This document shows, in pieces, positions 1 to 64,000 of a DNA stretch of 64,000 bases. The DNA lies in contig CAVWEH010000002.1 of assembly GCA_963753975.1 (NCBI GenBank), forward strand, positions 32,001 to 96,000, read 5' to 3'. Each line of letters starts with the position of its first letter. Positions within the stretch are counted from its first letter, which is position 1. A model generated the notes under the pieces. The model saw nothing but the letters and a program-made list of their open reading frames with translations, was not told the DNA's origin and ran no database searches. Origin of the DNA: an uncultured delta proteobacterium (GTDB lineage: Bacteria; Desulfobacterota; Syntrophia; Syntrophales; Smithellaceae). Made by a program: the position numbers and the translations under genes.

Positions 1-790
1 GGGTTATATTTCTTTCGCTGGAATTAATTACCGAATGCAGGGATGCTGTGCGGATCTTTTCTGCGGATGTAAATGAAATAATTTTTTTATTACGAAGATT
101 ATTGACAACGGCCATGGAAGTTTTAGCCTTTTTTATTAAATCGTTTAAGGCCATGGGATCGTGAGTTTTGAGAAATTCGACAAGCAGTTCCTGTTTGGCG
201 GTTAATTTCGTTCCGGCGATTTTGCTTTCGTCCAGCACCGCAATTTTTTCACTGCGCAGGGCCAGTTGTTTATTTTGTTTTTCTTCAATCTTTAATAGGC
301 CTGCTAAATGAAGGCCGCGTACTGCTGAAGAAATATTTTTCAGACTGTTGGTTTTGCTCAGGTTGCTCAAAGTGATGCCTTGCGGGTATTGCCTTAAAAA
401 GGCCAAGAGGCTTTCCTGCGCAGACGAGAGGAGTATACCAACGGGCAAAGATACGGGAGTAATCCAGAGAAAGTCTTTTTTTTCGGAACCGGCAGGAATT
501 AACTCCGCCAATGTTTTGCCCAGCGGATAGATAAAGTAATTGGCAATCCATTGATAAAAATCAAGATCGGCCTTACTGAAAAGAGCTTCATCATCAAGTA
601 ACTCCATAACTGATTTTATCTTGGTCAGGTTACAGGGGACATTGATGGCGACAATAAAACCGGTGCGTTTTCTGCGGCCAAAGGGGATAAAAACTCGTTT
701 GCCGATTTCAACATCCTTACGTAAATTTGGAGGAACTTCATAGGTGAAGAGTTTATCGGCAGGAATGTTCAAGGCGACATTTACATACAT
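1..790 (-). CDS. priA: Primosomal protein N' (5' part; runs off left edge)
   Basis: Read manually from ATG at 790: MYVNVALNIPADKLFTYEVP...GKRVFIPFGRRKRTG...FYQWIANYFIYPLG, the typical PriA N-terminal domain. Open to the window edge, so absent from the ORF track. Confidence 0.88.
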   Translation of the reverse strand, partial: MYVNVALNIPADKLFTYEVPPNLRKDVEIGKRVFIPFGRRKRTGFIVAINVPCNLTKIKSVMELLDDEALFSKADLDFYQWIANYFIYPLGKTLAELIPAGSEKKDFLWITPVSLPVGILLSSAQESLLAFLRQYPQGITLSNLSKTNSLKNISSAVRGLHLAGLLKIEEKQNKQLALRSEKIAVLDESKIAGTKLTAKQELLVEFLKTHDPMALNDLIKKAKTSMAVVNNLRNKKIISFTSAEKIRTASLHSVINSSERNIT

Positions 791-907
791 AAAAAGTAGT
801 TTAAGCTATTTTTAAAAAATCAAGAACGATTTTTATACAAACCGATTTCTATACGATTTGTGCTCTAATCAACGGTATTCAACCCGCAGCAATCTTTGAA
901 AGCCGGT

Positions 908-1049
908 TCCTGCGTAGCGGCGTCTTATATACACCGCTATGCAGGATAATTCTACCTGCAAGTTTCAGCGCACTCTGTTTCTGAAGCTTGGGTCTCATTA
1001 CAACTTACCAATTCTGATGCGCTTCGCTTTCAGAATCGAGGTTTCACTA
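908..1049 (+). repeat. Structured intergenic repeat, family R1 (two tandem units after a hairpin)
   Basis: Units 944-1000 and 1001-1049 fit ggatagttcaa-N-stem-loop(gcactNcgtt)-stem-agtttcacta, also seen at 17452, 17528, 34914 and 53908. Confidence 0.75.
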
Positions 1050-1104
1050 ACAAAAAAAACGCCCCAAAGTTAGGACGTTTTCAATAAAGAATTTGTGCTT
1101 GAGG

Positions 1105-1485
1105 TTATTCGCCTTTGAGCTTTTCGATTTTTTCCTGCTTTGTTTTGCAGTCAATGCATAAGGTAGTGACAGGCCTGGCCATTAATCGTTTTTCGGAGAT
1201 CGGCCCGCCGCACACTTCACAAATGCCAAAAATGCCGTCATCAATTCTTTTGATTGCTTCCTGCATTTTCAATATGAGCTTGCGTTCCCTATCCCTGATG
1301 CGCAACTCAAAGTTCCGGTCGGATTCCAGAGATGCTCTGTCGTTGGGATCGGGAAAATTTTCTTTGCCGTTGGTCATTTCCGAAACAGTTTTACCCGCTT
1401 CCGTTAAAAGCTCGTTAATTTTCTGAATCAGTAGTGTCCGAAATGCTTCCAGTTTCTCGGGCTTTAAATTTATTTGCTTTTCCAA
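1105..1485 (-). CDS. dksA: RNA polymerase-binding protein DksA
   Basis: PDPNDRAS coiled-coil tip motif and C-terminal CEVC...CIDC zinc finger. Confidence 0.95.
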   Translation of the reverse strand: MEKQINLKPEKLEAFRTLLIQKINELLTEAGKTVSEMTNGKENFPDPNDRASLESDRNFELRIRDRERKLILKMQEAIKRIDDGIFGICEVCGGPISEKRLMARPVTTLCIDCKTKQEKIEKLKGE

Positions 1486-1594
1486 TATTTCTACTCCTCG
1501 CGTAAAAAACTTAACGTTGCTTATTACCTAAAGGCAAATTGTTTGTAAAGAGAAATAATTACGCCAATAATAGCTTTAAAACAGGCTAAATTAT

Positions 1595-2080
1595 TTAATC
1601 GCTTGAACAATACAATTTTTTTATCTTTTCCACAATATTTGTTGTGGATTTGCCTGTAACTTCAGGGATTATTGCCACCCTGCCTCCCCATCTTTTTATT
1701 TCCTCTCTGCCGACAATCTTCTCTTCCGGCCAATCGCCTCCCTTTATAAGGATATCAGGTTGCAGATAATTAATGAGCTCCAAAGGCGTTAACTCATCAA
1801 ATATCGTAATAAAATCAATAAACTCCAGTGCAGCAATAACCTCCGCCCTATCTTCCACACTTACCAGCGGTCTTTTCTCTCCCTTAATTGCCCGCACGGA
1901 AGAATCACTATTGAGCGCCAGGACTAAGACATCGGCAGTTTTCTTCGCCTCTCTCAAGTAGCGGATATGGCCGACATGAAGAATATCGAAACAGCCGTTC
2001 GTGAAGGCGATTTTTTTGCCTTCTTTGCGCAGTTTTTCCAGCTTCTTTTTGAGTGTATTTCTTTCTAAAATTTTTTTCAT
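1595..2080 (-). CDS. rfaE2: D-glycero-beta-D-manno-heptose 1-phosphate adenylyltransferase
   Basis: FTNGCFDILHVGH, NSDSSV, KGGDW and STT motifs. Confidence 0.92.
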   Translation of the reverse strand: MKKILERNTLKKKLEKLRKEGKKIAFTNGCFDILHVGHIRYLREAKKTADVLVLALNSDSSVRAIKGEKRPLVSVEDRAEVIAALEFIDFITIFDELTPLELINYLQPDILIKGGDWPEEKIVGREEIKRWGGRVAIIPEVTGKSTTNIVEKIKKLYCSSD

Positions 2081-2104
2081 TGTCACCTGTGGCCTATTAT
2101 ATAA

Positions 2105-2220
2105 TTGAATTCGGCAGCGAGAATTCCCCGTAGCGAGCTTTCGGGCAAGCGAGCGAATACTGAATTATATTATTTCTTAAGAATCGAAGATTCTCCGCGG
2201 CTTGCAGTGGAGAGCTTCAA
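2105..2220. repeat. REP-like palindromic intergenic element (R3)
   Basis: Bounded by ttgaa...ttcaa, with GC-rich hairpin ctccgcggc-tt-gcagtggag and a ccccgtagcgagc motif. Single copy in this window. Confidence 0.45.
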
Positions 2221-2951
2221 TTCTGGAGAACTCTGGCCAGTGTCAACACAGTTACTTTTTGTACCCCGGCTTTGATCAATATTTTAGCGCATTCATTAAG
2301 GGTGGCTCCGGTAGTATAAACGTCATCGATAAGAAGGATATTTCTGCCGATGATTTCCGCCTTGTCAGTTACTTCAAATGCCCCCTTAATATTTCGTTTC
2401 CGTTCTTTTTTGTCTAAACCAGTTTGACTTAAAGTAAATTTACAGCGTTTTAGCAAGGAAAAATTTACAGGTATTTGCCATTTTTTCCCTATAGCATCGG
2501 CAAATATAATGGATTGATTAAAACCCCGTTTTCTTAGTTTTTTAATATGTAAGGGAACTGGAATGATTAAAGAATAATCCGTAAATTCTAAATCAGGAAA
2601 AGAAAAGTCGGCCATGAGGGATGCCAACGAGGCGCCGATGGATAAATCGCGGCCGTATTTAAATTGATGGATTGCGTTGAGAATAGCGGTTTCATAGCCG
2701 GCTACAGCGCGGGCACAAGAGAAATAAGGCTTCTTTTCCAAGCAATTTCCGCATAAATGGCTTCCGGCCGGACTGTCGAAAAACATTATGCCGCAAATAG
2801 GACAAAGACTGCCGGTGAGAAATTTTATTTTTTCCCGGCAAGTAGAGCAAAAAATTTTCTCCGTAATCGGCTGCAAAAGAGCGGTACAGCTTATACACTG
2901 GGGTGGAAAAATGATATCGGCGATATCCCTTAAAATTTCATCTATAATCAA
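2217..2951 (-). CDS. comF: ComF family amidophosphoribosyltransferase-like protein
   Basis: N-terminal CxxC zinc motifs, RGFNQS, LLIDDVYTTGAT. Confidence 0.92.
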   Translation of the reverse strand: MIIDEILRDIADIIFPPQCISCTALLQPITEKIFCSTCREKIKFLTGSLCPICGIMFFDSPAGSHLCGNCLEKKPYFSCARAVAGYETAILNAIHQFKYGRDLSIGASLASLMADFSFPDLEFTDYSLIIPVPLHIKKLRKRGFNQSIIFADAIGKKWQIPVNFSLLKRCKFTLSQTGLDKKERKRNIKGAFEVTDKAEIIGRNILLIDDVYTTGATLNECAKILIKAGVQKVTVLTLARVLQN

Positions 2952-3343
2952 GCCATGGCCTTGTTTAATCTTTTTATTTTCATCGCCTTATCATCGATAC
3001 TCATACGAGGGGCATCCCACAAATCCTCTATTGCGTAGAAGGCTCTCAGCGATTCCTGGAAAATAGAAATTACGATGTCATCGTAATCAAGCAAAATCCA
3101 TTGGCCGTTAGCTTCACCCTCTACACCCAATGGTTTGATCTCTGATTTCTTTAAAAATTCCTGTATTGCTGCCGAAATTGCTTGAACCTGCCTTTCAGTT
3201 GCTCCACTGCAAATAAGCATATAATCCGTAAAGGTGGAAATCCTCTTAACGTTTAAGATAATAATATCTTTAGCTTTTTTCTGCAAAGTCGCGTTAATGC
3301 ACATGAGCAGGCGCTCGTAGGATTCATTTTTCTTTGCCGGCAA
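2948..3343 (-). CDS. rsfS: Ribosome silencing factor
   Basis: KKAKDI, ICSG..RQV.AI, W.LLDY.DI motifs. TTG at 3343 preceded by GGAGG chosen as start. Confidence 0.9.
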   Translation of the reverse strand: MPAKKNESYERLLMCINATLQKKAKDIIILNVKRISTFTDYMLICSGATERQVQAISAAIQEFLKKSEIKPLGVEGEANGQWILLDYDDIVISIFQESLRAFYAIEDLWDAPRMSIDDKAMKIKRLNKAMA

Positions 3344-3549
3344 GTAAACCTCCAGTTTTTGTAAGATAGGTCCTTCAGCCTTCAGTCTAACGGCCTTAGA
3401 CACTTTTATATGCCATAATTAACGTGACATGACAATGCTGCATTTGATTCCAGTATATCGCGGAGTTTGTTTTATAAGTGGTTATTGAGAAAAAAGAATG
3501 GCTATGATAAATTAACATTCCTTATCAAATTCTATAAGGACTCTCTGAT

Positions 3550-4341
3550 ATGCAGGATATTTTAAGCAAGGTTCATGTACACATGCCGTTTCATCTTTTG
3601 CCTCAATATCAGGAAACCATTCTCCGGCAGAGGTTGAATCCGGAAATTTATTTTAGTCACTCTGCGTTGCAGAATTTAGATAAAGCACAATGTACAGAAA
3701 CAGCAAAGCTGTTTTCTGCTGCCGGCTTAAAGATCACTTTTCATGCCCCATTTATGGATTTACGCCCCGGAGCGCTGGATGATAAAATCCGGCAGACAAG
3801 CCTTGATAGAATAAAACAGATATTCGATCTGGCGCCCTATTTCCAACCGTTAAGAATAGTTTGCCATGCTTCTTTTGATGACCGGTATTATGTTGATTGC
3901 GACGATTTATGGCTGGAGAACAGCATTAAAACCTGGACAGAGATGATTGCCCTGGCTAATGATGCTAAAACAATTATTGCCTTGGAAAATGTCTATGAAA
4001 AAAATCCGCATATTCTGCGCCGTCTTTTCGATGCGCTGTCTTCGGATAGTATTTGTTTTTGCTTGGATACGGGACATTTTAACGTGTTTTCTTATGCACC
4101 GCTAAACATTTGGCTTCAGGAGCTGGGGAAATATTTAGGCCAGTTGCATTTACACGACAATCATGGATTGACTGATGAGCACCTGCCGGTCGGCAGCGGA
4201 AGTTTTCCTTTTGCTGAGCTCTTTCAATCTTTAAAGAAAAATAAGATTCATCCGCTAATAACATTGGAGGCTCACGCGCAAGATGATCTTTGGCAGTCGC
4301 TCACGAACATCAAAAGCATGGCCTTATTTGATTATATTTGA
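3550..4341 (+). CDS. Sugar phosphate isomerase/epimerase (AP endonuclease 2 TIM-barrel family)
   Basis: HAPF, LENV, CLDTGH, HLHDN..DEH, TLE metal-binding motifs. Confidence 0.85.
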   Translation: MQDILSKVHVHMPFHLLPQYQETILRQRLNPEIYFSHSALQNLDKAQCTETAKLFSAAGLKITFHAPFMDLRPGALDDKIRQTSLDRIKQIFDLAPYFQPLRIVCHASFDDRYYVDCDDLWLENSIKTWTEMIALANDAKTIIALENVYEKNPHILRRLFDALSSDSICFCLDTGHFNVFSYAPLNIWLQELGKYLGQLHLHDNHGLTDEHLPVGSGSFPFAELFQSLKKNKIHPLITLEAHAQDDLWQSLTNIKSMALFDYI

Positions 4342-4385
4342 TTGTTATTTATTTGGACAATAAAAAATCTGGTTAGGGAATCAGC

Positions 4386-5360
4386 GTGCTTCAATATATT
4401 ATAAAAAGATTAATTTTTATGATCCCGCTTTTACTGGGGATTACAATTATTTGTTTTTTTGTTATGCGTCTGGCTCCCGGCTCGCCGACCGATCTGCAGA
4501 CCCAAATGAATCCAAAATCTTCCGTGGAAATGAAAGAACGCCTCAGGACATTATATGAACTGGATAAACCCATTTATGCGCAGTATTGGTCGTGGCTGAA
4601 AAAGATCAGTCGTGGAGATTTGGGAATATCTTTTTCCTCCGACCTCCGTCCGGTTGCCGCTAAAATTACGGAGCGGCTGCCCATTACCATCATTCTGGAA
4701 TTCTTATCTCTCTTAATTATTATTGGCGTTGCTATACCCATAGGAGTGCTTTCCGCCGTCCATCAGGATTCTCTTTTCGACAAAATCACCGGCGTATTCG
4801 TATTTATCGGTTTTGCCGTTCCCACATTCTGGTTGGCTTTATTGCTGATGATATTTTTTGGCATTCAACTCGGCTGGCTGCCCATTTCCGGTTTACGTTC
4901 CTTAAACTATGAATACCTGACCCCTTGGATGCAATTCGTCGATTTGGCCAAACATTTAGTCTTGCCCGTGTTCATATCCGCCTTTGGCGGATTAGCCGGC
5001 CTTTCCCGTTATATGCGTGCGAATATGCTGGAAGTAATTCGACAGGATTATATTATGACTGCGCGGGCTAAAGGTTTGAGTGAAAGAGCTGTTATTTACA
5101 GACATGCATTGCGCAATGCGCTTTTGCCGGCCATAACGATTTTAGGACTTTCCATTCCGGGCCTCATCGGCGGCAGTGTAATTTTCGAGACAATATTTGC
5201 AATTCCGGGTATGGGACAGCTTTTCTATATGGCGGTTATGGCGAGAGATTACCCGACGGTTATGGGTATTCTGCTCATTGGCGCTATTTTAACGCTTTTA
5301 GGAAATTTAATTGCTGATGTATCTTACGCCGTGGCTGATCCGCGTATTCGCCTATCGTAA
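4386..5360 (+). CDS. Peptide/nickel ABC transporter permease (DppB/OppB family)
   Basis: [14 protein letters not shown] loop, HALRNA, DPRIR ending. Confidence 0.92.
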
Positions 5361-5465
5361 ATAGAGCTGAAAAATGAACCCGGCATGCGCCGGGCAGGCA
5401 GTTGGGTAAGTTTTTAATGAAACTATAGATACTTCAAGATAGAACTTTTTCAAGGTACTGTAGCA

Positions 5466-6293
5466 ATGAACTTCTGGGAAATGTTTTATAAAAACAAATT
5501 AATGCTCGCCGGTAGCGGGATTGTTTTAATGTTTTTTCTCATTTCGTTTCTGGCGCCGTGGCTCGCGCCTTATGATTTCGGGCAAATCGATTTGACTAAT
5601 GTTCTGGCTTCTCCTTCGGCCGGCCATTTATTCGGAACTGATCAGCTGGGGCGGGACGTGCTTTCCCGGATGATTTGGGGTGCAAGGATTTCCTTGAAAG
5701 TCGGTTTTGCGGCTACCGGTGTGGCCATCATTATCGGAACAATTCTGGGAGCCGTTTCCGGTTATTACGGCGGCTGGATTGACGCGGCTATCATGCGGTT
5801 TGTGGACGTCATGCTGTGTTTCCCGACATTTTTTCTGATTCTGGCGGTAATCGCTTTTTTAGAGCCTTCTATCTGGAACATTATGATAATTATCGGTTTG
5901 ACCGGATGGATGGGCGTCACGAGGCTGGTCAGGGCCGACTTTATTACGCTGAAGGAAAGGGACTTTGTTCAAGCCGCGAGAGCAATAGGAGCAAACGATT
6001 TGCGGATTATTTTTCTTCATATCCTCCCTAATGCCTTTGCCTCGATTTTAGTAGCCGCAACATTAGGTATTGCCGGAGCGATACTTACGGAATCAGCCTT
6101 GAGCTTTTTAGGCATAGGCGTGCAGCCGCCGACGCCCAGTTGGGGCAACATTTTGACTGCCGGAAAAGACAACATAGATATCGCCTGGTGGCTTTCCTTG
6201 TATCCGGGGCTGGCCATATTACTTACAGTTGTCGGTTATAATCTTTTGGGAGAGGGCATCAGGGATTCACTTGATCCGCGATTAAGGAAGTGA
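5466..6293 (+). CDS. Peptide/nickel ABC transporter permease (DppC/OppC family)
   Basis: GTDQLGRDVLSR, HILPN, PTPSWG, NLLGEGIRD. Confidence 0.92.
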   Translation: MNFWEMFYKNKLMLAGSGIVLMFFLISFLAPWLAPYDFGQIDLTNVLASPSAGHLFGTDQLGRDVLSRMIWGARISLKVGFAATGVAIIIGTILGAVSGYYGGWIDAAIMRFVDVMLCFPTFFLILAVIAFLEPSIWNIMIIIGLTGWMGVTRLVRADFITLKERDFVQAARAIGANDLRIIFLHILPNAFASILVAATLGIAGAILTESALSFLGIGVQPPTPSWGNILTAGKDNIDIAWWLSLYPGLAILLTVVGYNLLGEGIRDSLDPRLRK

Positions 6294-6324
6294 TTTTAGT
6301 ATTTCGATAAACAATATGTTTATC

Positions 6325-6894
6325 TTAATAAATGAATTGGCTTATATTTTTTTTGTCCGGGAAGGAAAGAGCCAGATGATGTCTCTGGTAATTATCCCTC
6401 CATTTACGCAGTATTTTTCCTTCTATATCAATTTCATCGTTTTCAAAAATGAATCTCACCTTAACAACAGCCCCAATTTCATATTCTTCATCACCCTCGT
6501 ATAAGATGATATGGGTACCGATGCACGATATATCTATGACCTGACTTTCCTTTTCCTGGCAATAAACGCGGACATTCGGAAGTAAATCCAAGCGAATTCT
6601 CGGCCACATTCTCAAATCACAAGGCGCCGGATCGTTTAATTTACGCAGGATAATTCGGGAGTCCGATGTAATAGCCTTAATTCTCGCTTCAAAACCCAGA
6701 CGGCCGGAGTTGGCGGCATTTTTTTGGTAAGTCAAAAGAACGATATGGTTTAAGTAACCGTTTTCAATAGGTTGTTGAGTTTGCTCAATTGCAAAATAAT
6801 CGTTCGACAAAAGTTGAATAAGCCGAGATTTACGAATGTCTTTTCCTTCCAAGAGCAAACATATTTCTTCCGATGGTTCAATGTCCAGCCGCAT
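6325..6894 (-). CDS. PilZ domain-containing protein (YcgR-like layout)
   Basis: RMWPR (RxxxR) and DISCIG (DxSxxG) motifs in the C-terminal half. Confidence 0.7.
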   Translation of the reverse strand: MRLDIEPSEEICLLLEGKDIRKSRLIQLLSNDYFAIEQTQQPIENGYLNHIVLLTYQKNAANSGRLGFEARIKAITSDSRIILRKLNDPAPCDLRMWPRIRLDLLPNVRVYCQEKESQVIDISCIGTHIILYEGDEEYEIGAVVKVRFIFENDEIDIEGKILRKWRDNYQRHHLALSFPDKKNISQFIY

Positions 6895-6927
6895 TAGCGA
6901 TTATCTTTCTCCTACTTTAGTATTAAT

Positions 6928-7458
6928 TTAGAATAAAAAAGGAACCAACATCTTTGATTTTCTGGTATAGGAGGCATAGTCATCTCCGAATTTAAGTAGA
7001 TTTTCCTTTTCTTCGGAAAGGGCTGTAGCGTAAACAAATACTAGGGAGACGGCAAACAGGCTTAAAGCCAAAAGTGAAGGATTTTTTAATAAAAAGCCTG
7101 CACCAAGAAATATTAGCGAACTATAAAGAGGATGGCGAACGTATTTATATGCTCCCGATGTTATCAGAGCAGTAGTTGTTTCAATGTTGGCCAAGCTCGC
7201 GGGTTGGCCCCGGTGAATAAGGAGGTAGAAGCCGGGAAGAGCTAAAAGGAGGGAAATTATTATTAATCCCCAGGAAATTATTTGAAAACCGGAAAAAGGC
7301 TTATGAAACCAGTAACTGCTGTTGACTAAAATTAAAATTAGGAGAAACTCAAAGGCAAAAAACCGATAAAACTTTCGACTGCCTGTATCGAATAAAGCGG
7401 GCCAGGAAATTTTGATAAATATTATCGAAACGACAAAAAATATGATAAGTTTAGTCAT
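6928..7458 (-). CDS. Isoprenylcysteine carboxylmethyltransferase-family membrane protein
   Basis: LITSGAYKYVRHPLY and EE...FG..Y..Y motifs; hydrophobic. Confidence 0.85.
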   Translation of the reverse strand: MTKLIIFFVVSIIFIKISWPALFDTGSRKFYRFFAFEFLLILILVNSSYWFHKPFSGFQIISWGLIIISLLLALPGFYLLIHRGQPASLANIETTTALITSGAYKYVRHPLYSSLIFLGAGFLLKNPSLLALSLFAVSLVFVYATALSEEKENLLKFGDDYASYTRKSKMLVPFLF

Positions 7459-7756
7459 AATTGAGCCTCTTTTCAATCAACGAACATAAAATTACCACAG
7501 AGGATATTTGTCTATTTGTTATTTTTAAAATTTGCGGATAATTTTCATGTCCATAGGTATATTTAATTATTAAAAAAACAAGCTTTATAGCAGCAACGAC
7601 ACTATATTTGTTATGGTATTTAACGAAAAGGTTCGTCCGTGTCAAGGTGTTTCCCGTGATAAGTGCTCCGAGGTTTACGTCTTGAGGCTTGATAAATTTG
7701 AAGAAATGTAATAGAAGTCCGCTCGTTCAATTAAGTGTAGAAGGAGAAAGCGTAAC

Positions 7757-7924
7757 ATGTCCAAAAAAGTTAAAGCGGAATTACTTAACCTCGATAAACG
7801 TATTCTTTCCCGCAAGTTATTATCCGGTGAAATATCCGAAAAGGATTTGCAGAGTTTATTAAAAAAAATCCCCGATGTCGCGGAAAATGCCGAGGAAGTC
7901 AGTATCGAAGAAAATGAAAAATAA
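7757..7924 (+). CDS. Small hypothetical protein (55 aa)
   Basis: AAGGAG SD, ATG 7757, MSKKVKAELLNLDKRILSRKLLSGEISEKDLQSLLKKIPDVAENAEEVSIEENEK. Stops 6 nt before tatD; below the ORF-track length cutoff. Confidence 0.75.
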   Translation: MSKKVKAELLNLDKRILSRKLLSGEISEKDLQSLLKKIPDVAENAEEVSIEENEK

Positions 7925-7930
7925 TTTTTT

Positions 7931-8707
7931 ATGCTGATTGATTCCCACGCTCATCTGGAGATGAAAGAGTTCGATTGCGACCGTGAGGAAGTGATCAAGC
8001 GTGCTAAACAGGCGGGAATCGATTTCATTGTTACCATCGGCACAAATCTGGAACTGAGTAAGAAAGCTGTTGCTCTTGCCTACAAGTACGAAAATATTTA
8101 CGCAACAATCGGTATCCATCCCCATGATGTAGTTAACGCTGATAATAAAACTTTCGATAATCTCCGCGAACTTGCCCGCCGGAAAAAAGTTGTCGCCTAT
8201 GGCGAAATCGGATTGGATTTTTTTCGCAATATTTCACCTCCCGAAAAACAATTGGATATGTTTGGCCGTCAGCTCGAATTAGCTAATGAACTGAAATTGC
8301 CGGTGATTATCCATGATCGCGAAGCCCATGAACAAACGCTAAAGATGGTCAGGGCCTCGGGCATTCACCGCGGTGTATTTCACTGTTTTTCCGGCGACTA
8401 TGATATGGCCCAAAAATGTATAGACTTGGGCTTCTATATTTCCGTGCCCGGCGTCGTGACTTTTGATAAGGCAAAAAATATTCGGGATGTCGCGCAGCGT
8501 GTACCTCTTTCTTCATTATTCTTGGAGACGGATGCGCCATTTCTTGCCCCTGTTCCGCACCGAGGTAAAAGAAACGAACCTTCCTTTATTATCCATACGG
8601 CAAAAAAAGTAGCGGAGCTTAAAGGCGTGTCTCTGGGGGAAGTAGTCCAAGCCACGACCAAAAACGCCAAAAGTCTTTTCCATATTGAAACTTCCGGCAG
8701 TAAATAG
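7931..8707 (+). CDS. tatD: TatD family DNase
   Basis: DSHAHL, GIHPH, GEIGLD, IIHDRE, HCFSG, ETDAP. Confidence 0.95.
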
Positions 8708-8742
8708 TAGCGTATTTTCCCAATAATCCAATAAGTGTCAGG

Positions 8743-9441
8743 ATGATGAAAGATAAACCGAAAGCTGTAGTTTTATTAAGCGGCGGTATCGATTCCACCA
8801 CGACATTGGCTGTCGCCAAAAATTTGGGGTTTGCCGTTTATGCCCTAAGCTTCGGGTACGGTCAGCGCCACGAAGTGGAATTGGAAGCAGCCTCCCGTAT
8901 TGCCCGGCATTTTGACGTAGTCGAACATTTGATTGTCGATATTGATCTGCGCCGCATCGGTGGTTCAGCCTTAACAGCAGATATTGCAGTTCCTAAAAGC
9001 CGCAGCATTAAGCAAATGGGAAAAGAAATTCCCGTAACTTATGTGCCGGCGCGCAATACCATATTTCTTTCCTACGCTCTGGCCTGGGCCGAAACGGTAG
9101 GGGCATTTGATATCTTTATCGGCGTTAATGCTCTGGACTATAGCGGCTATCCTGATTGCCGTCCCGCGTACATTGAAGCTTATGAAAAAATGGCCAATCT
9201 CGCCACGAAGGTTGGAGTGGAAGGAAAGCAAAAAATAAAAATTCACACGCCGCTTATCAAGATGACCAAAGCGCAGATTATCCAAAAAGGAATGGAACTC
9301 GGTGTTGATTATAGTCAGACACACAGCTGTTATGATCCATCGGTTGAAGGCGTCGCCTGCGGCCAATGTGATTCCTGTATCCTGCGTTTAAAAGGTTTTG
9401 CAGAGGCGGGCATTAAAGACTTCATCAGATATAAAATCTAA
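8743..9441 (+). CDS. queC: 7-cyano-7-deazaguanine synthase
   Basis: SGGIDS PP-loop, YVPARN, YPDCR, CGQCDSC. Confidence 0.96.
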
Positions 9442-9451
9442 AAGGTTAACT

Positions 9452-10278
9452 TTGAGCTATTTGGTCAAAGAAATATTTTATTCTATTCAAGGCGAGGGTT
9501 TTCATTCCGGACGTCCGGCGGTCTTTTGCCGGTTTTCCGGCTGCAATTTATGGTCGGGAAAAGAAGTCGACCGGAAAAAAGCAGTTTGTAAATTTTGTGA
9601 TACTGATTTTGTAGGTGTTGGTGGACGTGAAGGCGGGCATTTTCAGAGTTCAGGAGAATTGGCAAAAAAGGTCAGGCAATTTTGGCCGCAAAAAGATTTG
9701 AAATCGGCACAGCCTTTTGTTGTCTGCACGGGTGGTGAGCCGCTCCTGCAACTGGATGCCGAGTTGATCGCCGCGTTGCATGATGAAGGTTTTAAAATTG
9801 CTGTGGAGACCAACGGCACGATCATGCCGCCGTCTGGTATCGATTGGATTTGCGTGAGTCCTAAAGCCAGAGCTGAATTGTTGTTGCGTTCAGGCCACGA
9901 GTTAAAATTGATCTTCCCGCAGTGGGGTGGGGAGCCGAAAAAATATGATCAGCTTGATTTCCAGCACTTTTTTTTGTTAAAATTGCTGTGGAGACCAACG
10001 GCACGATCATGCCGCCGCCTGCTATTGATTGGATTTGCGTGAGTCCTAAAGCCGGAGCTGAATTGTTGTTGCGTTCAGGCCACGAGTTAAAACTGGTCTT
10101 TCCGCAAAAGGGTGCGGAACCGGAAAAATATGATCAACTTGATTTCCAGGACTTTTTTTTGCAGCCAATGGATAACTCCGATCGTGAAGCGAACATACAA
10201 AGAGCATTGGATTATGTCCTTGCCCATCCGCAATGGCGGATTAGTCTGCAGTTGCATAAAATATTGGGAGTAAAATAA
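9452..10278 (+). CDS. queE: 7-carboxy-7-deazaguanine synthase, interrupted by an out-of-frame 185-bp internal duplication
   Basis: EIFYSIQGEG, CNLWSG...CKFCDT (CX14CX2C), TGGEP, ETNG, QLHK end. Split into ORFs 9398-10042 and 9988-10278 by the duplication. Confidence 0.9.
9792..10161 (+). repeat. Imperfect direct tandem duplication, 2 x 185 bp
   Basis: 9792-9976 and 9977-10161 align without gaps; about 15 mismatches by manual count. Confidence 0.95.
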
Positions 10279-10519
10279 AAAGGAGTAGAGAGACTTTAAT
10301 CACCTTGATCACAATAATTGATCTAGCAGTACTTATCAGCGAAGCTACGGAATTCTTCCTGTAACAAACAAATCGTCAACGTCGATGAATATACAAGATT
10401 TCAATCCGTTATCAATGATGCCGTGTAATTCTCTTTTTAAAAAAAATGTTACATGCTATTATGATATCCAAATTGTCAAAAAATAAAGTTTGTATATTAA
10501 TTGTTAGTCTGCAAATTAG

Positions 10520-11180
10520 AAGCAACGAGAGGCAACACGGTTTTGGAATGCTCTGAAACGCGTATTAACTGTTCTGATAATATGTTGGGCTGCTATAACT
10601 TTCATTGGCACCCTCATGCCACTACCGGATGAGTTGCAATTCTTCGCAAAGCTGCCCAACAGGCTTCGCTGGTTGCCCTTATTTGTCCTTTTGTTCGGTT
10701 TGTCGGCGCTCAAATATCCGCGTTATTTATCTTGGAATGGACTTAAGGATCTGCTGAGAATTGGTGCTCTTGAGCGCGTGGTAATTGGTATTTCCTTGGC
10801 GTGACGGGCTCGGCTGATCCGTCGGATACGAGAATCATCGGATTTCAGCTCCAAGGGTTCAATAATTCATTACAAACGATGGCAGCAGTACATGCAAAAT
10901 TAATTCTTCCCAACGGAAGAGAAGTACCGTTGGTCGTGACGACCTCCGACGGCAGCATGGACAATGCTGTGAATGTTGATATTGCTCATAGAACCAGGAT
11001 TTACATTAATGGACGGTTCGGCGAATTGAAGCCGAACGATTTGATTGCCACTTATGGCCACTACGTTTTGAGTTCACATGGCGCAATGGTGAGTCTAAGC
11101 TTAAATTCTCTCGACGAGAGATCGATAAGCAGATCCGTCGTTTCGAGAACGATACTAAACCTAAACCGGATACCTTCTGA
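10520..11180 (+). pseudogene. Decayed hypothetical membrane-anchored protein gene
   Basis: Three protein-like segments in successive frames (..RFWNALKRVLTVLIICWAAITF..; NWYFLGVTGSAD..; PLRFEFTWRNGESK..PDTF*). No start codon upstream of the first hydrophobic segment. Confidence 0.45.
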
Positions 11181-11431
11181 CAATTAACACTCAAAAATAT
11201 TTTATTAATCATAATCGTTGCTTTGTAGGTGTTTTCAGCAAGCACTTCTTCCTGTAATCTTGTTTTTTACATTTTTGTTCCACAATAGAACCTTTCGAGC
11301 AGAAATCATTAGAAAAGATACTTTCACAAGACTTTTCTTCGGTTGACATGCGCAACATTTATTGATAGGGAAATCGCGTTATGTATCATAAAGACAAAAT
11401 TAATTGTGATCAATAATAGGAGGAAAACATA

Positions 11432-12223
11432 ATGAAAAAAATCATTGTGGTATTTTTGTGTCTGTCGTTATTCTTTTTCGCATCATGTGCTGGATCAAAA
11501 ATTATATCTGAACCAAAGATTACTTTTCCCCTAAATTCAAACCAAAATCTAATAGGTGATTTATCGAAACCGGAAGGCGATGGCCCCTTTCCTGCGGTTA
11601 TACTACTTCCTGGTTGCGCAGGTGGTCAATACAATATTAGTGATTGGGAAAATATGTTGGTAAAAGAAGGATACGTAGCTTTCGCTGTGGATAGTCTTGG
11701 CCCCAGGGGGGTTAGAAATGTTTGTAGTAATCCAAAAGAGAATAAACCTACTTCTGAGGATAGAGTTTCTGATGCTTTTGCAGCGAAGCGTTACCTCGAA
11801 ACTCGGCCATTTATTGATAAAGAACGAATTGCTTTAATGGGGTTTTCACACGGCGGAATTACTTCATTGATCATAGCCGTGTCTCCATCCTCGGAAAAAC
11901 CTTTCAAGGAAATTATTGCATTTTATCCTTACTGCTTGCCTATAGATCCTTCAAAGAAGTTCCTTTCATCGCCATTGATGATTCTCTCTGGGGGCAATGA
12001 TGACTGGTGCCCAGCTAAGCTGTGCGAAACATACCCTGAGATATTAAAAGGTTTGAACCATGAAATTGTTTTGAAAGTTTATCCAGGAGCCTATCATGCT
12101 TTTGATAATACCCTGCCAGGACTTTTTAATTATATGGGGCATAAAGTAGGTAGAGACGAAAGTGCGGCAGCCGACTCGATTGTCATGGTGAAAAATTTTT
12201 TGCGGAAACACTTCAATGAATAA
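11432..12223 (+). CDS. Dienelactone hydrolase-family alpha/beta hydrolase, predicted lipoprotein
   Basis: Lipobox-like FASC, GFSHGG nucleophile elbow, DDW, YPGAYHAFD; AGGAGG SD. Confidence 0.88.
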   Translation: MKKIIVVFLCLSLFFFASCAGSKIISEPKITFPLNSNQNLIGDLSKPEGDGPFPAVILLPGCAGGQYNISDWENMLVKEGYVAFAVDSLGPRGVRNVCSNPKENKPTSEDRVSDAFAAKRYLETRPFIDKERIALMGFSHGGITSLIIAVSPSSEKPFKEIIAFYPYCLPIDPSKKFLSSPLMILSGGNDDWCPAKLCETYPEILKGLNHEIVLKVYPGAYHAFDNTLPGLFNYMGHKVGRDESAAADSIVMVKNFLRKHFNE

Positions 12224-12274
12224 GTATGGGCCTGGAATTGCACCCTTAAAGTGAATACTTACATTGATGACTTT

Positions 12275-12312
12275 AAAAAAAGGCAGAACCAGAAATGGTT
12301 TTGCCTTTTTTT
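12275..12312 (+). terminator. Intrinsic terminator
   Basis: aaaaaaaggcagaacca-gaaa-tggttttgcctttttttt hairpin with U tract. Confidence 0.8.
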
Positions 12313-12616
12313 ATTATCAATATTTCTACCAATAATTCTTGAGTATTCTACGATGTTGATATTACTTAATAACGGGTGTTTTTTCAGTTGACAGATTTCA
12401 GATGAGATTGAGTTAGTCATTATAAGTGTTTCAAATGGTAATCTTCAATTTACTTTTCAAGTAGCATGTGTGAGCTTGTAGGTGTAAATATTATTTGCTT
12501 CTTCTCGAGAATATATAAACATCCAGAAGGCTTACAACTGTCGCAACAAGTAACCTCTCTCTACCTTGACAATTAAACACATTGCTTTTTGGGAGTTAAT
12601 GTATTAAATTTTAAAG

Positions 12617-12812
12617 TAGGGGTGCCTGTAAATTCGATTTCAAATCGAAGATGATATCAAGGCGGCGAGGAAGAGGCGACGCAGGCGTAGTTAGGTTAGT
12701 ACGTCGAGGAGCAGATGACGCAGCCAACGATGATAGCGCTTTGAGTTGGAATTGGATTAGGCTGAGATTATACCCTTTGAACCTGACCCGGGTAATGCCG
12801 GCGTAGGGAGTG
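12617..12812 (+). ncRNA. TPP (THI-box) riboswitch with an extended P3
   Basis: AGGGGTGCC...GGCTGAGA-TTATACCC-TTTGAACCTGA-CCCGGGTAATGCCGGCGTAGGGA core, directly upstream of thiN-thiD-thiC. Confidence 0.93.
12638..12752 (+). repeat. Dispersed repeat family R2, copy inside riboswitch P3
   Basis: gatgatatcaaggcggcgaggaagaggcgacgcaggcg...tacgtcgaggagcagatgacg...gatagcgc aligns with 53880-54056. Confidence 0.85.
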
Positions 12813-12830
12813 GCGACAATAAAATAACAT

Positions 12831-12872
12831 AAGCCATGTCCTTTTGGGTGAAAGGGTATGGCTTTTTTATTT
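12831..12872 (+). terminator. Riboswitch expression-platform terminator
   Basis: aagccatgtccttt...aaagggtatggctt followed by a U-rich tract, between the aptamer and thiN. Confidence 0.85.
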
Positions 12873-12891
12873 TGGAAACTATGAGAATGTT

Positions 12892-13563
12892 ATGTCGAAA
12901 AAAGTAATCATAGTGAGCGGTGGGCGATTCGGCGACCCAATATTTTTTAAGAAAAAGATGGCGGAAATAGGAGACGCTCTGATCATCGCCTGTGATGGCG
13001 GTGTGCGCCATCTGCAAAAATTGGGAATAAAGCCGAATGTGATTATCGGCGATATGGATTCGATCGAGCCTTCTCAACTGGCAAGTTACTCAGCACAGGG
13101 TGTCAAGATCATTAAATATCCGGCCAATAAAGACTTCACCGATACCGAACTGGCTCTTGATTACGCTCTGGATTTGAAGCCAGCGGCCATCTACATTTGG
13201 GCTGCTCTGGGCGGCAGACTTGATCATACTCTGGCCAATGTGTTTTTGCTTCTTGAGGCCAAAGATGCAGGAATTAAAACTTATTTGCTCGACGAATATT
13301 GCGAAGCTTTTATCGTGAATAAGGAAGCCGCGTTTGTTGACGCAAAAGGAGTTACCGTTTCTCTTTTTGCCGTGAGTCCCCAGGTCGAAGGTTTATCTCT
13401 CAGTGGTTTTGTTTATCCTCTTCAAGATGCGGCATTGACTATGGGTGAGTTGCGGGGAGTAAGTAACATTATTAATAAAGATCACGCTAAAATCGCTTTG
13501 CGAGCCGGAAATCTTCTGGTGATTCGTTATTGGCAAAAAGATGTTTTTCCGGAGGCGCTTTAA
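12892..13563 (+). CDS. thiN: Thiamine diphosphokinase
   Basis: ACDGG, GDMDS, KDFTDTELA, GGRLDH, GVSN. ATG 12892 chosen because the longer start lies inside the terminator. Confidence 0.92.
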   Translation: MSKKVIIVSGGRFGDPIFFKKKMAEIGDALIIACDGGVRHLQKLGIKPNVIIGDMDSIEPSQLASYSAQGVKIIKYPANKDFTDTELALDYALDLKPAAIYIWAALGGRLDHTLANVFLLLEAKDAGIKTYLLDEYCEAFIVNKEAAFVDAKGVTVSLFAVSPQVEGLSLSGFVYPLQDAALTMGELRGVSNIINKDHAKIALRAGNLLVIRYWQKDVFPEAL

Positions 13564-13566
13564 TTT

Positions 13567-14358
13567 ATGAAACAGGCTGTAGTATTATGCATCGGTGGCT
13601 CCGATTCCAGCGGCGGCGCCGGAATTCAGGCGGATTTAAAGGCTGTCAGTGCTTGCGGCTGCTACGGGATGAGTGTGATTACGGCATTGACGGCGCAAAA
13701 TACTCTCGGTGTTCAGGGTATTTATCCGGTTTCACCGAAGTTCGTCGCCCAGCAGTTGGAATCGGTGTTAAGCGATATTGGCGCTGATGCGGTTAAAACC
13801 GGAATGCTTTGGACGGCCGGAGTCGTTCAGGTAGTTGCAAAGAAGATTAAGGAGTATAATATAAGCAACGTTGTAGTTGATCCGGTGATGGTTGCTAAAG
13901 GTGGACGTTCTTTAATGCAGGATAAGGCGTGGGAGACTCTCGTGAAAAAAATGCTTCCCTTGGCTTTCAATGTTACGCCGAATATTCCCGAGGCGGAGCG
14001 ATTAACACGATTAAAGATTAAATCGGTTGATGACATGAAGAGAGTAGCGGCTTTGATTCACAAGCTGGGTGCGAAAAATGTTTTAATTAAGGGAGGACAT
14101 CTTCCCGGCGCTAAACAATCAGGCGCGATAGATATTCTCTACGATGGAAATAAGTATTACGAGTTTTCCGCGCCCTGGATGGATACGGCGAATACACACG
14201 GCACGGGCTGCACTTACGCTGCAGCGCTGGCCGCGGAGATTGCTCGCGGTGAAAATGTTCTCCACGCAGTGGAAAAAGCGAAAAAACTGGTGACCGATGC
14301 CATAAAAAATTCGCTGAAAATTGGCGCAGGCCACGGGCCGGTTAATGCATCATTTTAA
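13567..14358 (+). CDS. thiD: Hydroxymethylpyrimidine/phosphomethylpyrimidine kinase
   Basis: GSDSSGGAGIQAD, DPVM, TPN, HGTGC. Confidence 0.96.
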   Translation: MKQAVVLCIGGSDSSGGAGIQADLKAVSACGCYGMSVITALTAQNTLGVQGIYPVSPKFVAQQLESVLSDIGADAVKTGMLWTAGVVQVVAKKIKEYNISNVVVDPVMVAKGGRSLMQDKAWETLVKKMLPLAFNVTPNIPEAERLTRLKIKSVDDMKRVAALIHKLGAKNVLIKGGHLPGAKQSGAIDILYDGNKYYEFSAPWMDTANTHGTGCTYAAALAAEIARGENVLHAVEKAKKLVTDAIKNSLKIGAGHGPVNASF

Positions 14359-14403
14359 ATATTGATGCATTGAGAAAATGAGAATTTGTATACGGAGTAA
14401 CAA

Positions 14404-15675
14404 ATGACACAACTAGAAAAAGCCCGTAAAGGCTTGATTACGGAAGAAATGAAAATTTGCGCGGCCGTTGAAGGTGTGGAGCCGGATTATATAAAGCGGG
14501 GGATAGTTGAAGGAACAATCGTCCTCTGCCGCAATGTAAAACATCAGACAATCAAACCGCTGGCGATAGGAAAGGGTTTGCGTACTAAAGTCAATGCCAA
14601 TATCGGCACATCGAAAGATCACACCGACTTGAATCTGGAATTGGAGAAGCTAAAAATAGCGATTGCGGCCGGAGCCGATGCCGTGATGGATCTTTCCACC
14701 GGTGGAAATCTGGCCGAAATTAGAAAATCAGTTATGAGAAGATCTACGGTGGCCATAGGCACCGTGCCGATATATCAGGCCGCGGTAAAGATGTTGGGGG
14801 ATATGAAAGCAATTTCCGAGATGACCGCCGATGATATGTTTGCCGTCATCGAAGAAAACGGCAAAGACGGCGTCGATTTTATTACGGTTCACTGCGGGGT
14901 AACGCGAGGCAGCGTCGCGACTGTGGAAGGGCAGGGGAGAGTTCTGGGAATTGTCAGCCGCGGCGGCTCCATGACGGCCAATTGGATGCGCTGCAACAAT
15001 CGCGAAAATCCTCTTTATGAGGAATTCGATAGACTTTTGGAAATCGCGCATCGTTATGACATGGTATTAAGCTTGGGCGACGGGCTTCGTCCCGGAGCGA
15101 TCGACGATGCCACTGATCAGGGACAATTGCAGGAGCTGATAATTCTGGGAGATCTCGCCAAACGCGCGCGTGATGCAGGTGTGCAAGTAATGATTGAAGG
15201 CCCGGGGCATGTTCCGCTACCTGAGATCGAAGCCAATATTAAACTACAAAAGAAACTTTGCCAGGGTGCTCCATTTTATGTGTTGGGGCCATTGCCCACT
15301 GATATTGCACCGGGCTATGATCATATTACCTCCGCCATTGGCGGAGCCATTGCCGGAGCAGCTGGAGCAGATTTTTTGTGCTATGTAACACCTGCTGAAC
15401 ACTTGCGTCTGCCCACACTGGCCGATGTCCGCGAAGGAGTTATCGCGGCACGTATTGCGGCGCATATTGCCGATATTGCGAAGGGTGTCCCGGGAGCGCG
15501 GAACAGAGACCGGAAAATGTCAGCATGCCGGAAAAACTTTGATTGGCAGGGACAAGTTGACTTATCTATTGATCCGGAAAGAACGCTCGCGCTCTTGGAA
15601 AAGAGCAAAAGCGCCGAAGACGAAGGTTGTACGATGTGCGGTGAATTCTGCGCTATTAAATTGGGTAAAAAATAA
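14404..15675 (+). CDS. thiC: Phosphomethylpyrimidine synthase (short anaerobe type)
   Basis: [37 protein letters not shown]; located in the TPP-riboswitch operon. Confidence 0.93.
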
Positions 15676-15697
15676 GGAATCCGAAGGAGGCGTACAG

Positions 15698-16006
15698 ATG
15701 ATTCGTGTAATTGCCGTGGCAACGTTAAAAGAGGGTAAGAGAAAGAATTATTTGGAAGAAGTATACAAGATTATGCCCCTGGTGCACATAGAGGACGGCT
15801 GTATCGAATATGGGCCGCACATAGATATAGATTCCGGCATCGCCGGTCAGAAAAAACTTGGTCCGGACACGGTCGCGATTATCGAAAGATGGGAGAGTCT
15901 CGAAGCATTAAAAAAGCACGGAACAACACCTCATATGAATAATTTTCGCCGGGCAGTGAAAAATTTTATGCAGACGATGGAACTAATGATATTGACACCG
16001 GCGTGA
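15698..16006 (+). CDS. Antibiotic biosynthesis monooxygenase (putative quinol monooxygenase) family protein
   Basis: AAGGAGG SD before ATG 15698; E.GCIEY, IERWESLEAL..H...PHM. Confidence 0.85.
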   Translation: MIRVIAVATLKEGKRKNYLEEVYKIMPLVHIEDGCIEYGPHIDIDSGIAGQKKLGPDTVAIIERWESLEALKKHGTTPHMNNFRRAVKNFMQTMELMILTPA

Positions 16007-16028
16007 TCATAATCATAAGGAGACGTCC

Positions 16029-17402
16029 TTGACAATTCCCTCGGAGAATAAGAGCACGGATAAGCGCAAAAATGCTGAAGCTATAGTTGGCAAACTGAAA
16101 GAAGCCGGCTTTGTTGCATATTTTGTCGGTGGTTGTGTGCGTGATTCGCTTTTGGGAAAGGTTCCCGGCGATTACGATATTGTAACTTCCGCGCTTCCCG
16201 ATCAAATAATCTCTCTGTTTCCTCGTACCGCGGCAATAGGAGCCAAGTTCGGTGTTGTGGCCGTTATTGTTGCAGGACATCCTTATGAAGTGGCGACATT
16301 CCGCAGCGATGATATTTACGAAGACGGCAGACGCCCTTCCCAGGTTCATTTTTCCACAGAGCGTGAAGACGTTTACCGCCGGGATTTTACCATCAACGGA
16401 CTATTGATGAATCCGGCGACGGGCGAAGTAATCGATTATATAAATGGCCGCGAGGATATTAAGAACAAGATAATCCGCACCATCGGCAATCCCGAGGAAC
16501 GTTTTAATGAAGATTATTTGCGGATGCTGAGAGCGATTCGTTTTGCCGCGAATCTGGATTTTATAGTCGATCCCGATACGAAAAAGGCAATAGAAAGAAA
16601 AGCCGTGAAGATAAAACAAATCAGCGCGGAAAGATTGCAGGATGAACTTTGTAAAGTCCTTACGCGCGGAGGTGCGCGCCGCGGTTTCGAATTAATGGTG
16701 CAGACAGGAATCTTGCGGGAAATATTGCCCGAGATAGATAGCTTGCAGAAAGTGGAACAGCCGCCGCGTTTTCATCCGGAAGGAGATGTCTGGCAGCATA
16801 CATTAATAATGCTGGAGTTACTGCCGAAAGAAAATTCCAGTGTAAGTATACCTCTGGCATGGGCAGCGCTTCTGCATGATGCGGGTAAAGCAGTAACGCG
16901 CTCTGAAGACGAAAAAGGCGTTCATTTCTACGGACATGTTAAAAAAGGAGAAGAGATCGCCGATAATATAATGCAGCGATTAAGATTTTCGCGGGCTCAG
17001 CGGGAAACAGTCCTTGATCTTATACACTACCATATGGTTTTTATGAATGTGCAGAAAATGCGCCCGGGACGGCTAAAAAGATTCTTGCGCATGTCTGATT
17101 TTGATTTGCATCTGGAGTTGCATCGGCTTGACTGTCTGGCGAGCCACGGGATGCTTGACAATTATGAATTTTGTCGTGATCAACTGCAGAAATTGGCGGC
17201 GGAAGATTTAAATCCGCCGCGCCTGCTTACCGGCAATGATTTGATTGCCCGTGGCTTTCTTCCCGGTAAAATAATCGGGCAAATCTTGCAGACATTGGAA
17301 AACGAACAATTGGAAGGCCGTATTGCGACGCGAAAAGAAGCGGAAGAATTTGTTGAAAAAAACTGGAAAAATCACGGGTATGAACCTCAACGCAAGCTTT
17401 AG
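16029..17402 (+). CDS. cca: tRNA nucleotidyltransferase (CCA-adding family) with HD domain
   Basis: VGGCVRD, DYDIVT, RRDFTIN, EDYLRMLRAIRF, HPEGDV..HT, LLHDAGK. Confidence 0.9.
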   Translation: MTIPSENKSTDKRKNAEAIVGKLKEAGFVAYFVGGCVRDSLLGKVPGDYDIVTSALPDQIISLFPRTAAIGAKFGVVAVIVAGHPYEVATFRSDDIYEDGRRPSQVHFSTEREDVYRRDFTINGLLMNPATGEVIDYINGREDIKNKIIRTIGNPEERFNEDYLRMLRAIRFAANLDFIVDPDTKKAIERKAVKIKQISAERLQDELCKVLTRGGARRGFELMVQTGILREILPEIDSLQKVEQPPRFHPEGDVWQHTLIMLELLPKENSSVSIPLAWAALLHDAGKAVTRSEDEKGVHFYGHVKKGEEIADNIMQRLRFSRAQRETVLDLIHYHMVFMNVQKMRPGRLKRFLRMSDFDLHLELHRLDCLASHGMLDNYEFCRDQLQKLAAEDLNPPRLLTGNDLIARGFLPGKIIGQILQTLENEQLEGRIATRKEAEEFVEKNWKNHGYEPQRKL

Positions 17403-17429
17403 AAACGGATTATATAGAAAGCTGCGGTG

Positions 17430-17598
17430 TTATTATACCCCTGCTTATACAGGATAGTTCAACTAACAAATTTTAATTCACTTCGTTCTTAAAATTTGAG
17501 TTTCACTACCCTCCGCTTCGCGGCACTGTTCAACTTGCCAATTCCGATAAGCTTCGTCCAGCATCCGCTGGGCGTCGCTTTCTGAATTGGAGTTTCAC
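17430..17598 (+). repeat. Family R1 repeat, two units
   Basis: 17452-17508 ggatagttcaactaacaaattttaa-ttcacttcgttc-ttaaaatttgagtttcacta. A second unit at 17528-17598 has an extra hairpin in its loop. Confidence 0.8.
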
Positions 17599-17683
17599 AA
17601 ATGATTATGCAGCAAATTTATTTTCTGGTACAATAATATTCAGGAGATCAAACTTTAAAAAATATTCAAAGAACGATGAATCA

Positions 17684-18451
17684 ATGAAAAATAACCGAAA
17701 AAAATTCTTTATTCTTCTTATAATATCTTTGTTTATTTTATCCTGTGCCAGCCGCGCGACACATGTAAGATCTGTCGAGCCGACATGGAAAAGAAAACCA
17801 TTGGAAATGATGGGCTATACCATTCAGGCCGGCGCGTTTGCCAAGGTGGAAAACGCAGTTCGTTTGACGGAAAAACTAAAAGCGCGGGGATTGGATTCCA
17901 CATATTTTAAGGCGGCTGATGGATTATTTAAAGTTCGCTTTGGTAATTATCCTACAAAAGAAATGGCCAAACAAAAAGCGCAAACTCTGATAAGCAAGGG
18001 AACAATAGAAGAGTATTATATAGTCCAGCCCGAAGATTACGCTTCCTATAGACAAAAACAATACGGGACCAGTTATTTACGCGAAGCTCTGGTTAAGACC
18101 GCCCATGATTTTATCGGTGTTCCCTATCTTTGGGGCGGCACTTCTTCCGAAAAAGGATTTGACTGCAGTGGATTGACCATGACTGTTTATCAGCTGAATG
18201 GATTGAATTTACCGCGCAACTCAAGAAGACAATTTGAAGTCGGCAGTCCGGTAGCTAACATCAGTCAGTTACAGAAGGGAGATCTTGTGTTTTTTGCGTC
18301 GAAGGGAAAAAGCAGAGTATCTCATGTCGGTGTATATATCGGAGACGGAGAATTTATCCATGCCTCCTCGCGGGGCAAGATTATTCGGATTGATTCTCTC
18401 CATGCCGAACACTTTGTCGAAAGATACAAGGGTGGAAGAACATATCTTTAA
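17684..18451 (+). CDS. SPOR + NlpC/P60 peptidoglycan endopeptidase lipoprotein
   Basis: Lipobox ILSC, YTIQAGAF SPOR start, PYLWGG, FDCSG, SHVG, FIHAS. Confidence 0.9.
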   Translation: MKNNRKKFFILLIISLFILSCASRATHVRSVEPTWKRKPLEMMGYTIQAGAFAKVENAVRLTEKLKARGLDSTYFKAADGLFKVRFGNYPTKEMAKQKAQTLISKGTIEEYYIVQPEDYASYRQKQYGTSYLREALVKTAHDFIGVPYLWGGTSSEKGFDCSGLTMTVYQLNGLNLPRNSRRQFEVGSPVANISQLQKGDLVFFASKGKSRVSHVGVYIGDGEFIHASSRGKIIRIDSLHAEHFVERYKGGRTYL

Positions 18452-18628
18452 TGGATAGTCGATATAATACTTAATCGCGGTTTTATTTCCGCAGTGTCGA
18501 AAAAAAGTCAGGCCTTTTTTTATCAGAAGAAATTTCTGCTTCGTCGATGATTTCTCGCAGAGCATATTCCCCGAATGGCTCAAAACGAGTTTTCTTGTAT
18601 TACGAAAAAAATAAAAATATTTTCAATT

Positions 18629-18672
18629 AGGTCATAGTTTTTGTTGACCTGACAAAAAAAATAAAGTAAAAT
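18629..18672 (+). promoter_or_regulatory. Sigma70-like promoter with an overlapping inverted repeat
   Basis: TTGACC(18644)-N17-TAAAAT(18667). AGGTCA-N10-TGACCT (18629-18650) overlaps the -35. Confidence 0.5.
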
Positions 18673-18744
18673 TTAAGCACGAAAAAAGAAATTTGTAGTT
18701 TTTTGAATCTTAAAAATACAGTTTTACAAAGGAGGCATTATCTG

Positions 18745-18864
18745 ATGAAAGCGAAAGCAAAGAAGAAACCGGTAAGGAAAGTCGTGAAGAAAAAAGCTAC
18801 AAAGAAACCAAAAGCGAAAAAAGTTGTAAAGAAGAAACCGGCAAAGAAAGCAAAAAAGAGATAA
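18745..18864 (+). CDS. Small Lys/Ala-rich histone H1-like protein (39 aa)
   Basis: AAGGAGG SD; MKAKAKKKPVRKVVKKKATKKPKAKKVVKKKPAKKAKKR; has its own promoter candidate and a downstream hairpin. Confidence 0.8.
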   Translation: MKAKAKKKPVRKVVKKKATKKPKAKKVVKKKPAKKAKKR

Positions 18865-18927
18865 CGATTAAAAGAATAATCAAACGGCAGTTAGTCGTTT
18901 AATTATTGAATCGTTCAATTTCGCCTT

Positions 18928-18964
18928 AAGTAGAGTAGTGTTTTAAAATGACACTACTCTACTT
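18928..18964. terminator. Perfect 14-bp stem hairpin, probable terminator
   Basis: aagtagagtagtgt / acactactctactt. Confidence 0.6.
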
Positions 18965-19035
18965 CAAGTAATATTGAAGTTCCCCGTCTTTTATTAAACT
19001 AATATATTTTCTAAAATGCATTAGAGCGATAATTT

Positions 19036-20598
19036 ATGACCAAAGATTTAATCCTGGCAATCGATAATGGCACGCAATCAGTAAGGGCGTTAATTTTCGA
19101 TTTGCGAGGTAATTTAGTCCATAAAGCGCGAATTCCGCTGGAGCCATATATTTCGCGCGAACCCGGCTGGGCGGAACAAGACGCGGATTATTACTGGAAG
19201 TCTTTATGTCAGGCTTGCCAAAAGCTCTGGAAGGAATCATCAGTATCCAAAGACGCTATTGCCGGAGTTACGATTACCACGCAGCGCGCCACAATGATTA
19301 ATGTCGATAAAAAGGGCAATCCTTTACGTCCGGCTATAGTCTGGCTGGATCAGCGGCGAACAACCGGTTTAAAGCCGGTCGGTGGTTTTTGGGGGCTGGC
19401 TTTTAAAATATCACGGATGTCGGAAACTGTGGCTTATCTGCAGGCTGAGGCCGAATGTAATTGGATCAGACTGCATCAACCGGAGATATGGAGCAAAACA
19501 TACAAATATCTTTTTCTGTCCGGTTATTTGACATATTGTCTGACGGGAAGGTTTGTTGATTCCATCGGCTGCCAGGTAGGATACGTTCCTTTCGATTATA
19601 AGAATAAACGATGGGCATCTTCCTGGAATTGGAAATGGCAGGTTACTCAAATTGAACCTCGAATGTTGACTGAGCTCATTCCCCCGGCCGATATAATGGG
19701 TCAGATTACCAAAAAAGCAGCGGAAGAGACGGGCATACCGGAAGGTCTGCCCGTAATTGCCGCAGCCGCTGATAAAGCTTGTGAAGTTATCGGTGCGGGA
19801 TGCCTGGAGCCGCATATCGGATGTTTGAGTTATGGTACGACTGCCACAATCAACACCACGCATTACAAATATATCGAAGCAATTCCCCTGATTCCGCCAT
19901 ATCCTTCAGCGGTACCCGACGCTTATAGTTTGGAAATTATGATTTATCGCGGTTATTGGATGGTCAGCTGGTTCAAGGAGCAATTCGCCCAGTTGGAACA
20001 AAAAATAGCCGCGGAACGCGGCGTAGAGACGGAAACAATCATTGAAGAATTGTTGCATCAAGTTCCGCCGGGATCAATGGGTCTTATATTGCAACCATAT
20101 TGGTCCCCGGGAATAAAAGTGCCCGGACCGGAGGCAAAAGGTGCCGTAATCGGTTTTGGTGATGTACATAATCGCGCCCATCTATACCGGGCGATATTGG
20201 AAGGTTTGGCTTATGCTTTACGCGAAGGAAAAGAGCGCGAGGAAAAACACAGCGGCATAGAAATAACCGAGTTGAGAGTTTCCGGTGGTGGATCACAAAG
20301 CGACACGGCCATGCAGTTAACCGCCGATATTTTCGGTTTGCCAACAGCGCGACCGCACATCTATGAAACATCGGGATTAGGAGCGGCAATCGACGCAGCA
20401 GTAGGATTAAAACTTCATCGTGATTTTAAGACTGCCGTGCAAGAGATGACGCGCATCGGACAATTATTTGAGCCCAATTTGAACACGCATAAAATGTACG
20501 ATAAACTTTATAAGAGGGTTTATAAACAAATGTATAATCGACTGAAGCCTCTATACGAAGAAATTCGCTCCATTACCGGTTATCCCAACCGGGTGTAG
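19036..20598 (+). CDS. FGGY-family carbohydrate kinase
   Basis: [39 protein letters not shown]. Confidence 0.9.
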
Positions 20599-20714
20599 TA
20601 AAAGTTTATCTTTTTTCTATATTATCATTTTGTGAAGTTAAAAACTTTCAGCATTGAATGCGTTGTTGTGTTGTAACTAAAATTTGCTCCTTATAAAATG
20701 TAAAAGGTTTTCAT

Positions 20715-22187
20715 ATGAGGATTACACTTTTCAATCTATCACCTCTCTTGTCATCCGATGGACCGCGTCTTATTGCATCTTTGCTTAAACGGGCAGGCCA
20801 CAAAGTTAACAGTATATATTTAGCAAGAGCAGAACCTCTGCTTTATAGTACAGATGAATTAATTTTGCTTGACACTATTCTCAGCAAAAGTGATCTCGTC
20901 ATGATTGGGGTTTATAGTACATATGCAGCAAGAGCGGAACAAGTAACAGAATTTATCCATAAGAACTATTCTGGTTTGAGAGTAATATGGGGAGGGCCAC
21001 ACTGCATTTCCGCGCCGGAACTCGGCATTCGACATGCGGACGGAGTTTGTTTTTCTGAGGGAGATGAAGCGGTAGTCGAGCTTGTTACGAGAATGGAAGA
21101 GGGCAGAGATTATATTAGTACACCTAATATGGCTTTCAATATTAAAGGTAATATCGTTTTAAATAAAGTTTTACCGCCATTTATGAATCTGGATAATCTT
21201 CCCTATTGTGATTACGATTTTGCTGATCAGTTTTTGCTGGATAAAAATATTATTACAATGAACAAAGATATATTTAAAGAAAGAATCGCCTTATATCCAT
21301 ACAACATTCCAACTTTATATGTACTTGCATCAAGGGGCTGTCCCAATAATTGTTCGTACTGCAACAATTGCCGTTATACGGCAATGTTTAATCATAATCC
21401 GATTCGGATACAGGACAATGACCGTGTTATAGATGAATTGGCGCACACACTCAAGAAGCTTGATTTTGTGGAAATGATCGGGTTTGGAGATGATGATTTT
21501 TTTGTCCGCAGTTACGAAAAACTGGAAGATTTTGCCCAAAAATACAAACGTCGAATAGGCCTACCTTTTGGTATCGCTATTAGTGCAAATAGTTTTAAGA
21601 AGAAAAAGATGGAGATTTTGTTGAATTCCGGACTGAAGATTATTCAGATGGGTGTACAGTCAGGGAGCGAAAGAGTCCTGAAAGAAGTATTTCATAGGAA
21701 TATAGAAACTTCAAAGACTAGGTGGGCGGTTCAACAGATAGCACCGTATCACAGCACACACGCCTTAGATCTTCTTCTTGATTTCATCATCGATAATCCC
21801 TATGAAATGCGAGATGATATTATTCAAACGGAAAATTACATAAAAGAATTGCCTTTCTCGGTGAAACTAAATATTTTTTTTCTATCGTACTTTCCGGGCA
21901 CCCCTATTTATGAAAGGGCTGTAAGTGACGGCATTATAGAGCTCTTCAGTTATGAATCTTTTCGGCGTTATGGTAGAAGTGAGTTGAAATACCAGAAAAA
22001 CTATGAAATTGTTTTATTGCTTTTTACAATTTATTTGCGGAACAAGTATAAAAAATATTGGACACGATTATTTTTGAGTATTTTAGGCAGTCGTTTTATA
22101 AGAACAATAGCAAACATTCTTCCACATTCATTTTATGCGTCTATTGGAAATTTAATTTTATCCAAAGGCATCAGAAAAAAAAATTAA
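20715..22187 (+). CDS. Cobalamin-binding radical SAM protein (class B-like)
   Basis: IWGGPH and EGDE in the B12-binding domain; SRGCPNNCSYC; GVQSGS; FPGTP. Confidence 0.85.
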   Translation: MRITLFNLSPLLSSDGPRLIASLLKRAGHKVNSIYLARAEPLLYSTDELILLDTILSKSDLVMIGVYSTYAARAEQVTEFIHKNYSGLRVIWGGPHCISAPELGIRHADGVCFSEGDEAVVELVTRMEEGRDYISTPNMAFNIKGNIVLNKVLPPFMNLDNLPYCDYDFADQFLLDKNIITMNKDIFKERIALYPYNIPTLYVLASRGCPNNCSYCNNCRYTAMFNHNPIRIQDNDRVIDELAHTLKKLDFVEMIGFGDDDFFVRSYEKLEDFAQKYKRRIGLPFGIAISANSFKKKKMEILLNSGLKIIQMGVQSGSERVLKEVFHRNIETSKTRWAVQQIAPYHSTHALDLLLDFIIDNPYEMRDDIIQTENYIKELPFSVKLNIFFLSYFPGTPIYERAVSDGIIELFSYESFRRYGRSELKYQKNYEIVLLLFTIYLRNKYKKYWTRLFLSILGSRFIRTIANILPHSFYASIGNLILSKGIRKKN

Positions 22188-22583
22188 TTATTTAAATTTG
22201 ATTTATTTGCACTCTTTTGTGGACGAAAGTTCGCATATCTGCCCTATAACGGTGCGTATCAATCTTGGCACTTAAGAATTATTAAAGTATTTAATTAAAA
22301 ATACTTGCAAGTAATGCGATAAAAGTATTAAAAGAACATTATAAGTATTAATAAGATGAACTGGTTATGAGATATTTATCAATAAATAAAATCGCCTCAG
22401 TGGACAAGCTTCATATCGGATTGGGCGCTACCTTACATTTTTATAAATGTGGGACGGAGTATTTTGAATCTGCTGGAGATGAACAGCGCGCTTGATTTAA
22501 TTAAAAATGAGCATTGATTTTGCATCTCGGGGCTTAGGTAAATAACAACTAATGATAATGAAAAGAAAGAATATTATTTAAAA

Positions 22584-23666
22584 ATGAAGACTAAGATCAA
22601 AAGTAAAATCGTATTCAGGAACTTACTGGTAACGGGAGGTTGCGGATTTATCGGCAGTAATTTTATTCGCTATTTAATGGCGCGGAAAGATTATTCCGGC
22701 AAAATCATCAATGTGGACAACTTAACATATGCAGGCAATCCCGAAAATCTGACAGGCATTGCCTCAGATTTTGCTCCAAGATATATATTCCAAAAGGTGG
22801 ATATTTGTGATGCCCCAAAACTGGAAGAAGTATTTCTGCAATATGATATTGATGCAATTTGTCATTTTGCGGCTGAGTCACATGTCGACCGCTCTATAAA
22901 ATCACCTGGTAATTTTATTCAAACAAATATTATTGGAACTTTTAATCTTTTGGAAATAGCCAAATCTCGCGGCGATAAATTCAAAATCTTTCATCATGTC
23001 AGCACCGATGAAGTTTACGGGAGCCTCGGCAAAAAAGGTTTTTTTCACGAAGATACTCCCTATCGTCCCAATAGCCCGTATTCGGCATCAAAGGCTGCTT
23101 CCGATCATCTGGTCCGCTCCTATTATAAAACGTTCGGAATGCCCATGACGATTTCCAATTGTTCTAATAATTACGGCCCCTATCAGTTTCCGGAAAAGCT
23201 TATTCCATTGGTTATTCTCAATGCCTTGGAAGGAAAGACATTGCCTGTCTATGGCGATGGGAAAAATATTCGGGATTGGCTTTATGTCGAAGATCATTGC
23301 GAAGCTATCTGGCAAATTATGACTTCCGGCAGAATCGGGCAAACTTACAATATCGGCGGCAATGCCGAAATGGAAAATATTTTAATTGTGCAAATGATTT
23401 GCGATATCCTGGACGAAATAAAGCCGGCGGGGCAGGGGAAATCGCGGCGCGATCTGATTAGATTCGTTAAAGACCGTCCCGGACACGATAAGCGTTATGC
23501 GATTGATTTTTCCAAGCTCAACCGAGAATTAGGTTGGTCTCCCAAGGAATCATTTAATTCCGGGCTGCGAAAAACTATTAAGTGGTATTTAAAACAAAGA
23601 AAATGGTTAGAAAATATTAAAACCGGCGCATATCAGTCATGGATTAAGGAACAATACGGCTCTTGA
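22584..23666 (+). CDS. rfbB: dTDP-glucose 4,6-dehydratase
   Basis: [43 protein letters not shown]. Confidence 0.95.
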
Positions 23667-23726
23667 TGCAGAACAAATAATTTACAGCTACGATATAATA
23701 TTGTATTCTTCCCCAAGGAGCGAATC

Positions 23727-24572
23727 ATGCCCAAATTGTCCCATCTAAAGAATTTATCTCGAACAAAAGAATATCTCATGGAAAGCGAAGAAGAGACTAT
23801 TCGCCTTGAGATTAAAACTGATCCGGATGCTTTACGTAAACAGGCACTTTGGTGCGGAGTAAAGCCGGGAATGCGCATTCTTGATGTAGGCTGTGGACCG
23901 GGTAAAACAACGGCACTTCTTAATGAAATGATTCAGCCTGGAGGAAGTATTGTTGGAGTTGATTTTTCGGAAACCCGCATATCGTATGCCAGAGAACATT
24001 ATGGCGGCAAAAATAGTATTGAGTTTCATTTGCATGATTTGCGTGAATCAATGGAAAGCTTGGGACAGTTTGACCTCGTTTGGGTAAGATTTGTGCTGGA
24101 GTACTATCGCAAGGAAGCTTTGGATATAGTCAAAAATTTAAAAAAATGTGTCAGGCCAGGCGGTTTACTCTGTCTGCTCGATTTGGATTATAATTGTTTG
24201 AATCACTATGAATTGCCGCCTCGAATAGCTGCGATATTACCCGAAATTATGAAATATGCGGATAAGAAATATAATTTTGATACCTTTGCTGGACGCAAAC
24301 TCTATTCTTTCCTGTATGACAATGATTTTGAAAAGATAGATGTGGAATTAATGGCACATAATTTAATCTTTGGTGAAGTAAAAGATAAAGATAAATTTAA
24401 TTTGAGTAAGAAAATAGAAATAGCAGCGAAAAAAACTAAAAAATTAATAAATTCATATCCGGGCGGCTATCAAAAATTTTCTGAGGATTTTGAAAAATAT
24501 TTTAAAAATCCACGACGTTTTACCTATACACCTTTACTCCTTTGTAAAGGGATTAAACCTTTGCAGAGTTAG
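23727..24572 (+). CDS. Class I SAM-dependent methyltransferase
   Basis: ILDVGCGPG motif I, GVDFS, FDLVW.RFVLE, RPGG. Confidence 0.88.
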   Translation: MPKLSHLKNLSRTKEYLMESEEETIRLEIKTDPDALRKQALWCGVKPGMRILDVGCGPGKTTALLNEMIQPGGSIVGVDFSETRISYAREHYGGKNSIEFHLHDLRESMESLGQFDLVWVRFVLEYYRKEALDIVKNLKKCVRPGGLLCLLDLDYNCLNHYELPPRIAAILPEIMKYADKKYNFDTFAGRKLYSFLYDNDFEKIDVELMAHNLIFGEVKDKDKFNLSKKIEIAAKKTKKLINSYPGGYQKFSEDFEKYFKNPRRFTYTPLLLCKGIKPLQS

Positions 24573-27420
24573 ATTGCAACATCGAGAATATTTCTGAACA
24601 CTTGAGGAGTAAATCATCGGGACGGTATGGTTTGTTAATAAATCCAGCCGCTCCGGCTTTGGTTAAATCTTCTATTTGTTGGGACGTAGAATAGCCGCTG
24701 GTCATTAAAACTTTAGCCTTGTCATTAATGGCCAACAAATCAATGAGGCATTTTTTCCCACCTTTGCCGGGCATATTTAAATCGAGAAGCACCAGCTTGA
24801 TTTTATCTTTTTGAGCCGTATAAAGAGACAGCGCCTGCTCGGCGCTTTCAGCAGTCATTACTTTATAGCCGTAAGAACTTAATGTTTCTTTGACTGTTTC
24901 TAAAATGTTTTTTTCGTCATCGACAACAAGCAATTTCTCTTTGCCGCGAGGAATTTTTACCGGTTTTTCTTGAACTATTTTGTGTGTCTCTCCGGAAGTT
25001 GTTGCCGGTAATAAAATTCTAAAAGTGGTTCCCTCATTGGGGGCGCTTTCGCAGTAAATAAATCCACTGTGATTTTTCACAATGCCGTGAACAACGGCAA
25101 GGCCCAATCCGGTTCCTTTTCCCGGTTCTTTAGTGGTGAAAAAAGGTTCAAAGATGTGTTGGATCAATTCTTTTTCCATACCGCTGCCAGTATCGGAAAC
25201 AGACAATTCTATATAATTGCCGGAAGGAATATTCAAACCGGCTATGGAAGTATTTTCCTGCAAAATAATATTATTTGTACTTATTATTATTTTTCCGCTG
25301 TCGCCCATGGCATCACGGGCATTAATGACCAGATTCATGATAATTTGACCTATTTGCGTGGAATCGGCGATAAGGGGAAAAATATCATCATGCAGGTTCG
25401 TTTGTATTTCAATCATCTTGGGAATGGATTTTATAAGCAAGCTATGTATGCTTCTTATTTCTTCATTGATATTGATAATCTTTGATAACGGTTCAACTTT
25501 TTTGCCGAAAAGCATTAATTGGCCGACAAGCTCTCTGGAACGTTGAATTAGTTCTCCTATACTTTTAAGATAAGATATCTCTGTTTCATTTCCGGATCTT
25601 CCCGAAATCATTATCTGGTTGTAACCCATAATTGCCTGAATAATATTATTAAAATCGTGAGCTATTCCGCCGGTTAGAGTGCCGACGGCTTCCATTTTGG
25701 AGGCTTGCAGAAGTTGTGCTTCCATAATGCGCAATCTGGTGATGTCTTTGAGTGTACCAACAACCCCCATTACATTTCCTTCGGCATCTATGTCCGGTGC
25801 CCCGGTAAAAGTGACATAACGCGGCAAGCCTTTATTATTCAAAATAATAAAATTTTTGTCTCTTATTGTTGATTTATTTTCTAGAATATCTTGAAAAATA
25901 TTAACAAATGCCGCATGATCTTCCTGACGTATAAAATCATTAAAATGTTTGTTCTCAATTTCGTTTTTATTATGGCCTAGAACATCTTTCCATGCAGTAT
26001 TGACATAAGAAAACTTTCCTTCCTGATCCAGACGATAGATGATATCAGGTGAATTATCGCTTAAATTGCGAAAACGTTCTTCGCTTTCCTTGATTTTTTT
26101 ATGGGCAAAAGCGTTATTTAAACTGATGCCGATTTGCTGGGCGATGCCCGTCAGCAAACTCAAATCGCTTTGGGTGGCAGGTATTTCTAATTTACTATTA
26201 TCGACGGCAAGAATGCCTTCAGATTTACCTTCATAAATTATCGGAACGCAAATGAAGCCATTAACGTTTAACCCTTTCATGAATTTTAAGCTTCTTCCGG
26301 AAAGATCATTTTCAATATCATTTACGTTATTAATGAGGAATGGTTTTTGATCGCGGTAAGCAGAATAAAAAATACCTTTAGATTGTGGATTTGTAAGGTT
26401 AAAATTAGCATTATTTAAAAGGTCTTCTTCTTGTTGAGAGTAACCGTAACCGGATACATAAATTAGTTTTGTTTTTTCAGGGTTGGTCAACATAATCATG
26501 CCGCGTTTGAATTGCAGGTGCTTTTGCAAGGCATCAGATATAAATTTTAAAAGCTCATGCGGGTCCAGAATATTAGAAGTTGCTTCGCCAATCTCTCTTA
26601 TGAGCAATGCTTCATTGTAACGAAGATTAATTTGTTCAATTACCTGATCAGAGGCTTTACCCTGTCCCTCCATAGTTATGTATATTTCTTTGATATAAAG
26701 AATATTACCATATAGCAAGGTTCCTAAGGATATTAAGAGAGTAGATAAAAAGAATATGAGCCAATGATTTATGGAGAAGAAGTATAAAATAGGGAAAGAG
26801 GCAAGTAAACTTACGGCTACTAGGTAATATCCGGTTCTTTTCCAGGTAAGTGATGGTAGTTTATCCCATGTTACTATATAATGGCAACAATTGTCACCGC
26901 GGTGAATACATCTAGTATGTTCAATATGTCCATATTTACGAGTAAATACTTCCGCGATTGCTTCAAACATGCCAATACGATTTTCACATTGAAAAGGTTC
27001 TTCCTTGACGTACGGATGAGGTGTTATTGTAATCTCGATTTTATTATCACTTAATTTATTGCTTTTTGTTATTACATGACGAGAAACTGTTGCTGCCAAT
27101 TTTTCGACTGTCCAGTAAGCTATTACCGGACTTATAAAACCTATAGTAATCTGCCGTAAAATACTCGATGACTTCGGAGATGCTATATACCGGCCCGCTT
27201 CTCTAGCAACGTTAGGGTTGTCAGTTACACGACTCGTATATTCTTGAAAACGATTCACTTGTTTTTGGGTCAGCCAGTGGCCTCTGTCTTCAACTTCATG
27301 CTCGGTAATACCGGCATATTCGAGCAACTTTTTCAAATCCAAGTCTGGATATTTGTATTCTAAATATTCCAGATAAGTTTTTATAATAACGGTGTTATAA
27401 AGAGGTCTATCTTCCATCAA
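24553..27420 (-). CDS. Hybrid sensor histidine kinase (V4R-like N-terminus, 2 TM, GAF, PAS, HisKA/HATPase, REC)
   Basis: H..C...G..CC.Y.V.W V4R-like motif; two hydrophobic helices; GAF (ICVPI..EGILAVDN); PAS; AHDFNN, NARDAM, DTGSGM, FTTK, GTGLGL; REC with LLDLNMP. Confidence 0.88.
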   Translation of the reverse strand: MMEDRPLYNTVIIKTYLEYLEYKYPDLDLKKLLEYAGITEHEVEDRGHWLTQKQVNRFQEYTSRVTDNPNVAREAGRYIASPKSSSILRQITIGFISPVIAYWTVEKLAATVSRHVITKSNKLSDNKIEITITPHPYVKEEPFQCENRIGMFEAIAEVFTRKYGHIEHTRCIHRGDNCCHYIVTWDKLPSLTWKRTGYYLVAVSLLASFPILYFFSINHWLIFFLSTLLISLGTLLYGNILYIKEIYITMEGQGKASDQVIEQINLRYNEALLIREIGEATSNILDPHELLKFISDALQKHLQFKRGMIMLTNPEKTKLIYVSGYGYSQQEEDLLNNANFNLTNPQSKGIFYSAYRDQKPFLINNVNDIENDLSGRSLKFMKGLNVNGFICVPIIYEGKSEGILAVDNSKLEIPATQSDLSLLTGIAQQIGISLNNAFAHKKIKESEERFRNLSDNSPDIIYRLDQEGKFSYVNTAWKDVLGHNKNEIENKHFNDFIRQEDHAAFVNIFQDILENKSTIRDKNFIILNNKGLPRYVTFTGAPDIDAEGNVMGVVGTLKDITRLRIMEAQLLQASKMEAVGTLTGGIAHDFNNIIQAIMGYNQIMISGRSGNETEISYLKSIGELIQRSRELVGQLMLFGKKVEPLSKIININEEIRSIHSLLIKSIPKMIEIQTNLHDDIFPLIADSTQIGQIIMNLVINARDAMGDSGKIIISTNNIILQENTSIAGLNIPSGNYIELSVSDTGSGMEKELIQHIFEPFFTTKEPGKGTGLGLAVVHGIVKNHSGFIYCESAPNEGTTFRILLPATTSGETHKIVQEKPVKIPRGKEKLLVVDDEKNILETVKETLSSYGYKVMTAESAEQALSLYTAQKDKIKLVLLDLNMPGKGGKKCLIDLLAINDKAKVLMTSGYSTSQQIEDLTKAGAAGFINKPYRPDDLLLKCSEIFSMLQSNSAKV

Positions 27421-29490
27421 TTTCTCTTATATTTCATTCTAAAGTTATTATCCATATATTCAGTATATTGATCTGAGTATGGATTATTCTTCAAAATCCA
27501 AAGTTGGTAATTTTTTTCTATCCTAATCCCCTGTCCTGATAGATAATTATCTGGATAAACCAGAAGAGGTATTTGATTCTCTTGGTAATGAGCACTAAGC
27601 TGATTAATTGCGGATAAAAGAATATCAGCTTTTAATACTTCATCCTTAACTACAATTATTTTTACACCGTTGATTAAGTCAGAAAGGTTTAATCCTAGAT
27701 TTGATTGATTAACAATGAAGAACGCTACGTGCTTTCCATTAACGCGTAAGCAAAAGATTTTACAATTTCTTTTAAATCCAGCATTAGTAAAAGCTTTTAT
27801 TAACGGTTGCATATCAGAATCAAGCTCAAAAGCGTCAAGCAAGAGTCCGCCTGAATAGTTATTATAAAAATTTGTTAGCACTTTGAAGTCTTCAGACGTG
27901 CACTCGTATAGAATACAACCTGCGGGAAGATTTTTCTCGGGAGCTGTTTTTTGAAATAGCATATAAGAAAATAGATCAAGGGAACTTCCTTTTGGATTGT
28001 TGAGGTGCCGGGCAAATCCGCCAAATATTTTATCGACAACTCTGTTTTCCGGACGGTAATAAGTCATTACAAACTTCATATTGCCGGAAGAAAAACGGTA
28101 AAAACCATTAATGTAATTAGTTATTTGTCGTAAAATGATGATGCCGGGAATTCTACTTTCAAGCGGTCTTGCTGAAAAGTGATGGATTACCCAAGAAGGA
28201 TTGTAAGCATGAACCATGGCAATGTGACCATATATATTCCCATTTTTTTCATAAACAAAATGCCGCGCGATATCTGGATTATCCTGATACAATTTTTGAT
28301 ATGTTTCTTTGAAATTCTGACGATAAGAATAAAGATGTTCATATTTCTCGCCATAAATAAAACCGGTATCAAAAAAGAATTCCCATAAAGCTTCCATATC
28401 AACATTTGTGGAAACGCGAGCATTGCTATCGAGATGAGCTCCCAGAATGTGATTTAGATAACTGTATGCCTTAACATCCATATCTAAAATAGCCATGCCG
28501 TATTGTACTATTTTATTTTCTTGATCTTCGCGGCGGTAAAGCACTTGAGCAGAACAATCCATTTTAATAATACCAGCATAGATAATAGAAATATTAGGAA
28601 TAATCATTCCGGGAAGTAAAGCTTCTTCCTCAATATTATCAATTATTGAACAGCCTGCAGTAGAAATTTCCAGAATATCCCTTTCTATGTTTTTCTGGAA
28701 AAAAGGGTGCTTGAAACTAACAGCGAAGGAAGGGGTAATATGCTGGCGCGGGTTACGCATTTTTCTTTTGGGAAATCTCTCCATATGTGTTTTGAGGGGC
28801 ATAAAAACAATTTTATCATCGGGAGAATTTATTCCGTTGCGCATTAAACGGCATGGGCCGGAATAAAGTTTGACTCCATTTTGTGTCAGATTGAGTTCGA
28901 AAGAATTATTTTCGTCAAATTTATTTATATTTTCATTTACGGATAATTTAATTCCCAGGGCGCTGGGCGTAAAATCTATGAGCATGCCTTGGGCATTAAT
29001 GCCACCTTGGGATAATTTGCAGGATATATCGTGACAGTAATGGCGTCTTGTTTTGCGTGTTTTTATGATGCGGCTTTCATCGGGCAGTTTTAATTTCAGC
29101 GTATCGCTTTCCAAGTTAAGCAATTGAACCGGTGCTAATATAGCAACAAGCCCATCATCAATCATTAAATAATCCAAATTATATTCGGTCATCTCCGGCA
29201 AATTGTCTTTTTGGATCTAAACGGCAGATTAGTTCATCTTTTATACATGGCTGAGGATAAGCTTTCATTAAGATATGTTCGTCGGTTTGTTGATGGCGAT
29301 AAAGAATAAGAACATAACCATCGATAAAATTCAGATGATTCAATTTATTGACGAGCTTTTTTTGATCCCATGGACGTTCTGTAGTCGTAGAGGTAAGGAG
29401 TTCTTGGTGCTGAAAAAGCCACGGCAGAGAATAATAAGGTGTAATGTTCTGAGCAGGGGTAACTGCGATTTTTTGACTTTTTTCCTTCAA
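27417..29490 (-). CDS. PilZ-like repeat protein with predicted C-terminal GNAT-like domains (1-nt frameshift near 29210)
   Basis: ORFs 29179-29490 and 27417-29201 join if one A is removed from ccaaaaagac. Degenerate PilZ motifs RKTRR/DFTPSA and RKMRNPR/EISTAG; GNAT-like strands HFVYEKNGNIYGHIAM, WVIHHFSA, YYRPEN. Confidence 0.7.
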
Positions 29491-29571
29491 AACGTTATCC
29501 CTTCAATATCAACAAAAGAGAATAAGGTAAGGTTAACAGTTTTTACGGGCTACAATCTTAAAATAAGTTGA

Positions 29572-29637
29572 ATTATAACAGCATTTTGCTAATATTGTCA
29601 ACGAATAATTGACATTATCAATGGATTATTTATAAAA
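29572..29637. promoter_or_regulatory. Back-to-back sigma70-like promoters
   Basis: Minus strand TTGACA(29601)-N18-TATAAT(29577) toward the PilZ-kinase operon; plus strand TTGACA(29609)-N16-TATAAA toward the 29767 gene. Confidence 0.55.
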
Positions 29638-29766
29638 ATCATCAATGTTCAAGAGAAAAGTTTGATCCAGCTTCTCATCCACCGCGTTATTGCTCTTGTG
29701 GTTTTAATATAAATTTGTCATTATATTAGCGTTTCGAATATAAAGATTCATCGACCTGGGAGGAAA

Positions 29767-30513
29767 TTGATGATGATCGTGAAAAAAAGTATTTTGGCGA
29801 CGATCGTTTTTGTATGCTTAACTATCTTTGCCGGTTGTACAAGCTACGAAAGGCAGGTAGTTCCTTTCAAATCTCCGGAAAGTCTTCCTAACGCAGTTTC
29901 CATCGACGGCGCTGTAATTGCCGCAAGAAGTTTTGCCAATACAGGTGAAGCAACAGAGGCATTCGGTTTTGACATCAGGTCGGCGGGTATTCTTCCGGTG
30001 CAAGTCGTGTTTGATAACAAGAGTAATCATCCATTAATGATTATGCCCGATCAAACCTTTTTGATTGATGACGAAAGCAATGTTTGGCCTATCCTGGAAC
30101 AGAATCTGGCCTATGACCGCTTAGCCAAGAAAACGGAATTGGGTAAAGTTGCTCCGGAAGCGATAAAAGGCGGATTGCTTCTAGGCGCTGCCGGGGCTGT
30201 TATCGGGGCGGCTATTGGCATAGTCACGGGAACAAATGTCGGTGAGGCGGTAGGTAAGGGAGCGGCTATCGGCGCCGCGGCCGGATTGACTGTTGGTGGT
30301 GCGCAAGGGCTGGATAATACCGATGTAAAGGATAAGATCAGGGAAGATCTGCAAACGCGTTCCTTAAACTATCGCGCCATTAAACCCGGTGAACTGGCTT
30401 ATGGCTTTATTTTTTATCCGGGAGAGGCAAAATCGGCAAAAGTATTACGGCTGCAGCTAAGAGCTAACGATACAGGTAAAATCTATACCTTTAATATGAA
30501 ACTCACGAAATAA
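29767..30513 (+). CDS. Glycine-zipper lipoprotein of unknown function
   Basis: Lipobox FAGC; GAAGAVIGAAIG...GAAIGAAAG glycine zipper. Confidence 0.75.
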   Translation: MMMIVKKSILATIVFVCLTIFAGCTSYERQVVPFKSPESLPNAVSIDGAVIAARSFANTGEATEAFGFDIRSAGILPVQVVFDNKSNHPLMIMPDQTFLIDDESNVWPILEQNLAYDRLAKKTELGKVAPEAIKGGLLLGAAGAVIGAAIGIVTGTNVGEAVGKGAAIGAAAGLTVGGAQGLDNTDVKDKIREDLQTRSLNYRAIKPGELAYGFIFYPGEAKSAKVLRLQLRANDTGKIYTFNMKLTK

Positions 30514-30635
30514 AAGCGGCGCTAAAGCTAAGATGTTCAAAAAGATTGATTGATAACGCTTTCCAATAAAATAAAAAACTATCACTTGTTTAATTAATTT
30601 ATCTCTTAAAAAAGGAGGCATTTTATTACCAATAA

Positions 30636-32225
30636 ATGAGTGAGATAATTTTAGCCGTCAGCGGTGTAATTCTATTCCTCATCGGCATGGTTCATCTTTC
30701 TTCCGCCGTACAGAAATTAATTAATGTCCGCATAAAAGAATACATCAGATATGCAGTAGAAAAACCTTTGTATGGGCTCTTCACGGGAGCGATTTCTACA
30801 ATTATTTTTCAAAGTTCATCCGCCACTACTGCGCTTACGGTTGGCCTGGTGAGCGCAGGATTGATCAGTTTTTATAGTTCTCTGGCCATTATATTGGGAG
30901 CTGATATAGGTACCACCCTGACTGTGCAGTTTGTTATCTGGCGATTCACGGAAATTTCACCACTCTTTATTTCGCTGGGCGGTCTTTTCTGGCTAACCAG
31001 CAGGGGCAGATGGAAGATTATTGGCGAAATGGTTTTTTATTTCGGCCTTATTTTCTTTGGGTTAGATTTAGTGGGTCAAATGGCAGAGCCCTTGAAGAAT
31101 TCTCCGTCCTTTATAAACTTCATTGCCCAAACAAAAAATCCTTTTTTAGGGATTGGACTGGGGGTGATTATTACGGGCATTGTTCATGCTTCCGCTATAC
31201 CTATCAGTATTTTAGTTCTTCTAGCACAGCAGGATTTAGTATCGCTGGAAAATGCTCTGCCTGTAATTCTGGGGGCGAATATCGGCACTACCGTTACGGC
31301 GCTATTGGCCGGAACAGTAGCAACGATGAGCGGTAAAAGAAGCGCGGTATCTCATCTTATCTTCAAATGCGTTGGTGTAGCTGTGTGCTTTATTATTTTG
31401 CCATACTTCGTCGATTTGGTGAAAAGTATTTCTTCCAGTACTCCTCAGCAAATTGCTCTGGCGCATTTTTTATTTAATCTTCTGGTTGTATTTATCTTTA
31501 TTTTTTTACTGCGGCCTTTTACCGGTTTAATGAAAAGACTTTTACCCGGAGAAGAGGAAGCTTTGCCTATATGGCCCGAATTTCTCGATCAAAAAGATTT
31601 AGTGAATACGGAAAAAGCCCTGGACAATGTACAAAAGGAATTAAAAAGAGAGATCACTCTTGTTCAGAAAATGTTTCTGAACAGTATAAATATGATCGAC
31701 TCTTATCAAGAAGGCAGGAAAAGAGACATTTCGTATATCGAGATGGTAGTTAATAATTTACGTACACAAGTAGTTAAATTTCTGTGGAAAATATCAGCTC
31801 AACCTCTCTCAGAAGAACTCTCGAAAAAGCTTTTTGCTTTTACGGCAATAGCTGCCGATATTGAAAGCATAGGCAATCATGTAGTGTTGATAAGCGAGTT
31901 AGCTTCTGAAAAAGCCACAAAAAAAATCGAATATAGCGAATGCGGCGAAAATGAATTGCGAGAAATAATATCGTTAGTAAGTCAGAATCTTGATGATTCA
32001 GTGTTCTTGATTGAAGTATCCGACTATGAAAAAATTAACGGTATTATCAAACGAGAGGAGGAAGTAGATATACAGGTTAAAGAAGCGCGGGACAATCACC
32101 TAATAAGGTTTCATAACCGTCTTTGCCAAGCTGAGGCCGGGCCGATTTTTGTCCAAATGCTCATTCATTTAGAGCGCATTTCCGATCATTGCGAAAATAT
32201 TGCTGAATACATATCGGATATTTAA
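30636..32225 (+). CDS. Na+/Pi cotransporter family protein with C-terminal PhoU-like domains
   Basis: QSSSATT, GADIGTT and GANIGTT repeats; ERISDHCENIAE. Confidence 0.9.
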   Translation: MSEIILAVSGVILFLIGMVHLSSAVQKLINVRIKEYIRYAVEKPLYGLFTGAISTIIFQSSSATTALTVGLVSAGLISFYSSLAIILGADIGTTLTVQFVIWRFTEISPLFISLGGLFWLTSRGRWKIIGEMVFYFGLIFFGLDLVGQMAEPLKNSPSFINFIAQTKNPFLGIGLGVIITGIVHASAIPISILVLLAQQDLVSLENALPVILGANIGTTVTALLAGTVATMSGKRSAVSHLIFKCVGVAVCFIILPYFVDLVKSISSSTPQQIALAHFLFNLLVVFIFIFLLRPFTGLMKRLLPGEEEALPIWPEFLDQKDLVNTEKALDNVQKELKREITLVQKMFLNSINMIDSYQEGRKRDISYIEMVVNNLRTQVVKFLWKISAQPLSEELSKKLFAFTAIAADIESIGNHVVLISELASEKATKKIEYSECGENELREIISLVSQNLDDSVFLIEVSDYEKINGIIKREEEVDIQVKEARDNHLIRFHNRLCQAEAGPIFVQMLIHLERISDHCENIAEYISDI

Positions 32226-32334
32226 AAAAATACGTATAATAAATATTGCCCTGAATAATAATATATCATATACTTAAAAACCATTTAAAAAATTCCGGCC
32301 GGATGCTCCAATATGCTCTTTAAGGAGGCATTAG

Positions 32335-32853
32335 ATGAATAAAAGGATGAATGCTTTGAAGTTTGCCCTGGAAAATGAACAAAAAGAGCGCGAATTTTAC
32401 CTGGCCAATGCCCGCAGAACGAAAAATATGGCCGGAAAAAATATGTTCAAGCAAATTGCCGATGAAGAAAAGGAACATTACGAAGTCTTAAAAAAATTAA
32501 ATGAAAAATGGCAACAGCAAAAAAAATGGCCGGCAACGGTTCCATTGAAAGTAAGAAAATCTTTAGCCGGTAGTATATTAAAAGCTATGGCAGGTAAAAA
32601 GGCGGCGCGCATTGCCGGCAATGAAGACGACCTCAAGGCCATTCGCACAGCGATTGATTTTGAAGCAAGGGGTGTTGCTCTTTATACAAAATTGGAGAAG
32701 GAAAGCGCCGATCTTAAAGAGAAAGCATTCTTTAATTTAATAGCGAGCGTTGAGCGTGATCATCTCCTTTCTCTGCGCGATACCGAAGAATTCCTGACTG
32801 ATCCGGCCACTTGGTATCAAAATGTAGAGAAACCCGCTTTAGATGGCGCTTAA
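32335..32853 (+). CDS. Ferritin-like (rubrerythrin-family) protein
   Basis: Paired E..E...FY and E..H diiron motifs (EEKEH, ERDH). Confidence 0.8.
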   Translation: MNKRMNALKFALENEQKEREFYLANARRTKNMAGKNMFKQIADEEKEHYEVLKKLNEKWQQQKKWPATVPLKVRKSLAGSILKAMAGKKAARIAGNEDDLKAIRTAIDFEARGVALYTKLEKESADLKEKAFFNLIASVERDHLLSLRDTEEFLTDPATWYQNVEKPALDGA

Positions 32854-32868
32854 GATAAATACGGGACG

Positions 32869-34851
32869 TTATTTTTCGCTCATAATTGCAGCATCGCCAT
32901 TGCCTGCGGCCAGTTTCTCTAATTTGTAATTCAGTTCCGTCCAGATACTATAGCTATGCTCCAATTCTGAAGTAATATCTTTCAATTCCATATTGAGCTT
33001 CTTAATTTTGGATGAATCTTTGTGTGTCTGCGGATCACATAAGACGGATTCGTGTTCGGCTTTTCTGGCTTCCAGCGCCTGAATCTTTTCTTCTATAGAG
33101 GCCAGGTCTTTTTTCCAGACACTCTTAATCTGGAAACTTTTGTTTCTTTCCTCCGCCTCGAACCTCTTCTTCTCCTTGGTTTTGAATGCTTGTTCTTTGG
33201 TCACCGTACTTTTCAAAGGATTGTCTTTTTCAGATTCAATTGTCGTCTGGCTGCGTTTTTCTATGAAATATGAATAATTGCCGAGGTAATAATTAATTGA
33301 TCCATCTTTCAATTCAAAAATTTTATTGACCAGCCGATCTAAAAAATAACGATCGTGTGAAACGATGGCTACGGTTCCGTGATAGTTAATCAGAGCTTCT
33401 TGAAAAATATCCTTAGTTATGGAGTCGAGGTGATTAGTCGGTTCGTCCAGAATGAGAAAGTTCGTATCCAGAAGCATAATTTTTAAAAGTGAAAGGCGCG
33501 ATTTTTCGCCGCCGGAAAGTATCGAAACCGGCTTGTAAATATCATCACCGGAAAAAAGAAAAGCGCCAAGAAGATTACGTTTCTCTTGATCGCTGGCTTT
33601 TGTAGCGACGGTGCTGATCTCTTCCCATATTGTTTTTTTATAATTCAAATTTTCCGAGCTTTCTTGAGAGTAGAAGGCGGCATTCACGTTGTCTCCGTAT
33701 TTTATTTCTCCTGATGCAGGTTGTTCCGTTAGACTCAGTAATCTCGATAAGGTAGACTTGCCGGAGCCGTTGACACCAACAAAGGCCACTTTCTCTGCCC
33801 GGTATAAGGTGAAATTTAAGTCACGAAAAACGTTCAGATTGCTGTAGTTATGGCCGAGATTAATCGCCTTGACGACCTCTTTGGCGCTTTTTTTACCTTC
33901 CGGAAATTTCATAGTTATTTTTTTTTCTTTTGGTTCCTGTGTTATAGCTTCAAATTTTTCGAGCATTTTGACGCGGCTTTGCACTTGGCTTGCTTTTGTT
34001 GCTTTGTAGCGGAATCGTTCCACAAATTCTTCGATTTTTTTGATTTGCGCTTTTTGCAGTTCCATTTCTTTTTTTAAGGCGGCGTGCCTTCTTTCTTTTT
34101 CCTTCAAATAATAGGAATAGTTGCCCTTGTAAATATGGATATGGCGGGAGGAAAGCTCGGCGATCTGAGTCGCTATTTTATCTAGAAAGAAACGGTCATG
34201 GGAGATAACAATTATGGTTCCGGGATAGTTTTTCAGATAACTCTCCAGCCATTCCATACTTTCCGTGTCGAGATGGTTGGTCGGTTCGTCCAGAAGCATT
34301 ATTTGCGGTTGCGCCAACAGAATTGAAGTAAGCAGAATGCGCATTTTCCAGCCGCCGGAAAATAACTCACAGTTTTTGGCAAAGTCGTTTTCGCGAAATC
34401 CGAAGCCCTTGAGAACTTGTTTTGCTCTGGCTTCGAAAGCGTAACCGTCACGGGAATTGTAAATGGCTACTGCGTCGGCATAAGCTTTGCTGAGGAGACC
34501 GTAATCGGAAGTATTGTGTTTGACCTGTGATATTTGATGTTCTAAATTTTTGATGGATTCCTCCAGAGCAGTCATGCCGCTTTTTTCTTTAAGAAATTCC
34601 AGTAGATTGATCGATTCCAATTCGATTGTCTCTTGCGGCAAATAGCCGATGGCAGTTAGCTTCCTGTCGGGAATATCGATAAAACCGGAGTCCAGATGCA
34701 CTTCCCCCAGCATGGCCCGAAACAAAGTAGTTTTTCCCACGCCGTTATTACCGATCAAGCCGATCCGGCTCTTGGGACGGATTGTCCAGTTGATATTGTC
34801 GAAAAGTATTTTATCTAAAAAAGATAAGCTGGCATTACGGAAATAGATCAC
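32869..34851 (-). CDS. ABC-F family ATPase
   Basis: Two ABC domains (GNNGVGKT/FSGGW/DEPTNHLD; GVNGSGKS/LSGGE/DEPTNHLD) and a C-terminal coiled coil. GTG 34851 has an SD and is preferred as start. Confidence 0.92.
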   Translation of the reverse strand: MIYFRNASLSFLDKILFDNINWTIRPKSRIGLIGNNGVGKTTLFRAMLGEVHLDSGFIDIPDRKLTAIGYLPQETIELESINLLEFLKEKSGMTALEESIKNLEHQISQVKHNTSDYGLLSKAYADAVAIYNSRDGYAFEARAKQVLKGFGFRENDFAKNCELFSGGWKMRILLTSILLAQPQIMLLDEPTNHLDTESMEWLESYLKNYPGTIIVISHDRFFLDKIATQIAELSSRHIHIYKGNYSYYLKEKERRHAALKKEMELQKAQIKKIEEFVERFRYKATKASQVQSRVKMLEKFEAITQEPKEKKITMKFPEGKKSAKEVVKAINLGHNYSNLNVFRDLNFTLYRAEKVAFVGVNGSGKSTLSRLLSLTEQPASGEIKYGDNVNAAFYSQESSENLNYKKTIWEEISTVATKASDQEKRNLLGAFLFSGDDIYKPVSILSGGEKSRLSLLKIMLLDTNFLILDEPTNHLDSITKDIFQEALINYHGTVAIVSHDRYFLDRLVNKIFELKDGSINYYLGNYSYFIEKRSQTTIESEKDNPLKSTVTKEQAFKTKEKKRFEAEERNKSFQIKSVWKKDLASIEEKIQALEARKAEHESVLCDPQTHKDSSKIKKLNMELKDITSELEHSYSIWTELNYKLEKLAAGNGDAAIMSEK

Positions 34852-34913
34852 TTGCAGTTTTCCTTCATGAATCCACGCTTCTATAGAAAAAATCTTCAGA
34901 GCTGTCAATTGAT

Positions 34914-34988
34914 TAGTGAGCCTCAAATTTCAAAACGGAGTGCATTGAAATTTGTAAATCGAACTATCCCGTGTAAGCAGGGATAATA
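34914..34988 (-). repeat. Family R1 repeat
   Basis: Reverse complement tattatccctgcttacacgggatagttcgatttacaaatttcaa-tgcactccgtt-ttgaaatttgaggctcacta matches 17430-17508. Confidence 0.8.
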
Positions 34989-35031
34989 TCCAAATGAGCG
35001 ATGGCTCTGATTAGTAGAAATCCTTGAAGGA

Positions 35032-36352
35032 TTATTTCTTTTTACGAAAGATAAATTTCAGAGGAACGTTTTCAAAGCCCAAAGCCGAGCGAATTTGATT
35101 CATCAGATAACGCTCATAGGAAAAATGAATGCCTTTGGCATTGCTGACAAAGAAGACAAACGTGGGCGGCTTAACGTTAGTCTGAGCAGCGTAGTAAATA
35201 TGCACCTGCTTATTCTGGTAGCGCGGCAGAGGATTTTTGCGCACTGATTTTTCCAGCAGGGAATTTAAAGGAGATGTGTCGATTCTTTTGGTATACTGCC
35301 GGTAGACATCCTCGATCAGAGCGAAAATCTTGGGCGCCCGCTGTCCGGTAATTGCGGATATGAAAAGGATGGGCGCGAAGTCCATGAATTTGATTTTATC
35401 TTTAATATCCTCGACAAATTTGCCCACGGTAGAGTTATCTTTCTTGATTTTGTCCCACTTATTAATGATGATAATGCAGGCCTTGCCGCGCTCGTAGGCA
35501 ATACCCGTAATCTTTGCATCCTGTTCGGTCATGCCTTCTTCGGCGTCGATCATAACGAGCGCTATGTTGCAGCGGTTGATGGATTTCAGCGCCTGGATGA
35601 CGCTGTATTTTTCCAGCGTCAGGCTGATCTTATTTTTTTTGCGGATTCCCGCAGTGTCGATCAAAAGATAACTTTTACCGTGTACTTTCACTGTAGTGTC
35701 GACGGCATCGCGGGTTGTGCCCGGCTCTGGATTGGCAATGCTCCTTTGCCTGCCGCAAATTAGGTTGATCAGAGATGATTTGCCGACATTGGGTTTGCCG
35801 ACGATGGCAACTTTTATTTGATCATCGTGTTCATCTCTGCTGTCTTTTACGGAAGGGAAGTCTCTGGTGATGACGGACATAAGTTCGTCAACGCCTAAAC
35901 CATGCTGTGCAGAAATAGGGTAGAGTTGATCTGACACCAAGGCGGTAGAACTCCGTCAGCATTTCCTTATGCCGGTCACCGTCAATTTTATTGACGACAT
36001 AGAAAGCATTCTTATCCTTACCGCGCAGTTGTTTGGCAATTTCAATGTCTGATGGGGTGAGCCCGTCTTTACCATCCATCAAGAAAATGATTACGTCTGC
36101 TTCTTCGATGGCGAGATTAGTCTGCTCGCGCATTTGTACCAGAATTATTTCTTCCGCGGCAGGTTCGAATCCGCCGGTATCAATGAGCGTAAAAGCTTTA
36201 TTGTCCCAGACGCAGTCCATGTAGTTGCGGTCCCGGGTGGCACCGGGCTCGTCAATGACAATAGCCTTCTGCTTGCCGACAATCCTGTTAAAAAGAGTTG
36301 ATTTGCCCACATTGGGACGCCCAACTATGGCTATTACTGGTTTTACCTGCAT
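35032..36352 (-). CDS. der: Ribosome biogenesis GTPase Der/EngA (1-nt frameshift near 35935)
   Basis: Two GTPase domains (GRPNVGKS, GKPNVGKS) and a KH-like C-terminus. Removing one base joins FYRLGV to DQLYPISAQHG. Confidence 0.92.
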
Positions 36353-36389
36353 TAAATATTATATCCTTAATATTTGTTAGGAGCGTTCT

Positions 36390-37280
36390 CTATGGTTTTA
36401 ATATGCCAAATTCCTGCAGCATCTTATCGGAGCTTGTCCAGTTTTTCTTTACCCGTACGTAAAGTTCCAGAAAAACCCTGGCATTAAAGAATTTTTCCAT
36501 TTCCAGTCGGGCTTGCGTGCCGATTTTTCTGAGCATCTCGCCTTTTTTCCCAATAATGATTGCCTTCTGTGATTCTTTCTCTATAGTAATTGTGGCAGAG
36601 ATGCTGATCAGATTTTTCGCTTTATCTTCCTTGAATACATCCACGATAACAGCGCTCGCATAAGGAACTTCCTGTTTAGTTAAAAGTAGTATTTTCTCGC
36701 GGATGAATTCGGCGGCGATAAATCTTTCTGTGGCATCAGTCGCAATATCTTCGGGGTAATATTGCGGCCCTTCCGGCAAGATTGTTTTTATCGCTTCCAA
36801 TAAATCATCAATCCCGTCTCCTTTTAATGCCGAAATCGGAAAAATATCCCGGTAATTGTAAAGAGTGCGGAATTTATCAATCAGCGGCAGAAGATATTTA
36901 TTTTCAAAAAGATCTATCTTATTTATTACCAGAAAAACGGGAACTTGAATGTGCGCCAGATATGCAATCAAAAAAAGATCATGGTGATGAACATCTGCAC
37001 CGGCTTCGGTAAGCATCAGCAAAATATCCGCATCATGGATGGTATCGCGTGCCGTTTGCACCATCGCCCGGTTCAACGGCGTTTTTGGTCTGTGCATACC
37101 GGGAGTGTCCAAAAAAATAAGCTGAGCATCGGGTAAATTTTTAATGCCGGTAATTTTGTTTCTTGTTGTCTGCGGCTTATCGGTGATGATGGAAATATTT
37201 TCACCGACGATAGCATTGAACAGTGTTGATTTACCGACATTGGGACGGCCGATAATGCCTATAAAACCGGATTTAAACAC
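36390..37280 (-). CDS. era: GTPase Era
   Basis: GRPNVGKST, PQTTR, DTPG, NKID, IIGKKG KH motif. Confidence 0.96.
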   Translation of the reverse strand: MFKSGFIGIIGRPNVGKSTLFNAIVGENISIITDKPQTTRNKITGIKNLPDAQLIFLDTPGMHRPKTPLNRAMVQTARDTIHDADILLMLTEAGADVHHHDLFLIAYLAHIQVPVFLVINKIDLFENKYLLPLIDKFRTLYNYRDIFPISALKGDGIDDLLEAIKTILPEGPQYYPEDIATDATERFIAAEFIREKILLLTKQEVPYASAVIVDVFKEDKAKNLISISATITIEKESQKAIIIGKKGEMLRKIGTQARLEMEKFFNARVFLELYVRVKKNWTSSDKMLQEFGILKP

Positions 37281-37311
37281 TCTGCTGTAATTCTCCTTTA
37301 AGAGACTTTAT

Positions 37312-38391
37312 TTATAATATTCCCGAAATGCTGGTGGAGACAAGTTTTCCTTTATTACCAGCGACTGAAATTACACCGGGTTTTTGCCGGGCAAGTGATT
37401 CTATAACTATCTTTGTTCGGGGATAAAGGTTTTTTATTGCGGATAGATTGGCATTGTGCAAGCCGCGAAAACTGGAAACATCATGATCAGACAAATGGAA
37501 GCGAATTTCCGGAGTCTCATGAGGAATATTATCCAATAGTTTGATTGTGCGATTGTAAAAAACAGAAGAAAGAACAAGGCTGCCTAGGGAAGGATGAATA
37601 GGTCCCGCCAATACTGCACGCTCGTTTTCCATTTCCTTGGTCATATGCAGGCCGATTCTGATGATGCGGATTCCCGCCGCGGAAAGCTTTTCCCAAGCAA
37701 GGCTGATTAATTCTACGGCTGCGGAGAGTTCCAGCGGCTGATATTTTCCTTGCCGGAATTCTTCGGCAAGGATAGTGTCGGCAAAAACGATTACGGGATG
37801 AATGCGTACCATGTCTGGTTTCAACTCTATTGTTTTGTCCAGGGAATAAATAAATCGTTCCTTTGTGTCCTGCGGCAGCCCGACCATCAAATGCAAAGAG
37901 GTGCGAAAATCGTAATCTTGCAAAAGCATCGTCGCGTTTGATATAGCTCTCGCGTCATGGCCTCTTTGGGAAAATTTCAGCACTTCGTCGCTGAATGATT
38001 GTGCTCCAATTTCTACCGTAGTAACGTCATTCTCTTTGAGAAAAATCAAATTATCGCGGGTTATATAATCCGGGCGGGTCGAGATTCTAACGGAATTAAC
38101 AAGGCCGGCCTGAATGTATGAATTAGCCCAGGAGAGAAGCTCCTTTTGATAAACAGGATCAAGTCCCGTAAAGTTTCCGCCATAGAAAGCGATCTCCACG
38201 GGTCGTTTTTTGTCTTTATTCCATTTCAGGTAAGATTCAACTTCAGCTTTAAAAATATTTTTTGTAAGTTCCGGTGGATAGTTTCCGGCAGATATTTTTT
38301 GGTTGCAAAAAATACAGCGATGCGGGCAGCCTTTGTTCATAATAAAAACAGGAATAATCAATGGTTTGCCTTTATTGTCACTTATTTTCAT
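37312..38391 (-). CDS. Radical SAM protein (Elp3/YhcC-like)
   Basis: GCPHRCIFCNQ, AFYGG.FT, RISTRPD, EIGAQS, LMVGLP; sits between rnc and era. Confidence 0.82.
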   Translation of the reverse strand: MKISDNKGKPLIIPVFIMNKGCPHRCIFCNQKISAGNYPPELTKNIFKAEVESYLKWNKDKKRPVEIAFYGGNFTGLDPVYQKELLSWANSYIQAGLVNSVRISTRPDYITRDNLIFLKENDVTTVEIGAQSFSDEVLKFSQRGHDARAISNATMLLQDYDFRTSLHLMVGLPQDTKERFIYSLDKTIELKPDMVRIHPVIVFADTILAEEFRQGKYQPLELSAAVELISLAWEKLSAAGIRIIRIGLHMTKEMENERAVLAGPIHPSLGSLVLSSVFYNRTIKLLDNIPHETPEIRFHLSDHDVSSFRGLHNANLSAIKNLYPRTKIVIESLARQKPGVISVAGNKGKLVSTSISGIL

Positions 38392-39106
38392 TTTGCAATA
38401 CTTCCCATGCCTTTTGAGCCGCTTGTTTTTCAGCATCTTTTTTGTTTTTACCGCTGCCAATTTGCACTGTTTTATCGGTAATTGCTACCCGGACTTCGAA
38501 AGTTCTCGCATGTTCCGGTCCTTGAGAGTCAATAAGTGTATAAGTCGGCGTTATTTTATATTTTTTTTGGCAAAGTTCCTGCAAAGCAGTTTTATAGTCA
38601 AAGTATTTAGAGGTTATACTATCATTTTTCAACCATGGTTCGATTAACTTATTCACAACATTTTCAGCTTTGTTAAAATTGGAATCAAGATATATGCTGG
38701 CGATAACTGCTTCTAAGGCATTAGCCAAAAGAGAATCCTTGACGCGGCCGCCGGAAATTTCTTCTCCATGCCCGAGTAAAAGACAATCGCCGATTTTTAA
38801 ATCGAGCGCCATCCGGGCTAACACTTTTTCATTGATCAAACCCGCGCGGATTTTGGAAAGAGCACCTTCGGAAAAACCGCCATATTTTTTGATGAGCAGG
38901 TTGCTCACGCAAAGCCCCAAAACAGCGTCGCCGAGGAATTCGAATCTTTCATTATCGGAAACAGAAAGGTGCGGATTTTCGTTGACATAAGAACGGTGGG
39001 TGAGGGCGATCAAAAGAAGAGAAATATCGTGAAAACGATATTTAAGTTTTTTTGCCAAAACATTTAAAATAGCCAGCCTTTTTTTATCCAGCAACGATTT
39101 TTCCAT
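38378..39106 (-). CDS. rnc: Ribonuclease III
   Basis: ALTHRS, NERFEFLGDAVL, C-terminal dsRBD. Confidence 0.96.
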   Translation of the reverse strand: MEKSLLDKKRLAILNVLAKKLKYRFHDISLLLIALTHRSYVNENPHLSVSDNERFEFLGDAVLGLCVSNLLIKKYGGFSEGALSKIRAGLINEKVLARMALDLKIGDCLLLGHGEEISGGRVKDSLLANALEAVIASIYLDSNFNKAENVVNKLIEPWLKNDSITSKYFDYKTALQELCQKKYKITPTYTLIDSQGPEHARTFEVRVAITDKTVQIGSGKNKKDAEKQAAQKAWEVLQNENK

Positions 39107-40406
39107 AAAGTTTCCCATCTTGATATTCTTTCGCTTCAATCTTTACGATCATGCCCGCTATGGAAGGATCGTTGTTTTCCAGCAAGACCGGCAAATAATT
39201 ATTCGAAAAACCTTTCATTAAGCCCGTTCCTTTATCTTTTGTTTTTTCCACCAACACATCAAGTTTTTTCCCCAGAAAGCGCAAAGCAAATTCTTCCCTC
39301 TTGTTTAAACTCAGATTTCTGAGAAGTGCGGCGCGTTCCTTTTTTATGTTTTCCGGCACCTGGGGATGGAGCTTTTGTGCCGCTGTTCCCGGTCTTTCAG
39401 AATAGGGAAAAACATGCAGATAAGCAACCGGCAAATCCTGCAGTAATTTGAAAGTATTATTAAATTCAGCATCGCCTTCTCCCGGGAAGCCGACCATAAC
39501 ATCAACGCCAATGGCTAAATTACTTAAAACTGTTGAAATTTTTTCTATGAGCATACGGTAAAAGTAAGAATCGTAATTTCGTTTCATCAACTCGAGAATT
39601 TTATCATCGCCGCTTTGCAGAGGAATATGCAAATGCGGACAAAGAATATCTTCTTTATTCAAAAGATGCAACAACTCGTCCGTGATCTCACGCGGTTCTA
39701 TCGAACTCAAACGAAATCTCACGTCTTTGCGGCAATTAATTATTTGACGTAAAATACCGGTAAGGTTCGCGGGAGGATTAAGATCATATCCATAAGCTCC
39801 CAAATGGATGCCGGTAAGCACAATTTCCCTGTAGCCATTTTGTGTAAATCTATTTACTGCTTCCAAAACCTTTTCCGGGGGCAAACTGCGGCTTTTGCCA
39901 CGGGCAAAAGGGACAATACAATAACTGCAGAAGGCATTACAGCCATCTTGAATTTTTAGAAAAGCTCTTGTTCGCCCGGAAAAATTGCTAAGCGGCATTT
40001 CGCAAAAATATTTTTGCTGAAAAATATCATCGGACAGAGCGCCTCTGGAATTAATGGCGCCCTTCCGGAGAAATGAGGGAATGGCATGTTTTTGATCATT
40101 GCTGACGACAAGATTTACTCCAGGGAGAGCCGCGATGTCTGCGGCGGCAACCTGGGCATAACAACCGGTGACGATAATTTTTGCCGCAGGATTGGCGCGC
40201 TTGGCCCGACGGATCAACTGGCGAGCTTGAAAATCGGAAAAAGCCGTCACGGTGCAGGTATTGATAATGTAAATATCGGCCGGAGATCGGAAAGAAACCA
40301 AAGAAAAGCCTTTCTGGAGCAAGTCTTCGGCCAGCGCCGCCGATTCATATTGATTGACTTTGCAGCCCATGGTAGCCAGCGCTATTTTTTCTTTATTTGA
40401 TTTCAT
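39084..40406 (-). CDS. mtaB: tRNA t6A37 methylthiotransferase MtaB
   Basis: GCKVNQYES, INTCTVT, KIQDGCNAFCSYC, LTGIHLG, HVFPYS.RPGT. Confidence 0.92.
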   Translation of the reverse strand: MKSNKEKIALATMGCKVNQYESAALAEDLLQKGFSLVSFRSPADIYIINTCTVTAFSDFQARQLIRRAKRANPAAKIIVTGCYAQVAAADIAALPGVNLVVSNDQKHAIPSFLRKGAINSRGALSDDIFQQKYFCEMPLSNFSGRTRAFLKIQDGCNAFCSYCIVPFARGKSRSLPPEKVLEAVNRFTQNGYREIVLTGIHLGAYGYDLNPPANLTGILRQIINCRKDVRFRLSSIEPREITDELLHLLNKEDILCPHLHIPLQSGDDKILELMKRNYDSYFYRMLIEKISTVLSNLAIGVDVMVGFPGEGDAEFNNTFKLLQDLPVAYLHVFPYSERPGTAAQKLHPQVPENIKKERAALLRNLSLNKREEFALRFLGKKLDVLVEKTKDKGTGLMKGFSNNYLPVLLENNDPSIAGMIVKIEAKEYQDGKLYGKIVAG

Positions 40407-40626
40407 ATCTAATCGGTATCCCAGTTAAAAATTAATAGTCTTTGGCCGGTATCGGTAATATATAAATAATCTTGCCTCTGGTAAGCATTGGAATTGTCTT
40501 GAAAAAATCATTGATAATCAGCTGAAATCTAGTCAGAAGGGCAGGGTTTGTCAAGTTTAAATAATAATGGATTTCACAATAAAAATAAGATAAATTTATG
40601 TAAAAGGGGAAAGGGGTTTTTAAATT

Positions 40627-40977
40627 ATGGATGCAATCACAGGTTATATAGCAGAGCACCCGGCAATGCTTATAATGATTATCGTTTTTGTCATCATATT
40701 TATTCTATATTTTATTTTAAAGAAATTAGTCAAATTAACTTTGCTTGTTTTGTTTATTTTGTTGGTGGTTGCCGGTTACTACTATTTTAAAGATCCAAGT
40801 AAAACGCTGGAAAAAATTAAAGCCACAGTCGACACGGTAAATGCCGGCATTAATGAAGTAGCGGATAAAAGCAAAAACTTCTATAAGGACACGAAAGCTT
40901 TATATGAAAAGAGCAAAGAAGTTCCCGGCGATATGAATAAATTGCTTAAAGATTCCGACGAAAAAGCAGGAAAATAA
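40627..40977 (+). CDS. Hypothetical membrane protein
   Basis: Two N-terminal hydrophobic helices and a charged helical tail. Confidence 0.7.
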   Translation: MDAITGYIAEHPAMLIMIIVFVIIFILYFILKKLVKLTLLVLFILLVVAGYYYFKDPSKTLEKIKATVDTVNAGINEVADKSKNFYKDTKALYEKSKEVPGDMNKLLKDSDEKAGK

Positions 40978-41003
40978 CAGTTTACTTTTTTCAGTTCTAT
41001 AAA

Positions 41004-41918
41004 ATGTCTAGCTTCTCAAAGATAATTAGCTGGCGGTCTCTATTTTTACTAGCTGTCTTAATTATCTTGGCGGCAATTTTTTTACGGACGCCCAGTCCCT
41101 GTCAGGAGCCGTTGACTTACCGTATTGGCAATGTGGATGAAAGATTTGGTCTTACCCGGCAAGAATTCGCTATTGCTGCGGATATGGCTGCGGCAATGTG
41201 GGGGAAACCACTTTCGCATGAACTATTTCGGGAAGATCATAACGGCACGATCGAGATTAACCTTGTTTACGACTACCGGCAAGAAGCGACGGATAATTTA
41301 AAAAAACTCAACTTCAAAGTTAAGAATACTAAAGACTCTTATGGAGAATTAAAAAGCCGTTGGCAAAGCCTGAAATCGGAATACGAGCAGAAAAATGCAG
41401 CCCTTAAAGCAAGTTTTAGCGCCTACAATACACGGGTTGATTCTTTTAATGCGGAAAATAAATCCTGGAGCCGGCGCGGCGGTGTTCCCGAAAGTGTATA
41501 TAAAAGGTTAATCTCGGAAAAAAATGATTTAAATTCTTTGCGTGAAAATCTGCAAGCTCAACAGGATGAACTCAAAAAGCTGACTGATACCATCAATAAT
41601 CTGGTGATTGTCATCAATGAAATTGCCGCAAACTATAATCTGGATTTGGTTAATTATCAAAATACGGGAAATATACTGGGGCATGAATTTTGTGAAGGCT
41701 TTTACGAATATAAAGACGGCAAGCAATCGATTACTATATATCAGTTTGATAACGACTACCGGCTGGTACGTGTGCTCGCCCACGAATTTGGTCATGCTTT
41801 AGGATTAAAGCACAGCGAAGATCAAAAAGCGGTTATGTATCGGCTAATCCAATCGGATACAATCGAACTTTCGGCGGATGATATAAACAGCCTCAAAGCG
41901 CGCTGCAATATTCATTGA
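41004..41918 (+). CDS. Matrixin-family zinc metalloprotease with coiled-coil insertion
   Basis: HEFGHALGLKH zinc motif and Met-turn AVMY; N-terminal anchor; long heptad-rich middle. Confidence 0.85.
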   Translation: MSSFSKIISWRSLFLLAVLIILAAIFLRTPSPCQEPLTYRIGNVDERFGLTRQEFAIAADMAAAMWGKPLSHELFREDHNGTIEINLVYDYRQEATDNLKKLNFKVKNTKDSYGELKSRWQSLKSEYEQKNAALKASFSAYNTRVDSFNAENKSWSRRGGVPESVYKRLISEKNDLNSLRENLQAQQDELKKLTDTINNLVIVINEIAANYNLDLVNYQNTGNILGHEFCEGFYEYKDGKQSITIYQFDNDYRLVRVLAHEFGHALGLKHSEDQKAVMYRLIQSDTIELSADDINSLKARCNIH

Positions 41919-42053
41919 CAAAACCAATTTATATGCGGTTTCTTATCGGAAAAACCTGGACTGGTGATTCAGCAAAAGCAACCGTTTAAATATGAGGCAA
42001 TAATATTTCAGATTATCTGTGAACAGGTTGAATTAAGCTGCTAAGAAATCTGT

Positions 42054-42464
42054 CTAAAGCAGGTTGATTTCCATAGCGCGGACAGGGCAGGCGGAAACGC
42101 AAAGCTCACAGCCATTGCATTTTTCGGGATCAAATAAAATTTTTTGCGTCTGCTTTTCGAACGATAAAGCTCCTGTAGAGCAAAAGGCAGTGCACGCTCC
42201 GCAATGAACACACTTATCAATGTTTTGACTGACACTTTTGGATAGGGGTTCGACTTTAAGCCCCATATCCTTTAGAAAACGGATGCCCAGATCAAAGTCT
42301 TCCTTGGAACCGCTTAACTCCAGAACAATAACGCCCTCGCGGCGGGGGAATATCCTCGCCTTAAGAATATTAAAGACAAGATTATATTGTTTAACAAGCT
42401 GATAAATTACCGGCTGCTGAACAATGTCAGGAGTATATCGAATAACAATCTTTTTCGAATACAT
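42054..42464 (-). CDS. NIL domain + 2x[4Fe-4S] ferredoxin protein
   Basis: FNILKA NIL motif; CVHCGAC..C and CNGCELC...CP. Confidence 0.88.
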   Translation of the reverse strand: MYSKKIVIRYTPDIVQQPVIYQLVKQYNLVFNILKARIFPRREGVIVLELSGSKEDFDLGIRFLKDMGLKVEPLSKSVSQNIDKCVHCGACTAFCSTGALSFEKQTQKILFDPEKCNGCELCVSACPVRAMEINLL

Positions 42465-42614
42465 AGTTTCATTATAAAATCATAATATATAATGAAATGT
42501 TAATTTATAGGGTAAGTATTGTCAAGGCAATAGTTGAAAATTCGCATAAATAGTAACCCGTATTATACATCTGAAAATTACATGTACGCGAGATTGTATC
42601 ATGAACTTTCTCGA

Positions 42615-43112
42615 TTAATAATCCGACTGCAAAAGATTTTTCCAATCGAGAAAGGGGAATGTTTTGTGCAGAGAATGATCATCATCTACAAAATGATGAT
42701 CCAATTGCCGGAATAATTTTACGGCAATATTTTTTACGGTAAGCGGATCGACAATATTATCGTAAATTCCATGATAAACAATAACCGGAAGCTGAAGCAT
42801 TCTGTCAGACTTAGGGCTAAACTCGGGAAGATTCAACGCCGGAGCAAGCAGAATCAATTTTTTTACTCGGATTTCGTTTTTCATTGCATATTGGACAGCC
42901 ATTAATCCTCCATAGCTGGATCCTACTATTATCAGGTTAGTCTTTCCGGCGAGCACGGACGAAAGTTTCAGCATGCGTGCGGCAAAATCTCCGGTATAAT
43001 TTTCGATCAGCATCTGGGGAAAACTTTGATGGAAAAATTGCCCTTTAGTGCCTTGCCCCGTACTTTCCAAACCGTGAATAAAGACCAGTGTACTTTCCAT
43101 TTTTTCCCCCAT
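42615..43112 (-). CDS. Alpha/beta hydrolase (YqiA-like)
   Basis: FIHGLES, GSSYGG, LLAPA, DDDH. Confidence 0.82.
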   Translation of the reverse strand: MGEKMESTLVFIHGLESTGQGTKGQFFHQSFPQMLIENYTGDFAARMLKLSSVLAGKTNLIIVGSSYGGLMAVQYAMKNEIRVKKLILLAPALNLPEFSPKSDRMLQLPVIVYHGIYDNIVDPLTVKNIAVKLFRQLDHHFVDDDHSLHKTFPFLDWKNLLQSDY

Positions 43113-43221
43113 TCAGGCTCAGGATTTGCCTGAGAATTAATGCTCTTCGTAAATTAAATTCAATTTTACGTTGCCTGGATTATGGCAGTATGTTAGGACT
43201 CCCGCAAGAGGAGATTTGCTT

Positions 43222-44463
43222 ATGGCTTTAGTTTTACCGTTTAAGGCGATCAGGCCCCAACGTCAATATGCAGGGCGAGTAGCCGCTCTGCCCTACGATG
43301 TCATGACCAGAGAAGAAGCTCAAAAGGCGGTTGCCGGAAATGACCTGAGTTTCATGCACGTGGAAAAATCGGAAATTGATGTGCCGGACGGGACCCGTAG
43401 CGACGATGATCTTATTTACCGCGCGGCAAAAAACAACTTTACCCGGATGAGGGAGAAGGGAATTTTTCTTCAGGAGAAATTTCCCTGCTTTTATATCTAT
43501 CGGCAGCAAATGTGTGCCCAGGTGCAAACCGGAATCGTCGGCGTGATGAGCGCGGCCGAATACGATGAAGGCAAGATCAAAAAACATGAATTGACGAGGA
43601 AGGATAAAGAAGAAGACCGCATCCGTCATGTGGGGATAGTCAATGCACAAACCGGTCCGGTTTTTATCAGTTATGTGGCGCGTTCCCGGATAAATGCAAT
43701 CGTAAAAAAGTTAGTTGCCGGTGAACCAGAATATGATTTTACAGCTGAGGATGGCGTTATCCACACAGCTTGGGTTGTAGCCGATGCCGGACAGATTGAA
43801 CAAATCAAAAAAGAATTTCTGCAGGTCGATGCTCTATACATTGCCGACGGACATCATCGTGCCGCCGCCGCCGCCGCTGTAGCCCGCCAAAGACGAAAAC
43901 CGGATAATGCCGCAGGTTCCATCAGGGAATCTGATATGGTGCTGGCGGTGTTCTTTCCCCATGATCAGTTGAAGGTAATGGATTATAATCGAGCCGTCAA
44001 GGACTTAAACGGATTAACGCCGGAAAAATATCTGGAGAAGATCGCTGCCGGCTTTAAAGTCAATAAAAACTTTGCTGCAAAATCACCGCAGCAGCTGCAC
44101 GATTTCGGCATGTATTTGGGCGGGCAGTGGTATAAGCTGACCATTAAAGATGGAATGTATGATGCAAAAGACCCGGTAGCGAGTCTTGATGCGGCAATAC
44201 TGCAGGATCATCTGCTGGCGCCGGTTTTAGGCATTGCCGACCCGCGCACGGATGACCGCATTAAATTTATCGGCGGCATTCGCGGCATGGCAGAACTGGA
44301 AAAGCTGGTGGACAAAGACGGCTTTGCTGTTGCTTTTTCCTTATATCCGACAACGATGGAACAGATCATGAAGGTAGCTGACTCCGGGGCAATTATGCCG
44401 CCCAAGTCCACCTGGTTTGAACCGAAACTGCGTAGCGGCATGTTTATCCATGATCTTAGCTGA
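43222..44463 (+). CDS. DUF1015 family protein
   Basis: ALPYDV, KKHELT, YIADGHHR, MPPKSTWFEPKLRSG. Confidence 0.9.
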   Translation: MALVLPFKAIRPQRQYAGRVAALPYDVMTREEAQKAVAGNDLSFMHVEKSEIDVPDGTRSDDDLIYRAAKNNFTRMREKGIFLQEKFPCFYIYRQQMCAQVQTGIVGVMSAAEYDEGKIKKHELTRKDKEEDRIRHVGIVNAQTGPVFISYVARSRINAIVKKLVAGEPEYDFTAEDGVIHTAWVVADAGQIEQIKKEFLQVDALYIADGHHRAAAAAAVARQRRKPDNAAGSIRESDMVLAVFFPHDQLKVMDYNRAVKDLNGLTPEKYLEKIAAGFKVNKNFAAKSPQQLHDFGMYLGGQWYKLTIKDGMYDAKDPVASLDAAILQDHLLAPVLGIADPRTDDRIKFIGGIRGMAELEKLVDKDGFAVAFSLYPTTMEQIMKVADSGAIMPPKSTWFEPKLRSGMFIHDLS

Positions 44464-44482
44464 ATAAAACAAAACCAAAATC

Positions 44483-45236
44483 ATGGTAGAAGAAACTCTC
44501 GACGCAATCCTTGATGGTCATTTACGTGTTTTTCAAAAGAAAAGAGGATACAGGTTTTCTCTGGATTCTATTCTTCTTTCGCATTTTGTTATCTTAAAGC
44601 CGCGCGCGTGCGTCCTGGATTTGGGATGCGGCAGCGGCATTATTCTTCTTGTTCTGGTAAAACGTTTCCCGTATATAAATTGTATCGGTTTGGAAATTCA
44701 AGAAGAACTTGCGGCGCTGGCACAAAAAAACGTCGACTTTAATAAGCTGGCACACCGCATAAAGATAGTAGAAGGCGATGCGCGCAAAATTAAAAATATT
44801 TTTCCCTCAAATTCATTTGATGTCGTAATATTTAATCCGCCTTATCGAAAGTTAAGCTCCGGCAGGATTAATCTGCAACTGGAAAAAGCCATCGCCCGCC
44901 ATGAAATTAAAGGCTCTCTGAAGAATTTCATAAAAGCGGCAAGATATTTGCTAAAACCGGAAGGAAAAGTATTTACTATTTATCCGGCGAAAAGATTGGT
45001 CGAACTGATAACGCTTTTCCGTAAAAATTCCATCGAACCGAAAAGAATGAAACCAGTTTATTCTGATAATCTGTCCGCGGCGGAGTTTATTCTGGTCGAG
45101 GGCAGAAAAGGAATGGGGGAAGAACTTAAAATTGAACAACCGCTTTTTATCTATGATCGAGAATAAAAAATATACGGCAGATATGGTAGGCATATTCAGC
45201 GAGCTTGCTCGTTTTCCCAACGCCGCCGGCGATTGA
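44483..45236 (+). CDS. tRNA1(Val) adenine-N6 methyltransferase-like protein (probable 1-nt frameshift near 45158)
   Basis: YRFSLDS, LDLGCGSG, NPPY, IARHE. Removing one base extends FIYD into ENKKYTADMVGIFSEL..., a typical family C-terminus. Confidence 0.82.
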
Positions 45237-45711
45237 TTTCCGCTTGCATCACTCGCTTAAGGATTATGGCCAATTCGCCGTCGGTCAATGACGCGGTACA
45301 TTCCGCTATCATTTTTTTATCTCTTTCTTTTAATAATGAATTTTTTGCCGCAGATATATTTGCATCCGTCCTTGTTTGTGCAAGTTTATGGCCGACTGAA
45401 AAACGTATATCTTTTACGGCAATTTTCCCGGCAAGTTCGTTAAGCTTTTGTAAAATTTCTTCTTTCATGAAATGAAGCTGTTGTACCCATACCGAGGAAG
45501 TTGTTTTGACAAATAAAGTTCCGTTTTTTAAAGAATCAGGTTGTGTTTGTAGGATGATCTGTTGACCGACGGCTTTAGGCCAAAGTTTTATCAGAGAGTT
45601 TTCTTCAATCTTTGCGGCAATGCCCTTTCCTTTAAAGGACGAAAATAAAATTTCGCCTATTGATTGCAATCGAGATTGATTTTTTCTTTTGCGCATCTTT
45701 TTTAGTGGCAC
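45196..45711 (-). CDS. DUF721/DciA family protein
   Basis: W..AVG..I, L.V...SSVW.QQL..MK..I..KLN, IRF.VG. Confidence 0.8.
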   Translation of the reverse strand: MPLKKMRKRKNQSRLQSIGEILFSSFKGKGIAAKIEENSLIKLWPKAVGQQIILQTQPDSLKNGTLFVKTTSSVWVQQLHFMKEEILQKLNELAGKIAVKDIRFSVGHKLAQTRTDANISAAKNSLLKERDKKMIAECTASLTDGELAIILKRVMQAEINRRRRWENEQAR

Positions 45712-45814
45712 AATTCAAAAAAAAGGTCAAGACGGCGGAAAATGGGGCACAGGAAGAGGCAGTCAAATATAACTAAGAGAATATTCTAAAATATCTTGAT
45801 AGTAAACGATTGTT

Positions 45815-47785
45815 TTATTTTGACGCGGTTTTCTGTTCATCCATAATTTTGCGCAATTGGGAGGCGATATCTCGAATGGTAAATGGTTTTTGGATGAATC
45901 CCACACAGCCGCGCTTGATTATTCTGCTTGCCTGTCCGTTTAAACTATAGCCGCTGGAGAGCAAAACTTTTACTTGGGGATTAATTTTTTTTAGTTCGTC
46001 AAAAATCTCTCCACCTCCCATTTCCGGCATTACCATATCGAGGATAACCAAATCGATATTTTCTTTTGAGTTTTTATATAAGTCTATCGCTGATGAACCG
46101 TCTTGAGCGGTTATAATCGTATAGCCTAAGGTTTTTAATAATTCACTGCCAACGGTCAAGATCATTGATTCATCATCAACAAGAAGAATTGTCTCCTTAC
46201 CTTTGGATATAACGTTATCTCTATCAATATCTTTATCTTTATGACGAGTATCCTTTTTGGGAGATGCCGGAAGATAAATATTAAAAGTGGTTCCCTGTCC
46301 TTTTTCGGAGTAAACATTTATAAAACCATTATGGTTCTTGATGATTCCATAAACAGAGGCGAGACCCAGTCCGGTTCCCCGCCCCATTTCCTTGGTCGTA
46401 AAAAAAGGTTCAAAAATTCTTTCTTTTGTTTTTTCATCCATGCCGACACCGGTGTCGGTTACCGAAATTTTTACATAATGACCATTCATGGTTACGTATG
46501 GTTTAAAACGGCTTTCTTCAACAAAAACATTTTTAGTTTCCAAATAAAGATTGCCGCCGCCCGGCATAGCTTGCCAGGCATTGACATAGAGATTGAGCAA
46601 TACTTGCTCAATTTGCCCATGATCGATCTCAACCGGCCAAAGATCATTTTGAAAGTTGCGGTGAATTTTAATTTCTTTTTTAGTGCGACCGATTGTTTCC
46701 GAAGTTTTTTGAATTAATAAGTTTAAATCTACGGTTTTTACCTCATATTTGCCGCCGCGGGCAAAACCAAGAAGTTGTTTGGTTAAATCGGCTCCGCTCA
46801 TGACCAGAGTTTCGATAGTTTTCAGGTGTTCAAAATTAGCATTTTGGGGCTCCATATGCAGAAGTGCCAGTGAGGCATGCCCTTGAATACCCATGAGCAG
46901 GTTGTTAAAATCATGAGCTATACCGCCGGCAAGCGTGCCGATGGATTCCATTTTTTGAGCTTGAAATAGCCGCGCTTCCGTTCTTTTTTGTTTTGTCATG
47001 TTTCTCATGGAATTTAGAATTGCCGGTTCATTATCCCAGTTCATACCCACACTATTGGTTTCCACCCAAAGGGTTACGCCTTGTTTATTTATGATACGAA
47101 AAGAATAATTGATGCTCGGATTTTCCCCCTGCAGACAGCCTTCCTGCAATTCCAGCACCATGTTGCGATCTTCAGAAACAACAAGATTGATGAAGGAAAT
47201 TGATGATAGCTCCTCCATACCGTAACCGATCATTTGCTCGGTATGCAGGTTGGCATACTTTATTTTTCCGTCCATAATAATAAAAATAGCTTCATTGGAA
47301 TTTTCAATAAGCAGACGGTATTTCTCTTCCGATTTGCGCAGTGCCTCTTCGGCTAACCGCCTCTCGGTGATATTTTTGGAGACAATGGCGACAGCGATTA
47401 TTTTTTTATTATCTATGGGATCTCTTACCGGGCTGAAAGTGCGCAAAAAATAGTCGCTTTCACGATGGCTTTGGTGCTCGTCCTGAACGGATTTATTTGT
47501 TGTGTACACTTCTTTGATTCTTTCGGCAAATTCTTTACTTTGTTCGGCGGAATGAAACTCATCGTAGGAATGTCCGATAATATTTTCTAGGGGCAATTTC
47601 AATCTTTGAATGTGGTTATTATTCATAAAAATATAACGGCATTTCTCATCAACCAGATACAAAGAGTCGGTAGTTGAATCGACGAGATAGCGATATTGAT
47701 TCTCAGTATTTTCATACTGCAGAATGTTTCGCTCGAGCTCGGCTATTTTTTGTTCCAGCTCTTCGTAAGTCGGTTTTGATTCCAT
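45815..47785 (-). CDS. PAS-PAS hybrid sensor histidine kinase/response regulator
   Basis: Two PAS domains, AHDFNN, NAWQAM, DTGVGM, GTGLGL, REC with ILDMVMP. Confidence 0.92.
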   Translation of the reverse strand: MESKPTYEELEQKIAELERNILQYENTENQYRYLVDSTTDSLYLVDEKCRYIFMNNNHIQRLKLPLENIIGHSYDEFHSAEQSKEFAERIKEVYTTNKSVQDEHQSHRESDYFLRTFSPVRDPIDNKKIIAVAIVSKNITERRLAEEALRKSEEKYRLLIENSNEAIFIIMDGKIKYANLHTEQMIGYGMEELSSISFINLVVSEDRNMVLELQEGCLQGENPSINYSFRIINKQGVTLWVETNSVGMNWDNEPAILNSMRNMTKQKRTEARLFQAQKMESIGTLAGGIAHDFNNLLMGIQGHASLALLHMEPQNANFEHLKTIETLVMSGADLTKQLLGFARGGKYEVKTVDLNLLIQKTSETIGRTKKEIKIHRNFQNDLWPVEIDHGQIEQVLLNLYVNAWQAMPGGGNLYLETKNVFVEESRFKPYVTMNGHYVKISVTDTGVGMDEKTKERIFEPFFTTKEMGRGTGLGLASVYGIIKNHNGFINVYSEKGQGTTFNIYLPASPKKDTRHKDKDIDRDNVISKGKETILLVDDESMILTVGSELLKTLGYTIITAQDGSSAIDLYKNSKENIDLVILDMVMPEMGGGEIFDELKKINPQVKVLLSSGYSLNGQASRIIKRGCVGFIQKPFTIRDIASQLRKIMDEQKTASK

Positions 47786-47812
47786 TTTCCGTTATATATA
47801 TGAAGTATTTTA

Positions 47813-48343
47813 CTAAACTAATTTTTTCAATTCGGCGAAATAAACTTCATAAACTGGCCGGCTGAAAAGAATATGACGGATAAGCTTTATATTCGTATTG
47901 CTCCGGGCAAATTCAATACATGTTTTCAGCGCCAAACGAGCTGCATCTTCCAGGGGATACCCGTAAATACCGGTGCTTATAGCCGGAAATGAGACGCTTT
48001 GCAATCCTTTTTCTCGGGCGAGTTCCAGGCTTTTTTTATAGGCGCTCTCCAGAAGTAAAGCTTCGCCTTTTGTTCCGCCTTTATAGATCGGCCCGACAGT
48101 GTGGATTACGTATTTAGCCTGGAGATTTCCGCCGGTGGTAATTACGGCCTGACCGGTCGCACAACCGCCAAGGAGACGGCATTCGGCCATGATTTCCGGA
48201 CCTCCGGCGCGATGAATGGCGCCGTCGACACCGGCACCACCAGCCAGGCGCTCATTGGCGGCGTTAACAATGGCATCGGTAGTTTCCTCAGTTATATCGC
48301 CGCAGGCAAGCACTATCAGAGTTTCATTGATTTTTGTCTCCAC
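47813..48343 (-). CDS. Macro domain protein (O-acetyl-ADP-ribose deacetylase, YmdB-like)
   Basis: GDIT, AIVNAAN, GGAGVDGAIH, HTVGP, FPAISTGIYG. Confidence 0.92.
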   Translation of the reverse strand: METKINETLIVLACGDITEETTDAIVNAANERLAGGAGVDGAIHRAGGPEIMAECRLLGGCATGQAVITTGGNLQAKYVIHTVGPIYKGGTKGEALLLESAYKKSLELAREKGLQSVSFPAISTGIYGYPLEDAARLALKTCIEFARSNTNIKLIRHILFSRPVYEVYFAELKKLV

Positions 48344-48480
48344 CGGCTACGTTCTCCTAACATTTTTGATCTCGGGATGATTATTGATCTATATATTAAG
48401 CGAAAGATTGAACAACTGTAAAGAAATACTTTTTGTGAGCGTGGCAAGAAGGCCTTTTTAGTTGAAAATTAAGCTCTTAA

Positions 48481-48912
48481 ATGCTAGAGACTCTACACGT
48501 TGGAATGAGAGAAAGAACCATGGTTACGCTGCAAAATAGAAAAGACAAGCAACAAGATAATTTGTGCGAAGAACTGTTGCGGGAAAGAGCGGCAGTTTTG
48601 AGTCGCGCGGGTACGGCCGTAAGCGATGCCATCGATCGCCTGATGCGCCTGGATGGGGAAATCGAAAAGAAAACATCTTTTTTAAAGGCGCTAATAAGAA
48701 ACAAAAATAAACGGGAAATATTGCAGGAAGAAAAAATGATCTGCGAAGAAATCAATTTAAGCATTGATCAATTCAACGCTATCTGTCAAAAAGCGCAACT
48801 TCAATATTATTATTTGATTGTTACCCGGGAAGCGCTGGGATTAAGGCGGCATGAAATGATTCAGGAAATTTACCGAATTCCGCCGGAAAAGAAAAAAATA
48901 AAGGTCGGTTAA
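48481..48912 (+). CDS. Hypothetical helical protein
   Basis: Open frame overlapping the pcm start (TAATG); LIVTREALGL motif; start uncertain. Confidence 0.65.
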   Translation: MLETLHVGMRERTMVTLQNRKDKQQDNLCEELLRERAAVLSRAGTAVSDAIDRLMRLDGEIEKKTSFLKALIRNKNKREILQEEKMICEEINLSIDQFNAICQKAQLQYYYLIVTREALGLRRHEMIQEIYRIPPEKKKIKVG

Positions 48913-49565
48913 TGGATAGATATAAAAAACAGCGAATACGGATGGTAGAAACGCAGCTAAAGACGCGTGACATAATCGACACTCGCGTATTGAAAGTAAT
49001 GGCAAGCAGTCCGCGGCATCTTTTTGTTGATGAAGGTCTGATCGATCAAGCATACAATGACAACCCCCTTCCTATCAGTGAAAAACAAACCATTTCCCAG
49101 CCCTATATAGTCGCCCTCATGACCCAGGCGCTGGAATTAAAAGGAAAGGAAAGAGTCTTAGAAATCGGCACCGGTTCCGGTTATCAGACAGCGATTTTAG
49201 CTTCTTTGGCCTTTCGCGTTTTTTCCATCGAACGAATTGCCGCGCTGGCGGCAAAGGCGCGTAAAATTCTCGATCAGTTGAATTATTACAATGTGGCCAT
49301 CAGGGTCGGAGATGGTTCCTACGGCTGGAAAGAAGAAGCTCCTTTTGATGCCATTATAACTACGGCCGCAGCGCCGGAAATTCCTCAACACCTGATCGAG
49401 CAGCTTGTGATCGGCGGGAGACTTGTTGTACCGGTCGGTAACCGCGATGTGCAAACTTTATATAAATTGACTCGTCTTTCGGAGAATCCGCAAGAGGTAA
49501 TAAAAGAGGACTTGGGCGGGTGCCGTTTTGTAAGCTTGATCGGGGAGAGCGGATGGAAAGATTAA
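48912..49565 (+). CDS. pcm: Protein-L-isoaspartate O-methyltransferase
   Basis: QTISQPYIVA, LEIGTGSGYQ, GDGSYG, APFD. Confidence 0.95.
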   Translation: MDRYKKQRIRMVETQLKTRDIIDTRVLKVMASSPRHLFVDEGLIDQAYNDNPLPISEKQTISQPYIVALMTQALELKGKERVLEIGTGSGYQTAILASLAFRVFSIERIAALAAKARKILDQLNYYNVAIRVGDGSYGWKEEAPFDAIITTAAAPEIPQHLIEQLVIGGRLVVPVGNRDVQTLYKLTRLSENPQEVIKEDLGGCRFVSLIGESGWKD

Positions 49566-50512
49566 AGCATTTATTATTTTCCAGTCTTTTAATATTTATA
49601 GCTTTGCTATTTATTTCTTCTTGTTCCGGTACCCCGGTGCAAAGGGAGCCGGCAAAGGGAGTTTACCACCGGGTGAAAAATGGTGAAACGGCATGGAGCA
49701 TTGCCCGTGCTTATCGCATAAAATTACAGGACTTGACGGAAATAAACGATATCAGTGATCCCAATTTGCTTAAAGAAGGAGCTATTGTATTTATTCCCGG
49801 AGCCAATCAAGTAATTGATGATGTTATGCCCTATGTAAAGAATTTGGATGCGACGTCTAAAACCGCAGTCCAAACCGATGTGCCTGATGAGGTTAAAGGT
49901 TCGGCGGAAATTATTAACGAGGAAAAAGGAAAATCTTCGAGTGAAACTAAACCCGTTGCGGATAAAAAGTTAGAAACACCGGCAGCGTCATCGGCAATAC
50001 CGCAGGAAACGAAGATTGAACATCGTGATGAATTGAAGCAGGTTGCTGTAACTCCGGCAATAAAACTTCCTGGCGAAAAAATTGAAGCAGAACCTAAAGC
50101 AAAATCGCGAGTGGTAGAAAAGGAACAAATTAAATTAGAAAAGAAATTATTTATTTGGCCGGTGAACGGAAGAGTAAAGACGCGTTTTGGCATTCAGCCT
50201 AATAAAACTTTCCATAATTGGATTAAAATCGTTTCGGTCGCAGGAAGCGAGGTTAAAGCTGCCGCTTCCGGCGACGTTATTTTTTCTTCGAAATTAAAAG
50301 GCTATGGACAGACAGTTATAGTTCGCCACGAAAATAATTTCACTACTGTCTATACTCATCTGAAAAAAATAAACGTCAAGGCGGATCAAAATCTAAAAAA
50401 AGGAGAAAAGATTGCTCTGGTTGGGGACATAGACAAGACCGGAGACGCCTATATAAATTTTGAAATCCGTTTACAGGGCAAAGCACGCAACCCATTATTT
50501 TTCCTGCCTTGA
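49553..50512 (+). CDS. LysM + M23 lipoprotein (NlpD-like)
   Basis: Lipobox ISSC, LysM (VKNGET..SIA), C-terminal M23 fold (FIWPV, YTHL, FEIR); follows pcm. Confidence 0.85.
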   Translation: MERLKHLLFSSLLIFIALLFISSCSGTPVQREPAKGVYHRVKNGETAWSIARAYRIKLQDLTEINDISDPNLLKEGAIVFIPGANQVIDDVMPYVKNLDATSKTAVQTDVPDEVKGSAEIINEEKGKSSSETKPVADKKLETPAASSAIPQETKIEHRDELKQVAVTPAIKLPGEKIEAEPKAKSRVVEKEQIKLEKKLFIWPVNGRVKTRFGIQPNKTFHNWIKIVSVAGSEVKAAASGDVIFSSKLKGYGQTVIVRHENNFTTVYTHLKKINVKADQNLKKGEKIALVGDIDKTGDAYINFEIRLQGKARNPLFFLP

Positions 50513-50589
50513 AAAATTTTTCCTAACTCTTGCCTGAAACAAAAAAGTAGTTATATTAATGCCCGTTGTTATTTTAATGAGGCAAAAAG

Positions 50590-51732
50590 ATGGAAAATTG
50601 TTTTGAGCAGGGACCAATTCGTCCCCCCAGCGAGGCAACAAGCCTTTTAATTCGTGTAACCAGAAATTGTCCATGGAATAAGTGTGCCTTTTGTCACACT
50701 TATCGCGGCACTAAGTTTGAATTGCGCAGCGTAGAAGAAGTTAAGAGGGATATCCAGGCGATGAGGAACTTTGCCGATCAAATTGTCGATCTTTCCGGGA
50801 AATTGGGGGAGGGCGGCCGCGTCAACAGGAATGTGCTGAAGCAGATATCTAATGACAAATTCTATAATGATTTTTTTCAAACGGTGGCGGTTTGGCTTTA
50901 TTTCGGCGGTGAAAATGTTTTTTTGCAAGATGCCAATTCGTTAGTTGCGAAAACTGCCGATCTGGTGGCTATTCTTGATTTTCTGAGGGAAAAGTTTCCG
51001 CAAATAAAGAGGATCACAACATACTGTCGTTCACACACGGCGGCGAGGAAGACTGTAAGTGAATTGGAACAATTAAGGAAAGCAGGCCTTTCGCGTATTC
51101 ATGTGGGTATGGAAAGCGGCAGTGATGAAGTCTTGGCCTTAATTAATAAAGGTGTAAAGGCAATCGATCATATTAAAGCCGGTCAAAATATCAGGCAAGC
51201 CGGAATTGAACTGAGCGAATATTTCATGCCCGGATTGGGAGGCGCAAAGTATACTACTCAGCACGCGTTGGAGACAGCCAGAGTCATGAACGCTATCAAT
51301 CCCGATTTCATCCGGTTAAGAACATTGCATGTCGTACCGGGCACAGAGCTAGAGGCCATAGTTAAAAACGGTGAATTCCAACCTTCGGGTGATGAGGACA
51401 TCCTCAGAGAAATCCGGTTGTTTATCGAAAATCTGGAAGTCAAAGGAAGTCATCTGGTTAGCGATCATATTTTAAACCTGCTGGAAGAATTGGAAGGTAC
51501 CTTCCCTGAAGATAAACCTAAAATTTTATCATTGATTAAAAGATATTTTGACTTGTCTGAGAAAGAACGGCTGATTTTTCGTTTGGGAAGGCGTAGCGGC
51601 GCGATAAGAAAACTGGATGAGCTTGATGATAAAGAAACTTTTTTAAGGCTGAAAGCGGTAGTTGACAATTATGCCGCGGAAGGAGGCAATTTAGAAGAAG
51701 ACATGGTTAAAATAATGAATAATTTTATTTAG
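50590..51732 (+). CDS. Radical SAM protein of unknown function
   Basis: GPIRPPSEA, CPWNKCAFC, FLQDA, GMESG, SDHILN. Confidence 0.85.
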   Translation: MENCFEQGPIRPPSEATSLLIRVTRNCPWNKCAFCHTYRGTKFELRSVEEVKRDIQAMRNFADQIVDLSGKLGEGGRVNRNVLKQISNDKFYNDFFQTVAVWLYFGGENVFLQDANSLVAKTADLVAILDFLREKFPQIKRITTYCRSHTAARKTVSELEQLRKAGLSRIHVGMESGSDEVLALINKGVKAIDHIKAGQNIRQAGIELSEYFMPGLGGAKYTTQHALETARVMNAINPDFIRLRTLHVVPGTELEAIVKNGEFQPSGDEDILREIRLFIENLEVKGSHLVSDHILNLLEELEGTFPEDKPKILSLIKRYFDLSEKERLIFRLGRRSGAIRKLDELDDKETFLRLKAVVDNYAAEGGNLEEDMVKIMNNFI

Positions 51733-52084
51733 GTATTGAATGCATTTTATAAGAGATTTTACACGTGTATTGCCATTGATTTAATCTGAATATTAATTAC
51801 CATTATTTGGTATAAATGCGGTTCCAGCTTTTCACTAAGAATTGCATTTTTTAAAAATCGTTCCGATTTTCTCCGCAGTTAAAAATAAAAAATCAAAAAC
51901 GATTAAATTTAGGAAAATTCAATTCCAATATCAAGGACATATTCGGATTATGAATATCAGGAATATCGCTTATATTTCAGCCATATTTGATTGGTCAATT
52001 ATTGATAAAGCTATTGGTCATTGACTATAAGGCCAATTAGTGATAAATATCTCTTTTCGTCATAGAAAGGCAGGAGAATAAAAA

Positions 52085-52570
52085 ATGTTCAAAGTAGGGG
52101 ATTTGGCGGTATATCCGGCACAAGGTGTCGGAGTCATTGAAGCTATTGAAAACAGGGAAGTAATGGGCAAGAAGCAGCCCTTCTACATTATGAAGATTAT
52201 GGGAAATGGCATGAAAATAATGATTCCCACGAATAGTGCCAAAGCTGTTGGTCTGCGCGAAGTTATATTGGAAAAAGAAATACCCAAAGTATTTGAAATA
52301 TTGCGAAATAAGGATGTTACTATAGACAAACAAACCTGGAATAAACGTTACCGGGAATACCTGGAAAAAATTAAGACAGGTTCGGTATTTGAAATAGCAA
52401 GTGTTTTGCGTGACTTATTTATTTTGAAGAGCGATAAGAATCTTTCGTTCGGTGAAAGAAAAATGATGGATACAGCTAAGAATTTGCTGGTCAAAGAAAT
52501 ATCCGTGGCTACGAATAAACAGGAAGCTAAGGTTGAGCAAGACTTGCAAATGATTTTCACCGTACAATAA
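52085..52570 (+). CDS. carD: CarD/CdnL family transcription factor
   Basis: FKVGD.AVYPAQGVG, WNKRYR, LSFGERKM. Confidence 0.9.
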   Translation: MFKVGDLAVYPAQGVGVIEAIENREVMGKKQPFYIMKIMGNGMKIMIPTNSAKAVGLREVILEKEIPKVFEILRNKDVTIDKQTWNKRYREYLEKIKTGSVFEIASVLRDLFILKSDKNLSFGERKMMDTAKNLLVKEISVATNKQEAKVEQDLQMIFTVQ

Positions 52571-52745
52571 TAGATTGCTCATTAAGAAAACGTTCTTTGA
52601 AAATTGAAGATAAGTTAATTGCCTTTCCTTTTTTTGATGGAAAACCGCAAAAGTTACCTCCGTTTTAAATATCGAACGATTAATGGTTATGAAAAGGATG
52701 AGAAAAAAATATATAGCATAGTAAATTGAAAGGAGGTGAAAGGGA

Positions 52746-53789
52746 TTGATCATTAGAATTATATTGATCTTGGCATGTTCTATAAGCGGTTCTGCTATCG
52801 CTTATTATTCCGCAGCGCCAACTTCATATTTATTACTGGAATCAATTGGCGGCTTCATTATTGGATTATTAATTGCTTTATTGGTCATAAAAGTTGAACA
52901 AGATATTCGTAAATTATCTTTAAAAATAATTATCGGCGGCGTCATAGGCATGGTTATCGGCCTTTTGATCGCTTTGATATTAGGCTTTGGTTTAAATCTG
53001 GTCAGTCAAATCAGCGAAAATCCGCAAATCGTGCCATGGGTGTATCTGCTGCTAACGGGAATATTGGGTTATCTCGGCCTTGTTTTGGGATCGAAAAAAG
53101 TTGAAGAATTTCATTTTCAAGGTACCGGTTCCAAAGTTAGTAGTGAATTCCGTATTCTGGATACGAGTGTAATCATTGACGGAAGAATTGCGGATATTTG
53201 TGACAGCGGATTTATTGAGGGCGAATTGATTGTTCCGCGTTTTGTGTTGAATGAATTGCAGTTTGTTGCCGATTCTTCGGATTCCATGAAGCGATCGCGG
53301 GGAAGACGCGGACTAGATGTCCTGAACCACATGCAAAAAAGCACAAACATCAACATTGAAATAGTTGAGCAGGATTTTCCGAAAATTAAAGGAGTAGACG
53401 GGAAACTTGTGGCTCTGGCCAAGAAAATCGATGCAAAACTGCTGACCAACGATTATAATTTGAACAAGGTAGCTGAATTGCAGGGTGTTCGGGTGTTGAA
53501 TATTAATGAGTTGGCCAACGCCATGAAACCGGTAGTACTGCCGGGTGAGCACATGAGTGTCAAAATAATTCGCGAAGGTAAAGAATTGGGGCAGGGTGTA
53601 GGTTATCTGGATGATGGAACAATGATTATCGTGGATAACGCGCAAAAGCTGCTTAACATGAATGTGGATGTCGTCGTGACCAGTGTTTTACAAACAACCG
53701 CCGGCCGTATGATTTTTTCCGAATTAAAAGAAACGGCGGATAAGAAAAATCAACAAAACTTAAAAGTTCCTTCAGAGGCGGCAAACTGA
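52746..53789 (+). CDS. PIN/TRAM domain membrane protein (YacL-like)
   Basis: TM helices, DTSVIIDGR, TNDYNLNKVA, GVGYLDDGTM, QTTAGRMIF. Confidence 0.92.
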   Translation: MIIRIILILACSISGSAIAYYSAAPTSYLLLESIGGFIIGLLIALLVIKVEQDIRKLSLKIIIGGVIGMVIGLLIALILGFGLNLVSQISENPQIVPWVYLLLTGILGYLGLVLGSKKVEEFHFQGTGSKVSSEFRILDTSVIIDGRIADICDSGFIEGELIVPRFVLNELQFVADSSDSMKRSRGRRGLDVLNHMQKSTNINIEIVEQDFPKIKGVDGKLVALAKKIDAKLLTNDYNLNKVAELQGVRVLNINELANAMKPVVLPGEHMSVKIIREGKELGQGVGYLDDGTMIIVDNAQKLLNMNVDVVVTSVLQTTAGRMIFSELKETADKKNQQNLKVPSEAAN

Positions 53790-53827
53790 GGTTTCTTTAA
53801 TGCTTAACGTAAATATCATTTGAAAAA

Positions 53828-53862
53828 TGAGCCCGGGAAAGTCAGATTCCGGGCTTATTTTT
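53828..53862 (+). terminator. Intrinsic terminator
   Basis: tgagcccggga...ttccgggctta followed by ttttt. Confidence 0.65.
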
Positions 53863-53879
53863 ATAATGAAATATTCCAT

Positions 53880-54056
53880 TTTTAAATCAAAGATGATATC
53901 AAGACGGTAGTGAAACTCATATCCTAAGAACGCAGTGATTTAGGATTTGCTAATTGAACTATCCAGCTTAAACTGTGGCAAGGAAGAGGCGACACAGACG
54001 CATAGTATCATACGTCGAGGAACCGATAACGGTGACAACAAAGATAGCACTGTGAT
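53880..54056 (+). repeat. Family R2 repeat interrupted by a reverse-oriented R1 unit (53908-~53976)
   Basis: Left half gatgatatcaagacgg and right half ggcaaggaagaggcgac...tacgtcgagg...gatagc match 12638-12752. The intervening sequence is R1. Confidence 0.82.
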
Positions 54057-54160
54057 CGGTGGCGCATTCCCGTCAGGGGAACGCATAATAAAATAAGACT
54101 TACCTTGCCGAGAATTTTTGCCTACATGGCGAAAAATTCCTTTAGAATTGGAATTAATTC

Positions 54161-56776
<2,616 letters not shown>

Positions 56777-56793
56777 ATATTTTTAAAGAAAGA

Positions 56794-56843
56794 CCGTCAT
56801 TTCCGCCCCGCATGCGTCAGGTCAAACTTTGGCGGGAATTATG
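56794..56843. repeat. REP-like palindrome (R4) between convergent genes
   Basis: ccgtcatttccgcc...ggcgggaattatgg imperfect stem resembling GTCATTCCCGC..GCGGGAAT-type repeats; single copy. Confidence 0.45.
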
Positions 56844-56901
56844 GAAGTCGACAGCAATTTGTCTGAAAAGCAGTTTATAATTTGGTGATGTCTCTAGGCA
56901 A

Positions 56902-58002
56902 TCATTTGGGCATCCAACCCAGTCCTTTGGCGTGCAGGCTCTGGATGTAGAGACGGTCAGCGGTCTCCGTCACTCCTGTAGTTTCCGGGTAAGCGCCGCT
57001 GGGGTCCTGTAAATCATCGACAACCTTGCCGTCTTCCGTGAAAGCAAATACATGGCCGTAAGCTTTGGGCACCGGCCACATCGCTCGCGGCAGGCGCAGG
57101 ATCAGCTTGCGCAGGAGGGGTTTGGTCATCATCTTATCGGCGGCGGGATTGCGTGGTTTTACTAAGCCCACCCAGATTTTACCGTTTAGTCCTCGCATCA
57201 GATTGTCGGGATAACCGGGCAGGTTGTCAAAAAGCACTTTGGTAAGTTTGCTCGGATTCGAAATATCCAGATCTCTCGCGTTTACAGAAATCTTCCACAC
57301 CCTGTATTTTCCCGTTTCATTAACGAAAAGCGTTTTTTCATCCTGGCTTAGGGCCACGCCGTTGGCAAAACTAAAGCCTTTGGCGACGACACGGGTAATT
57401 TTCTTTGTCGGGTCGTATTCCAGAATACGGCCGGTTGATGACTGTTCCATAATATCCAGCACGCTGGCTTCGAATGTTCCGCCCCAATCTTTGGGCGCGA
57501 AACGGGTGGATGCGTCACTGAAATATATTTTGCCGGATTTAGCCACGACCACAGCGTCGGCATAGCGGATAGGATTTCTGTAAACTTTATCGGTCAGAAC
57601 AGTGATCTTTCTTCCGGGACTGATTGAGAGCAGTCCTTTGTTGACATCGGCGGCGATCAGGTTTCCGGATGTGTCAAAATCAAAACCAAGCACTCGTCCG
57701 CCGGTATTTACAAATACCTCTTGCTTGCTGCCATCCGGATTCATGCGCAGGATGTTACCACTGGCGACTGTGGTGTAAAGTTTGCCGTCTTTGCCGATGG
57801 CGATGTGCTCCGGTCCTTCTTCCTTGCCCAGAGAAATCATTTTAAGATTGGCGAGCTTGGTGTTGACTGCGTAAGGACCTACATAGCCTGGCGGCATGGG
57901 CGCATCCCAGCTGATAGGTTTAATCGGCACCGGCCACAAAAGTAAATAAGCGGCGGCCAGCAAAAACAAAGGGGTTATAATAGTCACAACAATTTTCTTC
58001 AT
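56902..58002 (-). CDS. SMP-30/gluconolactonase/strictosidine synthase family beta-propeller protein
   Basis: GPE, GGRVLG, YFSDAS, FANGV, LPGYPDN; N-terminal anchor. Confidence 0.88.
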   Translation of the reverse strand: MKKIVVTIITPLFLLAAAYLLLWPVPIKPISWDAPMPPGYVGPYAVNTKLANLKMISLGKEEGPEHIAIGKDGKLYTTVASGNILRMNPDGSKQEVFVNTGGRVLGFDFDTSGNLIAADVNKGLLSISPGRKITVLTDKVYRNPIRYADAVVVAKSGKIYFSDASTRFAPKDWGGTFEASVLDIMEQSSTGRILEYDPTKKITRVVAKGFSFANGVALSQDEKTLFVNETGKYRVWKISVNARDLDISNPSKLTKVLFDNLPGYPDNLMRGLNGKIWVGLVKPRNPAADKMMTKPLLRKLILRLPRAMWPVPKAYGHVFAFTEDGKVVDDLQDPSGAYPETTGVTETADRLYIQSLHAKGLGWMPK

Positions 58003-58051
58003 GATGCCTCTTCAATAATTCATAGGGTATTCAGAAAGTTAGCACGATATC

Positions 58052-59624
58052 CTAAAGTGGGATATTGTTATGTTTCTTGGATACCCTTATTTCTTTTTTA
58101 TCTTTCAGCCCCTCCAGAAGGGCAATGATTTTTTTTCGGGTGTCGCGCGGGACAATTATTTCTTCGATGATGCCCAGCGATGCTGCGAAATACGGATTAT
58201 TGAATTTTTCTTCATAGGCGGCAACAAGTTCCGCCCTTTTGGCCGCGGGGTCCTTGGCGGCGGAAATCTCTGTACGGTAAATGATATTGCAGGCACCTTC
58301 CGCGCCCATGACGGCGATTTCGGCTGTCGGCCAGGCCATGACATAATCCGCCCCCAACTGCTTACTGCACATGCCGAGATACGCTCCGCCGTATGCTTTG
58401 CGAATGATGACCGTTATTTTCGGCACCGTCGCTTCCGAATAAGCGTGAAGAAGTTTGGCACCGTGGCGGATGATGCCCGCCCATTCCTGATTGGTACCCG
58501 GCATGTAACCGGGAACATCGGTAAAAGTTAAAAGGGGAATATTAAAAGCATCGCAGAAGCGAATAAAACGCGAAGCTTTATCGGAAGCGTTTACATCCAG
58601 AACACCGGCTAAAAAACGTGGATTATTGGCGATGACGCCCACCGGCTTCCCCATGATGCGGATAAAAGCGACAATAATATTTTGCGCCCAAAGATCATGC
58701 AGCTCAAATATTTCGTTATTATCGGCAACGGCCTTGATGATTTTTTTCATATCATAAGCCCGATTGCCTTTATCGGGAATGAACGTGTCCAGTTCCGAGC
58801 ACATTCTTTCCGCGCTATCGGTGCAATTTACTACCGGCAGAGGAGAGTGGCAGCTGTCGGGAAGGAAGGAAAGCAGACTTTTTATTTTATGCAAGGCAAT
58901 CTGTGTCATTTTCCGTGACAAAATGGCAGACGCCGCTTTTCGTCGCATGCGCTACTGCTCCGCCCAATTCATCGTGAGTGACTTCTTCACCGATAACCGC
59001 TTTAATGACATCCGGTCCGGTGATGTACATATAGGAACTTTCTTTCACCATAAAGACCCAATCGGTAAGGGCCGGGGAGTAAACAGCGCCGCCGGCTGTT
59101 GGTCCCATGATGGCCGTAATCTGCGGAATGTAGCCGGAGCCGATAGTGTTGCGGTAAAATATTCCGCCGTAACCTTCGAGGGCTGGAACGCCTTCCTGAA
59201 TGCGCGCGCCGCCGGAATCGTTAAGGGCTACGAATGGTTTTTGGGCGGCAATGGCCATATCCATAACTTTCCATATTTTCTTCGCGTGCATTTCGCCGAG
59301 GCTGCCGCCGGAGCTGGTGAAATCCTGAGCCGCCGCAAAAACAACGCGCCCGTTTACTTTGCCAAAGCCGGTAATAACACCGTCGGAAGGGATTTCTTTT
59401 TTATCCAGACCAAAGAGGGTAGAGCGATGCTGAACAAAAAGCTGAACTTCCTGAAAAGTACCTTTATCAAATAATAAATCCAGACGTTCACGAGAGGTGA
59501 GCTTGCCGCCTTCATGTTGCTTTTTTATTTGCTTTTCGCCGCCCATCATTCTTATGGTTTGACTTTTTTTCTCAAACTCTTTAATTTTGCCTTGTGTTGT
59601 CGCTTTTTGTAAATCGTCACTCAT
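58052..59624 (-). CDS. Acyl-CoA carboxylase/methylmalonyl-CoA decarboxylase carboxyltransferase subunit (1-nt frameshift near 58890)
   Basis: DSGGARIQEG, GGAVYSPALTD, RFCDAFNIP, RKAYGGAY, KKHNNIPL. The two ORFs join by removing one base. Confidence 0.9.
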
Positions 59625-59885
59625 AAATTCTCTCCATTTCCTTCAACAATTTTTCTAATTAGACCAGTACGAATTTGGAAGCGGTATCACTATAAGTGTT
59701 CAATGTTAAACAGAAATATTTTTGATTTGGGGCAATACTAGCGTTTTTGAGTGAAACTGGCAAGAAAAAATGATGAAATTTAACGAGAAAATTACTGGGA
59801 AGAAAAAGGGGAAATTAAAACTTCTTCTTTATTTTTTTGCGCAAACCGAATAAATTCCTGAACGGAAAAAGTTTTAGGAAGAACT

Positions 59886-60624
59886 ATGCGCAATTTTAAA
59901 ATGATTGTGGAATATGACGGCACTGCTTATTGCGGCTGGCAAAGGCAGGAAAACGGCTTGACGATTCAACAGGTACTGGAGGAAGCAATTCAGCTTATTA
60001 CGGGCGAAAAAGTGACCGTTATCGGTTCCGGCAGGACGGATGCCGGAGTGCATGCGCTTAAATCAAGTGGCGCACTTCAAGAGCTCTAGCCGCTTACCCG
60101 TCAATAATATATATCGCGGAATTAACAGCGTATTACCGCCGGATATTGTGGTCAAAGAATTGGAAGAAGTTAAGGATGATTTTCACGCCCAGCATGACGT
60201 TAAAAGCAAAGTCTATATGTATAAGATATGCAATCAGCGAATGCGACCGGCACTGGGAAGAAATTTTTTCTGGTTCATTCGTTTTCCGCTGGATTTAGCA
60301 TTGATGAAAAAAGCGTCTCGCTATTTAATCGGCACGCATGATTTTTCCTGCTTTTGCGCCACCGGTACGGATGTTAAAGACCGCGTGCGGACGATTATTG
60401 ATATGGAAATAAGAACGGCCGATGATGGGCTGATCGAAATTAAATTGGAATCTCACGGCTTTTTAAAATATATGGTGAGGAACATCATCGGCACGCTGGT
60501 TGAAGTTGGCCGCGGTAAACGAAAACCTGAAGAAATGAAGGTAATTATTGAATCCAGAAACAGAAAAATTGCCGGAGTTACAGCGCCTGCCTGCGGCCTG
60601 TTTTTGAAGGAGGTCAAATACTAA
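59886..60624 (+). CDS. truA: tRNA pseudouridine(38-40) synthase (1-nt frameshift near 60060)
   Basis: [34 protein letters not shown]. Removing one base in cttaaat restores HALNQVAHF. Confidence 0.93.
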
Positions 60625-60626
60625 AA

Positions 60627-61478
60627 ATGAGAATATTGCTGTTGGGTCATAAAGGAATGCTGGGAAGCGACCTTCTTTTAAAACTTAGTTTACAGCATGA
60701 AGTTGTCGGGATGGATAAAGAGGAAATTGATATTGTTTCCGCAGAAGAATGCGTCAAGGCGATTAAAGAGTCAAAACCGGATATTGTCATCAACGCCGCC
60801 GCTTATACCAATGTTGATGGCTGCGAATCGGCCAAAGAAGAATGTTTTGCGATTAATGCCGAAGCCGTAAAAAATATTGCCGAGGCCTGCCGCAATAAAA
60901 ATATCCGCATCATCCATTTCAGCACGGACTATGTTTTTGACGGCACAGCCGGGAAGCCCTACAAAGAAGACGATAAATGCAATCCCATCAATGTCTATGG
61001 AGAATCCAAGTTGGCGGGAGAAAGTTATCTGCAATCTCTGGCGGATGATTACATTCTGATTCGCACTTCCTGGTTATACGGAGTGAAGGGCAAAAACTTT
61101 GTGCAGGCGATCTTGGAAAAAGCAAAAACAACACCGACACTTTCGGTTGTCGATGATCAGACAGGCTCTCCTACCTACACGAAAGATTTGGCGGCGGCGG
61201 TAGATTTACTGATTTCCCAAAACGTTAAAGGAATTTTTCATATAACCAACAGGGGCAGTTGCAGTTGGTATCAGTTTGCCGTGAAGATTTTGCAGGAATC
61301 CGGTTTAGATGATGTTAAGGTTATACCTATTAAATTCGATAAACTCCAAAGACCGGCTCTGCGTCCAGCGTATAGCGTTTTGAGCATGCAAAAATTTATT
61401 ACGACTACGGGAAAAACAATGCAGCCCTGGCAGTTGGCTTTACAAGATTATCTGAAAAGTATTAAGCAGTTGAATTAA
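60627..61478 (+). CDS. rfbD: dTDP-4-dehydrorhamnose reductase
   Basis: G..GMLG, NAAAYTNVD, STDYVFDG, YGESK, DQ.GSPT, RPAYS. Confidence 0.95.
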   Translation: MRILLLGHKGMLGSDLLLKLSLQHEVVGMDKEEIDIVSAEECVKAIKESKPDIVINAAAYTNVDGCESAKEECFAINAEAVKNIAEACRNKNIRIIHFSTDYVFDGTAGKPYKEDDKCNPINVYGESKLAGESYLQSLADDYILIRTSWLYGVKGKNFVQAILEKAKTTPTLSVVDDQTGSPTYTKDLAAAVDLLISQNVKGIFHITNRGSCSWYQFAVKILQESGLDDVKVIPIKFDKLQRPALRPAYSVLSMQKFITTTGKTMQPWQLALQDYLKSIKQLN

Positions 61479-61581
61479 TTAGCCTTGACACCGAAGTCCG
61501 ATTTAATTAAGTCAATCATCAACTTGACTTCTCAATTTAATCAGCAATACGGCGGAAATGCAGAGTTTTTCCACGATTTAA

Positions 61582-61708
61582 ATTGATGCCCGCCACAACT
61601 GGTGGGGCTCTGACTCCGCCGGATCAAAATGCTATCTGGGACGAGAACATTAATATCAAACACTGGCTGGAAAAGGAAGAAAACAAAGCTTTCCGGGAAA
61701 AGAAATGA
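61582..61708 (+). pseudogene. 3' remnant of a probable beta-helix repeat protein gene
   Basis: IDARHNWWGSD, then after a frameshift PPDQNAIWDENINIKHWLEKEENKAFREKK*; no upstream gene body. Confidence 0.5.
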
Positions 61709-61795
61709 TAAGGCGGCTGATTTAACATGGCTATGACCCGTGGCAATGGCATTCGATAATTTGTACAGCGACGAGCAGACATTAGGTTTCTTCAA

Positions 61796-64000
61796 ATGTC
61801 AAATTTACTTGAAATCACTGGCAATGACATAGCTCAGCTTGACGATACTGACCTTCGCGCATTAATCGGTTTGCTGTGTGAGGCAGATTATCGTTCAGCA
61901 GGTCTTCCTACTAAAGGAGTAATGTGGGGTGGTCATCAAGATGCTAGTGATGGTGGTTTAGATGTGGTTATTCGTAGCGAAACACCGCCGCCAACCAATA
62001 GCTTTATTCCTAGGAGCATAACAGGCTTTCAAGTAAAGAAGCCTGATATGTCCAGAGCAAAGATACTCAAGGAAATGAAGCCCAATGATATTTTACGGCA
62101 GGAAATCAAAGCTCTTATTGAAAAAAGTGGGGCATATATCATTGTCAGTTCAAAAGCATCTACAACCGACACGACCTTTAAAAATCGCACTGATGCCATG
62201 AAAGAGGCTATCGCAAATGAAAGTAATAACCAAAATCTTCACGTGGAATTCTTGGATTGTGGACGTGTGGCAACATGGGTACGCACACACCCTTCACTGA
62301 TCTTATGGGTCCGCAATAGGATTGGGCGTCAGTTGAGCGGTTGGCGTCCTTATGAAAATTGGGCAAAGACTCCCAATGGTATTGATGATGAGTATCTTTT
62401 GGATAAAGGATTAAGACTTCATGATGGGACTAAACCTACTACTGATAATGGACTTTCTGTTGAAGATGGCTTGCAAAGGCTCAGAAATATCCTTTCTATA
62501 CCCCGAACATCTATTCGTTTAATTGGCTTATCGGGTGTTGGAAAAACACGCCTGATTCAGGCTCTATTTGATGAAAGAATAGGCAAGCACCCTCTCTATC
62601 GTAATCAGGCATTCTATACGGACATGTCCGATAATCCTGATCCTGATCCTGGATTCTTTGCGAATAACCTTATTGCTGAAAAAACAAGGGCGATATTAAT
62701 TATTGATAACTGTCCTTCTGATTTGCATCATCGTCTAACAAGCGCCTGTTCTGCCACACATAGTAATGTTAGTTTGCTGACAGTTGAATATGACGTTCGT
62801 GATGACCTTCCAGAGGAAACAAGTGTATTCAGGTTGGAGCCAGCCAGTGAAGAGATCATTGAACGACTGATAAGAAAGCGCTTTTCGCATATCAGCCAAG
62901 TTGATGCCCAGACAATTGCAAAAGTTTCGGGGGGTAATGCACGTTTAGCAATTGCACTTGCCAATACGATGCAACAAGGTGAAAGCTTGTCGGGTTTTCG
63001 TAATGAAGAATTATTCGAAAGACTTTTCTGGCAGCGACATGCATTAAATGAAAACCTGCTTATTTCTGCAGAAGCATGTTCTCTTGTTTATTCATTTGAA
63101 GGCACGGATGTGGATTCAGAAAATTCTGAGCTTCGCTTATTAGCGTCCATTATTGGAAAGTCGGGTGCCGATCTTTATAGAGACGTTAAAAAGATTAAAG
63201 ACAGAGATCTGCTACAAGCGCGTGGTGTATGGCGAGCCCTGCTTCCACAAGCACTTGCCAATCGGCTTGCCAAACAGGCTCTTGAATCCATACCAAAAAA
63301 CACAATTGTTGATACTTTTTTATATAGTAAATCAGAACGTATAATAAAGTCATTTACCAGACGTCTTAATTTCCTTCATGATTGCGATCCAGCCATACAA
63401 ATAGTCAATGAGTGGCTGGCGCATGATGGTTGGCTTGGAAAAGAGAATTGTAACTTTAGTGCCTTTGGAATGGAGATATTCAGAAACATTGCTCCAGTTT
63501 CTCCAGAAAAAGCATTAGAAGCGATTGAACGAGCCGCAAATGGTGATAATGGTCAGCAATTTACTACGAGAGAAAACACCCACTATTATAGATTTGTAAA
63601 TCTATTGAGGCATCTGGCATACGATCCTGAGTTATTTAACAGAAGCATACAACTTATGTGCCGTTACGCACTTTCGGAAAAGCCTGATGAAAAGAATAAC
63701 TCTACACGTGATGCCGTTAAGTCTCTTTTTTATATTCAACTGTCAGGTACTCATGCCTCGGTTGAAGCAAGGGCAAAAGTCATTCAGGACTTACTAGATT
63801 CCGCCGATCAGGATAAGCAGGACTTAGGACTTACTCTTCTAGATGCAACATTAGAAACGTGGCGCTTTAGCTCATTTCATGAGTTTGATTTTGGAGTGCG
63901 ACCAAGAGATTTTGGGTATCAGCCAAAAACCAGCAAGGAAATTAGCCAGTGGTATGAAACATTTATAAATATCTGTACGAGCGTTGCCCTTTCGGGTCAA
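61796..64000 (+). CDS. PD-(D/E)xK-like nuclease + STAND P-loop NTPase + helical domain, putative antiphage sensor-effector (runs off right edge)
   Basis: Manually translated 735 codons with no stop: DGGLD...FQVK nuclease-like motif, Walker A GLSGVGKT (62525), Walker B ILIIDNC, SGGNA (GxP-like), then helical sequence. Confidence 0.78.
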   Translation, partial: MSNLLEITGNDIAQLDDTDLRALIGLLCEADYRSAGLPTKGVMWGGHQDASDGGLDVVIRSETPPPTNSFIPRSITGFQVKKPDMSRAKILKEMKPNDILRQEIKALIEKSGAYIIVSSKASTTDTTFKNRTDAMKEAIANESNNQNLHVEFLDCGRVATWVRTHPSLILWVRNRIGRQLSGWRPYENWAKTPNGIDDEYLLDKGLRLHDGTKPTTDNGLSVEDGLQRLRNILSIPRTSIRLIGLSGVGKTRLIQALFDERIGKHPLYRNQAFYTDMSDNPDPDPGFFANNLIAEKTRAILIIDNCPSDLHHRLTSACSATHSNVSLLTVEYDVRDDLPEETSVFRLEPASEEIIERLIRKRFSHISQVDAQTIAKVSGGNARLAIALANTMQQGESLSGFRNEELFERLFWQRHALNENLLISAEACSLVYSFEGTDVDSENSELRLLASIIGKSGADLYRDVKKIKDRDLLQARGVWRALLPQALANRLAKQALESIPKNTIVDTFLYSKSERIIKSFTRRLNFLHDCDPAIQIVNEWLAHDGWLGKENCNFSAFGMEIFRNIAPVSPEKALEAIERAANGDNGQQFTTRENTHYYRFVNLLRHLAYDPELFNRSIQLMCRYALSEKPDEKNNSTRDAVKSLFYIQLSGTHASVEARAKVIQDLLDSADQDKQDLGLTLLDATLETWRFSSFHEFDFGVRPRDFGYQPKTSKEISQWYETFINICTSVALSGQ

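Follow-up and report, generated by a model that had tools for sequence, protein, structure and literature searches.

What does the long reading frame at the right-hand edge of this DNA encode, and does its product represent a new kind of antiphage defence or a known one? The window, by which we mean the whole stretch of 64,000 nucleotides that was analysed (G000:C2:32001-96000), comes from the genome of an uncultured member of the Smithellaceae (G000, the source genome, 95% complete). A first-pass annotation had described an uninterrupted frame from ATG 61796 to the edge. This frame is real. It has 735 codons within the window, where the ORF listing gives it with an open 3' end, and it runs on for about 1.6 kb to a stop at G000:C2:97635 (window-equivalent 65635). 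We recovered the full gene, an intact 3.8-kb frame with a product of 1,279 amino acids. We interpret it, with a probability of roughly 85%, as a horizontally acquired single-gene member of Avs8 (PD-lambda-4A), likely a phage-capsid alarm that ends in DNA degradation and abortive infection. The features are listed in Table 1.

Table 1 Features of the Avs8A-homologue gene and its left flank, in window coordinates
Feature	Coordinates	Strand	Evidence
rfbD/rmlD (dTDP-4-dehydrorhamnose reductase), conserved left anchor, outside the system	60627..61478	+	TIGR01214, PF04321
Frameshifted 3' remnant of a 938-aa beta-helix lipoprotein gene, left edge of the slot	61534..61702	+	tblastn
Avs8A (PD-lambda-4A) homologue, first 735 of 1,279 codons	61796..64000	+	PADLOC PDLC03991; 30% identity to WP_000963924.1
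Putative N-terminal Mrr-like PD-(D/E)xK nuclease domain, residues ~1-180	61796..62335	+	Motif conservation, alpha/beta order of the model, ESM Atlas lead
STAND NTPase (predicted nucleotide-binding, helical and winged-helix domains), residues ~181-530	62336..63385	+	VIA-align, Foldseek
Walker A GLSGVGKT	62525-62548	+	Motif
Walker B ILIIDNC	62693-62713	+	Motif
GGNAR	62930-62944	+	Motif
Start of the predicted helical-repeat sensor (residues ~531-1279, mostly beyond the window)	63386..64000	+	Model and homology

Family identity of the gene

Of the 8,000 candidates scored, 2,945 are homologues at E<=0.001; the top 120 are mostly of equal length (about 1,278 aa) and 57-83% identical to the query. 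Since many homologues share the length and keep the motifs, the frame is not a chance one. The motifs that the first-pass annotation had named were all located in the protein (DGGLD at residues 52-56, FQVK at 78-81, GLSGVGKT at 244-251, ILIIDNC at 300-306 and GGNA at 379-382). Its spacing of 22 residues between DGGLD and FQVK needs a small correction, as the gap from D56 to F78 is 21 residues.

By sequence, the gene is homologous over its full length to PD-lambda-4A, now called Avs8A, and is a distant new member of a published family; the renaming of PD-lambda-4 as Avs8 is that of Nagy et al. (bioRxiv 10.1101/2025.07.02.662641). The PADLOC model PDLC03991 (PD-Lambda-4_A) matched query residues 4-1279 over model positions 3-1283 of 1283 with 1,096 bits (E=0), and the E. 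coli Avs8A protein scores 2,532 bits against the same model. At E<=1, PADLOC returned three PD-Lambda-4_A models only, the C-terminal model among them, and no Avs4 family model. BLASTP against WP_000963924.1, the accession given by Nagy et al. for Avs8A (sequence taken from E. coli genomes), aligned 1,270 aa collinearly with 624 bits, 30% identity and 50% similarity, and the lengths are 1,279 aa for the query and 1,283 aa for E. coli Avs8A. Identity is 33% over residues 1-200, 42% over 201-400 and 39% over 401-540; in the sensor it is 32% over 541-800, 22% over 801-1000 and 22.5% over 1001-1279. In a tree without a reliable root, in which two distant sequences did not group, the query and E. 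coli Avs8A fall into separate clades. Among the named members of the query's clade are Deltaproteobacteria, Desulfobacteraceae, Syntrophorhabdus and Sedimentisphaerales MAGs.

The first-pass annotation had placed the protein possibly outside the named Avs types and at the start of a defence island after rfbD. To general tools the protein does look unannotated: Pfam gave weak AAA matches under the cut-off only, NCBIfam gave none, and PDB sequence searches returned no match to the query or an Avs8-like chain and no solved Avs8 structure. An unnamed Avs type heading an island is nevertheless almost certainly the wrong reading, because the PD-Lambda-4_A/Avs8A match is full-length, and because the genes downstream are housekeeping genes and the 4.05-kb insert holds one gene. 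The unnamed type was ruled out on the family match. The annotation itself had held that a strong hit to a named Avs type would undo the novelty, and the PADLOC match is such a hit; the novelty is thereby refuted.

Nuclease, NTPase and sensor

The architecture proposed at first, a single-gene Mrr-like PD-(D/E)xK nuclease joined to a STAND NTPase and a helical sensor of the Avs/NLR-like kind, is supported by alignment and structure prediction. From motif and homology we infer a putative restriction-endonuclease fold for the N-terminal domain. The putative catalytic residues D52/D56 and Q79-x-K81 lie in codons 61949-62038, and E29, D52, D56, Q79 and K81 align to E28, D51, D55, Q78 and K80 of E. 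coli Avs8A. These five residues are conserved in 80-82 of the 83 alignment rows; for D52, D56, Q79 and K81 the count is 82, and the remaining row has a gap. The ESM Atlas top match of the domain was an Mrr_cat cluster (0.90), which serves as a lead only. The DSSP order of strands and helices, as we read it, fits the topology expected of a PD-(D/E)xK nuclease. A single-sequence fold of residues 1-520 was unusable (pLDDT 34), and whole-model structure searches did not isolate the nuclease domain, their match lists being filled by the NTPase and the repeats.

K250, T251, D304, G380 and N381 of the NTPase are kept in all 83 alignment rows. Walker A is identical to that of E. coli Avs8A, and the Walker B aspartate is also shared. 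GGNA had first been taken for a special variant of the STAND motif; GNAR is instead family-wide, and E. coli Avs8A has DGNAR. Our AlphaFold2 model (residues 1-1200, 72-row alignment, pLDDT 86.4, pTM 0.61) contains a predicted STAND core with helical and winged-helix domains after Walker A and B. With VIA-align, residues 184-524 matched Apaf-1 with Z 13.6 and an rmsd of 6.6 over 294 aligned residues, and the STAND region (about residues 184-529) matched NLRC4 (Z 13.4) and the NRC1 NB-ARC (Z 13.1). The best Foldseek matches of the model were a STAND-TPR protein and then Avs3 (8dgc; rank 2, E 6e-7). The long helical tail that had been claimed from the letters was seen by DSSP of the model.

The match to Avs8A is not confined to the NTPase, because the sensor alone (residues 541-1279) aligns to the Avs8A sensor over 732 aa with 25% identity and E 2e-76. 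The distal sensor (residues 801-1279) has 22% identity to E. coli Avs8A (E 3e-31). Because this part is so diverged, we checked capsid binding by complex prediction. No native capsid gene was found in the source genome with PF05065 or PF03864, so lambda gpE, from a phage of another host, was used as a stand-in. Query residues 601-1279 and gpE 21-341 were modelled with our own alignment and three controls. The ipSAE of the predicted sensor-gpE complex was 0.71 (runs 0.71, 0.72 and 0.71), and the best of the three controls reached 0.00. Solved complexes reach the ipSAE mark in 116 of 157 cases and mismatched pairs in 2 of 215, figures that are only roughly valid with our own alignment. At least 69% of contacts were common to the runs, and partner pLDDT was at least 73. 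The most confident predicted contacts join sensor residues 882, 920-921, 956, 984-990, 1022 and 1063 with gpE 202-220. As no Avs8-like PDB chain was found by sequence, a score that merely reflects training on a solved complex is less likely. In this model the sensor would recognise a major capsid protein of the HK97 fold.

Conservation is lower across the 66 predicted interface residues than across the remaining sensor (0.44 vs 0.54), and 15 of the 66 match the E. coli-type protein, a background level compared with 139 of 592 elsewhere. This variability would fit shape-based recognition and adds no independent support. It also bears on the alternative that the sensor of this Avs8-family nuclease-STAND protein now answers to a different trigger, or to a narrow set of capsids from its own host's phages, and would not respond to coliphage capsids. 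The separate clade and the 22% identity of the distal sensor point the same way as the variable interface. We consider a shifted trigger unlikely: the predicted lambda gpE complex scores far above the best control, the sensor is collinear with the Avs8A sensor and equal to it in length, and Lee et al. (Nature 2026, PMC13581612) report that even diverse homologues within an Avs family respond to a single family of trigger proteins and that cross-reactivity is minimal.

Locus, relatives and spread of homologues

Downstream of the gene lie a lipoprotein gene, mutL, miaA, a gene for a 388-aa protein without a family match, valS, nadC, ndk, birA, coaX and coaE. The insert in the source genome measures 4.05 kb and holds the Avs8A-homologue gene alone. 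The early description as the start of a defence island thus gave way to a solitary gene among housekeeping genes, and an island was ruled out. At the left edge, the lipoprotein remnant matches residues 883-938 of the lipoprotein in relative G002 by tblastn (83% and 59-63%). The 938-aa lipoprotein is whole in G002, with Pfam Beta_helix and GNA1162-like matches. The 5' deletion of this gene is apparently common to the source genome and relative G011.

Contigs of four DNA sequencing runs cover parts of the gene, and none among them spans its junctions independently; no RNA run is listed as carrying the sequence. The placement therefore rests on the G000 assembly and on synteny with relatives. Several housekeeping-type genes near the locus are split by frameshifts, at window 55333-56776 and 58052-59624 and at G000:C2:97830-100973 (the downstream lipoprotein gene and mutL). 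The two in the window are presumably tRNA-synthetase-like and carboxyltransferase-like. These splits are likely indel errors of the assembly.

The gene has a GC3 of 0.32 against 0.48+-0.07, in the lowest 1.2% among 584 long ORFs, and its codon use is atypical. A scan of the genome contigs found one locus only. The gene was not found in any of 40 relatives, and among other genomes of the order 2 of 200 gave weak matches only. Taken together, the atypical GC3, the absence from relatives and the scarcity in the order point to horizontal acquisition, as judged from composition and distribution. The rarity among relatives would also suit a passenger gene that lies intact in a permissive slot and is silent or non-functional, unexpressed or unable to assemble in its host, as would the lack of an adjoining regulator and of promoter signal above chance (2 promoter-like sites upstream vs 0.8+-0.9 by chance). 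Such a passenger is very unlikely in our view, given that the 3.8-kb frame and every conserved motif are intact, though the assembly splits neighbouring genes, and that all family-invariant residues are retained.

We compared the slot across relatives. Homology of G011, G013 and G002 to the source genome ends at C2:93700-93701 (window 61700-61701) and returns at 97756, with different cargo between. G011 carries an 867-aa PDC-S06 defence-candidate ATPase (L027:12747-15350, minus strand, E 3e-224), followed by an attC-like site. G013 carries three ORFs of 179, 415 and 157 aa without a confident family (L028:2198-4970), with a well-formed 91-bp attC-like site after the last; these are possible uncharacterised cassette cargo. 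G002 carries four ORFs, two of them with enzyme-family matches. In seven of the 12 congeners with an rfbD match, the lipoprotein gene follows rfbD with almost nothing in between; in one more a single small gene separates the two, and in another the contig ends. Of 20 family genomes outside the genus, 12 have the beta-helix lipoprotein gene and then, within 125-256 bp, the downstream lipoprotein gene, and eight are not syntenic.

An integron cassette origin of the gene was ruled out. The attC detector, a home-made rule that was loosened to catch the G011 site and is not IntegronFinder, found no attC-like site after the gene, and such sites were not enriched at Avs8A homologues (1 of 59 loci, compared with 3 of 400 gene ends taken as controls). 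No integron integrase was over the cut-off in the source genome (TIGR02249) or in G011, G013 and G002; two of these genomes are incomplete, G013 being 73% complete. One 8-bp repeat is common to both flanks; this is about chance for the lengths and was not counted as a target-site duplication. The shared slot boundaries may mark only where conserved sequence ends, and a dedicated hotspot is a lead. A tentative extension, which we consider doubtful, is that, in one subgroup of the genus, single pieces of cargo repeatedly land in the short slot that precedes the lipoprotein-mutL block and stand-alone defence genes are swapped there (Avs8A in the source genome, PDC-S06 in G011), some as attC-ended cassettes with no resident integrase found. 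If this were true, the single-gene Avs8A clade would be a mobile capsid sensor of environmental bacteria, missed by searches that need both A and B.

The partner gene Avs8B was not found. The source genome had neither a PDLC03992 profile match nor a tblastn match; with the E. coli B protein this profile does give a match. By tblastn Avs8B was not found in any of 80 metagenome loci, many of them with short flanks. None was seen among 144 neighbour ORFs of 20 homologue loci (the 29 loci have 220 ORFs, and these 144 are what a size cap and the removal of one duplicate locus left). Avs8B is reported to be dispensable for Avs8A defence (Nagy et al., bioRxiv 10.1101/2025.07.02.662641), so this negative result bears on the two-gene operon (A+B) only.

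Homologues occur on 44 plasmid records and 15 IMG/VR viral contigs, and the GenBank phage collection gave no match to the query. Three of 20 homologue loci have clear defence neighbours (AbiE with type I RM; CBASS; a PD-lambda-2B-like gene), and five of 20 have partial matches. Upstream of one homologue (L074:956-4930) lie a metallo-beta-lactamase-like gene and a gene whose 713-aa product matches E1/E2 and JAB, which suggests a ubiquitin-like defence operon. In E. coli (L044:1787-5533), the gene for a 1,248-aa hypothetical protein, oriented divergently to the adjoining E. coli Avs8A gene and beside an integrase, is possibly a further defence gene. A more distant group (L126 = G167:C108:12834-15815; plasmid matches H28-H40) has about 20-24% identity over much of the length. 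It includes members on cyanobacterial, rhizobial and haloarchaeal plasmids, and it may be a sister STAND family.

Proposed mechanism and comparison with known systems

As we picture it, the resting protein would be autoinhibited. Its helical sensor would bind a newly made monomer of an HK97-fold major capsid protein, and binding would lead to ATP-dependent oligomerisation through the STAND core. The oligomer would bring the Mrr-like domains together and make the nuclease active, which would likely degrade both phage and host DNA, ending the infection at the loss of the cell. Binding affinity, Mg2+/ATP-dependent DNase activity, phage protection and the tetramer are taken from the E. coli orthologue and would apply to the query by analogy. 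In the account of Nagy et al. (bioRxiv 10.1101/2025.07.02.662641), Avs8A binds lambda gpE (KD 127 nM) and the Bas21 capsid protein (14 nM), its Mrr DNase degrades dsDNA with Mg2+ and ATP, and mutation of the nuclease site abolishes defence; the Avs8 tetramer is modelled only. Sensing of major capsid proteins by Avs8 is also an independent result of Lee et al. (PMC13581612), who modelled it on the capsid A-domain. Avs8 was not found in the searched supplements of that paper, whose large files may list the query clade, and a term search of Vassallo et al. 2022 (PMC9519451) did not find a PD-lambda-4 passage.

Published work already covers the family as well as its trigger and effector. What the query adds is that, by prediction, Avs8 capsid sensing extends to a clade 30% identical to the E. 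coli protein. Its natural single-gene form matches the laboratory result that Avs8B is dispensable, and it offers a divergent orthologue for asking how fold recognition survives 22% sensor identity.

With Avs4, Avs3 and other AVAST systems the query shares the plan of effector, STAND and helical repeats, and the Avs4 effector is also an Mrr-like nuclease. It differs from Avs4 and the AVAST types in that no PADLOC model but PD-Lambda-4_A matches it at E<=1. The reported triggers are the portal for Avs4 and the terminase for Avs1-3 (Lee et al., PMC13581612). Avs7 and Avs10 have the same trigger class, the capsid, and are set apart by sensor architecture as Lee et al. describe it; Avs7, Avs8 and Avs10 are all reported to bind the capsid A-domain, and Avs7 uses EF-Tu (Lee et al., PMC13581612). 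In contrast to the two-gene PD-lambda-4 operon (A+B), no Avs8B was found downstream of the query. Its solitary position between housekeeping genes also differs from that of the E. coli copy, which is near an integrase downstream of ssrA. From E. coli Avs8A itself it differs in sequence (30% identity overall, 22% in the distal sensor) and in having no Avs8B found. The two proteins share the domain order, the nuclease motif, Walker A, the Walker B aspartate, GNAR, a homologous sensor and nearly equal length, and binding of lambda gpE is measured for E. coli Avs8A (Nagy et al.) and predicted for the query.
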